Origin: a virus
IMG/VR virus record: IMGVR_UViG_3300045988_131409
DNA length: 39,460 nucleotides
Strand: one strand, 5' to 3'
In this document: positions 1 through 39,460 of the stretch, piece after piece
Layout of the letters: the number at the start of each line of letters is the position of its first letter
How positions within the stretch are numbered: position 1 is the first letter of the stretch
Notes under the pieces: model-generated
Databases searched by the model: none
What the model was told of the DNA's origin: nothing
The model's input: only the letters and a program-made list of their open reading frames with translations
Made by a program: the position numbers and the translations under genes

Positions 1-119
1 CGGAACGCGGTGAGCGCGCCGCGCTGCAACGGCGTCTGCCGGTCGTCGCCGATGACTATCAGCCGGGAATCCCTGCGCTTGGGATCCTTCTTCGTGTCAT
101 CCCAACCGAACATGATGTC
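1..119. repeat. Terminal overlap copy 1 (identical to 39342..39460)
   Basis: Base-by-base comparison of the first and last 119 nt shows identity. The repeat lies inside a coding frame. Confidence 0.95.
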
Positions 120-704
120 CTTCACGGCGTCCTTGTCGAATCGGTTCGGAGCCTGGCAGAACCGGGTCGGATGGTTGGCGCTGCGCTGGAACAGGAAGTC
201 GAAGCTGTGTTCGTAGCTGGATACGCCGCGAATGCCCACGTTCGGAGTGTAGAACACCTGGCATGAGTCGAGCTTCAACGCCACATCATCGGCGAAATAG
301 GACAGCACCCTCTTCTGCGAGGTCTCCAGCATGGAGCCGATATCGGTCAACGCCTGCACGAAACGGTTCATCGCGTCCGGACGGCTTCCTTCGGTCTCCA
401 GGGTGATCTGCCCGTCATCGCCGACCATGGCGCCGAAACGCAGGGCGAGACGATTGATGCGCTCGCGTCTCGATTCGGTGATGGTGACGCCGTTGAGGTC
501 GAAGGACGCCATCGTGTACCCGTCGTCGGTGAACGAGGTGACTCCGTCGGTGGTGCGGACGTAGAAGCAAAGGTCGTCGTTGGAGCGGTCGAGGAACGGC
601 AAAGTGACCTCGCGCCATTCGCCGACGTTGCGCACGGATGATTCGCGTTTGAGCCATTCGCCGTATTCCGCGATGAGCTCGTCGGTGGCGGTGGTCTCGT
701 TCAT
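1..704 (-). CDS. DUF1828/DUF1829-like protein, 5' part (continues at 39272..39341 across the circle junction; 257 aa in total)
   Basis: I checked every minus-strand codon from 704 to 1 and found no stop. ATG at 704..702 overlaps the upstream stop as ATGA. N-terminal pattern VTLPFLDRSNDDLCFYVRTTDGVTSFTDDGYT and a later GVSSYEHSFDFLF resemble DUF1828 plus DUF1829, recognised from memory only. Confidence 0.7.
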   Translation of the reverse strand, partial: MNETTATDELIAEYGEWLKRESSVRNVGEWREVTLPFLDRSNDDLCFYVRTTDGVTSFTDDGYTMASFDLNGVTITESRRERINRLALRFGAMVGDDGQITLETEGSRPDAMNRFVQALTDIGSMLETSQKRVLSYFADDVALKLDSCQVFYTPNVGIRGVSSYEHSFDFLFQRSANHPTRFCQAPNRFDKDAVKDIMFGWDDTKKDPKRRDSRLIVIGDDRQTPLQRGALTAF

Positions 705-1153
705 ATCAGTTTCTCCTGGAAGTCCGGTCTGCGGATGACGTTGAATCTGTCCAACAGCCTTATTGTATCGTTCACGAAGTCCGGTGATTCGATGTCCGCA
801 GTCTGGGCGTTCCAGTCGTCCTCGCCTTCCTTGTAGATGTGCCAGTGGGTTCCGCTGATTCTCTCGCCGTCGGGGTTCGTGTGGGTCGAGCCGTTCACGC
901 ATAGCCGCAGCAGGGGCACGCCGAGCCGTGTGATTCGAGCGGACATGGAGTGGCGGTCGGCGTTGATCGCGCCCTTGAACACGGCTATGGTGAACTTCTC
1001 CCCGTCGTCGCCGAGCACGTGGAATTCGGCGTTGCGTTCTCCCGCCGCGGGCATGACGAACAGCTTCTCCACCGAGTTCTTCACCTCGGCGACGAGACGT
1101 TCCGCCTCGTCCTGCGAAAGCGTGTAGATCGGTTTGCGGTTCTTCCTCGACAT
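701..1153 (-). CDS. Hypothetical 150-aa protein, translationally coupled to the DUF1828-like gene
   Basis: ORF track entry with a protein-like translation (THTNPDGERISGTHWHIYKEG). ATGA overlap with the downstream gene. Same strand as the repressor. Confidence 0.7.
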   Translation of the reverse strand: MSRKNRKPIYTLSQDEAERLVAEVKNSVEKLFVMPAAGERNAEFHVLGDDGEKFTIAVFKGAINADRHSMSARITRLGVPLLRLCVNGSTHTNPDGERISGTHWHIYKEGEDDWNAQTADIESPDFVNDTIRLLDRFNVIRRPDFQEKLI

Positions 1154-1186
1154 TTCCCTTTTCCTATCTGAACGCGGTCGAATGAA

Positions 1187-1591
1187 TCACTCGACGTTAA
1201 CCTTGTCCTCGGCCTTGATACGGTCGGCCCAAGCGTCGATATCGATGTCCTCATGACCGGCTTCCGGGGATTGTCCATCAACAACAAAGCGCTCGCCAGC
1301 GGGTTTCTTTGTTGATGCGGTTTGTTGTTCGAGTTCCATACGTCTTGCCTCGGTGATGATCTCGCGCAGGGTTTGCACCGGATCGGCACCGCAAGCGTCG
1401 CAAATGGCCAAATATTCCGACATCCTGACCGGGGCCTTGAGGCCTAGCCGTATATCGCGAATGCGGTTGTAGCTCACAATGTCCCCTATTTTGGCGGCCA
1501 TTGTGCGGTCTGAATATCCGCTTTGCTTGATGAGCTGAGTCACTTTTCTGTATGCAGCTTGATCGAGAACGGACCACGAAAATTTTTTCAT
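1187..1591 (-). CDS. XRE/cI-type HTH repressor
   Basis: N-terminal HTH (SGYSDRTMAAKIGDIVSYNRIRDIRLG). Divergent from the early genes. Operator repeats lie directly upstream. Confidence 0.75.
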   Translation of the reverse strand: MKKFSWSVLDQAAYRKVTQLIKQSGYSDRTMAAKIGDIVSYNRIRDIRLGLKAPVRMSEYLAICDACGADPVQTLREIITEARRMELEQQTASTKKPAGERFVVDGQSPEAGHEDIDIDAWADRIKAEDKVNVE

Positions 1592-1599
1592 GAACTAAT

Positions 1600-1627
1600 T
1601 CTATACGCGACACGCTATCACATGCAA
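1600..1627 (-). promoter_or_regulatory. Candidate repressor promoter (near-leaderless transcript)
   Basis: Read on the minus strand: TTGCAT (1627..1622), 16-nt spacer, TATAGA (1605..1600), then only 8 nt to the ATG at 1591. Confidence 0.35.
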
Positions 1628-1679
1628 ACAATGCTATCACGTGCTATCTTAAAACCGTCGTTAGATAGCACGTGATAGC
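1614..1679. promoter_or_regulatory. Operator cluster: 12-mer GCTATCAC[A/G]TGC, three copies
   Basis: Copies at 1614..1625 (+), 1633..1644 (+) and 1668..1679 (inverted). The 16-mers at 1633..1648 and 1664..1679 are exact reverse complements. Confidence 0.7.
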
Positions 1680-1692
1680 AGAGGTGGTTGAG

Positions 1693-1938
1693 ATGGCACG
1701 GATCGATTACAGGAAGATTCCGGTCAGGGAGCTGTATCTGTACATGAATCTCGTGATGGGTTTCTGCACGGATATGCGTCGCCTGTTGCGCGAGAGGAAT
1801 CTGACCGCCGAGGCAATTGACAAGTACGAGATGACGGCGGTCAACAACCTGATTGCCGAGGTCAACCACCGATCGCAGGCAGCACCTGAGCAGCAGTCAG
1901 GCCCCACACCACAGCGTTCACCCCGACCTGAGCGATAA
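1693..1938 (+). CDS. Small early protein in the Cro position (function unknown)
   Basis: GAGGTGG RBS 6 nt before ATG 1693. Divergent from the repressor. The 3' end overlaps the convergent gene 1862..2554. Confidence 0.45.
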   Translation: MARIDYRKIPVRELYLYMNLVMGFCTDMRRLLRERNLTAEAIDKYEMTAVNNLIAEVNHRSQAAPEQQSGPTPQRSPRPER

Positions 1939-2554
1939 GAGGAACCATGAACTGCTCATTGAACTTTTCCCACACGGGATGCTTCTTCGTTTTTGTTTCG
2001 GCCACTCGCAATGCGTTGCACAGTCGGTCGAACGCCACCGACAGCTTGAAGTCGCCGGTCAGCTCGTATTCGTCCAACGCTTCGCTGGCTTCGCGAATCA
2101 ACCGGGACAAGTACGCCAGCAAGTCGGAGGGCAGACTGTCATCCGCACGGACGCATTTGACGGCTTCCTCGATCATGTTCCGCATTTTTTGCCGGGCATC
2201 CTCGGAGTACGAGACGGTGGAAGCCGATAGTTTTTCGGCTACGGATTGCAATCCCATGAGATCGCCGTCGGTAAGTTTCTCCTGCGTTTTCGTATGGGTG
2301 AACATCGACATGTCCCACTGCAGTTCATCAACGTCCATGAACGTGTTCAATGCCGATTTCTTCCACCGTTCAAGGCATGACCTCATCAGATGCACATCCA
2401 CACCCATGGACTCCCATGAGTCAATCGCTGACTCGACTTCGCTGAGGGCTTGCACGACATCAGGAAACCGATACCCCTGCCTGTCGGCTTCGTCAGTCGT
2501 CCCGGCCTCGAAAAAGCCAATCAGATACTCAGCTGCATTCACCGTAACCACCAA
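1862..2554 (-). CDS. Hypothetical 230-aa protein with a C-terminal hydrophobic helix
   Basis: Balanced, protein-like translation, whereas the opposite-strand ORF is Ser-rich shadow. C-terminus is FMVPLIAQVGVNAVVWGLTAAQVLPAIGG. The region is AT-richer by eye. The start (TTG/GTG) is uncertain. Confidence 0.6.
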   Translation of the reverse strand: MVVTVNAAEYLIGFFEAGTTDEADRQGYRFPDVVQALSEVESAIDSWESMGVDVHLMRSCLERWKKSALNTFMDVDELQWDMSMFTHTKTQEKLTDGDLMGLQSVAEKLSASTVSYSEDARQKMRNMIEEAVKCVRADDSLPSDLLAYLSRLIREASEALDEYELTGDFKLSVAFDRLCNALRVAETKTKKHPVWEKFNEQFMVPLIAQVGVNAVVWGLTAAQVLPAIGG

Positions 2555-2574
2555 TCAGTCAAAGGAACTAGCAC

Positions 2575-2874
2575 ATGTCTAACCTACCAGCAGTTGAAGC
2601 CACGAAACGTGCCGTGCACGACACCCGCACCCGAGTGCTCCTATCCAAAACCAAAATGACCAGCATCGCCGAAGCCTGCGGCCGCAACCGCATGACCGTC
2701 GCCAAATGGTTAGACGGCGACGACATCAGCCTCGCCGCATACATCGCCGCACAACAACTCTCAGGCGGCGACCCAATCGAAACACTCGCCAACGCGCTCA
2801 ACGCCGACAACACCGATCCCGCGCTCGCCGCCGAGAACATCATCCCGGCGCTCGCCGAAGGAGGTGCGAAATGA
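2575..2874 (+). CDS. HTH DNA-binding early protein (Cro/antirepressor-like)
   Basis: HTH-like segment MTSIAEACGRNRMTVAKWLDG. It is the first gene of the rightward block. Confidence 0.55.
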   Translation: MSNLPAVEATKRAVHDTRTRVLLSKTKMTSIAEACGRNRMTVAKWLDGDDISLAAYIAAQQLSGGDPIETLANALNADNTDPALAAENIIPALAEGGAK

Positions 2875-2889
2875 GTGGATATAAGGCAA

Positions 2890-2912
2890 CCCCTGCGGTG
2901 CAAGCGCAGGGG
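2890..2912. terminator. Hairpin between convergent genes
   Basis: CCCCTGCG (2890..2897) pairs with CGCAGGGG (2905..2912). Confidence 0.5.
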
Positions 2913-2930
2913 TGTGGTCACGGCCCGTTC

Positions 2931-3131
2931 TCAGATCTGTTCGAAGCTGATGGGGCATCCGGGCGTCCAGTACGCAGTTACGTCGTTCCCGGAATCCGCG
3001 AGCTTGCCGCTGAAGACGACCCCTCCTTGCGTCCTGGTCGACGTGGTGAGCTTCTGGGAGATCGCCTGCGTTTCGGCGTCGTCGAACGGTCCGATCAGCT
3101 CGTCGTTAAAACGGATATTCCATTGCGCCAT
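2931..3131 (-). CDS. Hypothetical 66-aa protein (antisense to the early operon)
   Basis: GGGAGGTG RBS upstream of the ATG on the minus strand, with a protein-like translation. Confidence 0.55.
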   Translation of the reverse strand: MAQWNIRFNDELIGPFDDAETQAISQKLTTSTRTQGGVVFSGKLADSGNDVTAYWTPGCPISFEQI

Positions 3132-3202
3132 GTAATCACCTCCCTTCTTTGCGTGGGTGCCCTCATTGTCTCGCTCGAACTCGCCGGCAAGGAGGTGAAG
3201 TG

Positions 3203-3589
3203 ATGGGAACCGTCAGCACCCGCATTGAAGAAGGGGACGGTTTCAAAGTCCTGAGATATGGGCTCGGGAGCATCGTTCTCATCATCGGTTATCCCCAGTC
3301 GGAAAGCGACCTGATTGCCGCGCGAGATGCCATCGCCAAACAGTTCGATTACGAAATCAGCATGAACGGGCGACGGCACGGCGGACATCGTTCCGTCCGC
3401 GCCGCCGTCGTGCCGGAGTCAGTCGTCGATCTCAACCAGCGACCACCACAGGGCGGCACGCGGATTGAGATAGATAAGAGACCCCTCGGGGACACCGAGA
3501 GCCCGACCTCGAACCGAAACCACGCCACCCGACGCGGCGGCGTTCTCCAGTTCATCGAGAATCTTCGACGGATACTCTTCTCCCGCTAA
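3203..3589 (+). CDS. Hypothetical protein (3' extent doubtful)
   Basis: AGGAGGTGA RBS 8 nt before ATG 3203. The first ~65 aa look protein-like. The remainder is antisense to 3419..3643 and looks non-coding. Confidence 0.35.
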   Translation: MGTVSTRIEEGDGFKVLRYGLGSIVLIIGYPQSESDLIAARDAIAKQFDYEISMNGRRHGGHRSVRAAVVPESVVDLNQRPPQGGTRIEIDKRPLGDTESPTSNRNHATRRGGVLQFIENLRRILFSR

Positions 3590-3643
3590 ATCGACAAACC
3601 GTCGCTTATCGGCGGTCGTCTCAAACACGAGTCGATACGTCAT
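3419..3643 (-). CDS. Hypothetical 74-aa protein
   Basis: AGGAGGTGA RBS before the ATG on the minus strand, with a protein-like translation. Confidence 0.55.
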   Translation of the reverse strand: MTYRLVFETTADKRRFVDLAGEEYPSKILDELENAAASGGVVSVRGRALGVPEGSLIYLNPRAALWWSLVEIDD

Positions 3644-3734
3644 TATTCTTCACCTCCTCTCATAGCTGGTAGTTACGCGATATCCAGCTTAGGGGAGGTG
3701 AACCAACACATAAATCAAGGAAAGGAAGTCCGGG

Positions 3735-3974
3735 ATGCCCATAACAGCTGAAGGAGTGCGCACCGACGGCAATCCGGTGCCGTTGTGGGAGCGCGAGACG
3801 TTGACGCTGCCGCAGGCCGCGCAGGTGTTCAACATCGACTACGACGGCCTGCTGGTCGCGGTGAACCAGCGTGACGTCGATGTGTTCCGCCCGTTGAACA
3901 AGCGGGGGGAGCCCGGTCGCAGGCATGTGCGCAAGGAAGAGATGCGCCGTTACATCAAAACATTGGAGGAATAG
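3735..3974 (+). CDS. Excisionase-family / MerR-like HTH protein
   Basis: TLTLPQAAQVFNIDYDGLLVAVNQRDVDVFRP resembles Xis-type HTH domains. Confidence 0.5.
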   Translation: MPITAEGVRTDGNPVPLWERETLTLPQAAQVFNIDYDGLLVAVNQRDVDVFRPLNKRGEPGRRHVRKEEMRRYIKTLEE

Positions 3975-4217
3975 ATGGACTCCCATGATTACGGGCATCA
4001 CGCCTCCGGATACAGGAAGGCCGATGGCGGCCCGTCGAAACGGTTCATGCGTCACCTGACGGTGCTGGCGGTCGTCCTCGTGGCCTGTCTGGTGTGGGTG
4101 ATGACGCACGAGGCATGCCGCTACCCGTTGGGAAACGGCATCTGTTCGCTGGTCGCTTTCATTGGCGTGCCCATTCGCCTGATCTGCCTGCTCGAGGCCG
4201 AGGCGGGCGTCGAATAA
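3975..4217 (+). CDS. Small membrane protein
   Basis: Two hydrophobic stretches (LTVLAVVLVACLVWVM and ICSLVAFIGVPIRLICLL). The start abuts the previous stop. Confidence 0.5.
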   Translation: MDSHDYGHHASGYRKADGGPSKRFMRHLTVLAVVLVACLVWVMTHEACRYPLGNGICSLVAFIGVPIRLICLLEAEAGVE

Positions 4218-4221
4218 GGAC

Positions 4222-4255
4222 TTGCCGGGGTTCCTATTCTTTCCTTCCCCGGCAA
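4222..4255 (+). terminator. Stem-loop after the membrane-protein gene
   Basis: TTGCCGGGG (4222..4230) pairs with CCCCGGCAA (4247..4255) across a 16-nt pyrimidine loop. There is no T-tract. Confidence 0.3.
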
Positions 4256-4440
4256 TCGACAAGGACAGTCGCTAACACCATCGCGTCGTACTCGGAGCAG
4301 CGGGTGCGGCGCATGTGGGGCCGGCAGGTTCGCCCCCGCTGGAGATCACGCGGTGTCATGTACGCGGGGCAAACAGCGGGATGCCGTTCGATTCGGCTCG
4401 GTCCACGAAATCATTTCAACCATCGAGGAGAGGGGGTGTG

Positions 4441-4704
4441 ATGACGCAATCCGATTACGACCATCGCGAGGAAGGCGAAAGCCTGTTCGAATGGCCGTTG
4501 GACAGTGCGGGGATGCGCATGGGTGCCGGCGAGCTATTGGACAGCCTGCTCGCCACCATCCAGCATCTCAACCGCACGGACGCATGGCCGCTGACCATAC
4601 TGCCGCCCCGGTTCGGCGATGTGCTGGTCGACCGGGAACGCCGCCAGATCTCGGCGGTCTGCCTGTGGAAACGCAAACCAGTCAAAACCCATAAGGAGGG
4701 ATAG
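4441..4704 (+). CDS. Hypothetical 87-aa protein
   Basis: GAGGAGAGGGGG RBS before ATG 4441, which is an internal start of ORF 4315..4704. Confidence 0.5.
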   Translation: MTQSDYDHREEGESLFEWPLDSAGMRMGAGELLDSLLATIQHLNRTDAWPLTILPPRFGDVLVDRERRQISAVCLWKRKPVKTHKEG

Positions 4705-5055
4705 ATGTGCGAGAAACCCGAAACCGAAACCGTGACGCCGCGGGTGGCCTTCGCCACCATATTGCAGTCGCTGGTGGCCGATTCGCCGAACAAGCCAACG
4801 CTGCCCGTGATGCTGTCCATGCTTGACCAAGCGATGGATCATACCGGGCTGCGACTGGAGCGCGATGCCACGCCGACGGACTATGAGGACGATGTGGCGG
4901 AAGCGCGCCGCGGCCTCTCGCGCAAGGCGTATGACGTGGCGAGCCTGCTGGCCGACGGCGCGGCCGGTGACGGCGACTGGGAACTGTTCGACCTGGCCGA
5001 CGAGGCACGTTCCGCCGCCGTTGCCCTGCTGCGCGCGTTGGACGGTGATGCGTGA
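4705..5055 (+). CDS. Hypothetical acidic protein
   Basis: AAGGAGGG RBS. The stop is coupled to the ssb start. Confidence 0.6.
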   Translation: MCEKPETETVTPRVAFATILQSLVADSPNKPTLPVMLSMLDQAMDHTGLRLERDATPTDYEDDVAEARRGLSRKAYDVASLLADGAAGDGDWELFDLADEARSAAVALLRALDGDA

Positions 5056-5624
5056 TGGCCGGGGAGAGCGCTCTCACGATCATCGGCAACCTGACCGCCG
5101 ACCCGGAGCTGCGCACCACGGGCGGCGGCGCGACCGTGGCGAGCTTCACGATCGCTTCGACCCCGCGCAACTGGAACCGGCAGACCAACCAGTTCGAGGA
5201 CGGGCAGGCATTATTCATGCGCTGCTCCGCGTGGGGCGACATGGCCGGCCATTGCGTCCAGTCCCTGAAGAAGGGCATGCGAGTGATCGCCCAGGGCCGA
5301 CTGAGACAGCACTCGTACCAGGCGCAGGACGGCTCCCAGCGCACGGTCATCGACATGACCGTCGACGAGATAGGCCCCTCATTGAGGTATGCGACCGCCG
5401 CTGTCAACCGTGTCCAATCCGGTCGCGGCTATTCCGGTGGCTCGACCTATGGGGATCCGGCCAAACCCGCCAACCAGCAACAAGGCTGGCAGAACGGTTC
5501 CCCGGCCCAGAACCCCGGCATGCCGGAAGGTGACCCGTGGGCTCAGCCGGCACCCGCCTCTCCTGGCGCCACGTTCGGCGCTTCCAACGATTTTTCATCA
5601 GACAGCCAAGACCCCGAATTCTAA
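5055..5624 (+). CDS. ssb: Single-stranded DNA-binding protein
   Basis: N-terminal OB-fold signature MAGESALTIIGNLTADPELRTT, a Gly/Gln/Pro-rich linker and an acidic tail ending DSQDPEF. Confidence 0.9.
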   Translation: MAGESALTIIGNLTADPELRTTGGGATVASFTIASTPRNWNRQTNQFEDGQALFMRCSAWGDMAGHCVQSLKKGMRVIAQGRLRQHSYQAQDGSQRTVIDMTVDEIGPSLRYATAAVNRVQSGRGYSGGSTYGDPAKPANQQQGWQNGSPAQNPGMPEGDPWAQPAPASPGATFGASNDFSSDSQDPEF

Positions 5625-5633
5625 GGAGATTCA

Positions 5634-6041
5634 ATGTCACGAAAGAAAAAGACCGATGGCGTGCAGGACGCGCTGATACCCGACGAGATCACGCCGCTCA
5701 TGCTGCTCGCCCTGACAGCCAAGGCATCACGCATGAAGGACGCCGCGGCCGCGTTCCGCATCGCGGCCAGCAAGATGCTCGACCTGGCCACCAAGGATGA
5801 ATACATCGAAAAATACAAGAACATCGACCCCATCACCGACGCCTTGTACGACGCCTGCGATCTCTCGCAGCACATCTTCGACGCCGCCAACGCGGTCAAC
5901 GACCTCATTAACTATCCGGTCGAGGCCCGCGAGCGCGTGGTGAAGGCGGATATCGAGCGCAGTTTGTTGGATCCGTGGCGTGATTTGCCCACTTCGGGTG
6001 GGGATGTGGATCCGGATACCGGTGAAATCAAGGAGGACTGA
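5634..6041 (+). CDS. Hypothetical protein
   Basis: AAGGAG RBS with a protein-like translation. Confidence 0.6.
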   Translation: MSRKKKTDGVQDALIPDEITPLMLLALTAKASRMKDAAAAFRIAASKMLDLATKDEYIEKYKNIDPITDALYDACDLSQHIFDAANAVNDLINYPVEARERVVKADIERSLLDPWRDLPTSGGDVDPDTGEIKED

Positions 6042-6044
6042 ATC

Positions 6045-6158
6045 ATGAGCAAACGCAAGCACGGACGCCAGCAACTGGAGCATGAGCGCCAACGCCGGCG
6101 CAGGAAGCGCATGCCGCACCTGCCCGTACACCAGAATCTATCGATCAAGGAGCAGTGA
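6045..6158 (+). CDS. Small basic ORF (37 aa)
   Basis: AAGGAGG RBS 8 nt upstream. Translation is MSKRKHGRQQLEHERQRRRRKRMPHLPVHQNLSIKEQ. It is below the ORF-track size cut-off. Confidence 0.35.
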   Translation: MSKRKHGRQQLEHERQRRRRKRMPHLPVHQNLSIKEQ

Positions 6159-6167
6159 CCCGATTCA

Positions 6168-7589
6168 GTGGCTATCAACATCATCGATATCAACGTAAAG
6201 AGCCTCATCCCGAACCCGAACAACCCCCGCAAAGACGTGGGCGATGTCACCGAACTCGCCGACAGCATCAAGGAGCAGGGCCTGCAGCAGGCGCTTGTGG
6301 TAACCCCCGACCATGAGGAGCACGGCGAGCGCATGTTTCGTGTGGTGATTGGTCATCGTCGTTTGGCGGCGTGCAAGCTGGCTGGCATTGAGCGGGTGCC
6401 GTGTGTTGTGCGTGAGTTGGATGCGAAGACCGAGCGTGAGCTGATGCTGGTGGAGAACTGCCAGCGTTCCGATTTGACGCCGTTGGAGGAGGCTGACGGG
6501 TATCAGGGTTTGCTTGACCTGGGTGCCGGTGTGGGGGAGCTTGCGGCGAAGACGGGCCGTTCGGAGTCGTTCGTGCGTGGCCGGTTGCGGATCGCGCGTA
6601 TCCCCGCCGATGTGCGTTCCGGGTCGGAGGGGTTCGCGCAGTTGTCTCTGGCCCAGTTGGATGAGTTGGCGGAGTTCGAGGATCATCCCGACATGATGAG
6701 TGAGCTGGCTTCGCAGGCCGGGTCGAACAATTGGGCGTGGAAGGCCAATCAGCTGCGTCACCGGTTGAAGGACGAGGCGTGGCGTGTGGCGGTGCGTGCC
6801 GTGTTGCGTGAATTGCATGTGGTCGTGGAGGAGCCTGAATCCGGTTCGGTGTGGTCGGTGCCGGATGGCTGCCTGTTCTGTGACGTGTTCCATGGCCGGC
6901 CCGAGGATCTGGCCGACTGGTGGAAGCAGTGGCGGGTGAAGCATCCGACGGACGGGCCCGTGGTGCGCGTCGCCGACACCACGGTGTATGCGTTCCCTCG
7001 TATGAGCGCCGCGCAGATCGCCGAACGCGATGCCAGGGACGCGGCCCGTGAACGCGAGAACGCCTTGGCCGAGGAACGGTTGGACCGGCGGAAACGCTTC
7101 GAGCATGATGCCGCGCAATTGCGTCTCGTCTGGATCAGGGAGCACGCCACCCGGTTCAACGGCGGACAACTGCGCAAAGCCAACACCCGTTTGAGCCTGC
7201 TCGTCCTGACCGGCACCGACGGCTATTCTGGCCTCATCGCCAGCCGCAGGTGGGACAACGGCGAGAGGGTGCTCGACGCCTACAACGCGCTGACCACCTC
7301 GCCGTTGCCGGTCATCGAGGACGGCGACGTGGACCTCTACTGCGAGCAGAACCTCACGGAACTGCATCGCCGTCAGAACGTGGAGGGGTCCGCGAACCGT
7401 GAGCTCCTGCTCATCCTGTGCGCCCAAATGGAAGCCATCATCGACCACAGCACGTGGGCAGACAAGGACGACATCACCATCGCCCAAGCCTACTATCAGG
7501 CGCTCGAAGACCTCGGATACCCCATCTCGGACGAGGAAAACAAAGCACTCAAAGGCGAATATCTGCCCGAAGACGACGAGGCGGAGTGA
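6168..7589 (+). CDS. ParB/Srx-like N-terminal domain protein
   Basis: The motif run LIPNPNNPRK ... VVIGHRRLAACKLAG ... LVENCQRSDLTPLEEA is the ParB-type nuclease/CTP-binding fold. Confidence 0.8.
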   Translation: MAINIIDINVKSLIPNPNNPRKDVGDVTELADSIKEQGLQQALVVTPDHEEHGERMFRVVIGHRRLAACKLAGIERVPCVVRELDAKTERELMLVENCQRSDLTPLEEADGYQGLLDLGAGVGELAAKTGRSESFVRGRLRIARIPADVRSGSEGFAQLSLAQLDELAEFEDHPDMMSELASQAGSNNWAWKANQLRHRLKDEAWRVAVRAVLRELHVVVEEPESGSVWSVPDGCLFCDVFHGRPEDLADWWKQWRVKHPTDGPVVRVADTTVYAFPRMSAAQIAERDARDAARERENALAEERLDRRKRFEHDAAQLRLVWIREHATRFNGGQLRKANTRLSLLVLTGTDGYSGLIASRRWDNGERVLDAYNALTTSPLPVIEDGDVDLYCEQNLTELHRRQNVEGSANRELLLILCAQMEAIIDHSTWADKDDITIAQAYYQALEDLGYPISDEENKALKGEYLPEDDEAE

Positions 7590-7592
7590 GCC

Positions 7593-8699
7593 ATGACATG
7601 GACCCAGATAGACGACGGGCTCAACTTCAGCCCGCAGACCATGCCCGGCACGGTATCAAACGCCGCGTTGGGCCTATGGGTCAGACTCTGCGTGCACACC
7701 GCGTACCAGCTGCGATTTCCCGCATTCGACGGCGCATTCGACCTCACGGTCGTGCGCTCGCTGAAAGGCAACGCACGGCAGGTGACGGAACTGGAGGCCG
7801 CGGGAATGCTCGAACCGGCGCTCGCCGCCGGCCGGTGGATGGTGGTCGAGGCCGACACCCTGATGAAATTCGGCGGCACTTCCGGCAGCGAACTCAAGGA
7901 GAAAAGAGCCAAGGCCGGGCATGCCGGCGGCGTCGCTTCGGGCGAGTCTCGGCGAAGCAAACGCGAAGCAAATGCTTCGAAGCAAAACGAAGCAAGTGCT
8001 TCAAGCAAACCGCGAAGCAAGACCGAAGCAAACCATGAAGCAAAAGACGAAGCAAACGGTGAAGCAAAACCGAAGCAAACGTCTGAAGCAAAACGAAGCA
8101 ATTGCTTCGAAGCAAACGAAGCAACCGGTCCTAACCTAACCATACCTAGCCTTACCTCCCCTGTAGCCCCCTCCGCACCGAACGCCGAGCCGAGCCAAGC
8201 CGTGGCCGAATCCGGCCACGCCAGGCCGGTGCCGAGCCTCGCCGAAGCCGAGGCCTTGGCCGAGGCCGACCCGTTCGCGTTCGCCTGGGACCGGTACCCG
8301 AGCCATACCGGCAGCCGCGACCAAGCCCAAAACCTGTGGCAGGCCGTCACCAGCGGCAGCGACCCGACCATGCCCCAGGCCGAGCCGAGCCAGCTGCTCG
8401 GCGCCGTCATCCGCTACGCCCAGACCGTGCGCCAGGACGGCGACCGGTTCGTGCCGTCGATGCGCAAATGGCTCGAAAACCGGCAATACACGCAATGGCT
8501 CCAAAGCGTGCCGAAACGCACCGAATGGGGCGGCGTCACCCGCCAATGGCTCCAAACCCACGCCATCAGCCAAGTCCCCGAAGGCTCGTGGACGGACAGC
8601 GTCGAACAGACGTTCTGGGCCCACGTCAAAACCGGCGAAGAGCCGGAGACCGTGGCGCAACGGCTCGTGACGGAAATCAACGAAAGGCATCAAGCATGA
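7593..8699 (+). CDS. Putative replication initiator/organizer with internal origin repeats
   Basis: Located in the replication module. It has a central low-complexity EAK/EAN segment encoded by the iteron array, and a C-terminal FAWDRYP...RKWLENRQY motif common in phage replication organizers. Confidence 0.55.
   Translation: MTWTQIDDGLNFSPQTMPGTVSNAALGLWVRLCVHTAYQLRFPAFDGAFDLTVVRSLKGNARQVTELEAAGMLEPALAAGRWMVVEADTLMKFGGTSGSELKEKRAKAGHAGGVASGESRRSKREANASKQNEASASSKPRSKTEANHEAKDEANGEAKPKQTSEAKRSNCFEANEATGPNLTIPSLTSPVAPSAPNAEPSQAVAESGHARPVPSLAEAEALAEADPFAFAWDRYPSHTGSRDQAQNLWQAVTSGSDPTMPQAEPSQLLGAVIRYAQTVRQDGDRFVPSMRKWLENRQYTQWLQSVPKRTEWGGVTRQWLQTHAISQVPEGSWTDSVEQTFWAHVKTGEEPETVAQRLVTEINERHQA
7954..8124 (+). 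repeat. Iteron-like array: 14 exact GAAGCAA plus 1 variant
   Basis: Copy starts: 7954, 7965, 7979, 7989, 8002 (CAAGCAA), 8014, 8025, 8037, 8049, 8061, 8072, 8085, 8095, 8109, 8118. Spacing is 9-14 bp. Three copies are embedded in palindromes, for example CGAAGCAATTGCTTCG at 8094..8109. Confidence 0.85.
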
Positions 8700-9109
8700 G
8701 CGACCAACCCACAGCCGCGACCCTGCGCCTCGTGGAAGGTCGCGAAAACAACCGGTGCATCGTCTGCGACCGATACCTGCGCAACGGCGAATGGCCCGGC
8801 AGCAGCCACCACCACCGGAAACGCCGCAGCCAGACTTACGGCGACCCCGAACGGCACGCGCCATCGAACGTCATCGACGTGTGCGGCACGGACAACAGCA
8901 CCGGATGCCACGGATGGATCCACCAGCACCCCGAACAAGCCCGAGCATTGGGCTACCTGCTCAAAAGCTACGACCCCGAGCCAAGCCAAGTGCCCGTGTA
9001 CAGCTGCCGGCGCGGCTGGATACTGCTCGACACCGACGGCCAATGGCATTCATGCCCGCCACCCGAAGACCTCCCCACCCACATCAACATCAAGAAAGGC
9101 AACGAATGA
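8696..9109 (+). CDS. HNH-type endonuclease
   Basis: CIVCDR ... GSSHHHRKRRS ... NVIDVCG ... CHGWIHQHP. ATGA coupling to the upstream gene. Confidence 0.6.
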   Translation: MSDQPTAATLRLVEGRENNRCIVCDRYLRNGEWPGSSHHHRKRRSQTYGDPERHAPSNVIDVCGTDNSTGCHGWIHQHPEQARALGYLLKSYDPEPSQVPVYSCRRGWILLDTDGQWHSCPPPEDLPTHINIKKGNE

Positions 9110-9294
9110 ACGCCCACACAGCAACCCCGAACCGCCCCAACCCCGTCATCGAACTCATCCGACGTCTCCGAAAGGCCACCCACCGACCCGAACCGGCCAA
9201 CGATCCGACCATCTGCGCGATCTGCGGCGCACCACTCACCGACACCACGTCATCCATCTGCCCCGACTGCCAGGAACTCGAAAAGGACTGGTAA
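9106..9294 (+). CDS. Small zinc-ribbon protein (62 aa)
   Basis: CAICG ... CPDC motifs, with ATGA coupling. Confidence 0.5.
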   Translation: MNAHTATPNRPNPVIELIRRLRKATHRPEPANDPTICAICGAPLTDTTSSICPDCQELEKDW

Positions 9295-9296
9295 GC

Positions 9297-9401
9297 ATGC
9301 ACACCACCGCATGGATCAACGACCCCGTCAACAGCCCGAACCATTACACGCGCTCACACCCCGGCATGGAATGCATCGACCAAGAAAGGGACCAACAATG
9401 A
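9297..9401 (+). pseudogene. Short ORF resembling only the N-terminus of DUF3310-type phage proteins
   Basis: The 34-aa translation MHTTAWINDPVNSPNHYTRSHPGMECIDQERDQQ contains the P.HY...G.E.ID start typical of that family, then terminates. Confidence 0.3.
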
Positions 9402-9622
9402 CCAACCCCAACACCTACAACACGGCCTGCGTCACCGGCGTCATCGACAACGTGGACTTCACGCTACGCGACGACTCCACCAGCGTGACCATGCTCATCC
9501 CACCCGACACCCCGGTAGGCACCAGAACCATCATCATCCCCCAAGGCTTCACCCTCGCCGAACACCGGATCATCCGCGAAGCCATCGCCGACGCGCTCGC
9601 CGACCACGGGGAGGAACTATGA
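9398..9622 (+). CDS. Hypothetical 74-aa protein
   Basis: ATGA coupling, with a protein-like translation from MTNPNTYNT. Confidence 0.5.
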   Translation: MTNPNTYNTACVTGVIDNVDFTLRDDSTSVTMLIPPDTPVGTRTIIIPQGFTLAEHRIIREAIADALADHGEEL

Positions 9623-10227
9623 GCCCCGAAAAACCAGACGCTTTGCTGTGGATGGACGTGGAAACCACCGGCCTCGATGCGAACATGTGTTCGATACTCG
9701 AAATCGGCCTGCGCTGCACCAGCATGGACGCAACCCGCGAGCACGCGCGCCTCGAAGCGGTCGTCCACATCAGCCGGGAGACCATGCTCTCCGCGCAACT
9801 GCCCGCCCTGGACCTGCATCTGAGCAACGGTCTGCTCGCCCAATGCGAGACCAGCGACCCCGTCCACTGCTCACCCGAGGCAATCGCACGGGAAGCCACA
9901 AGGTTCATCGGGGACATGGCCGGCATGTACACCTTGCATCCCGCAGGCACGAACATCCAACACTTCGATTTGCCCATGATCCTCAGATTCTGCGCCAAGG
10001 CCCGCGTATTCGATTCATCGCCCATCGATAGCCTGCTGTCCTACCGGGCCCTCGACGTGACCACACTGCGCCTCACCGCCAAGACCCTCGGCCAAGACCC
10101 CTACACGCACCGGGCGAAGCCCACGCACCGAGTCCACGACTGCCTGAACAGGGACATCGCGGAATACCGCCACTACCTCACCCTCATGACGGGGCCGGCG
10201 CTCGCAGAAAAGGAGGACCGGCCATGA
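9619..10227 (+). CDS. DEDDh 3'-5' exonuclease, oligoribonuclease (Orn)/RNase T-like
   Basis: LLWMDVETTGLD (Exo I), AGTNIQHFDLPMI (Exo II) and THRVHDCLNRDIAEYRHY (Exo III with His). It aligns by eye along E. coli Orn. Confidence 0.75.
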   Translation: MSPEKPDALLWMDVETTGLDANMCSILEIGLRCTSMDATREHARLEAVVHISRETMLSAQLPALDLHLSNGLLAQCETSDPVHCSPEAIAREATRFIGDMAGMYTLHPAGTNIQHFDLPMILRFCAKARVFDSSPIDSLLSYRALDVTTLRLTAKTLGQDPYTHRAKPTHRVHDCLNRDIAEYRHYLTLMTGPALAEKEDRP

Positions 10228-10370
10228 AGCCACGTTGCATCCTGTGCCGCAAGCCCGTGCCCGACAATCACACCCGATGCGTCAAACACTGGCTCAACAA
10301 CCAGGACCAATGGATGGAGGACGACCAACCGGCACACGAGCACTGCACCCCACGAAGGAGACCCGCATGA
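10224..10370 (+). CDS. Small Cys/His protein (48 aa)
   Basis: MKPRCILCRKPVPDNHTRCVKHW, with ATGA coupling at both ends. Confidence 0.4.
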   Translation: MKPRCILCRKPVPDNHTRCVKHWLNNQDQWMEDDQPAHEHCTPRRRPA

Positions 10371-10561
10371 GCCACACGGCACGAATCTGGACACAAGACC
10401 AACTCACCGAGGCATTGGCGAGCGCCTGCGTGCTGGAAGGCGTGAGCATCCTGCACTTCGGCCAATACTCCGATACGGCCATCCGGAACCTCAAGGCGGT
10501 GGCCAAGACCATGTACGAGACCAGCGGCATGCCGACCATCGTGGAGGACGACGATGAGTGA
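10367..10561 (+). CDS. Hypothetical 64-aa protein
   Basis: AAGGAG RBS before ATG 10367. Confidence 0.5.
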   Translation: MSHTARIWTQDQLTEALASACVLEGVSILHFGQYSDTAIRNLKAVAKTMYETSGMPTIVEDDDE

Positions 10562-10874
10562 CCTCACCCAACAGGCCCTCGCGGCGCTCGCCGACGCGGG
10601 GCTGGGCAACGAGTCAGCCGCCGAATCGTTTGTGCTGGGCTATCAGACGGGCTATGACGCGGCGCTCAACCTGGTCATCCGCATCGAAAACGAACTCAAC
10701 GCGGACGAGCCCACAGACGAGGAGATCGAGACCTGCGCCCGAGGGTTCTTCGAGGGCACACCCGGCCCCACCAACTGGGACGCCGTCAGCGAAGTCTCCA
10801 AACAGGCATGGCTGCACGCGGCCAAAAAGGCGCTCGCAGCCGTCAACGCCATGAAAACAAAGGAACAACAATGA
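10554..10874 (+). CDS. Hypothetical acidic protein
   Basis: ORF track entry with a protein-like, coupled translation. Confidence 0.6.
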   Translation: MSDLTQQALAALADAGLGNESAAESFVLGYQTGYDAALNLVIRIENELNADEPTDEEIETCARGFFEGTPGPTNWDAVSEVSKQAWLHAAKKALAAVNAMKTKEQQ

Positions 10875-10984
10875 ACGAGAACACAACCCTCACCGACATC
10901 ATCGACGCGGCGCTCGCCGCCGGATGCCAGATCAGCGTGACCGTCACACCAAAAGACTTCTACGAACAGGAGCCGGAAGAATGA
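10871..10984 (+). CDS. Small ORF (37 aa)
   Basis: ATGA coupling at both ends. Confidence 0.35.
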   Translation: MNENTTLTDIIDAALAAGCQISVTVTPKDFYEQEPEE

Positions 10985-11230
10985 ACGTGAGCGAAAGCAT
11001 CGACTGGAAGCACTCCACACCGAGCGAACTGTTCCTGCACCGGTTCGTCGCCATCACGAAGAGCGGCCAGACACTGGACGGCTACCTCTCCTACTTCCCC
11101 CCAAAACGGCTGGTGGATCCTCCAGGACGCGGACAACCTCACCACCGTCATCAAACCGGACGCCAACGGCAACCCCACACTCAACACCGAACTCTTCCGC
11201 TCCATCAACGTGCTCAAGGAGATAAGATGA
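10981..11230 (+). pseudogene. Gene interrupted by a +1 frame change at a C6A4 run
   Basis: Frame 0 is protein-like up to YLSYFP. After 11097..11106 (CCCCCCAAAA) it becomes Pro/His/Arg/Gln-rich junk. The +1 frame reads GWWILQDADNLTTVIKPDANGNPTLNTELFRSINVLKEIR and stops at 11228..11230. Confidence 0.6.
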
Positions 11231-11285
11231 AAGAAATTACATTACTCACCACCGATTTTTACATTAGCGTGCTCGGAGGCACGCG

Positions 11286-11549
11286 ATGAAGCGCGGAAGC
11301 TGGTCGGTGGAATCCACCATCGGGCTCGTCTTCACCATCGTCATCGCCGTCATCGTCGCGATGGTGCTGGCCGTCATCGGCCTCACCGCCTACGCGGTTA
11401 CGACCCCGGCACCGGAACAGACCATCATCCAGAAAGTCGAAACCACCGGCGATGTGCGCCGCCTGTGCATCGAAGCCAAGACCGGCGAGCGCATCGATGC
11501 CATTTCATGCGATTTGATTGACCCGCGCACGGGAGGAGTCAGGGAATGA
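11286..11549 (+). CDS. Membrane protein (87 aa)
   Basis: N-terminal TM segment IGLVFTIVIAVIVAMVLAVIGLTAYAV. Confidence 0.6.
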   Translation: MKRGSWSVESTIGLVFTIVIAVIVAMVLAVIGLTAYAVTTPAPEQTIIQKVETTGDVRRLCIEAKTGERIDAISCDLIDPRTGGVRE

Positions 11550-11737
11550 CCAGCCAGGAACAACGCGACAAGGTGCTTCGCATGATGCACAACCAGAACA
11601 CGACGCTCGAGATTTCCGGCCAGCTCGGCATCCCGTTGTGTGAGGTCGTCGCCATCATCCAATCACAAGGCAGGCCGCCAGCACCGCCGAGGAAGGTGGA
11701 GTTCATCGAACCCACGTTCGACATTCCACGGGAATAA
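11546..11737 (+). CDS. Small HTH protein
   Basis: NTTLEISGQLGIPLCEVVAIIQS resembles sigma-r4/HTH_23-type helices. Confidence 0.5.
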   Translation: MTSQEQRDKVLRMMHNQNTTLEISGQLGIPLCEVVAIIQSQGRPPAPPRKVEFIEPTFDIPRE

Positions 11738-11806
11738 ACGAAACCCTCCACCGGGGCGGAGGGCATGTCTGCAAACAACCAGTGTAGCCGACGTGGAGGG
11801 GTTTCG

Positions 11807-12559
11807 ATGGATTGCCAGAATTGTGGTGCGCCCGTTGATGAGGGGTGGACGTTGTGTGTGGCGTGCGAGCTGAGATTCGCCGGCATGCTGCTGCGTCTGG
11901 CGCGTGACGTCACGCCATTGCATGACAGCCTCGACGCGACATTGCATCCGGGCGGGCATGCGCCCGTGCGCATCCAGACGGCCACGCCGCCCACGCCTAT
12001 CAGGCTGGACGTGCTCGACCTCATCGACATGCTCGACGCCACCGCACGCGAACTCTGGCGCTGCCTCGACGGCATCGACGCCTTGGATTGGCACAAGGAT
12101 CCACGCATGGAGGACCTCGAGGCCACGCTCATCGCATGCGCCGGCCACCCCAAACTCGCCACATTCCACGACGCAGGCCTCTACATGCACATCATCAACA
12201 ACCTTGCCCGCAAGGTCGACCTCGCATTGGATCCGCCCGAACAACGCAGGGAGATCGGCACATGCGAACTATGCGAGACCATGCTCACCGCAGGCGCGGC
12301 AGACCAGTGGGTCACCTGTCCCGTGTGCGGGAGGGAACAGCGAGCGCAGACGGTCAAACTGCGTAGGCTCAAGACGTTGTGTTGGGATGATTCCAGGCGC
12401 GGGTCTGCGGCGGAGATAGCCAAGGCGTTCACCGACGCGGGAATCACCGTGCGCAGGGGCACGCTCAACGTGTGGGTCAACCGGGGCAAGCTGTGCAACG
12501 GCCCTCAGGGCATCGCCTACTGCGACGTGTACCGGCTCGTGGTCGGAGGTGCAGCTTGA
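11807..12559 (+). CDS. Zinc-ribbon plus C-terminal HTH protein (possible late regulator)
   Basis: CQNCG...CVAC and CELCE...CPVCG ribbons, with C-terminal AAEIAKAFTDAGITVRRGTLNVWVNRG. GGAGG lies before ATG 11807; the alternative start 11765 has a poorly spaced SD. It is the last gene before the early/late terminator. Confidence 0.6.
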   Translation: MDCQNCGAPVDEGWTLCVACELRFAGMLLRLARDVTPLHDSLDATLHPGGHAPVRIQTATPPTPIRLDVLDLIDMLDATARELWRCLDGIDALDWHKDPRMEDLEATLIACAGHPKLATFHDAGLYMHIINNLARKVDLALDPPEQRREIGTCELCETMLTAGAADQWVTCPVCGREQRAQTVKLRRLKTLCWDDSRRGSAAEIAKAFTDAGITVRRGTLNVWVNRGKLCNGPQGIAYCDVYRLVVGGAA

Positions 12560-12603
12560 CAAAATCTCGACTGTAACCGATGATTGCAGTGGCAGAAGTG
12601 TCG

Positions 12604-12631
12604 AAAAACCCAGCTCACGTGGCTGGGTTTT
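12604..12631 (+). terminator. Intrinsic terminator at the early/late boundary
   Basis: AAAAA, CCCAGC (12609..12614), 7-nt loop, GCTGGG (12622..12627), TTTT. Confidence 0.7.
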
Positions 12632-12741
12632 CGCGTATCTGACCGCATTGCATGGGGCGAGAGTACTCCGCCGGCACGTCCAAAGCGCCGGTGATGTTCG
12701 CCCCGCCACTCTTTTTCATTTGATTGTGAGGCGATGACGCC

Positions 12742-12945
12742 ATGACAATGCCAGGCATGCCGACCATCAGCCTGCAGATCACGTGCAGGGGGAATACCAT
12801 CGCCGACATCGACGCCCTCCCGGTGCCCGTGAGCGTCACCCCGGCCGGGCATATTGTGGTCGACCCCCTCGAACCCATCGTGCGCCGGGCCGTGCAGGCG
12901 TTCGCGGACGCCTGGCAGCAGTCGTGCGACAAGGCCGGGTCATGA
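12742..12945 (+). CDS. Hypothetical 67-aa protein
   Basis: ORF track entry, coupled by ATGA to the HNH gene. Confidence 0.5.
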   Translation: MTMPGMPTISLQITCRGNTIADIDALPVPVSVTPAGHIVVDPLEPIVRRAVQAFADAWQQSCDKAGS

Positions 12946-13295
12946 GCGGCCACCGTGGCAACACCCGTCATGCCAATGGCTGGCGACGCCAGCAGGTCGC
13001 GGCCCGCGTGCTGGCGGCCTACGACACATGCCACCTGTGCGGCAGGCCCGTGGACAAATCATTGCCGCCGGGATTGCCGGGCTCGCCCGAGGTGGACGAG
13101 ATCATACCCGTCAGCAAGGGCGGCTCGCCATACCTGTTCAGCAACTGCCGGCTCGCGCACCGCTGGTGCAACCGCGTCCGCTCCAACCACAGCGTCGAAT
13201 GGGCGCGCGAACGCATCAAACAGATTCTTCAACAGGGGCACCCGGCCGACCTGAAGGCCACCTCGATGCCATTGGTGACAAGCGGCGAGTGGTGA
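12942..13295 (+). CDS. HNH endonuclease (terminase-associated type)
   Basis: CHLCGRPVD ... EVDEIIPVSKGGSPY..NCRLAHRWCN. It lies immediately upstream of the terminase genes. Confidence 0.8.
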   Translation: MSGHRGNTRHANGWRRQQVAARVLAAYDTCHLCGRPVDKSLPPGLPGSPEVDEIIPVSKGGSPYLFSNCRLAHRWCNRVRSNHSVEWARERIKQILQQGHPADLKATSMPLVTSGEW

Positions 13296-13369
13296 ACGTG
13301 GGGAGGAGACCCGCCCGGCCCGGTCGAAGCCCCCTCGGGCGCAGGGCCGATATCTCCCCGGCATGTCAA

Positions 13370-13416
13370 AACGTAACGCCTTGGACGGCCGTTACGTTAT
13401 CCCGTTACGTTTTTTT
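13370..13416 (+). promoter_or_regulatory. CGTTACG repeat/hairpin plus T7 run (cos/packaging-site candidate)
   Basis: AACGTAACG (13370..13378) is the reverse complement of CGTTACGTT (13390..13398). A third CGTTACG at 13403..13409 is followed by TTTTTTT. Confidence 0.35.
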
Positions 13417-13429
13417 GGAGGTGAGCGCG

Positions 13430-13870
13430 GTGATCTGCGAGGAATGCGGCCAGCCGTTCGCCCCGTCCGGCCGTGGAAAGAAAGCGAAATACTGTTCGGC
13501 CAAATGCAAGCAGCGCGCCTACCGCAGGGCCAAGCGCATGAGCCGCGTCACCACTCCTCCCGCCCCGGCCGGGGACGTGGAACATGAGCCCGAGGCGATG
13601 GACGCCCTCACCGCCGCCGATTTCGAGGCGATGATGAACGACGGGCCCGAGGACTACGTGAGCGTGCTCAAACGCACGCAGGCCCGGCTCAAGGAAGCCA
13701 TGTTCAGCGCCGGCACCCCGCCGGGCAGCCTGACCGGCATCAGCAAGCAGCTGCTCGCCCTGACCCGCGAAATCGAACGGCTCGAAGGCAACCCCGTACA
13801 AGGCATGACGACGCAAGAAGATCCGGAGGACGACGACGATGACGGAGAATTCCGACCCGAAGCTATCTGA
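13430..13870 (+). CDS. Terminase small subunit
   Basis: N-terminal zinc ribbon CEECG...YCSAKCKQRAYRRAKR, an acidic tail and a position before TerL. GGAGGTGA RBS before GTG 13430. Confidence 0.7.
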   Translation: MICEECGQPFAPSGRGKKAKYCSAKCKQRAYRRAKRMSRVTTPPAPAGDVEHEPEAMDALTAADFEAMMNDGPEDYVSVLKRTQARLKEAMFSAGTPPGSLTGISKQLLALTREIERLEGNPVQGMTTQEDPEDDDDDGEFRPEAI

Positions 13871-15302
13871 GGTCGCACGCCACATCGTCATGCCCTCCGG
13901 CATCGTCACCAGCATGTTCCCCAAGGTCAACAAGCGCGCCAAAGCATGCGGCATCCGCTACGACCGCTGGCAGCAGGGACTGCTGACGCTCATCCTCGGC
14001 CGAAGGGCCGACGGCACGTTCGCCGCGTCCGTCGGCGGCGTGGTGTTGAGCATCTGCCGCCAGACCGGCAAGACCTTCACCGTCTCCAGCCTCGTGGTCA
14101 TCCTGTGCACGCTCATCCCCGACCTGACCGTCATCTGGACCGCGCACCACAACCGCACCAACAGCAACACGTTCGACCACGTGCGCACCCTGGTACGCAA
14201 CCCCGCGCTCATCGGATACCTCGACCACTCCGGCCGCACCGACGGCGTGCGCGGCGGCAACGGCATGCAGGAAATCACCTTCGCCAACGGCAGCAAGATA
14301 TTGTTCGGCGCACGAGCCCAAGGCTTCGCCCGAGGCAACGACGCCGTAGACATCATCGTGTTCGATGAAGCGCAGATCCTGACCGAACAGGCCATCAGCG
14401 ACATGGTGCCCGCCACCAACACCAGCCCCAACGCGCTCGTCCTCTACATCGGCACCCCACCGCGCCCCGCCGACCCCGGAGAAGCGTTCACGGAACGCCG
14501 CCGCCAGGCGCTCGCCGGCGAGGACGACATGCTCTACGTGGAATTCTCCGCCGACCGCGACGCCGACAGCGACGACCGCGCCCAATGGAGGAAAGCCAAC
14601 CCGAGCTTCCCGCGCCGCACCAGCGAAACCAGCATGCTGCGCATGCAACGCCAGCTCGGCAAGGACAGCTTCCGCCGCGAGGCACTGGGCATCTGGGACG
14701 AGACCACCACCAGCCAGGCCATCAACCCCGAACAATGGGCCAAAGCCGCCACCGGCACACCCAACATCAAAGGACTGATCGGCTACGCGCTCGACATGAA
14801 ACCCGACCGCAGCTCGCTGGCCATCGGCGGCGCCGTCAACCACAGGGACGGCACCGCGCACATCGAACTGCGCCGCTTCGAGGCCACCCAATCCAAAGGC
14901 ACCCAATGGGCGGTCGACTACATCGCCGACCACTGGCCGCGCACCGCGAGCGTGGCCATCGACTCGCAATCACCCGCCATGAGCCTGCTGGCCGACCTCA
15001 AAGCCCGGCACGTGAAAGTCATCGTCACCAACTACAGCGACATGGGCCGTGCCTGCGGCAAATTCCTCGACATGCTCAGAGACGGCAAACTCACCCACCT
15101 GCCGGACGACAAAGCACCGGCGCTCGCCACGGCCGTGGCCAACGCCACCACACGCAGCATCGGCAAATCCGGCGCCGTCGGATGGAACCCGATGGGCAGC
15201 GACATCGACATAAGCCCCCTGGTGGCCTGCACGCTCGCCCTCTACGGCACGACCATAACCAAACGAGACCCGGACCGAGTACAGGAGGTCATGATCGGAT
15301 GA
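13839..15302 (+). CDS. Terminase large subunit
   Basis: Walker A-like CRQTGKT and Walker B IIVFDEAQ, 487 aa, followed by the portal gene. Confidence 0.9.
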   Translation: MTENSDPKLSEVARHIVMPSGIVTSMFPKVNKRAKACGIRYDRWQQGLLTLILGRRADGTFAASVGGVVLSICRQTGKTFTVSSLVVILCTLIPDLTVIWTAHHNRTNSNTFDHVRTLVRNPALIGYLDHSGRTDGVRGGNGMQEITFANGSKILFGARAQGFARGNDAVDIIVFDEAQILTEQAISDMVPATNTSPNALVLYIGTPPRPADPGEAFTERRRQALAGEDDMLYVEFSADRDADSDDRAQWRKANPSFPRRTSETSMLRMQRQLGKDSFRREALGIWDETTTSQAINPEQWAKAATGTPNIKGLIGYALDMKPDRSSLAIGGAVNHRDGTAHIELRRFEATQSKGTQWAVDYIADHWPRTASVAIDSQSPAMSLLADLKARHVKVIVTNYSDMGRACGKFLDMLRDGKLTHLPDDKAPALATAVANATTRSIGKSGAVGWNPMGSDIDISPLVACTLALYGTTITKRDPDRVQEVMIG

Positions 15303-16801
15303 ACGAACAATCCATCAGCTTCGGCAACCCCTACCTGTCCACCGGCTCCTCGTCCGTGACACACATCGCCAACGTGCCCGACGACGACATGACGGACATC
15401 ACCCGCCTACTGGAACTCTGGCGCAACAAATACCCCCGCAACCTGCTGCGCTCCGCGTTCTACGACGCCAAACAACGGTTCAACAACCTGGGCATCAGCA
15501 TCCCGAACATCGTCGCCCAGAAAGCCGGCGTCGTGGTCGGCTGGCCACAGAAAAGCGTGCGCGCGCTCGCCGACAAATCGGTGTTCGAGGGCTTCGAGAC
15601 CGCCACGGGGGCCGACAACCACGGCATCGACGAGATCATGCGCATGAACGAGCTCGAAACCGACATGAGCGAGGCCGTCATCAGCTGCTACAAGCACTCC
15701 TGCAGCTTCCTGACCATCGACTACGACCCCGCCGACAACGAGCGCATCCTCATCACCCCGCGCTCGGCCGACTGGTCCGCCGCACTATGGGACAACGAAC
15801 GCCGCCGCATCAAAGCCGCGCTGACCATCACCGACAGCGACAAATGGGGCAACATCACCGCATTCAACGCATGGCTGCCCGGCCGCAACTACGCCTGCAT
15901 GAAAACCGGATACGGGTGGGAAGCGGAACCCCAATACAACCGGCTCGACCGCGTCGCCGTGGTGCCCATCGTCTACGACAAGCAGATGGACCGCCCCTTC
16001 GGCCGCTCCCGCATCAACCGAGCCCTCATGAACCTGACCGACATGGCCATGCGCACCATGGTCCGCATGGAAGCGTCCGCCGAATTCTACTCGGTGCCAA
16101 AAATATGGTTCCTCGGCCTGAGCCGCGAATCCTTCCAACAGGACACGTGGAGCGCGCTCGTCAGCAGCATCAACGCGATCAGCCGCGACATCAACGGCGA
16201 CATCCCCGAACTCAAACAGGTCTCCCAGGCATCGATGCAACCCCACGGCGACATGCTCGAAACCATCGCCATGCTCGCCTCGGCCGAAACCGACATCCCA
16301 CCCGAACAACTCGGCATACGACTGGCCAACCCCACCAGCGCCGAAGCGCTCGCCGCCGCCGAGAACCAGCTGACGCGCACCGCGAACCGGCAGAACCGCA
16401 TGTTCTCCCGCCAGCTCCTCAACGCCATGGGCATGGCCGTCCAACTGCGCGACAACAGCCCGCAGCCGCCAGACCTGACCGGCATCCGCCCCCTGTGGGC
16501 CCCGACCCGCGAGGTGAGCGACGCCGCGAGAGCCGACTACTACACGAAGGTCGCCGGCGTGAACGGCGACTGGGCGGATTCCGACGTGGGACTGGCCAAG
16601 CTCGGACTCACGGCCGGCGAGCTCCAATCGTTCCGCGCCTACCAGCAGCGGATGAAGGCCCAACGGAACATCGACCAGCTCAAACAGCAGCGGATGAACC
16701 CGCAGGACACGGAGGCGGCTGATGGCAGCGAATCCGAAGGCCCCGCCGGAACTGCAACGGCTGCTGGACAAGGCATACAGGGACTACCAGACCGACCTTG
16801 A
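15299..16801 (+). CDS. Portal protein (SPP1 gp6-like)
   Basis: ATGA coupling to TerL, ~500 aa, conserved position. Internal start of ORF 14585..16801. Confidence 0.8.
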   Translation: MNEQSISFGNPYLSTGSSSVTHIANVPDDDMTDITRLLELWRNKYPRNLLRSAFYDAKQRFNNLGISIPNIVAQKAGVVVGWPQKSVRALADKSVFEGFETATGADNHGIDEIMRMNELETDMSEAVISCYKHSCSFLTIDYDPADNERILITPRSADWSAALWDNERRRIKAALTITDSDKWGNITAFNAWLPGRNYACMKTGYGWEAEPQYNRLDRVAVVPIVYDKQMDRPFGRSRINRALMNLTDMAMRTMVRMEASAEFYSVPKIWFLGLSRESFQQDTWSALVSSINAISRDINGDIPELKQVSQASMQPHGDMLETIAMLASAETDIPPEQLGIRLANPTSAEALAAAENQLTRTANRQNRMFSRQLLNAMGMAVQLRDNSPQPPDLTGIRPLWAPTREVSDAARADYYTKVAGVNGDWADSDVGLAKLGLTAGELQSFRAYQQRMKAQRNIDQLKQQRMNPQDTEAADGSESEGPAGTATAAGQGIQGLPDRP

Positions 16802-18008
16802 CAACCTCAGGGAGAGCGCGGCCGACGTCATCGAGAACATGGTCGACCGCGACCCCCTGAACGTCAAGGACGCGATCCGCGACTTCTCCCGAGACGCCTC
16901 CCAGCTGGCGAACGAATACTACGACACCGTGCGCGGCCTGTGGAGCGAATACGCGGGCGTCCGGCTCGACGACTTCGACCACACGCGGCTCATCGACCCC
17001 GACCGCGCCCTCTGGCAGGTGCAGGGCGGCTTCAACAACACCGACTACGCCGGCCTGACCTACACGCAGGTCAAGAACGGGCAGTCGCGCGCGGGAGCCA
17101 CGATCGACGACCTGTGGCCCGATCTGGGCAACCCAGATGACGCGATGCAGTTCGTCGCCGACATGGTCAACGCCGCCGCACGCCTGACCACCCAACGCAA
17201 CATGCGCATCGACCCGTCGAAACCACGATGGGCAAGAGTGCCGCGCGGAGCAAGGACATGCGCATTCTGCACCATGCTCGCATCACGGGGCTTCACCTAC
17301 CTGAGCGAGGACTCGGCAGGCCTGGAGATGCAATACCACCGGGACTGCGACTGCCAGATCGTCCCCAGCTGGGGCCGCCAGACACTCGCCGGATACAACC
17401 CCGAACGGCTCACCGCCATGTGGCAGGAAGCCAGCAAGGAAGGCGGCGACTACCGGGAGAAGCTCAAGCGCATGCGCCGGGACAATCCCATGGCGTTCAC
17501 GGACGGCGTCTACCCGACGCCGACCATGCCGTGGGAGCAGTCCGTCAGACTCCTGTCAATGAAGGGAGAGACCAAAGGCACGGCGGAATCCTGGTACCGG
17601 CGCCAGCTCGCCGTCGGCGTCGACCCGAGCAGGGAAATCCTCGAACGGCACGAGATCGTGTTCCTCGAGAAGTTCCAGAAGCTGGGCGAGGAATACGAGT
17701 GGATACCGAAAAGCCATGATGGCAAGCCCAGCAACGACTTCCACTGGCTGAGCCACGAATGCGACGCCGAACTGAAATCACCAGCAAGCCTGAAATACAG
17801 GAACGTGGCCCAACGCATCAACGACGCCGTCGTCGGCGGCGTCGAACAGGGCGTTGTCAAGGACGTGTTCGTACTGGACTTCGGAAGCACGAAACTGCCC
17901 GACAAGTTCGTCAACCAACTGTCGCTGTACAACGCCCGTCATGAATCCCACATCAAAGAGCTGTGGGTGTTCGACTCGGAAGGATTCCACCAAATCGTAT
18001 TGAAATAG
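16722..18008 (+). CDS. MuF-like minor head protein with an extra C-terminal nuclease/toxin-like module
   Basis: Sits right after the portal. Carries the RTCAFCTMLASRG...YHRDCDCQ cluster typical of actinophage MuF-like proteins. Residues ~303-428 form a separate module with E...D339-x10-E350-x-K352. Confidence 0.75.
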   Translation: MAANPKAPPELQRLLDKAYRDYQTDLDNLRESAADVIENMVDRDPLNVKDAIRDFSRDASQLANEYYDTVRGLWSEYAGVRLDDFDHTRLIDPDRALWQVQGGFNNTDYAGLTYTQVKNGQSRAGATIDDLWPDLGNPDDAMQFVADMVNAAARLTTQRNMRIDPSKPRWARVPRGARTCAFCTMLASRGFTYLSEDSAGLEMQYHRDCDCQIVPSWGRQTLAGYNPERLTAMWQEASKEGGDYREKLKRMRRDNPMAFTDGVYPTPTMPWEQSVRLLSMKGETKGTAESWYRRQLAVGVDPSREILERHEIVFLEKFQKLGEEYEWIPKSHDGKPSNDFHWLSHECDAELKSPASLKYRNVAQRINDAVVGGVEQGVVKDVFVLDFGSTKLPDKFVNQLSLYNARHESHIKELWVFDSEGFHQIVLK

Positions 18009-18011
18009 AAG

Positions 18012-18073
18012 AACGGGGATAACCCCCCGGATTATGTGCCGGTCTCAAGAGCCGGTTACGTGGGATCCCCGTT
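18012..18073 (+). other. Nested stem-loop element between the MuF gene and the tRNA
   Basis: AACGGGGAT (18012..18020) pairs with ATCCCCGTT (18065..18073). An inner hairpin CCGGT-CTCAAGA-GCCGG is present. Confidence 0.5.
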
Positions 18074-18091
18074 ACCTCGATTCTACCATAC

Positions 18092-18173
18092 GGCGGGTTG
18101 CCGGAGAGGCCGATCGGGGCCGACTGTAAATCGGCTGCATCACGCCACGCAGGTTCGAATCCTGCACCCGCCA
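18092..18173 (+). tRNA. tRNA-Tyr (anticodon GTA), class II long variable arm
   Basis: Manual fold. Acceptor GGCGGGT/ACCCGCC is 7 bp. D stem is CCGG/TCGG with one GU pair. Anticodon stem GCCGA/TCGGC carries loop CTGTAAA. The variable arm is 13 nt. T arm is GCAGG-TTCGAAT-CCTGC. Discriminator is A and CCA is not encoded. Confidence 0.9.
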
Positions 18174-18242
18174 CTCCACACCACCCGCACGGGTGGTTTT
18201 TACGCCCGGAACGGGCCCCATCAACCACAAAGGAGAACCATC

Positions 18243-18773
18243 ATGCACGACATGCCGCACTGGCACCGATTCCGCAACAACCTTCGTCTCATCGATTCCG
18301 GCGCAGGCGAAGGCGGCTCCGGCGACCCCGCAACGGGAGAACCGGCCGACCCCGGCGAGGACATCGACTGGAAGGCGAAGTTCGAGGAGCAGCGCGCCCA
18401 CTCGCGCAAATGGGAGCAGCGCGCCAAGGACAACAGCAAGGCCGCCGAGGAACTGCAACAGTTCAAGGACTCGCAGCTGTCCGAAGCCGAGAAGGCCGCC
18501 AAGCGCATCAAGGAACTCGAAGCCGCCAACGCCGCCTACGAGGCGGAACGACAGCAGAACGAGTGGAAGGCGCAGGTCTCCAAGGAGACCGGCGTGCCCG
18601 CCTCGCTGCTGCACGGCGACACGCTCGAGGCCATGACCGCGAACGCGAAGGCCATCGACCAGTACGCACACCCCAAGCCCAAGGGCATGCCCCACCAGGG
18701 CAAGACCCCCGACGGCAAGGCCGCCGGCGCCGACGAACGCGCATGGGCCGACGACCTGTTCTCCAACCTCTAA
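18243..18773 (+). CDS. Scaffolding protein
   Basis: AAGGAG RBS. Charged coiled-coil-like sequence (KAKFEEQRAHSRKWEQRAKDNSKAAEELQQFK) directly upstream of the capsid gene. Confidence 0.7.
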   Translation: MHDMPHWHRFRNNLRLIDSGAGEGGSGDPATGEPADPGEDIDWKAKFEEQRAHSRKWEQRAKDNSKAAEELQQFKDSQLSEAEKAAKRIKELEAANAAYEAERQQNEWKAQVSKETGVPASLLHGDTLEAMTANAKAIDQYAHPKPKGMPHQGKTPDGKAAGADERAWADDLFSNL

Positions 18774-18804
18774 ACGCAATCATCCCCCAGAAAGGAACAA
18801 CATC

Positions 18805-19701
18805 ATGGCAATGGACACCAGCAAACTCCACCTGCCCAAGACCGTCGCCACGGCCGTCGTCAACAAGGTCAAGGAGACATCGACCATCGCGGCCCTGTCC
18901 CCGAGCAGCCCGCAGATCTTCACCGACAAGGAATACATGATCTTCAACGGCGCCGCCGAGGCCGACGTGACCGCCGAAGGCCAGACCAAGAGCTCCTACG
19001 AGCAAGACCTGAACTACGTGAGCGGCAAGACGTTCAAGGTGCAGACCACCACCCGCGTCACCAGCGAGCTCAAATGGGCCGACGAGGACAACCGCTTCCA
19101 GATCATCCAGTCCATCCAGGCCGACCAGGCCGAGGCCATCGGCCGCGCCCTCGACTACGTCGTCTACCACGCCGTCAACCCCAAGACCGGCGGGCCGCTC
19201 ACCGGATTCGACGCGCTCACGGCCAGAGCCATGCAGGTCACCGCCGGAGACGACGACATCACCAACGTCGACAACCTGTCCGACCAGCTCAACGAGACCT
19301 ACGACATCAACGGCATCGCCATCAGCCGCACGTGGGCCTCCCGTCTGCGCAAGATCCGCGTACCCGCCACCGGCATGCGCTATTACCCGGAGATCCCGCT
19401 CAACCTGCAGGTCGGCACCCTCGACGGCATCAAGGCCGCCACCAGCGCCACCGTCAACGGGGCCAAGGCCAAGACACCCACCCACGTGCTCGCCATCATG
19501 GGCGATTTCAGCCTCATCAAATGGGGCATGGTGCGCGACATCACGTCCGAGATCATCCCCTACGGCGACCCCGACCAGACCGGCGTCGACCTCAAGGCCC
19601 ACAACCAGATCGCCTACCGCACCGAGGCCATGTTCTCCTACGCGGTCGTCGAACCCAAGGCGTTCGCCGTGCTCAAGACCTCCACGGAAGAAGGTGCCTG
19701 A
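18805..19701 (+). CDS. Major capsid protein
   Basis: 298 aa, follows the scaffold, strong coding signal, typical position. Confidence 0.8.
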   Translation: MAMDTSKLHLPKTVATAVVNKVKETSTIAALSPSSPQIFTDKEYMIFNGAAEADVTAEGQTKSSYEQDLNYVSGKTFKVQTTTRVTSELKWADEDNRFQIIQSIQADQAEAIGRALDYVVYHAVNPKTGGPLTGFDALTARAMQVTAGDDDITNVDNLSDQLNETYDINGIAISRTWASRLRKIRVPATGMRYYPEIPLNLQVGTLDGIKAATSATVNGAKAKTPTHVLAIMGDFSLIKWGMVRDITSEIIPYGDPDQTGVDLKAHNQIAYRTEAMFSYAVVEPKAFAVLKTSTEEGA

Positions 19702-20024
19702 TGAGCGCGTTCACCCAGGACTTCATCGTCCAGAAGACGAACAGGAAGAAGCACAAGCCGGCCGCCATGGACGTGCCGGCGCGCCTGTGGAACCCGGATG
19801 GCACCCCGTTCGCTGGCGGCTCATCAACGCCTGCGGACGGCAGTGTGACGAACGCGATGCTGGCGGGAGGCATCACCGCGGACAAACTCGCCGCGGGCGT
19901 GATCCCGACCGTCCCGAAGGCCGCGTATGTGGCCGACCCGGCCGGCGATACGCCGACGAAGGCCGAATACGTGGCCTTGCGCGACGCTCTCGTCACGGCG
20001 GGTCTCATGCGCCCAAAAGCGTGA
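19701..20024 (+). CDS. Hypothetical head-associated protein (107 aa)
   Basis: Start overlaps the capsid stop by 1 nt (capsid TGA 19699..19701; ATG 19701..19703). Internal start of ORF 19074..20024. Confidence 0.5.
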   Translation: MSAFTQDFIVQKTNRKKHKPAAMDVPARLWNPDGTPFAGGSSTPADGSVTNAMLAGGITADKLAAGVIPTVPKAAYVADPAGDTPTKAEYVALRDALVTAGLMRPKA

Positions 20025-20082
20025 CCACCGTCGACGGGGACATCACGCCCGTGCTCACCAGAATCGGATAAAGGAGGACCAT

Positions 20083-20502
20083 ATGGACCCGTCCGTTTCG
20101 TTCGCCACGCATTCCAACCTGGAAGACCGGTGGCACAAGCTGCTTCCGGAGGAGCGGGCGCAGGCGGACATCCTGCTCGCGGACGCGAGCGAGATCATCC
20201 GCAACCGCGTCCGCCCCTACCCCGAGACACATGACCCGGCGTGGTGGCTCGCGCATGAGCGCGGGCTCGAGCTCGTGTGCTGCCAGATGGTGCGCACGGC
20301 CATGGAGGCGCAGGTGTCCGGTGGACAGACCGGCGTCACCCAATCCACGGAGACGACCGGCCCGTTCTCCAGCACCTACTCGTGGCTGAGCCCCGACGGG
20401 TATCTGCGGTTCACGGACGACATGCTGCGCAACCTCGGATTGTCCGGCCAACGCATGTGGTCGATAGACATGGCGGAAGGATCGCATCATGGAGCGTGTT
20501 GA
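20083..20502 (+). CDS. Head-tail connector/adaptor (positional call)
   Basis: AAGGAGG RBS, 139 aa, located between the capsid and tail genes. Confidence 0.5.
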   Translation: MDPSVSFATHSNLEDRWHKLLPEERAQADILLADASEIIRNRVRPYPETHDPAWWLAHERGLELVCCQMVRTAMEAQVSGGQTGVTQSTETTGPFSSTYSWLSPDGYLRFTDDMLRNLGLSGQRMWSIDMAEGSHHGAC

Positions 20503-20809
20503 CGTGTACCGGGGCGCGGCCGAGGTGGATGCAGATGGGAACCCGGTGCAGGGAGAGATGCGGCATGTGGCCTCGCTGATGGGTTTCGCGGAGCCGGTGG
20601 AGACTTCGCAGTCCCCGGGCGCGGACTCGCAGGGCGTGGCCCGCCGCTACACCCTGTACTTCCGTGGTCCCGAGCCCACGGGCATCCTTGATACGGATTG
20701 CCTCGTGGTGCGCGGCAAGCCGTTGATGGTGGACGGTCCGCCGCTCGAATGGTGGAGGCACGGGCGTCATATCGGCGACGTGGTCAACGCGTTCGTCAGG
20801 GAGGGATGA
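20489..20809 (+). CDS. Head closure / head-tail joining protein (positional call)
   Basis: 106 aa, overlaps the upstream gene, typical position. Confidence 0.5.
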   Translation: MERVDVYRGAAEVDADGNPVQGEMRHVASLMGFAEPVETSQSPGADSQGVARRYTLYFRGPEPTGILDTDCLVVRGKPLMVDGPPLEWWRHGRHIGDVVNAFVREG

Positions 20810-20812
20810 ATC

Positions 20813-21058
20813 ATGGCCAAGAAAGTCAGGGTCGTATTGAACCGGAAGGCTTTCGGCACGGAGGTGCTGCACAAGGCCGTCAAGCCGGTCATGGATGACG
20901 TGCAGGAGCAGGTGGAGGGCATGGCGGCGGTGGATCCGGCGATCAAGGTGTACCGCAACGAGGACACTGACCGCACCAACGTGGTCGCCACCGCTCCGGC
21001 CGCGTTCGAACAGGCCCACGGAGTGCTGAGCCAGATGCTGGGCATGGTGGTCGTATGA
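20813..21058 (+). CDS. Neck/tail-completion protein (positional call)
   Basis: GGGAGGG RBS, 81 aa. Confidence 0.4.
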   Translation: MAKKVRVVLNRKAFGTEVLHKAVKPVMDDVQEQVEGMAAVDPAIKVYRNEDTDRTNVVATAPAAFEQAHGVLSQMLGMVVV

Positions 21059-21459
21059 GCGTCATCCGGCCACCCGTCCGTCCCCGGCGCGTGGAACCCG
21101 TGCTGCTCGAACGTCTGCGCGACCGGTTCCATGACGTTGAGTTCGGCACCGTCCGCAACCGGGGCAATCCGTCCAGGGAATGCGTGCTGGTCGCCGTGCC
21201 GGGCCAGAAGGCCACCCCCGTCAGCCAGCAGGCGCGTTTGCGCATCTCCGTGTGGGTGCGCCGCGACGACGGGACCGGCGACATCGACGCCGCGCAGAAC
21301 CTCGCCGCCGACATCGAACTGTATCTGACCGGCCTGTATCCGCCACGGCCGGTCGTCACCATCGACCACGAGTCGGGGCCGATCCGCATGAGCGACGAGA
21401 ACGGCTGCCTCATGGCGTACCTCACGCTCCTGCTCACCGTCGAAACCAACCAAGCATAA
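21055..21459 (+). CDS. Tail terminator-like protein (positional call)
   Basis: 134 aa, coupled, immediately before the major tail gene. Confidence 0.45.
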   Translation: MSVIRPPVRPRRVEPVLLERLRDRFHDVEFGTVRNRGNPSRECVLVAVPGQKATPVSQQARLRISVWVRRDDGTGDIDAAQNLAADIELYLTGLYPPRPVVTIDHESGPIRMSDENGCLMAYLTLLLTVETNQA

Positions 21460-21480
21460 TCATCGAAAGGCGTATGGCAA

Positions 21481-22341
21481 ATGGCCACAGACACTTCGTA
21501 CATCACCAGCGGCAACCGCGCCGACCTGGTCAAACTCATCAAGGACTACGCGCTCTTCCTGTGGAAGCTCGACGATCCAAACATCCCCGAGATGCCGGAC
21601 TCCGAGAAATGGACGCCGCCGGAGGGCAAGAAGCCTGTCGGCTACAACAGCGAGGACGGCGCGGTACTGCACCCCGAGCCGGGCGACGAGACCGAGATCA
21701 AGGGCCACAACGGCGACATCGTGGTCTCCGAACAGGAGCCCGGCTACTGGACCCTGCAGATACCCGGCATCGAATGCCGTCAGGACATCGCCGAAGCCTA
21801 CTTCGGCGTCAAGGCCGACACCGACGGCAACTTCCATGTCAGGGACGCGGCCACGAACATCGAATACATGGCCGTGCTCGCATGCCTCGACCAGTACGGC
21901 AACCCCATCGTGCTGCCCATCGGCAAATGCAAGGTCTCCGACCGCGACGACATGACCCTCGTATCCACGGAGGTCGTGACCTTCAACGTCACGTTCAAGA
22001 TGTTCAAGGCCTCGGACGGCTACATGTTCCACGTCTATGGTCTGCTCGCGGCCGAGAAGGCCGGACTGGCCACCAAGGTCGACTCGCTGGCCGCCACCCC
22101 GAACACGCTGACCGTCGCCGCCGGCCGCACCGCGACGTTCAACGTGACCGTCTCCCCGGCGAACGCCAAGGGCTGGACCATCACCGCCACAAGCGGCGAC
22201 ACCGCGAAGGCCACCGCCACCGTCAACGACAACACCGTCACCGTGACCGGCAAGGCCGCCACCGCAACCGGCAAACCCGTCACCATCACCGCCACCGCCG
22301 GCGGCAAGAACGTGACCGTGCCCGTCACCGTCACCGCCTGA
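21481..22341 (+). CDS. Major tail protein with a C-terminal Ig-like (Big_2-type) domain
   Basis: Position before the chaperone pair. The C-terminus LTVAAGRTATFNVTVSPANAKGWTITATSGDTAKATATVNDNTVTVTGK is Big_2-like. Confidence 0.75.
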   Translation: MATDTSYITSGNRADLVKLIKDYALFLWKLDDPNIPEMPDSEKWTPPEGKKPVGYNSEDGAVLHPEPGDETEIKGHNGDIVVSEQEPGYWTLQIPGIECRQDIAEAYFGVKADTDGNFHVRDAATNIEYMAVLACLDQYGNPIVLPIGKCKVSDRDDMTLVSTEVVTFNVTFKMFKASDGYMFHVYGLLAAEKAGLATKVDSLAATPNTLTVAAGRTATFNVTVSPANAKGWTITATSGDTAKATATVNDNTVTVTGKAATATGKPVTITATAGGKNVTVPVTVTA

Positions 22342-22437
22342 CCCTGACATTCTTCCCCGCCCGCACCGATGGCGGTCCCTGCGGACGGGGAACCCCACCC
22401 ACCAGACCGCCGCACACACTTTTTTCAGGAGACCGCC

Positions 22438-22827
22438 ATGAGCGCAGAAAACAAGACCATCGAAATCGAACCCGACATCAACACCGACGCCGAACAGCAG
22501 CCCGACGTATGCCTCAGCCTCAAGGGACTCGACACCGAAGTCACACTCCCCAACCTCAACTCCGCCGACCTGCCCATCGAACTGGTCAACGTCGTGCTCA
22601 TCGTCAAAAGCAAGGTCGTCCTCTCCGAGGAGGAGACGTTCCACGCCACCGCCGTGTTCCTCGCCTACCTGCAGGAAATGCAGCCGACCCTGTGGAACAA
22701 GCTGCGGAAGGCCGGCAACCCGCTCGGCTGGATCAGCGCCATCGTCAAAGGCTGGGCCGAAGGCTCGGGCCTCGACCCAAAATCGTTTACCTCCTCATCC
22801 TCCATCAACAGCATCACTCGGCGCTGA
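22438..22827 (+). CDS. Tail assembly chaperone (G-like, short product)
   Basis: Lies between the major tail and tape measure genes. The slippery heptamer is near its 3' end. Confidence 0.75.
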   Translation: MSAENKTIEIEPDINTDAEQQPDVCLSLKGLDTEVTLPNLNSADLPIELVNVVLIVKSKVVLSEEETFHATAVFLAYLQEMQPTLWNKLRKAGNPLGWISAIVKGWAEGSGLDPKSFTSSSSINSITRR

Positions 22828-23204
22828 CCGCCGACTGGCTGACCCGCTACCGGCGCGTCTGGAAGCCATGCCACCTCAACGCATGGCTCGACGCGCCAGC
22901 CGGCCGCAAACCATCCGGCAACCTCGACTATGAGAGCGCATGGGCGCTCACCCGCGAAATCCTGCGCGACCACACCTCCAACAGCTTCGCCGCACTCGCC
23001 GGATGGTCATACACGCCCACCGGAGCGGAAATCGCGCTCTGGGACCAGATGGAACTCGAAGGCCGACTCAAACGCAAAGGCTACCGGCCATGGGCCGACC
23101 GGAGAACCGACCCGTTCCGCCGACCGGCCACGGAAACCCACGCCGATTATGAGGCGCGCATGGCCCGCCGCAAACGCCTCAACGACCACTACCACATCGA
23201 ATGA
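22438..23204 (+). CDS. Tail assembly chaperone, -1 frameshift fusion (GT-like)
   Basis: After CCCAAAA the -1 frame stays open and protein-like (PKIVYLLILHQQHHSALTADWLTRYRRVWKP...) to 23204. I checked frame arithmetic on both sides. Confidence 0.7.
22776..22782 (+). promoter_or_regulatory. Programmed -1 ribosomal frameshift heptamer C.CCA.AAA
   Basis: X.XXY.YYZ pattern in the zero frame of the chaperone gene. Confidence 0.7.
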
Positions 23205-23249
23205 CCCCGACCGCCATCGGGGCCTCCCAACCACACAGGAGAAGCCCCG

Positions 23250-26243
23250 ATGGCAGAAAGCAGCATCGGCGTCGTCTACATCGAAGTCGCCCCAAGCGGC
23301 AAAGACTTCGGCAAGAAACTCGAAGGCGACATCACCCAAGCCGCCGACAACGCCGCCAAGACCGGCGGCACCAGCATCCTCGGCAAATTCGGCGGCGCAT
23401 TCGGCAAAATCGGCAAAATCGGACTCGGCGCCATCGGCACCATCGCCGGAGGCATCACCGCACTCGCCGCCAAAGGCGGCTTCCAACGCGCCCTCGCCAT
23501 CGAAAACGCGCAGGCCAAACTCAAGGGCCTCGGCCACGACTCCAAAAGCATCGCCGAAATCATGAACAACGCGCTCGCCAGCGTCAAAGGCACCGCGTTC
23601 GGCCTGGGCGACGCGGCCACCGTGGCCGCGACCCTGAGCGCCGCCGGCATCAAATCCGGCGACCAGATGACCAACGTCCTCAAAACCGTCGCCGACACCG
23701 CACAGATATCAGGCCGCAGCCTCACCGACATCGGCACCATCTTCAGCAGCGTCGCCGCCCGAGGCAAACTGCAGGGCGACGACATGCTCCAACTCATGAG
23801 CTCCGGCGTACCCGTCCTCCAACTGCTCGCCAAACACCTCGGCAAAACCTCGGAAGAGGTCTCCGACATGGTATCCAAAGGCCAGATCGACTTCCAAACA
23901 TTCGCCGACTCCATGCAGGAAGGCCTCGGCGGAGCCGCATTGGCCGCCGGCGACACCTTCCAAGGCGCGCTCGCCAACGTGAAGGCCGCGCTCGGCCGAC
24001 TGGGCGAAGGCCCCGGCAAGCTCGCGCTCGAATCGTTGCGCAAGGCGTTCAACGCCGCCATCCCCGCCATCGACGCGTTGAGCGGCCAGCTCACCCCGTT
24101 CCTCGACAAGCTCAACGGCCAGCTCGACCCCTACATCGACAAAGCGATAGGCCTGATCGAACGGTTCGCGAACGGACTGCAGGACGGCAGCATCACCATC
24201 CAGGACATCGTCGGACAGGTCGGCCAACTCGCCGGCGCGTTCGCCCTGTTCGCCGGCGTCGGCGGCAACGTGGACAAGATCACCAACGTGTTCGACACGC
24301 TCGGCAAAATCGGTGACGGCGGGTTCGGCCAGCTCACCGGGAAACTCAAGCAGATGCCCGGCCAGCTCCAGTCGAGCCTGACGGGCCTGCACCAGTTCAA
24401 ATCGTATTTCAACAAGGACCTGCGCGACGCCCTCGCCGTCGACGGCGACCCGTTCGCCAACGCCCTCAACCGCATCACCCAAGGCACTGACAGGCTCACA
24501 GGCCCGTTCAAATCGTTCGGCTCGAAAATCGCCGGCACCGACATCGGCCAATCCGTCACCGCATGGGGGTCAAAACTCACCAGCGGATTCGGCAAACTCA
24601 CCAGCGCGGCCGACAGCAACCTGCTCGCGTTCGGCACGAAACTCTCCAACGGATTCGGCGGAGTGATCTCCAAAATCGGCGACTCGAAACTCGCCACCGG
24701 ATTCACGGCGCTCGCCGGCAAAGTCAAGACGGCGGCCACGCCAGCCCTATCCGGTCTGGGCGACATATTCGGCGGTCTGGGCGACATCGTGGGACCGAAG
24801 GTGCAGGCAGGCCTCGGCAAGATCGGCGGCATGTTCGGCAGCTTCTTCAGCCCGGGCAACTTCCTGAAGTTCCTCGGCATCGGCGCCATCATCGCCGCCC
24901 TGGTCGCGGGACTGGGCATGCTCGACCAGAGCATGGGCGGGCAATTGTTCGTGCAGATCAGCAACCTGTTCGCGGAACTGCCCACCATGATCACGGACGG
25001 CATGGCGAAGATTTCCGCCGTGCTGCCGGGCATGATCCAGACTGGGTCGAACATCCTGCTTGCCCTGATCAACGGCGTGACCGGGAGCCTGCCGCAGCTC
25101 GTCTCGGCCGCCGCGCAGATCGTGAGCATGCTCGTACAGGGGCTCGCCCAGGCGTTGCCGACCCTCCTGCCGGCAGCGGTGCAGATGATTACCACGCTGA
25201 TCACGGCGCTCATCGAACAGGCCCCCATGCTCATACAGTCCGGCATGCAGCTCCTGCAGGGGCTCGTGCAGGGCATCATGAACTCGCTGCCCACGCTCAT
25301 CGCCGCGATACCGCAGATTCTGCAGGCGCTGCTGGATGCGTTCACGACCGCTCTGCCCACGGTCCTCAACATCGGCGTGGACATCATCCTCAACATCGTC
25401 AACGGCCTGGTCTCAGCCATGCCGCAGCTCGTCGCGATGCTCCCCACCGTCATCCAGACGCTGATATCCACGCTCACCAGCAACCTGCCGGGCATCGTCC
25501 AGGTCGGCGTCAACGCGCTGGTCAAGCTCATCGACGGCCTGTCTCAGGCCATCCCGCAGCTCGTGGGCTACATCCCGCAGATCATCGCGTCGATCGTCAA
25601 CACGCTCGCCTCGAACCTTCCACAGATTCTGCAGGCCGGCGCGCAGATCATCATCACCCTCGCCGGGGGCCTTGCCAAGGCCATCCCGCAGCTCATCAGC
25701 CAGATCCCCGCCATCGTGCGCTCCATCTGGAACGGGTTCACAAGCGTGAACTGGGGCGAGGTCGGCCTGAACATCATCACCGGCATCGCCTCCGGCGTCG
25801 CCGGGGCCGCCGGCAAGCTCGTCGACGCGGCGGTCAACGCCGCCAAGGACGCTCTGAACTGGGTCAAGGACAAGCTCGGCATCCACTCGCCGAGCCGCGT
25901 GTTCCGCGACCAGGTCGGCGTGATGATCGGCCGCGGCATGGCCGTGGGCATCGACCGCAGCCAGGACGTCGTCAACCGGAGCCTCGGACAGCTCGCCGAT
26001 GGGCTCACGTTGGACGGCTACACGTTCGGCATGCCCACCCCCGTGATGAGCCTGCCGGCCAACGCCTGCCAGATGGTCAACGGCATGCAGTCGAACCAGC
26101 AGGGCATGCAATCCCAGTTGGACGAGCTGCTGGCCGAGGTGCAGGCGTTCCACGAGGATATGCCGTTCATTCTGCAACAGTTGGGCATCAACATCGACGG
26201 GCGGGAATTCGGAAGGGCGGTGCGACGCTATGCAACGGCTTGA
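23250..26243 (+). CDS. Tape measure protein
   Basis: 997 aa, Gly/Ala-rich, with a hydrophobic central region containing repeated (L/I)PQL(V/I) units. It follows the G/GT pair. Confidence 0.9.
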   Translation: MAESSIGVVYIEVAPSGKDFGKKLEGDITQAADNAAKTGGTSILGKFGGAFGKIGKIGLGAIGTIAGGITALAAKGGFQRALAIENAQAKLKGLGHDSKSIAEIMNNALASVKGTAFGLGDAATVAATLSAAGIKSGDQMTNVLKTVADTAQISGRSLTDIGTIFSSVAARGKLQGDDMLQLMSSGVPVLQLLAKHLGKTSEEVSDMVSKGQIDFQTFADSMQEGLGGAALAAGDTFQGALANVKAALGRLGEGPGKLALESLRKAFNAAIPAIDALSGQLTPFLDKLNGQLDPYIDKAIGLIERFANGLQDGSITIQDIVGQVGQLAGAFALFAGVGGNVDKITNVFDTLGKIGDGGFGQLTGKLKQMPGQLQSSLTGLHQFKSYFNKDLRDALAVDGDPFANALNRITQGTDRLTGPFKSFGSKIAGTDIGQSVTAWGSKLTSGFGKLTSAADSNLLAFGTKLSNGFGGVISKIGDSKLATGFTALAGKVKTAATPALSGLGDIFGGLGDIVGPKVQAGLGKIGGMFGSFFSPGNFLKFLGIGAIIAALVAGLGMLDQSMGGQLFVQISNLFAELPTMITDGMAKISAVLPGMIQTGSNILLALINGVTGSLPQLVSAAAQIVSMLVQGLAQALPTLLPAAVQMITTLITALIEQAPMLIQSGMQLLQGLVQGIMNSLPTLIAAIPQILQALLDAFTTALPTVLNIGVDIILNIVNGLVSAMPQLVAMLPTVIQTLISTLTSNLPGIVQVGVNALVKLIDGLSQAIPQLVGYIPQIIASIVNTLASNLPQILQAGAQIIITLAGGLAKAIPQLISQIPAIVRSIWNGFTSVNWGEVGLNIITGIASGVAGAAGKLVDAAVNAAKDALNWVKDKLGIHSPSRVFRDQVGVMIGRGMAVGIDRSQDVVNRSLGQLADGLTLDGYTFGMPTPVMSLPANACQMVNGMQSNQQGMQSQLDELLAEVQAFHEDMPFILQQLGINIDGREFGRAVRRYATA

Positions 26244-27075
26244 GTACGTGTGTTCCACCGGCGGCTCGATCTCGTTCGAAGGCCCTATCTACGGGGAGAC
26301 GATGCCATCGTTGAGAGGACGCGCGTGGACGTACACGCTCGGCGCGCGCACCCTTACCGGGGTGGCATGGCAGGCCCGTGAACTCACGCTCACCATCAAG
26401 GCCGTGGCCGGCGAAACCCAATTGGACCGGCTGCGCATGCTCACCGACCATGACGTGCTCGCGCACTCCAGGGACTCCACGATATCGGGCCTGCTGCGCG
26501 TGGACGACGTGTGGGAGTGCAGGGCGCTCATCACCAAAAGCGAACCGCAATCCATCACGCCACGCATCATCGAAACCCAATTGACCGTGACCCAATTGGG
26601 CATGTGGCGACGCAGCCTGCCGACCGTCACCTATGCGCCCAGCGACCCCGACGCCTACCAGTATCTCGATCACCCGTATGACATGGACTACGATTACGGG
26701 CCGACATCCGCCCCACCGGTGATAGCCGTGGACGGGTTGGACCCGATGCCGTTCCGCATGACCATATACGGGCCCTGCTCGAATCCGACCGTCACGATCG
26801 GCGGAAACCGGTACCGGATCACCGGTGACATCCCCGGCGGCGCACGCGTCGAGGTGGATGCGGTTGAAGGCGAGAAGTCGGTGACGCTCGTCAACGCGGC
26901 CGGTGACCGGATCAACTGGTTCGCGAACGCGGAACGCGGTGCCGGCCTTGATTCCGGCAGCTACGTCTTCCAACCGTTGCCCGCCGGGCGCGTCGAAGTG
27001 AGCTGGCCGGGAGGCTACACGTTCGAGCTCACGCCCGTCGAGGAGAGGAGCGAACCACCGTGGTCAGCCTCATAG
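26230..27075 (+). CDS. Distal tail protein (Dit-like)
   Basis: 281 aa, directly after the tape measure. Confidence 0.6.
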   Translation: MQRLEYVCSTGGSISFEGPIYGETMPSLRGRAWTYTLGARTLTGVAWQARELTLTIKAVAGETQLDRLRMLTDHDVLAHSRDSTISGLLRVDDVWECRALITKSEPQSITPRIIETQLTVTQLGMWRRSLPTVTYAPSDPDAYQYLDHPYDMDYDYGPTSAPPVIAVDGLDPMPFRMTIYGPCSNPTVTIGGNRYRITGDIPGGARVEVDAVEGEKSVTLVNAAGDRINWFANAERGAGLDSGSYVFQPLPAGRVEVSWPGGYTFELTPVEERSEPPWSAS

Positions 27076-28631
27076 TCACCGACGCGAAGCACAAGCCGTT
27101 GCGCGCGGTGGACGACTACACGCTCGATCTCGCCTACGGCAGCGATGAGAATTCGTTCAAACTCACCTGCCTGCCGCAGCCGGAGGCCGGCGCGCTGATC
27201 ATGATCGACGGCACCGAATACGGCGGGTTGGTGACCGTGCGCAACACGGACGGCAGCGTGGAGGGCCCCACCTGGCATGGCCTGCTCTCACGCCGCATCC
27301 TCCAACCCGATACGGGTCGGGATTACCTCACCGTATCCGGCGCTGCCGGCGATGTGCTCAACATGTTGTTCAAACGCATCGGATTGGATGCGCTGTTCAC
27401 CGCGTCCGCCCGGCACGCGGTCACCATCGGCTCCTATTCGTTCGACCGGTATACGGACGCGTACACGGGCATCCGGAAGATGCTCGCCGCCAACAATGCG
27501 AAACTCCGTCTCATCTGGGCGGACGGGCGTGTGAACGCGTATGCGCTGCCCGCCGAACACTCCGGCGGCAGCATCGACAGTGATCTGCTCGAATTCAAAG
27601 CCTCATTGGACTCGCAGCCGGTGAACCATCTCATCGGATTGGGCACCGGGGAACTCAAAGACCGTGCGGTCGTCCACTGGTACGCGGATGTCAACGGCAA
27701 CGTGAGCCAAACCCAATCATTGACCGGATTGGCGGAACGTCAGGCCGTCTACGACTATTCCAACGCGAAACCCGACGAGCTGAACACCGAGACCAGGAAG
27801 AAGCTCATCGAACTGCAATCCCAGGGCGGCGTCGAGGTCACCATAACGGACAACACGTTGAGCATGGACATTGGCGACACGGTCACCGGCCGTGACAACC
27901 GGCTCGGCATCACGCTCACCGTGCCCGTGGCCAAGAAGATCGTGAAATCATCCGGCGGCATCCTGTCCGTGGACTACGAGTGCGGCACCGCGTCAGGCGA
28001 TACGACGAGTCTCAGCGGCTCCGCGGAATCCAACGGCTCCACCGGTTCGGGCGGCTCCGGCGCGTACTACGCGGACGGGGTCACCATCACCATGCGCAAC
28101 AACACGTTCAGCGCGGTCGTCACCCCTTCGCGCGTGGACGACGTGGAGAAAACAGCCAAGGACGCCTACACGCTCGCCTCGAACTATTCGGCCGAAATCG
28201 GCAAGGCACAGCAGGATTCCATCGCCGCCATCGCCGCGGCAGCCATGAACGTGGCCTCGATAACCACGGCCACGCCATTGTCCGCGAGCAGGAACGGCCA
28301 GGCCGTGCACATCACGGCAACGGAGGCCACGGCCGAAGGATCCGGGCTCATGAGCGCCGCGGACAAGCGGAAACTCGACGGATTGGACACCTACGCGCTT
28401 CCGGCCGCCACCATTGCCACGTTGGGTGGAGTCAGACCTGACGGCAGCACCATCACCGTCAATGAGGATGGCGTCATCACCGCGCACGCCACATCGACCG
28501 GCAACGGAATCCTGTTCCCGGTCGGCTACGTGGTCATGAACACCACCGGCTCGGATCCGGCGAATGATTTCGGCGGCGTCTGGGAGGAACGGCCCTCCCT
28601 GGGCGCGCACATGTGGGAAAGGACGGGATGA
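27060..28631 (+). CDS. Tail-associated/baseplate hub protein (Tal-like)
   Basis: 523 aa after Dit. The C-terminus ends FPVGYVVMNTTGSDPANDFGGVWEERPSLGAHMWERTG. Confidence 0.6.
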   Translation: MVSLIVTDAKHKPLRAVDDYTLDLAYGSDENSFKLTCLPQPEAGALIMIDGTEYGGLVTVRNTDGSVEGPTWHGLLSRRILQPDTGRDYLTVSGAAGDVLNMLFKRIGLDALFTASARHAVTIGSYSFDRYTDAYTGIRKMLAANNAKLRLIWADGRVNAYALPAEHSGGSIDSDLLEFKASLDSQPVNHLIGLGTGELKDRAVVHWYADVNGNVSQTQSLTGLAERQAVYDYSNAKPDELNTETRKKLIELQSQGGVEVTITDNTLSMDIGDTVTGRDNRLGITLTVPVAKKIVKSSGGILSVDYECGTASGDTTSLSGSAESNGSTGSGGSGAYYADGVTITMRNNTFSAVVTPSRVDDVEKTAKDAYTLASNYSAEIGKAQQDSIAAIAAAAMNVASITTATPLSASRNGQAVHITATEATAEGSGLMSAADKRKLDGLDTYALPAATIATLGGVRPDGSTITVNEDGVITAHATSTGNGILFPVGYVVMNTTGSDPANDFGGVWEERPSLGAHMWERTG

Positions 28632-28634
28632 CAC

Positions 28635-29024
28635 ATGAAGACACTGGGCCGTACATGCCTGCTCGAGGCGAACCTCATCCTCGTGGCCGGCGTCACCAAC
28701 ACCTATCGCCTCAGATGGCTGCGCAGGGTCACCAACAAAAACGGGGTCACGGTCGTCAGACCCATGGACCTGACCGGGTGGACGCCCCACATACAGGTCC
28801 GCCGCGACGGGCTCACCGTCATCGACCTCGCCCCCTACACGCTCCTGGACACGGACGGGACCATCACCATCCGCGTCCCGGACGAGGCCACGCAAGGCCT
28901 GCCCGCGGGCGCGGGCGCGTGGGACCTGCTCCTCGAAGACCCCTCGGGCGACGTGACCCGCCTGGCCGCCGGGCCCGCGCTTGTCGAAACCACCGTGAGC
29001 GACACCGAAAGGAGTCCGCATTGA
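28635..29024 (+). CDS. Hypothetical tail protein (129 aa)
   Basis: ORF track entry, located within the tail module. Confidence 0.55.
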   Translation: MKTLGRTCLLEANLILVAGVTNTYRLRWLRRVTNKNGVTVVRPMDLTGWTPHIQVRRDGLTVIDLAPYTLLDTDGTITIRVPDEATQGLPAGAGAWDLLLEDPSGDVTRLAAGPALVETTVSDTERSPH

Positions 29025-29179
29025 TCCGCGCATTGGACGGCTGCTCGTGCGACGAGGGGCCGGTAATCATCCTCGAGGACGCGATCATCGGCGACGTGAG
29101 CATCGTCTACGCCACCGACGCGGACATCGACAACCTGTTCCCAACACCAACCACAGATAAGGAGGAACACGATGGCTAA
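29021..29179 (+). CDS. Small tail-module ORF (52 aa, TTG start)
   Basis: GAAAGGAG RBS. Contains ATDADIDNLF, a motif shared with two downstream fibre genes. Confidence 0.4.
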   Translation: MIRALDGCSCDEGPVIILEDAIIGDVSIVYATDADIDNLFPTPTTDKEEHDG

Positions 29180-29930
29180 CACCAGCAAGGTCATCGACCT
29201 GGACCGGCTCGCCCGGTTCAAAGCAAAGCAGGACGCGGCCAACGACGCCAAGTTCGCACTCAAGGGCGAAGGCGGCTCGATCGCCACGGCCGACAAGGCG
29301 GGCATCGTCAAGCCCGGCGGCGATTTCGACATCACCGAGGACGGCACCATCAGCCTGTACAAGGCGATGGGCATTAACTCGTTCACCGTTTCCCCATCGC
29401 AGGCGGAACACGGTTCGACGGTCGCGGACGTGACCGTCGCATGGAGCCTGTCCAAGACGCCGAAATCGCTCACCCTGGACGACAAGGCGCAGGACACGGC
29501 ATCCAAGGGCACGACACTCTCCGGCGTGAACCTCAAAGCGAGCAAGACGTACACGCTCAAGGCCACCGACGCGCGAAACGCCGTCGCCACCCGCACCGCC
29601 GACGTCGCTTTCCGCGACAAGCGCCACTGGTGGGTCGCCGCCAGCCTCGACGCGGCGGGAGTGACCGACCAGATCATCAACCAGGCGACCGGCGAACTCG
29701 CCACATGGTACAACAAAACGTTCACCCTGAACGCGGCGGCCGGGCAGCACATCTACTACGCGTTCCCCGCGTCGTGGGGCACGCCCCGATTCTTCGTCGG
29801 CGGCTTCGAAGGCGGCTTCGCGTTGTTGAAGACGTTCGACCACAAGAACGCGAGCGGCGCGACCATCAGCTACGCGGTCTGGAAATCCACGAACGCGGGT
29901 CTCGGCAACACCACCGTCGAAGTGAAGTAA
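29172..29930 (+). CDS. Tail fibre protein
   Basis: 252 aa. N-terminus IDLDRLARFKAKQDA is fibre-like. Located within the fibre cluster. Confidence 0.6.
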   Translation: MANTSKVIDLDRLARFKAKQDAANDAKFALKGEGGSIATADKAGIVKPGGDFDITEDGTISLYKAMGINSFTVSPSQAEHGSTVADVTVAWSLSKTPKSLTLDDKAQDTASKGTTLSGVNLKASKTYTLKATDARNAVATRTADVAFRDKRHWWVAASLDAAGVTDQIINQATGELATWYNKTFTLNAAAGQHIYYAFPASWGTPRFFVGGFEGGFALLKTFDHKNASGATISYAVWKSTNAGLGNTTVEVK

Positions 29931-29942
29931 AGGAGAACCCTG

Positions 29943-30134
29943 ATGGCAATCGAACTGATCGACACGCTCGCGCCGAAGAACAACGGCACGTTCCCCATGG
30001 TCAAAGCCAAGGATGTGGACGTCGACGGCAAACGACTCCCCGAGAAACTCAAGGAGCTCGAAACGGCTGCCGGAAACATCGAGACCGCCACCGACGACGA
30101 CATCAACAACCTGTTCAACCCCAGCAGCAAGTAA
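29943..30134 (+). CDS. Small fibre-associated protein (63 aa)
   Basis: AAGGAG RBS. C-terminal ATDDDINNLF. Confidence 0.5.
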   Translation: MAIELIDTLAPKNNGTFPMVKAKDVDVDGKRLPEKLKELETAAGNIETATDDDINNLFNPSSK

Positions 30135-30149
30135 CGAAAGGAAACCATC

Positions 30150-30947
30150 ATGGCCACGAAATTCATCAACCTGAACAACCTCGCCACATTCCTCGCCAAA
30201 CTCAAGACCCTGTTCGTCGCCAAGGAACTCAAGACCGGCAGCCCCAACACCTACAAGGTGCTCTCCGACAACAACCTCACCGACGAACTCGTCGCCAAGA
30301 TCAAGAACGCCGGCGCCTCCACGTTCTCCGGCGCGTACACGGACCTGACCGGCAAGCCTTCCATCGGCGGCAAGGAGATCGCCAGCGGTAACCAGACCGC
30401 GGCCAGCCTCGGCCTCGCCACCCCCGCGGACGTGACCACCGCCGCCAACAACGCGCGCGCCGGCGCCGTCAACGACATCAAGAATCTCGGCTATCAGACC
30501 GCAGCCAACGTCGAGACCGCCATCAGCGCGAAAGGCTACCAGAACGCCGCCCAGGTCAACACCATCGTCACCGGCAAGGGCTACCAGACCGCCGCGAACG
30601 TGGACGCCAAGGTCAACGCCGCGAAGACCGAACTGCAGAACTCGCTCGGCTCCGCATTCCGCGCCCAAGGATCCACGGCATTCGCCAGCCTGCCCGCCCC
30701 CGCATCCGCCGCCAAGGGCGATGTGTGGAACATCACAGACCAGTTCACCACCGACGGCCGGTTCGTCGACGGTTCAGGCAAGACCCTGCCCGCCGGCACC
30801 AACGTCGTCGCCGTGGCCGTCACCACCGGCGACACCACCGTCATGAAATGGGACGCGCTCACAGGCATGATCGATTTGAGCGGCTACATGCGCAAAACCG
30901 ACATCACCCCGGCCAGCGACGCCGAAATCGACGCCCTGTTCGCCTAA
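30150..30947 (+). CDS. Tail fibre protein with GYQ(T/N)AA(N/Q)V repeats
   Basis: N-terminus INLNNLATFLAKLK, three GYQ-AA-V repeats and C-terminal SDAEIDALFA. Confidence 0.6.
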   Translation: MATKFINLNNLATFLAKLKTLFVAKELKTGSPNTYKVLSDNNLTDELVAKIKNAGASTFSGAYTDLTGKPSIGGKEIASGNQTAASLGLATPADVTTAANNARAGAVNDIKNLGYQTAANVETAISAKGYQNAAQVNTIVTGKGYQTAANVDAKVNAAKTELQNSLGSAFRAQGSTAFASLPAPASAAKGDVWNITDQFTTDGRFVDGSGKTLPAGTNVVAVAVTTGDTTVMKWDALTGMIDLSGYMRKTDITPASDAEIDALFA

Positions 30948-30959
30948 GGGACCCCGGCC

Positions 30960-31172
30960 ATGGCGGAAACATACGTCACCCTCCACGGCCTCGCACGGGC
31001 GGTCACGAACCTGCTGCAACGCACCAACACGCGCACTATGTTCACGGCCGCCCACCCCATCGGCGAGATCATCGAAACCACCCCCAACCTCGACCCCAAC
31101 ACAATCGGCGGCACATGGACACGCCTCCCCGACACCATCGGACGAGGCCGCCTCTGGAAACGCACCGCATAA
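30960..31172 (+). CDS. Small fibre-module protein (70 aa)
   Basis: HPIGEIIETTPNLDPNTIGGTWTRLP...RLWKRTA mirrors the C-terminus of 27060..28631. Confidence 0.45.
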   Translation: MAETYVTLHGLARAVTNLLQRTNTRTMFTAAHPIGEIIETTPNLDPNTIGGTWTRLPDTIGRGRLWKRTA

Positions 31173-31187
31173 ACGTCAGGAGAACAC

Positions 31188-31991
31188 ATGACAGTCGAAC
31201 TCATCACCGGCTTCGCCGGCACCCCACACATCGGCAGCGACGACATCGGCGCATTCCAGGCCGGCATCGTCGGACCTGGCGACTACGCGCTCGCCACCGG
31301 TAATCAGCTCAGGGCCACCATGAGCAACGCGAACACCATCGCCGTCCAATCCGGTGATGCCGTATTGAACGGCCGCCATGTGCACCTGACCGGCACCACC
31401 ACCGCCACCGTGCAATCCGGCACCCAAGGCCAGAAACGCAACGATCTCGTGGTGCTTCGCTACACGAAGAACACCACCACCGGCGTGGAAACCTGCTCAA
31501 TCGTGGTCCTCAAGGGCACCCCCACCACCGGTACCCCGGCGGATCCGGCCCACAACACCGGCAGCATCCTCGACGGCGTCGCCACCCACGACATGCCCCT
31601 CTACCGCATCCCGATCAACGGCATCACCGTCGGTACCCTCGTGCCATTGTTCAACGTTCTGAAGCCGATGACCGACGTGTGGGATTCCCTATCCCCGAGC
31701 ACTTATATTGCATGCGGACGAACGAACGAGGGGGTCAGTGCCCTTGGGGCAGTCTCCTTCAAATTCCCGACCGGCCGCCCCTCTTGGGCGGCGGGTCGCA
31801 AGCCTGATTCCTTCGTGTTCAGCGATGATGAGCAGGCGAACAACAACGAGATTGTCCAGAAGCGATATATGTCGCGTCTTTGGAGCCTAGACGCGAATGG
31901 AGGCCAGTTCAGAATCCTTCGATCCGACACATGGTCATGGATTAACGCTGGGAACTACCCTGTTAGCTGGATCGCTACATGGAACAAATAG
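31188..31991 (+). CDS. Distal tail fibre / receptor-binding protein, currently expressed shufflon variant (v0)
   Basis: AGGAG RBS, 267 aa, last structural gene. It contains the + oriented recombination site at codons 166-170. Confidence 0.75.
   Translation: MTVELITGFAGTPHIGSDDIGAFQAGIVGPGDYALATGNQLRATMSNANTIAVQSGDAVLNGRHVHLTGTTTATVQSGTQGQKRNDLVVLRYTKNTTTGVETCSIVVLKGTPTTGTPADPAHNTGSILDGVATHDMPLYRIPINGITVGTLVPLFNVLKPMTDVWDSLSPSTYIACGRTNEGVSALGAVSFKFPTGRPSWAAGRKPDSFVFSDDEQANNNEIVQKRYMSRLWSLDANGGQFRILRSDTWSWINAGNYPVSWIATWNK
31683..31696 (+). repeat. Shufflon site 0 (GATTCCCTATCCCC) inside the expressed gene
   Basis: The core TTCCCTA-NCC is shared with the minus-strand sites. The frame is GAT TCC CTA = D166 S L. 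Confidence 0.75.
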
Positions 31992-32014
31992 CCTTCCCTG
32001 GATAGGGAAAGCTA
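31989..32014. repeat. Tail-to-tail site-like palindrome TAGCCTTCCCT-GGAT-AGGGAAAGCTA
   Basis: Stop plus site-like sequence of v0 faces stop plus site of cassette v1. Arms are 11 bp with 1 mismatch. Confidence 0.7.
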
Positions 32015-32296
32015 GTTCCATATCGCAACCCATGAGAATCTTGCAGGCCATCTTGTGCCGAACTCTCCAGTACTGGTGTTCATCAATCGCATTTGTGCTG
32101 CGTTCACACCATTCTCCCAAATGGTTATGGCCAAGCCTCGCATGTCGTCCGAGGGCCACGGCCCGGGGGTGGCGACAATTACGTCAGGCGCCTTGCCGTT
32201 GGGAGATTGGTAGGAGATGACGCAAATGCCGTTCTCGTTGGAACTCCCAATGAACACGCCTGATTGGACGGACGTGGGCAGTGGGGTTAGGGAAAA
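32012..32296 (-). other. Silent C-terminal cassette v1 (94 aa, no own start/RBS at its 5' boundary)
   Basis: Minus frame runs from site B: F-S-L-TPLPTSVQSGVFIGSSNENG ... SWVAIWN-stop. The ending parallels the v0 ending SWIATWNK. Confidence 0.7.
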
Positions 32297-32299
32297 CTA
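32283..32299 (-). repeat. Shufflon site B (minus strand TAGTTTTCCCTAACCCC)
   Basis: The TAG is the stop of cassette v2. TCC CTA is in frame with cassette v1. Confidence 0.75.
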
Positions 32300-32623
32300 C
32301 GCGGGCACCGGGTCGGCGGTGCGCCAGACGCCGGCGCATCCCGCGTACGCGCTGTTCGGGTTACCGAGCATCGTGACGGTGCCATTGGCCTCGCCGTAAC
32401 AGATGAATGTCGTGTTACCACCGAAAACGGCCACGGGCGTATTGACGGAAACAGGTCGATACCCTTCGGGAATCTTCTCCTGAGCCTTCGTGTAATTGTT
32501 TTCCCCTGACTGGTCGAATTTCACGTTGCCGCCCATAAAACAAATATTGCCGATGCGCGTAAGCAAAACGCTGTCTCTGCTATACGGCACACGCCACCCC
32601 GTCGAACGCTGGGCTAGGGAAAG
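32297..32623 (-). other. Silent C-terminal cassette v2 (108 aa)
   Basis: Minus frame runs from site C: L-S-L-AQRSTGWRVPYSRDSVLLTRIG ... EKIPEGYRPVS ... GVWRTADPVPA-stop. Confidence 0.7.
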
Positions 32624-32626
32624 CTA
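32611..32626 (-). repeat. Shufflon site C (minus strand TAGCTTTCCCTAGCCC)
   Basis: The TAG is the stop of cassette v3. TCC CTA is in frame with cassette v2. Confidence 0.75.
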
Positions 32627-32938
32627 GGCGGTCAGCCAGCTGCCAGTACAGGTTTGGTAATATCCTTTATCCGCTTTGCCGCGGACGATGATGCTTCCAT
32701 CAGAGCTTATATACCAGCTACCGACAGCGCCGCCATTGTTCGATACAAACAGAATCGACCCGTAGGAAGCTGGCCTGTATCTTTCCGGGATTTTCTCTAT
32801 AGCTTTCAATTCTCCGGTCGCATAACTAGATGATGGCGAAGGTTGGCCGACCGCTATAACGATGCGACCTATGCGCATGAGTAGTACATTCATCGCGTAG
32901 GGGCCAGTAAACGATACAGACGATTGGGTTAGGGAATC
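32624..32938 (-). other. Silent C-terminal cassette v3 (104 aa)
   Basis: Minus frame runs from site D: D-S-L-TQSSVSFTGPYAMNVLLMRIG ... EKIPERYRPAS ... GSWLTA-stop. It is a paralogue of v2. Confidence 0.7.
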
Positions 32939-32941
32939 CTA
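32926..32941 (-). repeat. Shufflon site D (minus strand TAGGATTCCCTAACCC)
   Basis: The TAG is the stop codon of the recombinase gene. TCC CTA is in frame with cassette v3. Confidence 0.75.
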
Positions 32942-33808
32942 TTGCCCGATCAGCGCGCGTTCCCAGATGCTTTGGGCCTCCTTGAGAGACGCGATTTCCG
33001 GTCGCAGATAGAATCTGGCGGTCGTCTTGATGTCGGTGTGACCGAGGAACTTGCTGACCACCGCGATGTTGACTCCCGCTTCCAGGGCGTTGGTGGCCCA
33101 ACTGTGGCGGAGATTCTGCACCGGCACGTAGGGCAGCGACTCCTTTTTGCACCATGAGGCGTAGCGTCGCGCGGCTTGCGATGGAGTCAGGTCACCGATG
33201 ATACGGCCCTTCCGGCCGTTGCGGATCTCCCGCAATCGCCGGACGGCGAATCGGGGAAGGGGCAGAAACCGGTCGGACAGTTCAGTCTTCGGCGGCACCA
33301 CCACTTCGTGGCCGGCCACCCATTGCACTCCACGCTGGATATGAGTGATGCCGGAACGCATATCGATATCCGCCCAATCGACTCCGTACCCCTCTTCCGG
33401 CCGCAACGCCAGACACGAGTCCACAATCAGCCAAGCCTCAAGCGCATGGCCATAAAAGCCCTGTAGTTGGCGACGAGTCTGCCCGATGGTCAGCAGACGC
33501 GGCACATAGAGCGGCTTGGCCGGCAGATCAATCTCCAAACGGGTCACATCGACCTCTAAGTAGCCCCACTTCGCGGCCTTGCGTAGCATCTGCCTCAACA
33601 CCGCCCAAGCCTTGCGGGCCGCACCTGGACCCGCGAACCCTGACAGCCACAGCTCGATGTCATCCACGCCGATGTCAGCCAACTCCATGCTGCCGAACAC
33701 CGGCTCCACATGGCACCGCCAAGCCGACTCATAGCCAACGCGCGTGACCTCGCGCAGGCGCTCGCAATAGCCGACATACCGGTCATCCCAAAACTCTTGC
33801 AACAACAT
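32939..33808 (-). CDS. Small tyrosine recombinase (shufflon invertase candidate)
   Basis: ALRPEEG (Arg I), NLRHSWATNALEAG, FLGHTDIKTTARFY (His and catalytic Tyr), ~289 aa with no arm-binding N-domain. GGAGG sits 5 nt before ATG 33808. Alternative starts are 33877 and 33892. Confidence 0.8.
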   Translation of the reverse strand: MLLQEFWDDRYVGYCERLREVTRVGYESAWRCHVEPVFGSMELADIGVDDIELWLSGFAGPGAARKAWAVLRQMLRKAAKWGYLEVDVTRLEIDLPAKPLYVPRLLTIGQTRRQLQGFYGHALEAWLIVDSCLALRPEEGYGVDWADIDMRSGITHIQRGVQWVAGHEVVVPPKTELSDRFLPLPRFAVRRLREIRNGRKGRIIGDLTPSQAARRYASWCKKESLPYVPVQNLRHSWATNALEAGVNIAVVSKFLGHTDIKTTARFYLRPEIASLKEAQSIWERALIGQ

Positions 33809-33890
33809 TTCGACCTCCGAAAACCCACACGCCTCGCGGCCAATCCGCTCGGTATCGCGTGTGGGTTTTCTCACCATAAAGGAGCCCCGC

Positions 33891-34202
33891 ATGTCGCAGT
33901 TAATCGAACAACTCGTTGAATGGATGGTGCCCTTCTTATGCGGTGGCGCGGTCACCGTGCTGGGCCTCATGCGGCGATGGGGCAGAGCAATCATCAACGG
34001 GATGCGCGAGCTCCTGCTGTGCCAGTTGGAGGACCTGCGACGCGAAATGGTCGTCGAGCACGACGGAGTGGCGGACGAGGACCTCAAATCACGCTCCCAG
34101 CGACTCTATGACAGCTATCACAGCCTGGGCGGCAACGGCCACGGCACGTCCCTCAACGACGACATCCAATCTGCGCCAATCGCGCCGCGCAACAGAACTT
34201 GA
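33891..34202 (+). CDS. Single-TM membrane protein (holin or lysis-accessory candidate)
   Basis: AAGGAG RBS, TM segment WMVPFLCGGAVTVLGLM. It is the first gene of the lysis block. Confidence 0.45.
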   Translation: MSQLIEQLVEWMVPFLCGGAVTVLGLMRRWGRAIINGMRELLLCQLEDLRREMVVEHDGVADEDLKSRSQRLYDSYHSLGGNGHGTSLNDDIQSAPIAPRNRT

Positions 34203-34253
34203 GCCCCGCAATCCCGCGAGACTCCAAACCAAAACATCTCTGAAGGAGAACGC

Positions 34254-35237
34254 ATGAAAAATTGGGAAACCCTCGAAGCGGACGAGGACATGATCCTCAA
34301 CACGCACTTCACACCTGGGCGCTCCGGCCGCAACATCGACAAGATTGTCATCCACCACAACGCCGGCAATTTGAGTATCGCCGGATGCTACAACGTGTGG
34401 CAGACCCGCGAAGCGTCGGCGCACTACCAGGTAGACTCGAACGGTCGCATCGGCCAGCTCGTCTGGGATGCCGACACCGCATGGCACGCCGGCGACTGGG
34501 CCGCCAACACCACCAGCATCGGCATCGAACACGCCGACATCAACACCAACCCATGGCAATGCTCGGACGCCACCATCGACAACGGCGCCCATTTGGTGGC
34601 CGCACTGTGCAAATACTACGAGCTCGGCCGCCCGCAGTGGGGCGTGAACGTGTTCCCCCACTCCCGCTTCAGCGCCACCGAATGCCCGGCCAGCCTCGCC
34701 GGCACCCAGAACGCGGTCTACATGGCCAAGGCGCAGTACTGGTACGACAAGATGAGCGGCGGCAACCCCAGCACCCCAAGCACGCCGAGCCAGCCGCAGC
34801 AGCATGCCACGAACCTCGAGGCGTTGGCGGACGCGGTGATCCGCGGCGACTACGGCAACGGCGACGAACGCAAGCAGCGGCTCGGCAGCCAGTACGACGC
34901 GGTCATGGCAATCGTCAACGCCCGCTACGGCATCGCCTCCGGTGGCTCCTCGGCCAGCGTGAACATCGACGACCTCGCACGTCGCGTCATCAACGGCGAA
35001 TTCGGTGTCGGCGACGCCCGAAAAGCCGCCCTCGGCAGCAACTACGAAGCCGTGCAGGCGCGCGTCAACCAGCTCCTCGGCCAGGGCGGCGGCGGTTCCG
35101 CGCCGAGCGTGGACCTCAACGCCCTGGCGGATGCGGTCATCCGTGGCGACTACGGCAACGGCGCTCAACGCCAAGCCGCACTCGGAGCCAACTACGCGGC
35201 CGTGCAGGCCATCGTCAACAAGAAACTCGGCTACTAA
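34254..35237 (+). CDS. Endolysin: N-acetylmuramoyl-L-alanine amidase (Amidase_2/PGRP-like) plus three CW_7 (Cpl-7-type) repeats
   Basis: IVIHHNAG...AHYQVD...AWHAGDW...IGIEH...ECP. There are three ~40-aa repeats L(A/E)ALADAVIRGDYGNG..R...LG..Y.AVQA.VN (aa 187-326, nt 34812..35234). Confidence 0.85.
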   Translation: MKNWETLEADEDMILNTHFTPGRSGRNIDKIVIHHNAGNLSIAGCYNVWQTREASAHYQVDSNGRIGQLVWDADTAWHAGDWAANTTSIGIEHADINTNPWQCSDATIDNGAHLVAALCKYYELGRPQWGVNVFPHSRFSATECPASLAGTQNAVYMAKAQYWYDKMSGGNPSTPSTPSQPQQHATNLEALADAVIRGDYGNGDERKQRLGSQYDAVMAIVNARYGIASGGSSASVNIDDLARRVINGEFGVGDARKAALGSNYEAVQARVNQLLGQGGGGSAPSVDLNALADAVIRGDYGNGAQRQAALGANYAAVQAIVNKKLGY

Positions 35238-35250
35238 GGAAGGAACAACC

Positions 35251-35610
35251 ATGACCGACAACACGCTGGACACCCAACTCAACGAGATCGCGGCAACCGG
35301 CGCGAACACGCCCGGCATCGCCGACCACAAGGCCAACGGCAAGCTCGAGCCGGATGACGTGATCTCCGGCGCGGAGGCCGAGGGGCTCGTGCTCTGGCTC
35401 AAGGCCTCATTGGTGCGCGCCGTCAAGACCGCCGCCCAGAGTGCGGTGGCCGCCATCGGCACCACCGTCCTGACCATCGGACAGGTGGACTGGCGCATCA
35501 TCGGCGGCACCGCCGCACTCTCCGCCGTCCTCTCGCTGCTGACCAGCGTGGCCGGCATCCCCGAAGTGGACGACGGGGCCAACGTCGCCAAGATCGCGGC
35601 AAAGAACTAA
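35251..35610 (+). CDS. Holin (r1t-holin-like)
   Basis: 119 aa with hydrophobic helices AAQSAVAAIGTTVLTIG and IIGGTAALSAVLSLLTSVAG. Directly downstream of the endolysin. Confidence 0.6.
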   Translation: MTDNTLDTQLNEIAATGANTPGIADHKANGKLEPDDVISGAEAEGLVLWLKASLVRAVKTAAQSAVAAIGTTVLTIGQVDWRIIGGTAALSAVLSLLTSVAGIPEVDDGANVAKIAAKN

Positions 35611-35630
35611 CCCCCCCAATCCAATAAGCA

Positions 35631-35696
35631 ATCGGCCCCGTCCGACCGCAGACAGCTCCATGAGCTTGACTGCGGTCGGACGGGGCCGATTTTTTG
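35631..35696 (+). terminator. Strong intrinsic terminator closing the late operon
   Basis: The 21-bp stem ATCGGCCCCGTCCGACCGCAG (35631..35651) pairs with CTGCGGTCGGACGGGGCCGAT (35670..35690), followed by TTTTT. Confidence 0.85.
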
Positions 35697-35735
35697 CGTT
35701 GCAAAGTCCTTGTATATAATGGTGTGACCATCAAA

Positions 35736-35760
35736 ATAGAGTGCACTTAGAGTGGACTCC
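35736..35760 (+). repeat. attP arm-type repeat pair (ATAGAGTGCACT TAGAGTGGACTCC)
   Basis: Tandem copies of the same 11-12-mer that recurs at 35957..35982. Confidence 0.65.
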
Positions 35761-35956
35761 TTCTGGGAGGCCAAGCGGCAGTAGGGCTCAGACAAAGTTG
35801 AGTCTATTCACAGCACACGCTTCACGCGGGTTTTGACGAGTGGTGAGAATCGTTGGAATGGTGCGGAAAACGTAGGTGGCAGTAGGCCTCATACGGGTTT
35901 CATTGCGTGGTGCTGAGTTGCGGGAATACCCGCGTTATGCCGCGTTTTACACCCAG

Positions 35957-35982
35957 ATAGAGTGGACTATAGAGTGGACTCC
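35957..35982 (+). repeat. attP arm-type repeat pair (ATAGAGTGGACT x2)
   Basis: Exact tandem 12-mers just upstream of the integrase RBS, in the same orientation as the 35736 pair. Confidence 0.65.
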
Positions 35983-36000
35983 CAACAGGGAGGGAACCCA

Positions 36001-37239
36001 ATGGCCGCAACGAAAAGACGCCGCACCAAGGGCGCGGGAGGAGTGTTCAGGGACAAGGCCGGCAAATGGCATTTCCGCACCGAGATCACGGCCGACCCCG
36101 GCACCGGGCGCCGCCGCATCATCGAGACCACGGGACTGGTCAAATCCGACGCCCGCCAACGCCACGAGAACAAGCTCAGGGAATACGAGCGCACGGGCAT
36201 CATCCATTCCAATCAGTCGCCCTACCTGCGCGACTACATCATCCGATGGTGCGGGCAGCGCCGCCGCGACCTGAAACCCAACACCTGGTACAACCTCGAC
36301 AAGCGGTGCAACATCATCGCCAATATTATCGGGGGAGTGCGGCTCGCCGAGCTCACGCCCGCGCACGTGCGCCTCATGATGGACAGGCTCGGCCGAACCC
36401 GCGCGCCGCGAACCGTGCGCGAATACCACGGGATACTCAAACAGGCGCTCGACGACGCCGAACTCGAGGAGCTCATCGACCGCAACCCCTGTCGCAGGGT
36501 CAGGCCGCCACGCTACGAGGAGACCCCGCAGAGGATACTCGACGAATCACAGCCCAAGGAACTGATCGCCGCCGCCGTCAAGGCACCCATGGCCGGAGGC
36601 AGGCGAGGCCCGCACGACTCCCCGGAGGACACCGAGATGTGGGCCATCCTGTTCGAACTCGCGTTCGCCACCGGCATGAGGGAAGGCGAACGATACGCGC
36701 TCATGCCCTACGAGCTAGAAATACGCGACGGCATACCCGGCATCTTCGTCCAACAGCAGCTCCAGGACTACGTCGGCGGCGCCGACGCGGTGATACCCAA
36801 ATGGCACAACGCCGTCCACGTGGTCGGCGGACTCTGGCTCGTACCACCAAAATCCAAGAAAGGCGTACGCTTCGTGCCCATCACATGGAACCTGTGGAAC
36901 CGGCTGTGGAACCGCATCATCATGTTCGGCATGCACCCCCACCAGTTCATCTTCAACAACCTCCTCGGCCGACCCATACGACAGGAACAGGAAAACCGAC
37001 GCTGGAGAAACGCCCTCCAAGCAGCCGGCCTCCCATACGTCAAAATCCACTCCGCCCGCCACTGGACAGCCACCAGAGTCGCCGAATCAGGAGCCAGCGA
37101 AGACGAACGCATGGCCGTACTCGGCCACACCGACATCCAAATGACCGCCCGATACACCCACTGGGGCACCAAGGCGCTCGCTGACATGATGCGCGAAGCC
37201 ATACCCAGCCTCACGGATGACAGTGATGACGTGTCATAA
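36001..37239 (+). CDS. int: Phage integrase (tyrosine recombinase with an arm-binding N-domain)
   Basis: GGGAGGG RBS. N-terminal GGVFRDKAGKWHFR (AP2-like arm-binding), then HSARHWTATRV and VLGHTDIQMTARYTHW. Confidence 0.9.
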   Translation: MAATKRRRTKGAGGVFRDKAGKWHFRTEITADPGTGRRRIIETTGLVKSDARQRHENKLREYERTGIIHSNQSPYLRDYIIRWCGQRRRDLKPNTWYNLDKRCNIIANIIGGVRLAELTPAHVRLMMDRLGRTRAPRTVREYHGILKQALDDAELEELIDRNPCRRVRPPRYEETPQRILDESQPKELIAAAVKAPMAGGRRGPHDSPEDTEMWAILFELAFATGMREGERYALMPYELEIRDGIPGIFVQQQLQDYVGGADAVIPKWHNAVHVVGGLWLVPPKSKKGVRFVPITWNLWNRLWNRIIMFGMHPHQFIFNNLLGRPIRQEQENRRWRNALQAAGLPYVKIHSARHWTATRVAESGASEDERMAVLGHTDIQMTARYTHWGTKALADMMREAIPSLTDDSDDVS

Positions 37240-37587
37240 AATGCCGTATTCAACACCCGCAGTGCCGCGCTCGTATCATTTTGCGACACGCGCGGGCAAT
37301 CCAAAAATGGGACGAACTTATGCACATTCCGATAAAAAATGTGCACAAGTTCATCTAATACGTGTAGATTGAACATACAGCATGCAACGGGAAGTCAGGG
37401 AAAGAGATTGCATGCTGCGATAGGAGCAACCATCATGGCAGGCGCAATGTCTTTGAATCGCGTCATGGCGCTTATCGGAAAGTCTGTCGTATCCGATTGG
37501 CGTCGTGGATTCGCGGCGTATCCATTAGTCGTCGGTATAGAACGGGCTAATAGATATCGGAAGAAACGGTGATATCGCAACACTGAA

Positions 37588-38193
37588 ATGGGAATAAAGA
37601 ACTCCAGACGCAGAAGCCACGATATCGATGCGGTGCAGCCCGACGAGCCGGACATCTGGGAAGAGGGCAAGTTCACGCCAGACCCGGATTGCGATCGCTC
37701 ACCCGTCAGATACCGCACCGTCACGGGACCCGATGGTTTGCCGACAAACGCCAGAACCATTTACGTCGATTGGCGCAAAAGCGGTCATATCCATCGATTC
37801 TTCCAGTGCATACAAGTCAACTTCGACGAAGAAACTATTGATGATTCTCTTGAGATTATCGAAGATGACGATTCCGTCCCCGATGAGTCCAAGGGGCGCG
37901 CTGATATGTGGCAAGCCGCTGAGATCGACTGTTCACACAATATTTGCCACATACATCCCAATGGGCATCATCCGCCAAGCGGATTGCCGGTGGACAAGCA
38001 GTTCATCCATCGGCTGGATTCTCTTAAGGATGTGAGGTATGCATGTGCGGTTTCTTCGGTACTGATCAACACGATAGCAATCAACGCAATGAAAACATGT
38101 GGAGGTGAATGGGATGAACGAACAATCACCGGAATTGCAGAAGGCGCCGTACAAACACTACGACGAGCTGAATCTATTCGAAACTCGCATTGA
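37588..38193 (+). CDS. Hypothetical 201-aa protein with a Cys/His cluster (moron gene 1)
   Basis: ORF track entry. AT-richer than the flanks by eye. Contains IDCSHNICHIHPNGHHPPSG. Confidence 0.55.
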   Translation: MGIKNSRRRSHDIDAVQPDEPDIWEEGKFTPDPDCDRSPVRYRTVTGPDGLPTNARTIYVDWRKSGHIHRFFQCIQVNFDEETIDDSLEIIEDDDSVPDESKGRADMWQAAEIDCSHNICHIHPNGHHPPSGLPVDKQFIHRLDSLKDVRYACAVSSVLINTIAINAMKTCGGEWDERTITGIAEGAVQTLRRAESIRNSH

Positions 38194-38590
38194 CATATCC
38201 ATGTCAATGGGATTGCTCGATGACGTGCTGACCGTTCGTGACGAGCAAGGGAACTGTCCCATTGTCGTCGCATTGGGAGAGGAAAAGCTCTACTTTCTCG
38301 TGGAACGAGTCAAAGCAATAGGCGGATGCGCCAATATCCTCATCAAGATGGGGGATCAGGTGACGATGATTGCTTCTGAACATTTCAACGGCGGAACATC
38401 CGACGCCGAGGACTTGTCCGATATCTCCGAATGGGAAAACGGCGATACCACCATTGCCATGTTCGTGACATATCTCAGGACCAAACCAAACGGCGTGATA
38501 ATGCCGCGAAGCCTGCCCAAAGGACCCGAAACAAAAATGCTGTTGGGAGAAAAACCAGTATCAATGGAATCGATCCCGGCACTTGTCTGA
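38114..38590 (+). CDS. Hypothetical 158-aa protein (moron gene 2)
   Basis: GGAGGTG RBS 6 nt before ATG 38114. Overlaps gene 1 by 80 nt. Confidence 0.55.
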   Translation: MNEQSPELQKAPYKHYDELNLFETRIDISMSMGLLDDVLTVRDEQGNCPIVVALGEEKLYFLVERVKAIGGCANILIKMGDQVTMIASEHFNGGTSDAEDLSDISEWENGDTTIAMFVTYLRTKPNGVIMPRSLPKGPETKMLLGEKPVSMESIPALV

Positions 38591-38603
38591 ATCCCTACAA
38601 ACC

Positions 38604-38641
38604 AAACCGCCCCGGCGCTCGCAGAGCGACCGGGGCGGTTT
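38604..38641. terminator. Bidirectional terminator between convergent genes
   Basis: AAACCGCCCCGGCGCTC-GCA-GAGCG-A-CCGGGGCGGTTT. Confidence 0.75.
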
Positions 38642-38674
38642 CGTGTTTAGGGCTTGATCCGCCCGACACGGGAT

Positions 38675-39142
38675 TTATTGCTTGGCCGTCTTGACGGTGA
38701 TGGTGGTGCCGAGCGCGGTGGTCTCCCAGCTCACGCCGTCGGCCTCGCTGTAGGTGAAGTCCTTGGTGGCGTCCTGCGAGGCGAGCAGGGATTGAGCCAT
38801 GGTTTCGGTGTCGCCCTGGCTGGTCCACTTCCAGTCGCCGGCCTTGGTCGGGGCCTGATAGGTGCCCTTCCAGTAGAGGCTCTTGGTGTCGGTGCCGATC
38901 CAGTTGACCTCGATGGTGTCGCCGCTGATGGTGGCTTCCATGTATGAGTTCGGGTCGTTGGAATTGGTCTGCTTCCATGTGCCGGTCAGATCGGCCGGCT
39001 GGGGTTTGGGCTCTTCCTTATTGGTCTCGGTCTTTGACGTGCCATCGGATTTGGCCGGCGCATCGGCCGTAGTGCTTCCCCTGCAAGCGGACAGACCGGT
39101 AAGCAACATCGCCGCAACAAGCAGTGCGATTGCCTTTTTCAT
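38675..39142 (-). CDS. Secreted lipoprotein (superinfection-exclusion candidate)
   Basis: AAGGGAG RBS before ATG 39142. Signal peptide MKKAIALLVAAMLLTGLSAC carries the lipobox L-S-A-C. Confidence 0.75.
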   Translation of the reverse strand: MKKAIALLVAAMLLTGLSACRGSTTADAPAKSDGTSKTETNKEEPKPQPADLTGTWKQTNSNDPNSYMEATISGDTIEVNWIGTDTKSLYWKGTYQAPTKAGDWKWTSQGDTETMAQSLLASQDATKDFTYSEADGVSWETTALGTTITVKTAKQ

Positions 39143-39211
39143 GATGGGTCTCCCTTCGTGCCGGACATTGTCGTCCGACATGACTCAATCATATGGCGAA
39201 ACACAAGAACC

Positions 39212-39257
39212 AAGGACTCATCCCGGCGCTCGCGGTGAGTCGTCGGGATGAGTCCTT
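39212..39257 (-). terminator. 13-bp stem hairpin downstream of the DUF1828-like gene
   Basis: AAGGACTCATCCC (39212..39224) pairs with GGGATGAGTCCTT (39245..39257). Confidence 0.5.
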
Positions 39258-39271
39258 ATATGGCCCGGAAG

Positions 39272-39460
39272 CTACGCGGCGAGTTCCACGGGAGCCCGCT
39301 CTTCCAATTTGGAGTAGGGGATGACGGTCACACCGTAGTTGCGGAACGCGGTGAGCGCGCCGCGCTGCAACGGCGTCTGCCGGTCGTCGCCGATGACTAT
39401 CAGCCGGGAATCCCTGCGCTTGGGATCCTTCTTCGTGTCATCCCAACCGAACATGATGTC
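39272..39460 (-). CDS. DUF1828/DUF1829-like protein, 3' part (same gene as 1..704)
   Basis: The frame is continuous with 1..704 once the 119-bp overlap is collapsed. Stop at 39272..39274. Confidence 0.7.
   Translation of the reverse strand, partial: DIMFGWDDTKKDPKRRDSRLIVIGDDRQTPLQRGALTAFRNYGVTVIPYSKLEERAPVELAA
39342..39460. repeat. Terminal overlap copy 2 (identical to 1..119)
   Basis: Direct comparison of both ends. Confidence 0.95.

Follow-up and report, generated by a model that had tools for sequence, protein, structure and literature searches.

A probable Rin-type shufflon exchanging four receptor-binding heads in the genome of a Bifidobacterium-type phage

What is the role of three open reading segments that abut one another on the opposite strand, between a phage tail gene and the gene for a small tyrosine recombinase? 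An earlier note on this DNA took them for interchangeable C-termini of the tail gene, that is, for a shufflon. We find that the locus is very probably a Rin-type multiple-inversion shufflon that exchanges four heads of a receptor-binding protein (RBP); the non-random placing of the sites, the fusions, the permuted loci, the type of recombinase and the fold of the head were each tested, and each upheld the shufflon reading. The DNA analysed, called the window throughout, is the whole 39,460-nucleotide stretch of IMG/VR record IMGVR_UViG_3300045988_131409. Its first 119 nt are identical to its last 119 nt and it has no host flanks; it is a complete phage genome of ~39.3 kb, probably of the Bifidobacterium dnaJ2-prophage group. 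Megablast of positions 31000–34000 against 50,697 GenBank phage records gave no match, and so the window does not correspond to any phage genome deposited there.

Five copies of the motif TTCCCTANCC are present in the 39.5 kb window, at 31685–31694 on the + strand and at 32000–32009, 32285–32294, 32612–32621 and 32927–32936 on the − strand. Every copy lies within 31685–32936 and there is none anywhere else in the window; the chance expectation is 0.04, and none of 100 shuffled sequences held five copies. The longer form TAG-NN-TTCCCTR is also found five times (0.02 expected), at the four − sites and at a degenerate + site described below, the in-gene site being outside this count. The positions given in the earlier note, 31683..31696 for the + site and its recurrences on the − strand, were all correct, as was its observation that each − site has the form TAG-NN-TTCCCTA. 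These sites, which we call rix, share a 7-bp core, TTCCCTA, exact in 5/5, with a short left arm (T-R-G-N-W) and a short right arm (N-C-C-C). The rix within the RBP gene (31680..31695, +) reads TGGGA-TTCCCTA-TCCC, its core forming the Ser167-Leu168 codons. On the − strand, the rix of cassette Rv_b (32284..32299) reads TAGTT-TTCCCTA-ACCC, that of Rv_c (32611..32626) TAGCT-TTCCCTA-GCCC and that of Rv_d (32926..32941) TAGGA-TTCCCTA-ACCC, in which TAG is the stop codon of Rv_c, Rv_d and rin respectively. Two of the five sites are exactly TTCCCTAACCC and, as in a Rin shufflon, a repeat of this type occurs within the RBP gene and ahead of every variable cassette, and is rare elsewhere.

The RBP gene (31188–31991, +) comprises a constant N-terminal part, Rc (residues 1–166; 31188..31684), and the C-terminal cassette now expressed, Rv_a (31686..31991; 101 aa from Ser-Leu, plus stop), with GAT TCC CTA at 31683–31691 encoding Asp166-Ser167-Leu168. 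The silent cassettes lie on the − strand: Rv_b (32012..32293; 93 aa), Rv_c (32297..32620; 107 aa) and Rv_d (32624..32935; 103 aa), each counted from Ser-Leu, plus stop. Their frames (32293 to 32012, 32620 to 32297 and 32935 to 32624) are open from TCC CTA to the stop codon, which bears out the proposal that translation would pass through the site in frame. The in-frame exchange of C-termini proposed with it stands; the size range of 94–108 aa does not, having counted the stop codon, and the real range is 93–107 aa including Ser-Leu. In a genome of 62% G+C open frames alone are weak evidence, and the decisive support for the cassettes as swappable parts is instead that each occurs elsewhere as an expressed fusion. 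We ruled out that the silent cassettes are independent small genes, as their 5′ boundaries have neither a start codon nor a ribosome-binding site and all homologues are fusions. A diversity-generating retroelement was also ruled out, there being no reverse transcriptase or template repeat close to the locus.

Among the best 120 homologues of the RBP, 120/120 break at WD|SL. The Rc N-terminus (166–168 aa) is 94–100% identical across proteins with many different C-termini, and the C-termini of these 120 include the window's four cassettes and >10 other families. Every silent cassette is found in public assemblies as the expressed C-terminus, joined to the same N-terminus exactly at WD|SL: Rv_c in protein P0030 (cassette 100% identical; 96 member sequences) and loci L003–L006; Rv_d in P0019 (cassette 100% identical) and loci L007–L009; Rv_b in P0016, P0017 and P0023 (95–99% identical) and loci L010–L012 and L016. 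Rv_a, expressed in the window, is silent on the opposite strand in L006, L007, L009, L010, L016 and L048. Rin shufflons likewise have a constant part of 168 residues to which C-termini of ~95–100 residues can be joined in frame. The homologues bear the names B. longum and B. breve, and the assembly containing L010 is of B. longum subsp. longum. Our survey covers 24 cassette families at ~40 loci.

If cassettes are exchanged by inversion, closely related loci should carry them in other arrangements. Comparison of related loci, a check suggested in the earlier note, revealed just this, with cassettes in permuted orders and orientations and breakpoints in rix. The order in the window is Rc a+ J b− c− d− rin, where J is a tail-to-tail junction. 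Loci whose Rc, cassettes and rin are 97–100% like those of the window carry the same cassettes in other orders or orientations, and in the seven of these permuted loci for which flanks were compared these are 98–100% identical to the window. In L008, with Rc, c, d and rin DNA 100% identical to the window and flanks 99.4–99.95% identical, the order is Rc d+ c+ a+ J b− rin. L007 and L009 have d+ m+ b+ J′ a− c−; L013 has a+ J b− c−; L016 has b+ J′ a− c−; L043 and L045 have a+ J b− d− c−. Inverting [a J b] turns the order of L004 into that of L006, and inverting [j a] turns that of L010 into that of L011. By a search over the inversions allowed between sites, the permuted loci are 2–4 steps away from the window (L008 2, L043 4). 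As a comparison of assembled sequences, these loci, which come from different samples, prove inversion during recent divergence, a result from which no rate can be derived; rix–rix inversion, as expected of a Rin shufflon, is in this sense observed between genomes.

The junctions also locate the crossover. In every one, the 5-nt left flank goes with the upstream unit (tggga with Rc, tagcc with a, tagct with b and d, tagtt with c, tagga with rin), while base 8 goes with the cassette (T with a, A with b and d, G with c). Because the left flank tracks the upstream unit and base 8 tracks the cassette, strand exchange is placed within TTCCCTA, and all breakpoints fall inside this 7-bp core. Could homologous recombination, or exchange of modules between co-infecting related phages, have produced the same patterns without Rin? 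Cassettes do move between lineages: Rv_a is 97–99% identical in P0010–P0014, whose N-termini are only ~50–55% identical, and cassette d is present in loci of two Rin classes; cassette number also varies, from 2 to 7 per locus. Nevertheless, orientation changes are seen among loci that are 99–100% identical, with both breakpoints within the 11-bp site, which is far too short for homologous recombination. Left flank and base 8 segregate as expected for exchange at a 7-bp core, and published reads show several orientations in one culture (PMC6109161). We consider exchange between phages a very improbable explanation, and site-specific inversion by far the better one.

The candidate catalyst is encoded directly beside the array. 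The gene, rin (32939..33808, −), specifies a 289-aa tyrosine recombinase in which Pfam recognizes Phage_integrase (PF00589; 2.9e-12) and a SAM-like domain, Phage_int_SAM_3. A ribosome-binding site, GGAGG (33814..33818, −), lies 5 nt upstream of its ATG; this position, together with 289-aa gene calls in most related loci, favours the 289-aa start over a 382-aa ORF starting at TTG. Rin aligns to XerA (4a8e) and XerD (1a0p), and its active-site residues R136, K174, R234, H257 and Y267 are all present. It has core-binding and catalytic domains only, as the earlier note had supposed in describing a recombinase with no arm-binding domain, and lacks ~95 residues that the phage integrase has at its N-terminus. 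That enzyme, of 425 aa, is encoded separately at 35962–37239, so that the window has the combination found in Rin shufflons. That Rin is itself a second integrase, or an Xer-like dimer resolvase, with another (host) enzyme inverting the cassettes, is extremely unlikely. Its closest solved relatives are indeed XerA, XerD and IntI4, and its homologues are annotated ‘integrase’ in GenBank. However, rin always adjoins the array, its stop codon is the left arm of the terminal rix, three sequence classes of Rin pair with three core sequences, and a full-length integrase is present separately. We infer that Rin is the inversion catalyst.

A further question is whether the system is active in this genome, or whether sites and cassettes are an inherited relic in which Rin no longer inverts and the phage always makes Rc–Rv_a. 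Rin has Q231 at the HxxR position, which is mostly His in tyrosine recombinases. Frozen copies are known elsewhere, in L005, where rin is interrupted by a stop codon, and in Bl30698phi1 (PMC6109161); the closest relatives of the window, L041 and L042, have their cassettes in the same order, and the arrangement in this genome is known from the assembled sequence. Against a relic, the rin gene is intact, is preceded by a good ribosome-binding site and shows 100% identity to the rin of the differently arranged loci L007, L008, L010 and L011; exact cores are retained at all sites; and a Q/R substitution at the HxxR position (Arg in the other two classes) is common to all Rin classes, which still show rearrangements. 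A frozen locus is therefore improbable, and inversion is probably still going on in this genome. A search with Rin against genome contigs yielded just a fragment of 1.1 kb along with an unrelated integrase, probably because that set has only one genome per species.

The core sequence varies with the recombinase. TTCCCTA accompanies a Rin ~100% identical to that of the window, TTCGCTA a Rin of 58% identity (16/17 loci) and TTCCGTA a Rin of 49–54% identity (phage PMBT6 and ctl617). The link is not absolute, since L014 combines a class-2 Rin with TTCCCTA sites, and, as the many loci are related by descent, the co-variation counts as about three independent classes. We ruled out L038 (Rc 54% identical) as a fourth core class; it consists of two cassettes in a simple inverted pair, its site is different and no recombinase gene lies beside it. 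Sites were looked for in L040 (43% identical) and none was seen. The one-base differences between cores may act as mutually incompatible spacers that separate co-resident shufflons, much as heterospecific lox or FRT sites do.

One − site does not conform to the pattern. The copy listed in the earlier note at 32000..32014 exists, but it opens no cassette, only a 17-codon stub, SLSREGYLFHVAIQLTG*. It forms part of the junction J (31989..32014, TAGCC-TTCCCTGGATAGGGAA-AGCTA), together with a sixth, degenerate + site, TTCCCTGGATA, absent from that note's list, whose extended form at 31989–32000 directly follows the expressed gene's stop codon. The degenerate + site (31994–32004) overlaps the consensus − site (31999–32009), the two forming the near-palindrome TTCCC-TGGATA-GGGAA, and in J both sites come after the stop codon of their own cassette. 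In L010–L012 and L048 this position is occupied by an extra cassette of 449 nt flanked by two full rix sites, and J therefore looks like a collapsed rix pair. Recombination at the − site 32000–32009 could yield a headless protein of 185 aa, Rc plus the 17-residue stub; an analogous all-silent state is assembled in L048. On a tentative reading that we hold somewhat doubtful as a whole, the tail rix would provide a built-in headless or all-silent state, the at least three core classes would possibly be mutually incompatible, and recombination between directly oriented sites would delete cassettes, so that control of orientation would be leaky.

What does the exchanged part encode? The RBP sequence matched PDB chains at chance level only (E 0.23, to pseudouridine synthases), Pfam gave no matches for the RBP and its neighbours, and PHROGs at the locus were families of unknown function with weak ‘tail’ and ‘head’ labels. 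Structure prediction was more informative. Foldseek with the AlphaFold model of Rc–Rv_a found the p2 RBP (1zru/2bsd; E 5e-4) and the 1358 RBP (4l92); the Foldseek values overall were E 4e-6 to 5e-4 for the p2 RBP and 4e-3 for the 1358 RBP. The modelled Rv_d domain (pLDDT ~90) superposes on the TP901-1 head (4ios_A) with TM 0.79 and rmsd 2.6 Å, and on the p2 head (2bse_A) with TM 0.71. The models are partly confident: in model 1 the N-terminal part is good and the head poor (pLDDT ~50–60), and in model 2 the head is good and the N-terminal part, for which the alignment has almost no variation, is poor for that reason. The models have the layout of lactococcal-type RBPs (p2, TP901-1 and 1358), a shoulder/neck N-terminal part and a C-terminal beta-sandwich head, and place the junction just ahead of a domain that resembles the heads of p2 and TP901-1. 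Gene 31188–31991 encodes a baseplate receptor-binding protein, and the part exchanged is its head domain.

The following mechanism would account for these features. Three promoterless, start-less cassettes lie head-to-tail on the opposite strand, each behind its own in-frame rix, and the TAG in which each ends doubles as the left arm of the next rix. Rin would pair the in-gene + site with any − site and exchange strands inside the 7-bp core; the intervening DNA would invert, fusing residues 1–168 in frame to a new head of ~91–105 residues. One inversion would suffice to express any silent head, and inversions at other pairs of sites would change the order of the array. The heads presumably differ in receptor specificity, in which case the switch would change host range.

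Several known systems share this logic. In the shufflon of the IncI1 plasmid R64, the tyrosine recombinase Rci acts at sfx sites on C-terminal segments of pilV; its sites too are asymmetric, each having a 7-bp core and a single well-conserved arm, and multiple inversions among them swap an adhesin's C-terminus in frame. The target in R64 is a plasmid pilus tip adhesin, whereas in the window it is a phage tail protein, and Rci is longer than the 289-aa Rin, with a C-terminal extension. In tblastn of Rin against 72,556 plasmids the best matches were generic integrases (24–29% identity), with no IncI rci among the top hits; judged from these, Rin is not an Rci orthologue. Gin (Mu), Cin (P1) and Min (p15B) belong to the serine invertases, which use a Fis-dependent enhancer and cross over at 2 bp. 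They too are phage-encoded and exchange the receptor-binding C-terminus of a tail fibre by inversion, Min with multiple cassettes, but the window has a tyrosine recombinase and a 7-bp core in place of a serine invertase: the sole recombinase at the locus matches PF00589. Clade 1 prophages of Eggerthella lenta also have a Rin shufflon (PMC8778435), with a tyrosine recombinase gene by tandem Rv genes and an Rc gene, and with short asymmetric repeats both within the gene and behind it. Its repeat, TTCCGTAT, has the core class of PMBT6 and ctl617 and not that of the window, its Rv proteins have H-type lectin domains and its Rc is much larger (PMC8778435).

The system is in fact already known. A Rin shufflon was described in the dnaJ2-integrated prophages Bb423phi1, Bl157phi1 and Bl30698phi1 of B. 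breve and B. longum, with read-level evidence of inversion (Mavrich et al. 2018, Sci Rep 8:12772, PMC6109161); the earlier note was right in naming such a report. The window matches it by rix (11 bp, TTCCCTAACCC), 168-residue constant part and rin gene, and shares variable C-termini of ~95–100 residues, a tyrosine recombinase without arm-binding domain beside the array, a separate Lambda-type integrase, an N-terminus like that of the phage 1358 RBP and C-termini like the TP901-1 RBP head. There is no difference in kind; cassettes number four in the window and up to five in the published loci, and the window differs from those prophages in its collapsed tail-to-tail pair and in being a circular or complete genome, not an integrated prophage. 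According to PMC6109161, these phages have no known permissive host. With the system in the literature since 2018, the window adds an instance, not a discovery. What may go beyond the published description is the headless or all-silent state at the tail site, the three core classes one base apart and the deletion of cassettes between directly oriented sites.

Such a system allows a temperate gut phage to change receptor-binding heads with no need of mutation, a property relevant to host range and to the dynamics between phages and Bifidobacterium in the infant and adult gut. The survey shows that the system is common in metagenomes, with a large shared pool of heads and distinct classes of recombinase and core; it could guide work on site specificity in tyrosine invertases without arm-binding domains, and the engineering of phage host range.

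Five copies of the motif TTCCCTANCC are present in the window (39,460 nt): one on the + strand (31685–31694), inside the receptor-binding protein gene at 31188–31991, and four on the − strand (32000–32009, 32285–32294, 32612–32621 and 32927–32936). Dinucleotide-preserving shuffles gave a mean of 0.04 copies, and none of 100 gave five. The extended form TAG-NN-TTCCCTR matches all four − sites, and also a degenerate sixth site on the + strand at 31989–32000. In the gene, this recombination site (rix) is read as GAT TCC CTA, or Asp166-Ser167-Leu168; from the same TCC CTA, the − strand frames of three silent cassettes, ending at 32012, 32297 and 32624, are open for 93, 107 and 103 codons, respectively, and no start codon was found at the 5′ boundary of these segments. 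The TAG stop of each cassette doubles as the first triplet of the left flank of the next rix, and the last rix takes this triplet from the stop codon (32939–32941) of the adjoining recombinase gene, rin. An earlier note had proposed a shufflon with one + and four − sites and start-less segments read through the site as x-Ser-Leu. Direct reading and the motif count bear out these sites and segments; the sixth site was absent from its list, and the exchangeable C-termini, which it put at 94–108 aa, are 93–107 residues long including Ser-Leu. The array (31650–33000) has a G+C content of 49–57%, as compared with 62–65% around it, and GC and AT skews of about zero, while skew is strong in the flanks and in rin, which is encoded on the opposite strand. 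Such a composition would fit DNA that alternates between the two strands, or a foreign origin.

The rin gene (32939–33808, − strand) has a GGAGG, 5 nt before the ATG, and encodes a protein of 289 residues, which matches the Pfam family Phage_integrase (2.9e-12) and a SAM-like core-binding domain; its best alignments among solved structures are to XerA (4a8e), IntI4 and XerD. Compared with the integrase of the phage itself (35962–37239), Rin is ∼95 residues shorter at the N-terminus, which, with the Pfam domains, confirms the proposed recombinase without an arm-binding domain. R136, K174, R234, H257 and Y267 are present, and Gln231 (33114–33116) occupies the usual position of the HxxR histidine. 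That position is Gln or Arg in all three classes of Rin that we distinguish, while His is kept in the phage's own integrase.

A previous report (Mavrich et al., 2018; PMC6109161) describes a Rin shufflon in dnaJ2-integrated prophages of B. breve and B. longum, and matches the Bifidobacterium system named in the earlier note. The rix of that system is 11 bp long (TTCCCTAACCC); its constant N-terminus (Rc, 168 residues) is related to the receptor-binding protein of phage 1358, and its variable C-termini (Rv, 95–100 residues) to that of TP901-1. An adjoining gene, rin, encodes a tyrosine recombinase that lacks an arm-binding domain, and several orientations were found in sequencing reads from one culture and from induced virions. 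Every defining feature that is testable in the window was found there, and the locus is therefore very probably a Rin-type shufflon. The system itself is already described; the window adds an instance. Positions 1–119 are identical to 39342–39460 and there are no host flanks; the identical 119-nt ends point to a circular-assembly overlap, so that the window probably represents a whole phage genome (∼39.3 kb). A tRNA-Tyr (anticodon GTA) lies within the phage genome at 18092–18174 (+).

The junctions locate the putative crossover. In all of them the 5-nt left flank of the core tracks the upstream unit (tggga after Rc, tagcc after the expressed cassette a, tagct after silent cassettes b or d, tagtt after silent cassette c, tagga after rin), while base 8 tracks the cassette (T for a, A for b and d, G for c). 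Judged from these sequences, strand exchange must take place inside the 7-bp TTCCCTA; 7 bp is an overlap-region size of tyrosine recombinases. Over 62 distinct sites the pattern is T-R-G-N-W | TTCSCTA | N-C-C-C-M, in which only G (−3) and C (+9) are marked as invariant; we infer that the arms form a weak dyad (GGGW-N7-WCCC) whose left half is degenerate. This asymmetry is reminiscent of the sfx sites of R64, which are also asymmetric.

Related loci (L001–L048, from public assemblies) extend the system. Of 17 loci with class 2 Rin proteins (58% identical to that of the window), 16 have the core TTCGCTA, although these loci are mutually related and the class–core pairing amounts to about three independent observations. 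TTCGCTA is found at every site of the class 2 loci among L017–L039 (IMG/VR contigs; e.g. L017:4498–5705); the sole exception is L014, with TTCCCTA. Class 3 (49–54% identical; core TTCCGTA) occurs in Bifidobacterium phage PMBT6 (L046; MK932884.1, ∼29700–32100) and Siphoviridae sp. ctl617 (L047; OY725605.1), where rin is annotated 'integrase' and lies beside arrays of four and seven sites, respectively, with core TTCCGTAACCC. The same core has been reported for a related, later-described system in Eggerthella lenta prophages (repeat TTCCGTAT; PMC8778435); a literature search found no paper describing a shufflon in PMBT6. The core is common to all sites within one locus, as expected if strand exchange needs matching cores. 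In a distant relative, L038:4494–5117 (IMGVR_UViG_3300019373_000307), whose N-terminus is 54% identical, two tail-to-tail C-terminal cassettes are flanked by one inverted pair, GGGATTACATGTCCC and GGGGTCACATGTCCC, with no adjoining recombinase; this could be a plain two-state switch that is acted on in trans.

DNA around homologous genes was retrieved and annotated by script for units, strands and sites, and the permuted orders anticipated in the earlier note were found. Writing J for the tail-to-tail junction of a and b, J′ for its inverse, and m, j and stub for further units, the window, L041 (flanks 100% identical to those of the window) and L042 read Rc a+ J b− c− d− rin; L008, Rc d+ c+ a+ J b− rin; L007 and L009, Rc d+ m+ b+ J′ a− c− rin; L013, Rc a+ J b− c− rin; L016, Rc b+ J′ a− c− rin; L003–L005, Rc c+ a+ J b− rin; L006, Rc c+ b+ J′ a− rin; L010, Rc b+ stub j− a− rin; L011 and L012, Rc b+ a+ j+ stub rin; and L043 and L045, Rc a+ J b− d− c− rin. 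The DNA of L008 is 100% identical to that of the window in Rc, c, d and rin, and 99.4–99.95% in the flanks. In a breadth-first search over oppositely oriented site pairs, two inversions convert the window to L008 and four to L043, and expression of any silent cassette is one inversion away. Loci carry 2–7 cassettes, with 24 families in ∼40 loci, and number differs among close relatives (L003–L006, L013 and L016 versus the window, L007, L008 and L039). Loci with three cassettes, for example L003 and L013, would be the expected residue of recombination between directly oriented sites; alternatively, they may have been inherited from an ancestor without the missing cassette. Contigs L001, L027 and L044 stop exactly within a rix, and L020 and L024 within 45 nt past one, consistent with assembly-graph branching from mixed orientations in a sample.

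Junction J (31989–32014), which lies between the a and b stop codons, reads TAGCC-TTCCCTGGATAGGGAA-AGCTA and contains the near-palindrome TTCCC-TGGATA-GGGAA. In L010–L012 and L048 the same two flanks surround two full rix sites with the 449-nt cassette j between them; J therefore resembles a collapsed pair, and looks like two head-to-head sites left after loss of j. Its − copy, TTCCCTATCC, is identical to the in-gene rix, and inversion between the two would flip cassette a alone, joining Rc to a 17-codon stub. The order in L048:3001–4575 (logan SRR29109615_48), Rc-stub33 j− b− a− rin, has all cassettes on the opposite strand, and its predicted 199-residue product (P0044), Rc plus a 33-codon stub, is analogous to this fusion and is a putative headless state of the receptor-binding protein. 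The available part of PMC6109161 contains no mention of such a state.

The receptor-binding protein gene lies downstream of the tape-measure (23250–26243) and minor tail protein (27060–28631) genes and upstream of an amidase and a holin. Its 267-residue product has no Pfam family; an AlphaFold model, confident at residues ∼40–160, matches the receptor-binding proteins of lactococcal phage p2 (1zru, 2bsd; E ∼5e-4) and phage 1358 (4l92; E 4e-3). A second model, of P0019, a homologue in which the N-terminus of the window is fused to cassette d, has a helix at 148–166 followed by a head domain (170–269; pLDDT ∼90) that superposes on the heads of TP901-1 (4ios_A; TM 0.79, rmsd 2.6 Å) and p2 (2bse_A; TM 0.71). 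This layout and these superpositions place rix, in the model, precisely where neck and head meet.

Among 5.8 billion proteins searched there were 2,599 relatives, and the 120 best all break at WD|SL near residue 166. Each silent cassette, as the earlier note had predicted, was recovered as an in-frame fusion to a near-identical N-terminus. Among these 120, N-termini 94–100% identical to that of the window carry a (nine proteins), b (P0016, P0017, P0023 and others; b 95–99% identical), c (P0030; 100%), d (P0019; 100%) and more than 10 further C-terminal families. P0010–P0014 carry cassette a at 97–99% identity, yet their N-termini are just ∼50–55% identical to that of the window, which argues that heads have been swapped between distinct phage lineages. 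We infer that the array inverts in this genome, and that the consequent switching of heads affects host range.

Follow-up and report, generated by a model that had tools for sequence, protein, structure and literature searches.

The window, a stretch of viral DNA of 39,460 nucleotides, contains a gene for a receptor-binding protein followed by silent cassettes and by the tyrosine recombinase gene rin. The expressed gene is the ORF 31188..31991, which consists of a constant N-terminal part, Rc, and a variable cassette, vE. Trp165, together with the Asp-Ser-Leu encoded through the core of the recombination site, brings the constant part to 168 residues. Residues 3-171 match positions 1-171 of phrog_9994. 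The locus lies in a tail-module context: tape measure, Dit, and minor tail protein genes were found upstream, and an amidase lysin gene downstream. The PHROG matches of the receptor-binding protein were families of unknown function or structural proteins, and a sequence search of solved structures with this protein returned only noise. The coordinates of all features are given in Table 1.

Table 1. Genes, cassettes, and recombination sites of the shufflon locus
Feature	Coordinates	Strand	Remarks
Rc, constant N-terminal part of receptor-binding protein gene	31188..31684	+	through Trp165 (TGG 31680..31682) and GA of the next codon
vE, expressed variable cassette	31685..31991	+	101 codons after the core; TAG at 31989..31991
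v1, silent cassette	32012..32294	-	93 codons; stop TAG 32012..32014
v2, silent cassette	32297..32621	-	107 codons; stop TAG 32297..32299
v3, silent cassette	32624..32936	-	103 codons; stop TAG 32624..32626
rin, armless Xer-like tyrosine recombinase	32939..33877	-	Pfam PF00589 and PF14659 only
S0, rix site within expressed gene	31680..31695	+	TGGGA / TTCCCTA / TCCC
S0b, degenerate direct-orientation site past expressed cassette	31989..32000	+	TAG-CC-TTCCCTG
S1	31999..32014	-	TAGCT / TTCCCTA / TCCA; contains v1 stop; poor right arm
S2	32284..32299	-	TAGTT / TTCCCTA / ACCC; contains v2 stop
S3	32611..32626	-	TAGCT / TTCCCTA / GCCC; contains v3 stop
S4, rin-proximal site	32926..32941	-	TAGGA / TTCCCTA / ACCC; its TAG is the rin stop

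The rin product has 312 amino acids from the ATG at 33877, or 289 from the 33808 start used by most database homologues. Its best solved-structure matches are XerC-like proteins and XerD. R136, K174, R234, H257, and Y267 are invariant (alignment A1), and the C-terminus, ARFYLRPEIASLKEAQSIWERALIGQ followed by the stop, lies about 20 residues past the catalytic Tyr. Rin has 100% identity with a B. adolescentis MAG protein that was named XerC. A scan of genome contigs with this single protein found only a 1.1-kb contig binned as Collinsella and one unrelated match; the Collinsella label is likely a binning error, since the identical protein was named from B. adolescentis. The locus apparently belongs to a B. 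adolescentis-type phage. The INPHARED phage collection gave no match in a megablast search with the locus. Among gut bifidophages, rin, the cassettes, and Rc have discordant histories.

Motif counts over the window found five copies of T[A/G]G-NN-TTCCCTA, all confined to the shufflon locus. The 7-mer TTCCCTA also occurs exactly five times, always inside 31685..32936 (0.94 expected; none of 100 shuffles reached five), and TRGNNTTCCCTA has five copies against 0.01 expected. These counts rule out a chance origin of the repeated motif. One copy is on the plus strand, starting at 31680 as TGGGATTCCCTA, and four are on the minus strand; the right flanks are ACCC, GCCC, TCCC, or TCCA. The minus-strand left arms are TAGCT (32014..32003), TAGTT (32299..32288), TAGCT (32626..32615), and TAGGA (32941..32930). 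At S0, the arms GGGA and TCCC form a perfect inverted repeat. A 12-bp palindrome, TAG-N6-CTA, was considered as the site and rejected; a 7-mer with GGGW/WCCC arms describes the family as a whole much better. S0b has a mismatch at core position 7 and stands head-to-head with S1, an arrangement also present in L003 and L007. S1 is followed by no cassette in the window, and from the sequence, inversion between S0 and S1 would yield Rc with a 17-residue stub. In four relatives (L009, L011, L013, and L023), the S1 left arm precedes an ordinary ACCC cassette.

The minus-strand translation 33877..31958 gives a single frame of 640 codons (Rin...GQ-stop, DSLTQ...TA-stop, LSLAQ...PA-stop, FSLTP...WN-stop, LSLSREGY...), in which rin, v3, v2, and v1 are separated by TAG alone. 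Positions 32012, 32297, 32624, and 32939 differ by 285, 327, and 315. All five stops, including that of the expressed gene, are TAG. The background of TAG was about 10% (3 of 30 ORFs, 2575 to 31172), counted on plus-strand ORFs with gene-like codon-position G+C alone, as the crude ORF list had probable antisense artefacts. The original prediction had placed the stops of rin, v3, and v2 within TAG-NN-TTCCCTA in one frame, with TGG (Trp165) as the equivalent triplet of the expressed copy; motif counts and translation confirmed both points. The continuous frame itself is a by-product and not an independent fact, because the stop keeps a constant distance from the core, which itself is always read in the same frame (GA-T TCC CTA). 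It holds in the window and fails in relatives, where cassette spacings of 286, 373, or 379 nt break it.

Three sets of loci were compared: 23 near-identical ones, 54 from the published clade, and 24 from further Bifidobacterium species. Loci L026-L145 were left out of the analysis; they came from a pattern scan of genome contigs, TTCCCTANCC-N(300-330)-TTCCCTANCC, which gave about 120 chance matches in unrelated taxa and was discarded. Crossover statistics were computed from 77 related loci, in clade 1 and clade 2, and the left flank was followed as a 12-mer and its pentamer. All junctions were taken from assembled metagenomes; individual junctions fit within a single read, but the cassette order of a contig may mix subpopulations.

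One Rc allele (99.6-99.8% identical in L003, L006, and L007) is fused to vE in the window and L003, to v1 in L007, and to v2 in L006, with the left flank of S0 joined to v1 and v2 in the latter two. The vE cassette is silent in L007, where TAGTT precedes it, and both reciprocal junctions of one inversion are present between L003 and L007. Cassette v2 is 100% identical in L006 and adjoins rin in L003 and L007; its base G at +8 moves with the cassette and was seen with three different left partners. Cassette v3 is 99.4% identical in L006. The S4 left arm is paired with 13 different right flanks across relatives. The left-flank pentamer is kept at 85 of 89 sites in clade 1 and 127 of 139 in clade 2, despite 2-14 different right flanks each. 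Every exception lies at -1 or -2, and none at -5 to -3. The +8 base stays with the cassette at 87/88 and 135/140 sites, respectively. The bases at -1, -2, and +8 swap partners at 3-9% of sites, where mutation is not distinguishable from an exchange immediately beyond the core. Markers at -5 to -3 never cross, and those at -2/-1 and +8 do so at fewer than 10% of sites; these roughly 250 natural junctions confine strand exchange to the 7-bp core TTCCCTA. This agrees with the earlier proposal that exchange takes place 3' of the T[A/G]G triplet. It had also been proposed that a displaced cassette is re-capped by a stop; a simpler description is that every cassette has a stop of its own, located on the cassette's side of the crossover.

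Other species have the cores TTCGCTA, TTCCGTA, TTCACTA, TTCCCTG, TTCCCAA, or TTACCAA. Within an array all sites have one and the same core, whereas cores vary between species. In B. imperatoris L155, Rc and v3 are 89% identical to those of the window, yet TTCGCTA is found at all seven sites, including the one flanking v3. Such uniformity per array, combined with variation between species, would be expected of a strand-exchange region.

Conservation of the arms was analysed in 90 unique left and 82 unique right contexts. In the left arm, position -4 is a purine in 90/90, -3 is G in 88/90, and -1 is A or T in 90/90. In the right arm, C is found at +9 in 81/82, at +10 in 82/82, and at +11 in 75/82. 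The consensus R-G-N-W / W-C-C-C(A) is a short inverted repeat, with about 9 bp of symmetry at the Rc site: of the nine positions of its left arm CGTGTGGGA, seven are mirrored in the right-arm consensus ACCCAGACG. Nearly every array has TGGGA or TGGGT at its Rc site, and internal left arms are TAGNW in 27 of 44 unique contexts. GGG[A/T] predominates as the arm of Rc sites and, outside the window's clade, of most rin-proximal sites. About 32 arms are neither TAG nor Rc arms, and R-G-N-W is kept in all of them but one (L160, GGTAA). The constraint at -4, -3, and -1 also holds where the stop sits elsewhere, including the rin ends of about 20 species. These patterns suggest that the constraint acts on the DNA and not on the stop codon. 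The arm conservation could partly be of protein-level origin, as Trp-Asp at Rc and Thr-Gln at cassette starts overlap the arm. With 4 bp, or about 9 bp at most at Rc, the conserved arm is also short for a tyrosine recombinase, which counts against the site model.

TAG at -5 to -3 is the commonest arrangement of cassette ends, found in 25 of the 39 unique ends that precede a site. All 39 stop at -5 to -11, and the remaining 14 have other offsets or other stop codons. Stops placed elsewhere range from -6 to -17 and are TGA, TAA, or TAG; such placements disrupt the single frame. In all 23 distinct contexts, the distance of the rin stop to the first core is 5-17 nt, so that the physical tie between the recombinase gene and the array, as originally proposed, is retained. 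In the presumed published clade, rin ends in TGA at -9 beside a complete arm, CGGGA or GGGGA, against TAG at -5 in the window. TAG is absent from all Rc sites, and TGG from all rin ends of the window's clade. The view that TAG is part of the site was therefore upheld only in part: R(-4) and G(-3) are constrained, while the TAG itself is optional. It had also been asked whether TAG-NN-TTCCCTA, and not just TTCCCTA, is conserved in homologous loci; the comparison showed R-G-N-W to be conserved, with TAG not required.

The locus is a Rin shufflon, probably with an extended site in which TAG results from coding and arm constraints acting jointly. Rin would invert the DNA between the site in the receptor-binding protein gene and the oppositely oriented sites before the silent C-terminal cassettes. 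Each inversion would join the constant 168-residue part to a different tip of about 95-110 residues. The site is larger than the published 11 bp, with R-G-N-W on the left, the 7-bp asymmetric core TTCCCTA, and W-C-C-C(A) on the right. Rin is predicted to bind the arms. The core is probably the overlap region, with both strand exchanges within it; the 7-bp overlap and the cleavage positions are likewise predicted. A gene abutting the site on its 3' side, either rin or a cassette, would have to stop before the core, because otherwise its C-terminus would be shuffled, and in a compact phage genome the stop would therefore fall in the left arm. The arm consensus at -5 to -3 is TGG, the Trp codon at Rc, and TAG is one transition away. 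As TAG retains the purine at -4 and the G at -3, it would be the only stop that fits at this position. Since the core has a constant reading frame, TAG at this offset would bring rin and every cassette on its strand into one frame.

It is improbable, though somewhat less so than readthrough, that the TAGs are unrelated to the site and represent a habitual stop inherited in the cassette family and kept beside the sites by genome compaction. Tail-to-tail cassette ends without an adjacent site likewise have TAG as their most frequent stop (26 of 49 unique ends, 19 of these in a CTAG shared with the convergent partner), and many of the paralogous cassettes end alike in ...GCC/GCG TAG. Therefore, from these sequences, the arm constraint could not be the sole reason for TAG use in cassettes. 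However, an inherited stop does not account for R(-4), G(-3), and W(-1) being conserved where the stop is elsewhere, as at the rin ends mentioned above. TAG is also retained at -5 to -3 in L151, L165, and L166, although rin already stops there at an upstream TAA or TGA, and in L165 it is out of frame. In addition, stops away from -5 are a mixture of all three codons, and the background frequency of TAG in the phage is low. A functional continuous frame, with TAG readthrough or recoding producing Rin-cassette fusion proteins, is extremely improbable. The uninterrupted succession of 640 codons with TAG alone would fit it, but a shared frame follows trivially from the fixed stop offset; the relatives break the frame and use TAA or TGA, TAG terminates the expressed gene too, and the sole tRNA in the window is tRNA-Tyr GTA, with no suppressor tRNA.

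A further reading, which is doubtful but deserves more weight than these two, concerns the extended site itself. The TAGNW left arm might be a designed weak half-site, with the full GGGW/WCCC dyad at Rc and often at the rin-proximal site too. With similarly low probability, silent x silent pairings, which are prone to deletion, might be disfavoured and Rc x silent inversions favoured. The contrast between TGGGA/TGGGT at Rc and TAGNW at internal sites is consistent with this, and a parallel is found in the R64 sfx sites, where the asymmetry between a conserved right and a variable left arm is believed to limit Rci to inversions (PMC11852207). The avoidance of deletions was left unexplained by Mavrich et al. 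(PMC6109161). However, some internal sites have full GGGW arms (CGGGA, GGGGT, and AGGGT), deletion between Rc and an internal site in direct orientation would still be possible, and Rin lacks the extra C-terminal domain of Rci. The collapsed array in L274 and the tandem cassette duplication in L011 also suggest that direct-site events occur. It is thus only tentatively considered that arm asymmetry, and not an accessory domain or factor, sets site pairing and biases Rin to Rc x cassette inversion; if true, this would answer the directionality question for armless tyrosine invertases. In a related reading, the rix-bounded cassettes, each with its own stop, are portable modules swapped between phages with different Rin and Rc.

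Under the Rin shufflon interpretation with joint constraints, rix is extended to at least R-G-N-W / 7 bp / W-C-C-C, and the overlap of stop and site is explained by coding and site constraints acting together. Half-site and core variants are offered that can be tested in the study of deletion avoidance by an armless tyrosine invertase, and in the use of Rin as an orthogonal shuffling tool beside Rci.

The Rin shufflon, to which the locus belongs, has been described before, and the gain is a modest refinement. This shufflon is known from the dnaJ2-integrated Bifidobacterium prophages Bb423phi1, Bl157phi1, and Bl30698phi1 (Mavrich et al. 2018, PMC6109161). The published rix is TTCCCTAACCC (11 bp), a repeat that occurs in both orientations, within the full-length gene and before every Rv; Rc has 168 residues and Rv 95-100. 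In that system, Rv is reported to be similar to the receptor-binding head of lactococcal phage TP901-1, and Rc to the phage 1358 RBP. The left arm, the stop overlap, and the between-species covariation of the core are not described there (PMC6109161). The window shares with the published system the core and right arm TTCCCTA-ACCC, an adjacent armless tyrosine invertase, the position between tail and lysis genes, the length of Rc, cassettes of comparable size (93, 101, 103, and 107 codons), and cassettes common to that clade. Although core and cassette pool are shared, Rin is only 62-65% identical to that of the clade, which is presumably the published one; the rin stop and the adjoining arm also differ, as given above. 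Eggerthella lenta clade 1 prophages contain a Rin shufflon with Rv genes, an Rc gene, and a tyrosine recombinase, and their 8-bp repeat, TTCCGTAT, was noted just after a stop codon (PMC8778435). Compared by description, its core is the same as in several Bifidobacterium arrays, and the host class differs.

In the sfx sites of R64, the 7-bp core is flanked by a right arm that is conserved and a left arm that varies; Rci has an extra C-terminal domain (PMC11852207). The R64/IncI shufflon resembles the Rin shufflon in its tyrosine recombinase, multiple inversions, 7-bp core, and swapping of C-terminal segments of one protein; tail-to-tail segment pairs are also found in many Rin relatives. However, Rin has no Rci-type C-terminal domain, and its target is a phage receptor-binding protein and not the PilV pilin. 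The right arm of the Rin site, WCCC, is strongly conserved; the left arm is weaker yet keeps R-G-N-W and mirrors the right arm. Gin, Cin, and Min of phages Mu, P1, and p15B are serine invertases with a 2-bp crossover and a requirement for an enhancer and Fis. They also switch the C-terminal part of a phage host-recognition protein by inversion, whereas Rin is a tyrosine recombinase adjoining its array. The dif-type sites of XerC/XerD share with the Rin sites the inverted arms around a central region of 6-8 bp, and the closest solved relatives of Rin belong to this group. In contrast, the Rin reaction is an inversion and not dimer resolution, and just 4-9 bp of arm are conserved in its sites.

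Across the 39,460 bases of the window there are five copies of TTCCCTA, the core heptamer of the rix recombination sites, and all fall within 31685-32936. About 0.94 copies would be expected, and none of 100 shuffles reached five. The 12-mer T[A/G]G-NN-TTCCCTA also has five copies, against 0.01 expected. TAG is a rare stop codon in this phage: among 30 plus-strand ORFs at 2575-31172 with gene-like codon-position G+C, it ends 3, TGA 19, and TAA 8. The fusion of stops with sites described in the original prediction is correct for the window, and lies beyond chance. The expressed gene (31188..31991) likewise ends in TAG; after this stop comes CC-TTCCCTG, a degenerate site that stands head-to-head with S1.

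Recombination sites (S0-S4) and other features located in the window; v1-v3 are silent cassettes
Feature	Position	Strand	Left pentamer	Description
S0	31680	+	TGGGA	Triplet is Trp165 of the expressed gene 31188..31991
S1	32014..32003	-	TAGCT	Triplet is the v1 stop
S2	32299..32288	-	TAGTT	Triplet is the v2 stop
S3	32626..32615	-	TAGCT	Triplet is the v3 stop
S4	32941..32930	-	TAGGA	Triplet is the recombinase stop
ParB-like protein	6168..7589			Early region
tRNA-Tyr (GTA) gene	18092..18174			Overlaps the start of the listed ORF 18036..18773
Second, longer tyrosine integrase	35962..37239			425 aa (PF00589), downstream of the lysin

The minus strand translated from 33877 gives one frame, Rin...GQ* DSLTQ...TA* LSLAQ...PA* FSLTP...WN* LSLSREGY... 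The frame of the core is fixed (GA-T TCC CTA, Asp/x-Ser-Leu), so a stop at -5..-3, counted leftward from the core, necessarily shares the frame of the next cassette. The continuous frame is therefore no separate fact. At the tail-to-tail junction of the expressed cassette (vE) and v1 (31989..32014), the head-to-head sites TAG-CC-TTCCCTG, with a mismatch in its core, and TAGCT-TTCCCTA-TCCA, whose right arm is poor, form a near-palindrome, TTCCCTgGAtAGGGAA. The same structure is present in the related loci L003 and L007. An S0 x S1 inversion would yield the constant N-terminal part of the receptor-binding protein (Rc) plus a 17-residue stub.

The crossover was located by comparing natural junctions in 23 IMG/VR contigs of the window's clade, in which the recombinase gene rin is 98-100% identical and the cassettes stand in many different orders, and in 54 further contigs of a second large clade. 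The Rin of the second clade is 62-65% identical to that of the window, with the same core and cassette pool, and this clade is taken to be the published longum/breve type. Each site was divided into a left context, made up of 12 nt and the pentamer, and a right context beginning at +8. Fourteen left contexts in the window's clade and 17 in the second had at least two different right partners. Their majority pentamer was kept at 85/89 and 127/139 sites, respectively; the exceptions were only at -1 and -2 in both clades, never at -5..-3. The majority +8 base was kept at 87/88 and 135/140 sites. The rin end was joined to 13 different right flanks, and the +8 G of v2 was seen behind three different left arms. 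In independent samples, the Rc allele of the window (99.6-99.8% identical) was fused to vE (window, L003), v1 (L007), or v2 (L006). Between them, L003 and L007 carry the reciprocal junction pairs of a single S0 x S2 inversion: TAGTT/v1 and TGGGA/vE in one locus, TAGTT/vE and TGGGA/v1 in the other. No TAG was found at Rc sites, and no TGG at the rin ends of the window's clade. These junctions place strand exchange within TTCCCTA; any spill-over reaches the adjoining one or two bases only rarely. The junction comparison thus supports the expectation that strand exchange occurs 3' of the T[A/G]G triplet, since -5..-3 are never swapped.

At +8 (31692) the expressed site has T, where L003 and L007 have A in a cassette that is 99.4% identical. 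The neighbouring S1 also has T at +8. Either a point mutation or an infrequent exchange immediately beyond the core could account for the T at 31692. Five contigs (L001, L015, L161, L165, and L166) end 4-5 nt past a rix core, as would be expected if assemblies branch at mixed-orientation populations.

A wider set of 24 loci, drawn from some 20 other species of Bifidobacterium, with Rin homologues 50-64% identical to that of the window, showed other cores: TTCGCTA, TTCCGTA, TTCACTA, TTCCCTG, TTCCCAA, and TTACCAA. The core is identical at every site within each array, and the differences between species are mostly synonymous within the Ser-Leu codons. Such a pattern, uniform within arrays and divergent between them, would be expected of a strand-exchange region. 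In L155 (B. imperatoris; 5369..8081 against 31188..32936 of the window), Rc and a cassette resembling v3 are 89% identical to their counterparts in the window. However, the nucleotide identity of its rin is only about 68%, and TTCGCTA is found at all seven sites, so the core follows the array and the recombinase, not the cassette. The opposite case is seen among IMG/VR loci: there rin is 98-100% identical, but Rc shows about 70% identity or cannot be aligned. The histories of rin, the cassettes, and Rc are therefore discordant.

In contrast to the core, the flanks are conserved across the family. Among 90 unique left contexts, -4 is a purine in 90, -3 is G in 88, and -1 is A or T in 90. Among 82 unique right contexts, +8 is mainly A or T, and C is found at +9 in 81, at +10 in 82, and at +11 in 75. 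The arms GGGW and WCCC are inverted repeats of each other; the left arm of the Rc site, CGTGTGGGA, mirrors the right-arm consensus, ACCCAGACG, at 7/9 positions. The left-arm constraint is not a side effect of the stop codon, because R-G-N-W is kept in all but one of about 32 arms that are neither TAG nor Rc arms (e.g. AGGGA, CGGGT, GGGGA, AAGGT, and CGGCA). Moreover, L151, L165, and L166 have TAG at -5..-3 with a rin stop (TAA or TGA) already upstream, and in L165 this TAG is out of frame.

Cassette ends preceding a site (39 unique contexts) all have stops at -5 to -11: 25 at -5 (TAG only), five at -6 (TAG, TAA), four at -7 (TGA, TAG), three at -8 (TAA, TAG, TGA), and one each at -9 and -11 (TGA). 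In 23 unique contexts from the window's clade and the other-species loci, rin stops at -5 to -17, with TAG at -5 in five; the commonest other single arrangement is TGA at -7. The rin genes of the published-type clade end in TGA at -9, before a full CGGGA or GGGGA arm. Close stop-site fusion is thus universal, with TAG-NN-core the most frequent form but not an obligatory one. The proposed tie between the recombinase stop and the first site holds family-wide in the looser form of within 17 nt. The view of TAG as part of the site stands for positions -4 and -3, but the full codon is dispensable. Likewise, the single frame exists in the window as a by-product, but in relatives it is broken by cassettes with a stop at -6 (spacing 286, 373, or 379 nt). 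As for re-capping, a displaced cassette is preceded by the stop of whichever left arm joined it and retains its own stop, because that stop sits on the cassette's side of the core. It is plausible from this layout that only the Rc-fused cassette is translated. No read-through apparatus was found in the window, only the tRNA-Tyr.

The use of TAG might be explained as follows. A gene ending at a site would have to stop before the core, otherwise its C-terminus would be shuffled; genome compaction may then place the stop within the left arm. The arm consensus at -5..-3 is TGG, from which TAG is one transition away, and no other stop codon combines a purine at -4 with G at -3. However, site-less tail-to-tail cassette ends prefer TAG too (26/49 unique ends), so the arm constraint is not the sole source of TAG in the cassette family; ancestry and compaction contribute. 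Nineteen of these 26 lie in a CTAG palindrome, where two convergent stops overlap. Such shared CTAG junctions occur in L004, L005, L146, L149, L150, L152, L167, L169, and others, for example TTCGCCTAGGCGAA and CGCGTCTAGACGCG.

How deletion between directly oriented sites is avoided was a question raised for the Rin shufflon (PMC6109161). The Rc sites have the full dyad and 27/44 unique internal left-arm contexts have a TAGNW arm, which invites the idea that weak half-sites may steer partner choice. Full GGGW arms at some internal sites argue against it, as do an array collapsed to a single hybrid site (L274) and a cassette duplicated in tandem (L011). L274 (IMGVR_UViG_2907562514_000001, 5368..5392) reads ...GCC TGA A CGGGA/TAGGGAA/TCCCACAC..., with the Rc and rin left arms around a single core and zero cassettes, a product unexpected from ordinary inversion. 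In L011 (3240..3900), the same cassette (ACCCCTGTCACGGGC...) occurs twice in tandem, either by direct-site recombination or as an assembly artefact.

The recombinase contains only the PF14659 and PF00589 domains. A profile of 15 homologues gave XerC-like, XerD, and XerA proteins as best structure matches, and R136, K174, R234, H257, and Y267 are invariant. The rin start is ambiguous between 33808 (MLLQEFW, 289 aa, as in most database homologues) and an upstream ATG at 33877 (312 aa). A protein named from a B. adolescentis MAG has the same sequence as the window Rin (100% identity); for this reason, the binning of L001 (CAJLPI010000051.1, 1,135 bp, rin 99% identical) as an uncultured Collinsella MAG is probably an error. 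The locus is preceded by portal, tape measure, Dit, and minor tail protein genes, and followed by an amidase/CW_7 lysin and the separate 425-residue integrase.

The locus is a Rin shufflon, a new member of a system known from Bifidobacterium prophages, in which rix is TTCCCTAACCC, Rc has 168 residues, the Rv cassettes have 95-100 residues, and the invertase is an armless tyrosine type (PMC6109161). Every defining feature that could be checked is present. A search of solved structures did not confirm that Rv resembles lactococcal receptor-binding heads. What is gained over the known system is modest: a better-defined site, well supported, and an explanation of the stop-codon pattern. Eggerthella lenta prophages were later reported to have the same layout, with TTCCGTAT as the repeat (PMC8778435). 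A Gin/Cin/Min-type system was rejected, because the enzyme here is a tyrosine recombinase. The R64 shufflon is similar in its 7-bp core, strongly conserved right arm, and weaker left arm (PMC11852207). However, Rin lacks the C-terminal domain of Rci, and the left arm of its site recognisably mirrors the right arm; therefore, the locus lies outside the R64 family.
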